A stretch of 6,311 bases of DNA from Promethearchaeota archaeon CR_4 (GTDB taxonomy: Archaea; Asgardarchaeota; Lokiarchaeia; Sigyniarchaeales; CR-4), in NCBI GenBank assembly GCA_001940655.1, contig MBAA01000065.1, positions 6,144-12,454 of the forward strand. Direction: 5' to 3'. Positions 1 to 6,311 of the stretch are shown piece by piece. The notes beneath the pieces are model-generated. The model had not been told where the DNA came from and made no database searches. It saw only the letters and a list, made by a program, of their open reading frames with translations. The stretch's first letter is position 1. Each line of letters begins with the position of its first letter. The position numbers and the translations under genes were made by a program.

Positions 1-384
1 TAACAAGAACGTGCCAGTACCCAAGACGCTGGCCATGAACAAGTGTATCGGATCGATTCCCTCGTGACTTAAGTAATCCGCAGACAACACTGCCAGGAAA
101 GAGATTGGGACAATGAGGCCAATGCTTGCCAAGAAAATGTTCGCACTAAAGGTTTCTTGGTATAACGGGGACACTGGGATAATAAAAATTACTTGAGATA
201 ACGTGAGGGCTAGACTCCAGATAAATGAAATTGCGAACCAGCTAAAAATAAGGAGGGAGGTGAGGTGTCGTTCGCGCCGATATTGTCGCACCGTTAAAAA
301 TGCTGCGTATCCTGCGGGAATTAGCGATAGACTCCCAAGCACCGCAGATATCATCCCAAATGAACCGCTTAATACCACTGGCAT
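1..384 (-). CDS. Multi-TM integral membrane protein, N-terminal 128 codons only. The C-terminus lies beyond the left window edge.
   Basis: The minus-strand frame is open from the ATG (reverse complement of cat at 382..384) to position 1. An in-frame stop lies just upstream at 406..408. This ORF is absent from the supplied track because it has no stop in the window. Translation begins MPVVLSGSFGMISAVLGSLSLIPAGYAAFLTVRQYRRERHLTSLLIFSWFAISFIWSLALTLSQVIFIIP..., which gives several hydrophobic helices separated by short charged loops. Confidence 0.6.
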   Translation of the reverse strand, partial: MPVVLSGSFGMISAVLGSLSLIPAGYAAFLTVRQYRRERHLTSLLIFSWFAISFIWSLALTLSQVIFIIPVSPLYQETFSANIFLASIGLIVPISFLAVLSADYLSHEGIDPIHLFMASVLGTGTFLL

Positions 385-610
385 AATAAACCCTTCAGAG
401 TTAATTCATTCTCCCGCTTAGACAATAATAATGTTTCCCTCCACAAAATGTGCACATAGTCTACAATTCTTTGGACTGTGCCCTCATCCAAGAACGAAAT
501 ATCTCTAGACCCAATTGAAATATTCAAAAAATAGAACGACCCACATTAATGGAATACTACGCTGCTTCGGTTCTCCTGCCAAGTTGGATATGGAGTTTCC
601 TTCATTTTTT

Positions 611-1120
611 CTATAAATCTAAGATCAGCGTGTTAATTACCTGCGGAAAGTCACCTGTTGGCCGATATACATCTTCCGTGATTGTTCCTGAGAGTTTCCC
701 GATCGCTATAAGGCTAACCACATTCTGTCGAAAGGTCTTTACACTCATACCCATTGCATTGGCGAGGTATTGGAGCTCGATCGCCCCTTGCGAATTCGCC
801 ATCCCAAGAAGCTCGCCGTGGAGGTTTGGGTTTAGTGTCCGCTTTATTTTCACAGCTTCCCTCTCTCTATCGACTCTCACAATTGCAAAAATCAAACCAG
901 CTACGCCGAAAGCAAGCAAACCACAAGCGATCAACCAAAACGCTTGCGGGCCATAATTAATCACCATAAATGGGGTCATGAAAACTATGACGATGATGCC
1001 GGAAATAACCAAACACCATCCCCTAACCAGAGCATTTGTTCGCAACATTTTTCTAGGTTCCTTTTTTATGATTGGGTTAATTCTTCCCCTTGAAACGTAT
1101 CCACTTCTATAAGAAGGCAC
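611..1120 (-). CDS. Hypothetical membrane-anchored protein with a C-terminal winged-helix-like domain. The true start is probably the internal ATG at 1048.
   Basis: This is a 169-aa ORF. The track start at 1120 is a GTG, and the ATG at 1048 (MLRTNALVRGW...) is preceded by aaaaaggaacc. Two hydrophobic helices are present (WCLVISGIIVIVFMTPFMVI and AFWLIACGLLAFGVAGLIFAIV). They are followed by a soluble tail, LLGMANSQGAIELQYLANAMGMSVKTFRQNVVSLIAIGKLSGTITEDVY, with a helix-turn-helix/wing pattern. The antisense ORFs 549..956 and 754..960 have junk-like Ser/Arg/Cys-rich composition. Confidence 0.6.
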   Translation of the reverse strand: MPSYRSGYVSRGRINPIIKKEPRKMLRTNALVRGWCLVISGIIVIVFMTPFMVINYGPQAFWLIACGLLAFGVAGLIFAIVRVDREREAVKIKRTLNPNLHGELLGMANSQGAIELQYLANAMGMSVKTFRQNVVSLIAIGKLSGTITEDVYRPTGDFPQVINTLILDL

Positions 1121-1310
1121 ATTTTATTATAAAGTCTCAGGATAAAAAGATTTCGTATAATATCTGAGAGGACAACTACCGTCTTCAAAAGCCGGCACGG
1201 TTTCACTGTCAAACCTACGTTTAGGAAAAGGGCGTAAGTCTAAAAATTGCCTCTGAAAATCCCGAGAAAGGCCTAATTTCAAAAATAAAAATTTGTGAAG
1301 GATGAAATGT

Positions 1311-1320
1311 CAAAAGAAAA
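1311..1320 (-). terminator. Oligo-T tract (tttttctttt on the minus strand), the first T-run downstream of the 5S locus.
   Basis: Archaeal RNA polymerase terminates at oligo-T. No T-run exists between the conventional 5S 3' end (1381) and this tract, so the transcript should include the downstream 5' arm segment. Confidence 0.4.
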
Positions 1321-1351
1321 AGGATTGTCCCGCCGCCAGAGAACGCCGCGC

Positions 1352-1500
1352 TTTCCGATGTGCCTATGGCCGTCCTAAGTAGACAGCTTCACTGTTCCCA
1401 CAGCTTTTGCCTGCAGTACTTGATAGTGAACGGCACAACGCTTAACTTCCGAGTTCGGGACGGGTTCGGGTGTTTTCGGGCGGGCTCGACGTGAGCCTGC
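1352..1500 (-). rRNA. 5S rRNA locus. A canonical core (loop B to helix I 3' strand, 1477..1381) is followed by a 5-nt linker and then the canonical 5' arm (1375..1352), so the order appears circularly permuted.
   Basis: The minus strand reads cacccgaacccgtcccgaactcggaagttaag (1472..1441), the universal 5S helix III/loop C signature with the AA bulge. A loop-E-type AGUA (1420..1417) lies opposite GAA (1397..1395). Helix IV pairs 1416..1411 with 1403..1398, and helix V pairs 1430..1425 with 1393..1388. The ggacggccatagg motif typical of 5S 5' ends sits downstream at 1375..1363. Confidence 0.8.
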
Positions 1501-1541
1501 ATTCCCCGGCGACCTTCGGTAAGGTGTGGAGTCCTGCCCGC

Positions 1542-1549
1542 TATAAAAA
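1542..1549 (-). promoter_or_regulatory. Candidate archaeal TATA box for the 5S transcription unit, with an A-rich BRE-like stretch upstream.
   Basis: The minus strand reads gaacaaaatttttatagcggg. The tttttata element would place a start site near 1517..1520, about 40 nt upstream of the 5S core. This call is motif-based only. Confidence 0.35.
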
Positions 1550-1816
1550 TTTTGTTCTTTCTCAATAGTTCGGACTCTTGTGAATGGAGATTTTTTGCAA
1601 GACCGGTCTGAATAAACTCAGGTGGTATCAATTCGTGGGGTCTAAGCCGAAGCAAGACTAAATTTGGGAGAAAGGGCTAACTCATTTAACTTACGTTTTT
1701 AAAAAGCAAAAAAACAAGGGAAGGTTGAAATTTGAAAAAAAAATCGGCCGAACTTGGTTGAACTTGACAGATTATTTAGTCTATAACACCCGCACAACCC
1801 GAGGTGATTATTCACA

Positions 1817-2269
1817 ATGATTTCGGCTAGAATAATGTCGAAAATACTGATGATACTTTTCCTACTGACAGTCCTGTTGTCCTATGTTCCAATGCAAGCT
1901 GGAGAGGAAATGCAAGTAAGAATCATAAGTTATACTTTCCCAGCTAGGCCCTTACTATCCGGAAATGCCTTTTGGATTGCAATCGGGGCCGTCAGCTGTT
2001 ATGTGGTTAGAGGCGGAGATTTTATAGTTCTCATCGTTATATTAGGGGTCACCATTGGTATAAGTGTCGGGGTTGGAGAAATTTCGACTCACCGAATAAA
2101 TGTCCGAATTGAACAAGCGCTAAAAGAAATCCGAGATCTGTTGTGGGAAGTTCTTGCCGTACGGGAAATTTTTGGACACGATGAAAGAAAGCAGGTAACC
2201 CCGGGTGAGGATACGTGTAAAACACGTGTAACGATTTTTGATGATACTGAGAGGAAAATTAATGGTTAA
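1817..2269 (+). CDS. Hypothetical small membrane or secreted protein, 150 aa.
   Basis: The ATG is preceded by a strong SD-like gaggtga (1801..1807) at 9 nt spacing. An N-terminal signal or anchor is present (MSKILMILFLLTVLLSYVPMQA), followed by two further hydrophobic helices (FWIAIGAVSCYVV and FIVLIVILGVTIGISVGVG) and a charged C-terminal tail. I recognise no family. Confidence 0.6.
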   Translation: MISARIMSKILMILFLLTVLLSYVPMQAGEEMQVRIISYTFPARPLLSGNAFWIAIGAVSCYVVRGGDFIVLIVILGVTIGISVGVGEISTHRINVRIEQALKEIRDLLWEVLAVREIFGHDERKQVTPGEDTCKTRVTIFDDTERKING

Positions 2270-2299
2270 TATAATTAAAGGGGAAAAAGAAAACCGAGA

Positions 2300-2306
2300 A
2301 TTTTTT
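2300..2306 (+). terminator. T7 tract about 30 nt after the stop of the 1817..2269 gene.
   Basis: The sequence is gaaaaccgagaatttttttcag. This is an oligo-T terminator candidate based on the motif alone. Confidence 0.3.
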
Positions 2307-2314
2307 TCAGTTTC

Positions 2315-2639
2315 TTAAGCACGCTCGGCGCTTTCGCCATAGGAATACTCCCATCGTGAAAATTGCACACCCGCTGAGTAATGTTTCGGAGTATCCCGGG
2401 AACCATTGCCATCCGGAGTGTCATCAGGTGGTGCTTCTCCGACCACCGTTATCGTCTAAGGTGCTAATCACTAAATCGGCATAATAATCCCCAACAATTT
2501 CTGCTGCGGTTTCGATGGTTTCATTCGGCTCGTAATCACCAGGTGCCGCTGTAACGCTTGGGGTGTTCCAATATTATATGATCAAGGAAATTCCCATCAA
2601 TAGTGCTAAAGTCAAGCTAAACTTCCAATATCTATGCAT
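2315..2639 (-). pseudogene. Decayed gene for a small secreted protein. A signal peptide is followed by an in-frame TAA, and a frameshift lies further downstream.
   Basis: The minus-strand ATG at 2639 encodes MHRYWKFSLTLALLMGISLII, then TAA (2576..2574). The same frame continues as YWNTPSVTAAPGDYEPNETIETAAEIVGDYYADLVISTLDDNGGRRSTT and stops at 2426..2424. A shifted frame then continues as VVGEAPPDDTPDGNGSRDTPKHYSAGVQFSRWEYSYGESAERA and stops at 2317..2315. The DYEPN..A motif resembles the start of pre-peptidase C-terminal-type domains of secreted proteins. Confidence 0.35.
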
Positions 2640-2871
2640 ATTTGGGCCCTCCATTTTCATTAAATGGTGTAATCTGTTTAAATTGCTACATTAATAGTTC
2701 TCTCCTATTACATTTTAAATTCTTCAATTCATTGCACCTTTTTCCGTCCTTCGTTCCTATTTGCACGATTTAGGAGGACGACTTTTAGGTTAAAGGGAGA
2801 ACGTTGACTAAAGGGGAATACAAGAGAGAGAAAATTAGTGGTGGGAACCTCGTTTGGAGGTTGCACGACCC

Positions 2872-2893
2872 AGGGGGGAGGAGAGGAGGAGGG
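2872..2893 (+). repeat. 22-nt pure homopurine tract containing a perfect 13-nt mirror repeat, ggaggagaggagg (2877..2889).
   Basis: Read directly from the sequence: aggggggaggagaggaggaggg. More purine-only runs lie just upstream (aagagagagaaaa, 2822..2834). The tract sits in a gap with no convincing gene. Confidence 0.9.
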
Positions 2894-3207
2894 CGAAATC
2901 TTAAACAACAGAATTTCGTAAAAAATGGGTCGCAACTAGCTCCCGGCGTCCCCACCAAGTTTCTGATTGCAGCTTTCGGATATAAAAACCTGTTGGTTCC
3001 CCTATCCGCCAATGATAAAATGGATAGATCATAGATGCGAAGTGGTCTGTCTAGGATACAAATTACCATTGTAGGTGGGATTAAATCCTGATGAAATCGC
3101 CTGAGGAGGACGAGAATCCACGATAGGCCCACTATAATTAAAAGCATGTTTGACACTATCTTGAAAATGGAGAACTCAACCCATAAAGGCGCGATCTGGA
3201 TCGAACT

Positions 3208-3450
3208 ATGGACTACATAAGAGCTTTAATCTTCATTCGCTTGAAGCAAGAACAAATGCCGGCATTTCTCACGTTAATTCAGGGCCTACCCCAAGTGAGA
3301 CAATATTACGCGTTGACTGGGGAATTCGATGGATTGCTAGAGGTAGAAACGCGTTCCATCGAGGAGCTCTACACCCTCAACCTCCAATATTTTCAAGGAT
3401 TTAGCGGTTTACAGCACACCAACACGCACATTGTTGTTATGAGAATCTAA
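3208..3450 (+). CDS. Stand-alone RAM domain protein (Lrp/AsnC C-terminal ligand-binding domain with no DNA-binding HTH), 80 aa.
   Basis: The sequence is IRALIFIRLKQEQMPAFLTLIQGLPQVRQYYALTGEFDGLLEVETRSIEELYTL...GLQHTNTHIVV. It matches the beta-alpha-beta-beta-alpha-beta AsnC_trans_reg pattern, including the hallmark (V/L)TGxxD(x)(L/I) segment. At 80 aa the protein is too short to carry an HTH. Confidence 0.85.
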   Translation: MDYIRALIFIRLKQEQMPAFLTLIQGLPQVRQYYALTGEFDGLLEVETRSIEELYTLNLQYFQGFSGLQHTNTHIVVMRI

Positions 3451-3493
3451 GCATGAATTCAGGTGAAAAAAGGGAAAAAAGGAGTCGTAGCGA

Positions 3494-4846
3494 ATGCTAA
3501 TTCAGCTACTTTGTTTGTTCCTCGTCAATTTTTTATTCGGAATTGCGCCGTTATTCGTGAATGAGTTGAAAGAGATATCCGTGTTTAGTCTCTCCTTCTT
3601 TCGATTCGCGGGGTCGGCCATCTTTGAAATCATCATCATCTTTGCAGTGATAGCGTGGTTGTCCCGGAGATTTCGCAAAGCTGGGATTCAGAAGGGTTTC
3701 TTAACACTGGTGCGGCAATCCTTTCGAAATTATTTCAAAGCCCGGAATCCACATTTTCTTAACGGCAAATCACAACTGGGATACCTCGCGTTCTTGGGTT
3801 TTTTGTTGGGGAATATTTCCATTCCTTTTTATTTCCTGAGTTATTTGGAAGCGGGTGTGGTCATGTCCACGATCTTCGTCAATGCCTTGACTTTGATTCT
3901 CATTTCCGCGGTAAATTGGGCCAAAGGGGAAGAACATATGGACCTTCTAAAGATTATCGACCTCACCCTTTTAATTGCCGCAGTGTTCGCCATCGCATAT
4001 GGAAATCAAGGAAAACCTCCGGGTTCTTTGACAATTCTGCCCATTCTCCTCATCGGAATAACAATCGTAGTATATTCAACTTTTCTCATAATGCTCGGGC
4101 GAGACACCTCCCAACAGACAGAACTGGTCGAAGACGTGCGATTTGCTGACCTGCCGAAAACCCCGCAACTTGAGAGAGCAGCCTTATTTCTCCGAGTTAT
4201 GTTAAAATTATTCGGCATACACATATTAGGGGCAGTATTGCTAATCCCGTGGACGTTTTTGTTGTCAGTGGTCACCCCGGCTACTCCCATTGGAATACAT
4301 GCCCAAACTTTTATTACTCAAGACCTCTTCCAGAGCTTCTCACATTTCCTCAATCCTGCAATCTTAGGCCTGATCGTGTTATGCACGACCCTTCCCTATT
4401 TCCTTTTAGTCTTTTCCGCAATTACATGGCCGAAAAACGCGTTAAAACACGAAATTTGGACGTCCGTCTTTACCCTCGTAGATCCTTTAGTGGGCCTCTA
4501 CATCGGCCTCTTCGTCTGGAAGGACAATATTCGGGCAGATTACGTGGCCTTCACAACCATTTTCTTAATTGCGGGGATAGTCATCCGGTATTTCTACGAA
4601 ACGGTGAACGCCCGCCGATTTCTCTTCGTCATTTCATTAAAGCAAAATTATTTTACCCAATTTGTCACGATCCTCCGAAAGATCAAGGAAATCGACCAGT
4701 TCAACGTGGTATTGGGGACTTACGACGTGATCTTGCACCTGACCGTCCGATCAATGGCCCGATTGGGAGAGATCTCGAATCAGATCAATTATTTTCCAGG
4801 CGTTGAGAAAGCCTATTACTCGGTTGAAAAGTTGATGAAAAAATAA
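3494..4846 (+). CDS. DMT superfamily (EamA-like, 5+5 TM) transporter with a C-terminal fused RAM (Lrp/AsnC ligand-binding) domain, 450 aa.
   Basis: An SD-like aaggag (3479..3484) precedes the ATG. About ten hydrophobic helices fall into two halves, each with an EamA-like pattern. The first half has FGIAPLFVNELKE..S..FFRF and ends in LILISAVNWAKGEE. The second half has TTLPYFLLVFSAITW...LVDPLVGLYIGLFVWKDNI. The last ~77 residues, FLFVISLKQNYFTQFVTILRKIKEIDQFNVVLGTYDVILHLTVRSMARLGEISNQINYFPGVEKAYYSV, form a RAM fold paralogous to the two flanking small proteins. Confidence 0.88.
   Translation: MLIQLLCLFLVNFLFGIAPLFVNELKEISVFSLSFFRFAGSAIFEIIIIFAVIAWLSRRFRKAGIQKGFLTLVRQSFRNYFKARNPHFLNGKSQLGYLAFLGFLLGNISIPFYFLSYLEAGVVMSTIFVNALTLILISAVNWAKGEEHMDLLKIIDLTLLIAAVFAIAYGNQGKPPGSLTILPILLIGITIVVYSTFLIMLGRDTSQQTELVEDVRFADLPKTPQLERAALFLRVMLKLFGIHILGAVLLIPWTFLLSVVTPATPIGIHAQTFITQDLFQSFSHFLNPAILGLIVLCTTLPYFLLVFSAITWPKNALKHEIWTSVFTLVDPLVGLYIGLFVWKDNIRADYVAFTTIFLIAGIVIRYFYETVNARRFLFVISLKQNYFTQFVTILRKIKEIDQFNVVLGTYDVILHLTVRSMARLGEISNQINYFPGVEKAYYSVEKLMKK
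4613..4843 (+). other. RAM (AsnC_trans_reg-like) domain segment within the transporter CDS, residues about 374..450.
   Basis: It begins directly after the last TM helix (IAGIVIRYFYETVNARR) and contains the LGTYDVILHL motif, equivalent to LTGEFDGLLEV and VTGEIDGVIEL in the neighbouring genes. Confidence 0.75.
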
Positions 4847-4853
4847 GGATGAC

Positions 4854-5147
4854 ATGACAGTGACTGAAAAAATCCGCGCGTTGTGTTTTGTCTGGCTCGA
4901 ACAGACGAAGTTGCAACCCTTTTTAGATAATTTGAAGAATTTCCACCAAGTAAAACGTTATTATGCGGTGACGGGCGAAATTGATGGCGTTATCGAACTT
5001 GAAGTCGAGCAAATGGGAGACTTATTTGACGTAATTAAAAAGTTAGACTTGATGGAAGGTTTGAAAACCGAAACCCACATCGTCCTCAGGCAATTCGACA
5101 TGAATATTCCCAAATGCATCGAGGAGAATGTGAGTCCCAAGAAGTAG
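4854..5147 (+). CDS. Second stand-alone RAM domain protein, 97 aa, a paralog of the 3208..3450 product.
   Basis: The start lies 7 nt after the transporter stop, with aagga just upstream. The sequence is IRALCFVWLEQTKLQPFLDNLKNFHQVKRYYAVTGEIDGVIELEVEQMGDLFDVIKKLDLMEGLKTETHIVL. By eye it is roughly 40 percent identical to the first RAM protein over about 54 aligned residues. Confidence 0.85.
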   Translation: MTVTEKIRALCFVWLEQTKLQPFLDNLKNFHQVKRYYAVTGEIDGVIELEVEQMGDLFDVIKKLDLMEGLKTETHIVLRQFDMNIPKCIEENVSPKK

Positions 5148-5150
5148 ACA

Positions 5151-6311
5151 TTAAACCAGGGGGAGGTTGATAGTCACCGTTGACCCTTGGTCGAGACCTG
5201 GGGATGCGATACGAATAGATCCCCCATGCATCTCAACTATCCCTTTCGATAAGAACAGTCCGACCCCCGTGGATGGTACGTTTGTTCCGTGCTTAGAATT
5301 ACTCCCAGAGGAGAAAGGACGCCATATATTCTTGAGGTCTTCGGGAGAAAATCCCGCCCCGTGGTCCTGGAAGGAAATCGATGTGGAGTGTACTGTGTTC
5401 TCAGAGGTTATTTCTATTGTGGAACCCGCGGGAGAAAATTTAATCGCGTTGAATAGGATATTGATGAAGACTTGTTCGATTCGTATTTTGTCACAATTAA
5501 TTTCTATGTCCCGTATTTGGTTGTGGATGGAAATTTGACAATTATTTGCATAATAGGTAACGATTTTGATAGCATTGAGGATCAGGTTCTGAAGATGGGT
5601 ATGCTCTTTTTTGAGGACGAGTCTCCCGCCCTCGATCCGCCCGACATCCAAAAACTCCTCTACGATTCGGTTTAGTCGCAGGGTCGAGTTAATTATGCCA
5701 TCAATTTCAGTTTGTCCGACCAATTTACGCAGATCTTTTCCCTCGGTAAAACCTGATTTGAGCAATTCAGCCCACCCGAGGATATGAATTAATGGCGTTT
5801 TTAGCTCATGCGTAGCATACGTTATCATATTGCTTTTAAGTTTTGAAATGTCTGACGCATCCACGTACAATTTCGTGAGCGTGTCCACGTAAGAATTGAA
5901 AAGGGAAAACGTCATTAAAATAATCAGGGCGACATAACCATATTCAGCGAGGTAAATACTCGTGTAAACGCCTGACACAACGAGTATGTCATTTATCCCG
6001 CAGGAAATATAGATTAGGAATGCTACGAGGAATAGACGAGCTTCTTTCCGGTGTTGTCGATAATATCGGAGAATAAAATAGAGAAAATACATCCCTATGA
6101 CTAAATAAACAATGTTTAGAACACTCGATAAAAAACCCCCTTTTACTTCAAAATACGTCAGGTTTAGGTTCGGGGCCAGGGAAATTACCTTAATATTTGG
6201 AGAATTCACTTGAAGACTCCAATCCATTGGTGCTAAGGCAGAGAGAAAGAAGAATGTGAATAAGACGATCGTTAGGGTAAGCACAATTCGTTTTCGGGAG
6301 GCGGAGTTGTA
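5151..6311 (-). CDS. Membrane-bound sensor histidine kinase (multi-TM sensor, DHp/HisKA, HATPase_c). The 5' end possibly lies beyond the right window edge.
   Basis: The H-box is ITYATHELKTPL, the N-box ILFNAIKFSP, the G1 box FQDHGAGF, the F-box-like segment IWRPF and the G2 box GVGLFLSKGIVEMHGG. Four hydrophobic helices precede the DHp with no PAS or HAMP between them. The track start at 6284 is a GTG. The frame stays open upstream to 6311 (..YNSASRKRI-VLTLTIVLF), and the RKR before the first helix looks like a genuine n-region. Confidence 0.88.
   Translation of the reverse strand, partial: YNSASRKRIVLTLTIVLFTFFFLSALAPMDWSLQVNSPNIKVISLAPNLNLTYFEVKGGFLSSVLNIVYLVIGMYFLYFILRYYRQHRKEARLFLVAFLIYISCGINDILVVSGVYTSIYLAEYGYVALIILMTFSLFNSYVDTLTKLYVDASDISKLKSNMITYATHELKTPLIHILGWAELLKSGFTEGKDLRKLVGQTEIDGIINSTLRLNRIVEEFLDVGRIEGGRLVLKKEHTHLQNLILNAIKIVTYYANNCQISIHNQIRDIEINCDKIRIEQVFINILFNAIKFSPAGSTIEITSENTVHSTSISFQDHGAGFSPEDLKNIWRPFSSGSNSKHGTNVPSTGVGLFLSKGIVEMHGGSIRIASPGLDQGSTVTINLPLV

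Follow-up and report, generated by a model that had tools for sequence, protein, structure and literature searches.

The 6,311-nt stretch of DNA from Promethearchaeota archaeon CR_4 analyzed here (contig MBAA01000065.1; referred to as the window) contains three consecutive genes which each encode one Lrp/AsnC-type RAM domain but no HTH, and the middle one of these carries its RAM domain at the C-terminal end of a predicted DMT/EamA-fold membrane protein. This arrangement suggests a transporter that may be switched directly by metabolite levels. We consider the chances about even that the genes belong to a self-contained module of two to three genes, in which a cytoplasmic RAM assembly controls the activity of a DMT/EamA-fold secondary transporter post-translationally. 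More tentatively, and with doubts prevailing, the free RAM proteins might be soluble subunits which complete amino-acid sites together with the RAM domain fused to TM10, with the resulting hetero-oligomer gating the DMT carrier directly.

Gene Layout and Selection

All three ORFs are located on the plus strand and are separated by spacers of 43 and 7 nt (Table 1), exactly as described in the original prediction. The product of the fusion gene (3494-4846) has 450 aa in total. With regard to the start codons, homologues were found to begin at the same residues as the module proteins. Being closely spaced and located on one strand, the genes of the module are probably co-transcribed. Inspection of the sequence upstream of RAM-A also pointed to a weak candidate for an archaeal TATA-like element. 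In a nucleotide comparison with the relative L007, similarity begins only at window position 3232, so that the region upstream of RAM-A, including the one containing the TATA-like candidate, is not detectably conserved between the two.

Table 1. Features of the three-gene module and its upstream region (positions refer to the window).
Feature	Position	Strand	Description
Candidate archaeal TATA-like element, TATAATTAAAA	3133..3143	+	Weak candidate seen by inspection only, 65-75 nt 5′ of the RAM-A start
RAM-A gene	3208..3450	+	80-aa stand-alone RAM protein, "A-type" clade
Spacer RAM-A/fusion gene (43 nt)	3451..3493	+	AGGAG purine run 5′ of the ATG, read from sequence
Fusion gene, membrane domain	3494..4609	+	Residues 1-372; 10 predicted TM helices, divergent EamA/DMT fold
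Fusion gene, tethered RAM domain	4610..4846	+	Residues 373-450; linker of about 5 residues after TM10
Spacer fusion gene/RAM-C (7 nt)	4847..4853	+	Read from sequence
RAM-C gene	4854..5147	+	97-aa stand-alone RAM protein, "C-type" clade

The same relative, which is 76% identical, was used to measure selection. The module genes are under purifying selection, with pN values of 0.12-0.16 and synonymous sites saturated at pS 0.74-0.80. Broken down by part, pN amounted to 0.159 for RAM-A (pS 0.80), 0.117 for RAM-C, and 0.072 for the tethered RAM tail, where constraint on the fusion gene is strongest. The minus-strand ORFs of 50-94 aa within positions 3208-5147 were rejected as genes; they are unsupported and run across coding sequence that is conserved. 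The ORF-poor stretch preceding the module (2270-3207) was considered as a degraded neighboring gene, a possibility which was rejected since tblastn yielded no match to the upstream proteins of the neighbors; the stretch contained no tRNA and no Rfam match either.

Tethered and Free RAM Domains

The RAM family PF01037 (AsnC_trans_reg) matched all three proteins above its cut-off of 25 bits, namely RAM-A with 52.4 bits (E 4.9e-14), the tail of the fusion protein with 36.2 bits (residues 380-441), and RAM-C with 38.1 bits. Profile searches therefore assign both the tail and the two small ORFs to the RAM family, and the originally proposed composition of one RAM domain per gene without an HTH is borne out: no HTH family of Pfam was matched at E<=1 by any of the three proteins, and the free RAM proteins, with 80 and 97 aa, have no space for such a domain. 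NCBIfam regulator models match the module proteins by their C-terminal halves only, far below cut-off.

In the AF2 model of the fusion protein, DSSP assigns strands to residues 374-382, 400-405, 412-418, and 437-444 and helices to residues 387-394 and 421-432. The tethered RAM is thus predicted to form a beta-alpha-beta-beta-alpha-beta arrangement over residues 374-444, which directly follows the helix comprising residues 348-372. A Foldseek comparison of this domain with the stand-alone RAM proteins 2zbc, 2e1a, and 2djw gave TM-scores per target of 0.77-0.84, a result on the ferredoxin-like fold that covers the tethered copy only. At the junction between TM10 and the RAM domain, residues I364, R365, Y366, and F367 are invariant, which makes this junction a candidate for the coupling point between the two domains. 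In an NJ tree, the RAM copies split into three clades, one of tethered (T), one of A-type, and one of C-type copies.

The Membrane Domain

The AF2 model of the fusion protein (pLDDT 81.9, pTM 0.76) contains 10 TM helices, in agreement with hydropathy. Helices, hydropathy, and loop charges together indicate a topology with both termini in the cytoplasm. The loops of the membrane domain carry 19 K+R on the inside vs 4 on the outside, which places the C-terminal RAM domain in the cytoplasm, as had been proposed. The further assignment to a 10-TM EamA/DMT-like transporter holds with respect to the number of helices, the predicted DMT fold, and transitive homology to EamA, but not with respect to a direct family match: the fusion protein yielded no Pfam EamA (PF00892) match at E<=1 and none in NCBIfam, where merely a faint EmrE/SMR hint (E 0.47) was obtained. 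Searches of the PDB sequences with the family profiles A1 and A4 did not find any of the solved DMT structures, all matches being RAM matches.

Among the top 50 Foldseek matches, every membrane-domain (non-RAM) match was a DMT transporter at a probability of 1.00, with TM-scores per target of 0.5-0.65 and modest E-values of 1e-3 to 3e-2. The transporters matched were the CMP-sialic acid transporter (6xbo/6oh3), SLC35B1 (9grz), Vrg4 (5oge), YddG (5i20), LicB (7paf), and PfCRT (6ukj). A profile built from the membrane part alone recovered 65 relatives among 1.84 billion proteins. Forty-three of the membrane relatives are near full length, and of these 23 match EamA PF00892 and 32 have kept the RAM tail. 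The same profile reaches the proteins P0037, P0043, and P0061 over nearly their full length (E 6.7e-26, 1.1e-21, and 2.3e-10, respectively), which in turn score 33.2, 29.0, and 39.4 bits on Pfam EamA (cut-off 28.2), while the L. ossiferum orthologue of the fusion protein reaches 24.8 bits on this model. Judged by the modeled fold and by this transitive homology, the membrane domain is a divergent EamA/DMT protein. A repeat of 5+5 TM helices was not detectable by sequence (hhalign probability of the N-half vs the C-half profile, 0.9%), and the 5-TM repeat is indicated only indirectly, through the predicted fold match. A homologue search using the broad alignment A4 added one further relative, from Korarchaeota, in which no RAM motif was detectable.

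Genomic Linkage

Eleven independent genomic contexts were compared, including the window, the cultivated Lokiarchaeum ossiferum, Ca. Harpocratesius, and a Spirochaetota MAG. In ten of them, the bacterium included, the fusion gene has a free RAM gene next to it, and in the exception (L011) the nearest true free RAM gene is 3.5 kb away. The linkage expected from the original prediction is therefore found in related genomes. At least two free RAM genes are found nearby in seven of the 11 contexts, and the gene order varies. The C-type gene is not universal, with none present within 5 kb in four contexts, among them L. ossiferum. The RAM-A orthologue is located directly upstream of the fusion gene in all eight Lokiarchaeial contexts of the window's clade. 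The C-type gene directly follows the fusion gene in the window, L004, and L007, is located upstream in L001 and L005, and lies 2.7 kb downstream in L002. Overall, the orders RAM-fusion-RAM, RAM-RAM-fusion, fusion-RAM-RAM, and fusion-RAM were observed. The flanking genes are unrelated between contexts and gave no clue to the substrate. Adjacency that is kept despite a variable order and unrelated flanks argues for selection for co-expression and not for inherited synteny. A locus search with alignment A1 led to one genome, that of L. ossiferum.

Ligand Half-Site Motifs

In Grp/ST1022, the amino group of the ligand binds D102, and its carboxylate is held by the backbone of G99 together with T132 and T134 of the neighboring dimer (PMC2504300). 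When a profile of the free RAM proteins is aligned with the amino-acid binders FL11 and DM1, its TGEYDG and TNTH coincide with these motifs in both. The corresponding motifs are TGEFDG (G38, D41) and T71-N-T73-H in RAM-A, and TGEIDG and T-E-T-H in RAM-C. In the tethered RAM, G-T-Y-D is present and A-Y-Y-S is found where T-x-T-H would be expected. The tethered tails of the close family show the same pattern, with T-x-T absent in all seven and the Asp kept in six. A tail that has G-x-x-D only and free copies that have T-x-T fit composite ligand sites in a hetero-oligomer. Outside the window's clade this asymmetry is not clear, and the A-type proteins have kept T-x-T only partly. In distant members of the family, the free copies carry x-S-H, and the tail of the Spirochaetota protein resembles its free partner.

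Proposed Mechanism and Alternative Explanations

The mechanism that we propose takes RAM domains as obligate beta-sheet dimers, which would associate dimer-to-dimer and bind the ligand between dimers, in a site that receives G-x-x-D from one side and T-x-T from the other. The tethered copy would contribute the G-x-x-D half and the free A and C subunits the T-x-T half, thereby giving rise to composite sites. In response to an amino acid inside the cell, or to a related small metabolite, a hetero-oligomer suspended from TM10 may then assemble or come apart. As the linker is very short (about five residues), a change in assembly could reach TM10 and thereby skew how the two 5-TM halves rock, and the transporter would open or lock depending on the cytoplasmic metabolite level. 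The outcome might be a feedback control of export or a trans-inhibition of uptake, with an amino-acid or metabolite exporter that is switched on by excess substrate as the most likely case. Formation of such mixed assemblies has a precedent in the stand-alone RAM protein DM1, which in vitro joins the full-length FL11 in a hetero-octamer; the equilibria between dimer and octamer shift with ligands (PMC2995911). Since Lrp/AsnC regulators control neighboring EamA genes in bacteria, the fusion may furthermore be read as a "Rosetta-stone" shortcut of this pairing.

Alternatively, the tethered RAM might act alone, as a T:T homodimer that spans a transporter dimer and either regulates or dimerizes it, with the free RAM proteins being co-expressed and acting elsewhere, for example in hetero-oligomers with full-length Lrp/FFRP transcription factors, as DM1 does with FL11. 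The DM1-FL11 hetero-octamers are in fact the sole documented partnering of stand-alone RAM proteins (PMC2995911), free and tethered copies are only 12-28% identical, and several genomes do without the C-type gene or have it at another place. Nevertheless, we regard this explanation as rather unlikely. None of the 11 neighborhoods contains a full-length Lrp gene, the tethered copy does not have the T-x-T half-site that a canonical ligand site in a homo-oligomer requires, and an adjacency that outlasts order shuffling, the full turnover of the flanks, and the divide between archaeon and bacterium would be difficult to account for if the genes were not directly connected in function.

It is also conceivable, but in our view improbable, that the fusion protein serves as a membrane-sequestering "transceptor" which senses flux or substrate and captures or releases the free RAM proteins at the membrane and thereby sets how many of them can act on soluble full-length Lrp-type regulators, so that the output is transcription and not transport. 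Parallels for such a behavior are the sequestration of GlnK by AmtB and that of MalT by MalK. Linkage and half-site complementarity are equally in line with this explanation as with direct gating, and stand-alone RAM proteins are known to join full-length FFRPs. A histidine kinase gene directly adjoins the module in convergent orientation in two of the 11 contexts; in the window it occupies positions 5151-6284, yet it recurs only in L002, the other neighborhoods differ, and it was thus rejected as a conserved partner. A transcription-factor gene is linked to the module in no context, and the explanation requires an additional partner that was not observed. Moreover, purifying selection on the membrane domain is of the ordinary kind and its polar intramembrane residues are conserved, as would be the case in a working carrier.

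It appears very unlikely that the tail and the free RAM proteins serve purely for structure or oligomerization independently of any ligand, e.g., as scaffolds of a quaternary state without a sensory role. In favor of this explanation, several archaeal RAM proteins show no amino-acid binding or response (PMC2995911), octamers can form without ligand (PMC2504300), and T-x-T has been lost from the tail and partly from the A-type proteins. However, the full G, D, and T-x-T set of backbone-contacting residues of the proven binders FL11 and DM1 is present in the C-type and in several A-type proteins, and most tethered tails of the wide family have kept the Asp, a conservation which would be unexplained if nothing were bound.

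Comparison With Known Systems

For the preferred reading, a DMT carrier controlled by a RAM assembly, the closest relatives of the free subunits are stand-alone RAM proteins ("demi-FFRPs") such as DM1 of P. horikoshii (2e1a/2z4p), STS042 of S. tokodaii (2zbc), and TTHA0845 of T. thermophilus (2djw). Like RAM-A and RAM-C, these consist of a single domain without an HTH; profile comparisons match the two module proteins to the demi-FFRP entries, which the modeled fold of the tethered copy matches as well, and the G-x-x-D and T-x-T motifs are the same. The physiological significance of stand-alone RAM proteins "remains unclear" according to a review (PMC2995911). Whereas the partners proposed for demi-FFRPs are soluble transcription factors, the presumed partner here is a neighboring RAM domain on a membrane transporter.

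The same pairing of families, a RAM sensor genetically linked to an EamA/DMT carrier, is found where Lrp/AsnC regulators control exporters. In P. aeruginosa, a full-length Lrp/AsnC regulator controls the adjacent EamA gene (PA2577/PA2576; PMC8707732), and control of an amino-acid exporter gene by Lrp is also represented by Lrp-leuE, as cited in PMC7997004. In these pairs control is transcriptional and exerted via the HTH, whereas in the module the HTH is absent and sensor and carrier are covalently joined, which would imply a post-translational control.

Tethered and soluble copies of one domain type also occur together in the MthK potassium channel, whose soluble RCK subunit is an identical domain produced from an internal start and whose RCK fold is unrelated to RAM. 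The analogy to MthK drawn in the original prediction is apt insofar as the same type of domain is present both on the last TM helix and in soluble form, with a cytoplasmic assembly being proposed. Beyond this the likeness is loose, as the soluble RAMs are diverged paralogues encoded by separate genes without an internal start, the membrane protein is a carrier and not a channel, and a ring is only proposed here.

The PII proteins GlnK and SbtB are trimers that bind ATP/ADP/2-OG and directly plug a transporter. GlnK-AmtB and SbtB-SbtA resemble the module in that a small soluble beta-alpha-beta-beta-alpha-beta sensor is encoded beside a transporter and thought to act on its cytoplasmic face; they differ in that one sensor copy of the module is fused to the carrier and that the sensor family is RAM. 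In the methionine ABC importer MetNI, a C-terminal NIL/ACT-like domain mediates trans-inhibition by the cytoplasmic amino acid. A C-terminal ferredoxin-like domain is hence fused to a transport protein in both cases, but in MetNI, a primary transporter, the ATPase subunit carries the domain, the protein acts as a homodimer, free paralogues do not occur, and the domain belongs to another family.

The solved DMT transporters YddG (5i20), SLC35 (6oh3, 5oge, 9grz), and LicB (7paf) share the 10-TM architecture and the overall fold with the fusion protein. None of them shows a significant direct sequence match to it, and none carries a C-terminal ligand-binding domain. Among the papers searched, none combines "EamA" with "RAM domain" and no published description of the module was found, and a survey of Asgard transporters names just "uncharacterized DMT families" (PMC7997004).

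If the proposed control is true, the RAM domain would act beyond transcription, switching a membrane carrier directly at the post-translational level. Stand-alone RAM proteins, whose role has been puzzling for two decades, would obtain a concrete, testable function. The DMT/EamA superfamily, with its biotechnological amino-acid exporters and the eukaryotic SLC35 carriers, would gain a further mode of regulation. Should the more tentative reading with soluble subunits also hold, this would be the first non-transcriptional function of the Lrp sensory module, and the carrier would be the first allosterically gated DMT transporter. Given the small size of the family (65 representatives among the proteins searched), its wider importance would be conceptual and not ecological. 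As the module is compact, with two to three small genes, and present in the cultivated L. ossiferum as well as in a bacterium, its heterologous reconstitution appears realistic.

The three RAM genes

Reading of the sequence and its ORFs found the three co-oriented genes exactly where the original prediction had placed them, with spacers of 43 nt (RAM-A/fusion gene) and 7 nt (fusion gene/RAM-C). The single RAM domain proposed for each gene was borne out by the profile search, in which both small proteins and the C-terminal tail of the fusion protein passed the curated 25-bit threshold of PF01037 (AsnC_trans_reg); judged by these profiles, all three proteins belong to the RAM family. As also predicted, a Pfam search found no HTH family in any of them at E ≤ 1, and they are therefore not Lrp-type transcription factors. 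The NCBIfam regulator models LysM, AsnC and Lrp aligned only with their C-terminal halves, at scores far under their cut-offs. The fusion protein has the same sequence (100% identity) as 'hypothetical protein RBG13Loki_1039' of CR_4 (Asgard/Loki MAG), and the starts of all three genes agree with the start positions of homologues. In a comparison with L007, the closest relative (76% identity at the protein level), synonymous sites were saturated (pS 0.74–0.80), whereas pN was 0.159 for RAM-A, 0.141 for the fusion gene and 0.117 for RAM-C. All three genes are therefore coding and constrained, the RAM tail being, by this measure, the most constrained portion (0.072).

Coordinates of features in the window and in two related genomic contexts
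Feature	Context	Position	Strand	Description
RAM-A	window	3208–3450	+	80-aa ORF; PF01037 52.4 bits
Fusion gene	window	3494–4846	+	450-aa ORF; PF01037 36.2 bits (residues 380–441)
RAM-C	window	4854–5147	+	97-aa ORF; PF01037 38.1 bits
Sensor histidine kinase	window	5151–6284	−	HisKA, HATPase_c; weak 7TMR-DISM_7TM membrane part
Region upstream of module	window	2270–3207		~940 nt
ORF	window	611–1120	−	169 aa; hydrophobic segments
ORF	window	1817–2269	+	150 aa; hydrophobic segments
5S rRNA candidate	window	1439–1478	−	40 nt; Rfam 5S rRNA model positions 20–59
ORF	window	1389–1655	−	88 aa; overlaps 5S rRNA candidate
ORF	L011	6314–6532	+	72 aa; overlaps 3′ end of fusion gene
Small-GTPase gene	L010	7313–9079	−	588 aa; Arf/Ras/Roc family, zinc ribbon

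The membrane domain

An AlphaFold2 model of the fusion protein (nine-member family alignment; pLDDT 81.9, pTM 0.76) comprised 10 TM helices directly followed by a beta-alpha-beta-beta-alpha-beta domain. The loops carry 19 K+R on one side and 4 on the other; this places the N- and C-termini, and with them the RAM tail, in the cytoplasm, in agreement with the predicted topology. Among the top 50 Foldseek matches in the PDB, all non-RAM structures were DMT-superfamily transporters (CMP-sialic acid transporter 6xbo/6oh3, SLC35B1 9grz, Vrg4 5oge, YddG 5i20, LicB 7paf and PfCRT 6ukj), with TM-scores per target of 0.5–0.65 and modest E-values (1e-3 to 3e-2). A profile of the membrane part only, searched against 1.84 billion representative proteins, recovered just 65 relatives, mostly of 430–480 aa; of the near-full-length ones, 23/43 matched EamA (best E 3e-11) and 32/43 matched RAM. 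The window profile matched three relatives that score above the EamA cut-off (P0037, P0043, P0061), with E-values between 1e-10 and 1e-26. Three independent lines (predicted structure, fold comparison and transitive homology) place the membrane domain as a divergent EamA/DMT member. The proposed EamA/DMT-like transporter is thus upheld in these respects, but not by a direct Pfam EamA match, which the fusion protein of the window lacks. Family profiles recovered no solved DMT protein at the sequence level, and a 5+5 internal repeat was undetectable in sequence (hhalign probability 0.9%).

Linkage of the module

Gene order was compared across 11 independent genomic contexts, window included.

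Arrangement of RAM and fusion genes (numbers, protein lengths)
Context	Gene order
Window	RAM80-fusion-RAM97
L004, L007	RAM-fusion-RAM
L001, L005	RAM-RAM-fusion
L002/L003	RAM-fusion, convergent hybrid kinase, second RAM at 2.7 kb distance
L006 (short contig)	RAM-fusion
L008, Ca. Lokiarchaeum ossiferum Loki-B35 (cultivated; complete genome)	RAM83-fusion454
L010, Ca. Harpocratesius repetitus	fusion-RAM80-RAM94
L009, Spirochaetota MAG	fusion541-RAM86 (spacer 10 nt)
L011	fusion, 72-aa ORF duplicating half of own tail, true RAM79 3.5 kb downstream

A free RAM gene adjoins the fusion gene in 10/11 contexts, and at least two lie inside 5 kb in 7/11. The expected linkage was thus recovered, with a gene order that varies between contexts. 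As adjacency persists despite shuffled order and flanking genes that differ in every context, it points to a self-contained module whose co-expression is under selection rather than to inherited synteny.

In L011, where the intact free RAM gene is not adjacent, the last ~50 residues of the 72-aa ORF nearly repeat the last ~50 of the fusion protein's RAM tail (...KPEIKIKFEWNSFI...). By sequence, this ORF represents a tandem duplication of part of the tethered domain, and a free half-copy could be its product. The GTPase gene just downstream of the module in Ca. Harpocratesius is of the typical Asgard 'eukaryotic signature' kind and shows no obvious link to the module.

RAM types and ligand-site residues

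Identity matrices and an NJ tree separated tethered tails (T), A-type and C-type RAMs. Tails share 31–87% identity among themselves and 12–28% with free copies. In the window's clade, A-type genes invariably lie directly upstream of the fusion gene; C-type genes vary in position and frequently encode an F-x-F tail.

In the Grp/ST1022-glutamine complex, D102 contacts the ligand amino group, while the carboxylate contacts G99 in the G-x-x-D loop through its backbone N and, on the neighbouring dimer, T132/T134, Thr residues described as highly conserved across the family (PMC2504300). In a profile of 14 free RAM proteins, TGEYDG/TNTH aligns to TGDYDM/THTM in FL11 and to YGEYDL/TSTM in DM1, two proteins proven to bind amino acids (ligands listed in PMC2995911). 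Column by column, RAM-A has G38/D41 and T71/T73, and RAM-C has TGEIDG and T-E-T-H. T-x-T is kept in 5/6 C-type proteins, and most A-type proteins keep at minimum the second Thr/Ser. In close-family tails, A-[YHW]-Y-[SC] replaces T-x-T-H in 7/7, with the Asp kept in 6/7; a tail-only homo-oligomer would therefore be short of half of each canonical site. We infer that free subunits facing the tail in a hetero-oligomer would complete it. This asymmetry is weaker among the remotest members: their free copies have x-S-H, and the tail in the Spirochaetota MAG is similar to its own partner.

Proposed mechanism and alternatives

The original interpretation is supported in part, for domain identities and linkage, with assembly and gating still putative. 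Most likely, the module would be a DMT carrier under post-translational control by a RAM hetero-assembly that senses an amino acid, or a metabolite related to one, in the cytoplasm. Ligand-driven association and dissociation of RAM dimers is documented for the family and, as the tail begins ~5 residues past TM10 via an invariant I-R-Y-F junction, would be transmitted straight to TM10. The interface of some DMT dimers, such as Vrg4, is made by TM5 and TM10; a dimer of this type would pair two tails as T:T, where A/C dimers could dock. As for direction, a feedback-activated exporter is favoured, with trans-inhibited uptake fitting equally well. By analogy, the fusion can be read as a shortcut for the bacterial Lrp/AsnC-EamA pairing, as in PA2577/PA2576 of P. 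aeruginosa, where a full-length regulator controls the adjacent EamA gene transcriptionally (PMC8707732).

Three alternatives are less likely. A tail working alone, with the free RAMs acting elsewhere with full-length FFRPs, is weakened by the persistent adjacency of free RAM genes and by the absence of a full-length Lrp gene from all 11 neighbourhoods. The module may instead be a membrane-sequestration device with transcription as its output. The retained ligand-contact residues likewise weaken the notion of RAM parts as ligand-independent scaffolds.

Nearest to the preferred mechanism, carrier control by RAM hetero-assembly, in working logic are the tethered-plus-soluble RCK ring of MthK, the PII-transporter pairs GlnK-AmtB and SbtB-SbtA, and the methionine-binding regulatory domain of MetN, all with domains unrelated to RAM. 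A literature search found no paper on the combination of EamA and RAM domains, and the fusion goes unmentioned in a survey of Asgard transporters; in automated annotation, part of the family already bears the name 'Lrp/AsnC ligand binding domain-containing protein' or 'DMT-like permease'.

Other features of the window

The stop of the convergent histidine kinase gene lies only 3 nt from that of RAM-C, so that the two transcripts must either overlap or each end within the other. In L002, too, a convergent hybrid kinase adjoins the fusion gene, but not in the other nine contexts; with this single recurrence, the kinase was rejected as a module part. The region upstream of the module contained no convincing ORF, tRNA or Rfam match and did not resemble the genes that precede the module in relatives. 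Neither hydrophobic ORF had a significant family match, the 169-aa one giving sub-threshold PCI and TM0026 hints.

The near-perfect 5S rRNA match falls just under the gathering score (37.6 against 38 bits; E 3e-6). The candidate probably extends over ~1375–1500, with flanks outside the model alignment that look 5S-like (AGUACUGCAGG...CUGUGGGAAC); a 131-nt stretch there folded no better than shuffles (z 0.54). On this sequence evidence, a divergent 5S rRNA gene is probable, in which case the overlapping 88-aa ORF is probably spurious.
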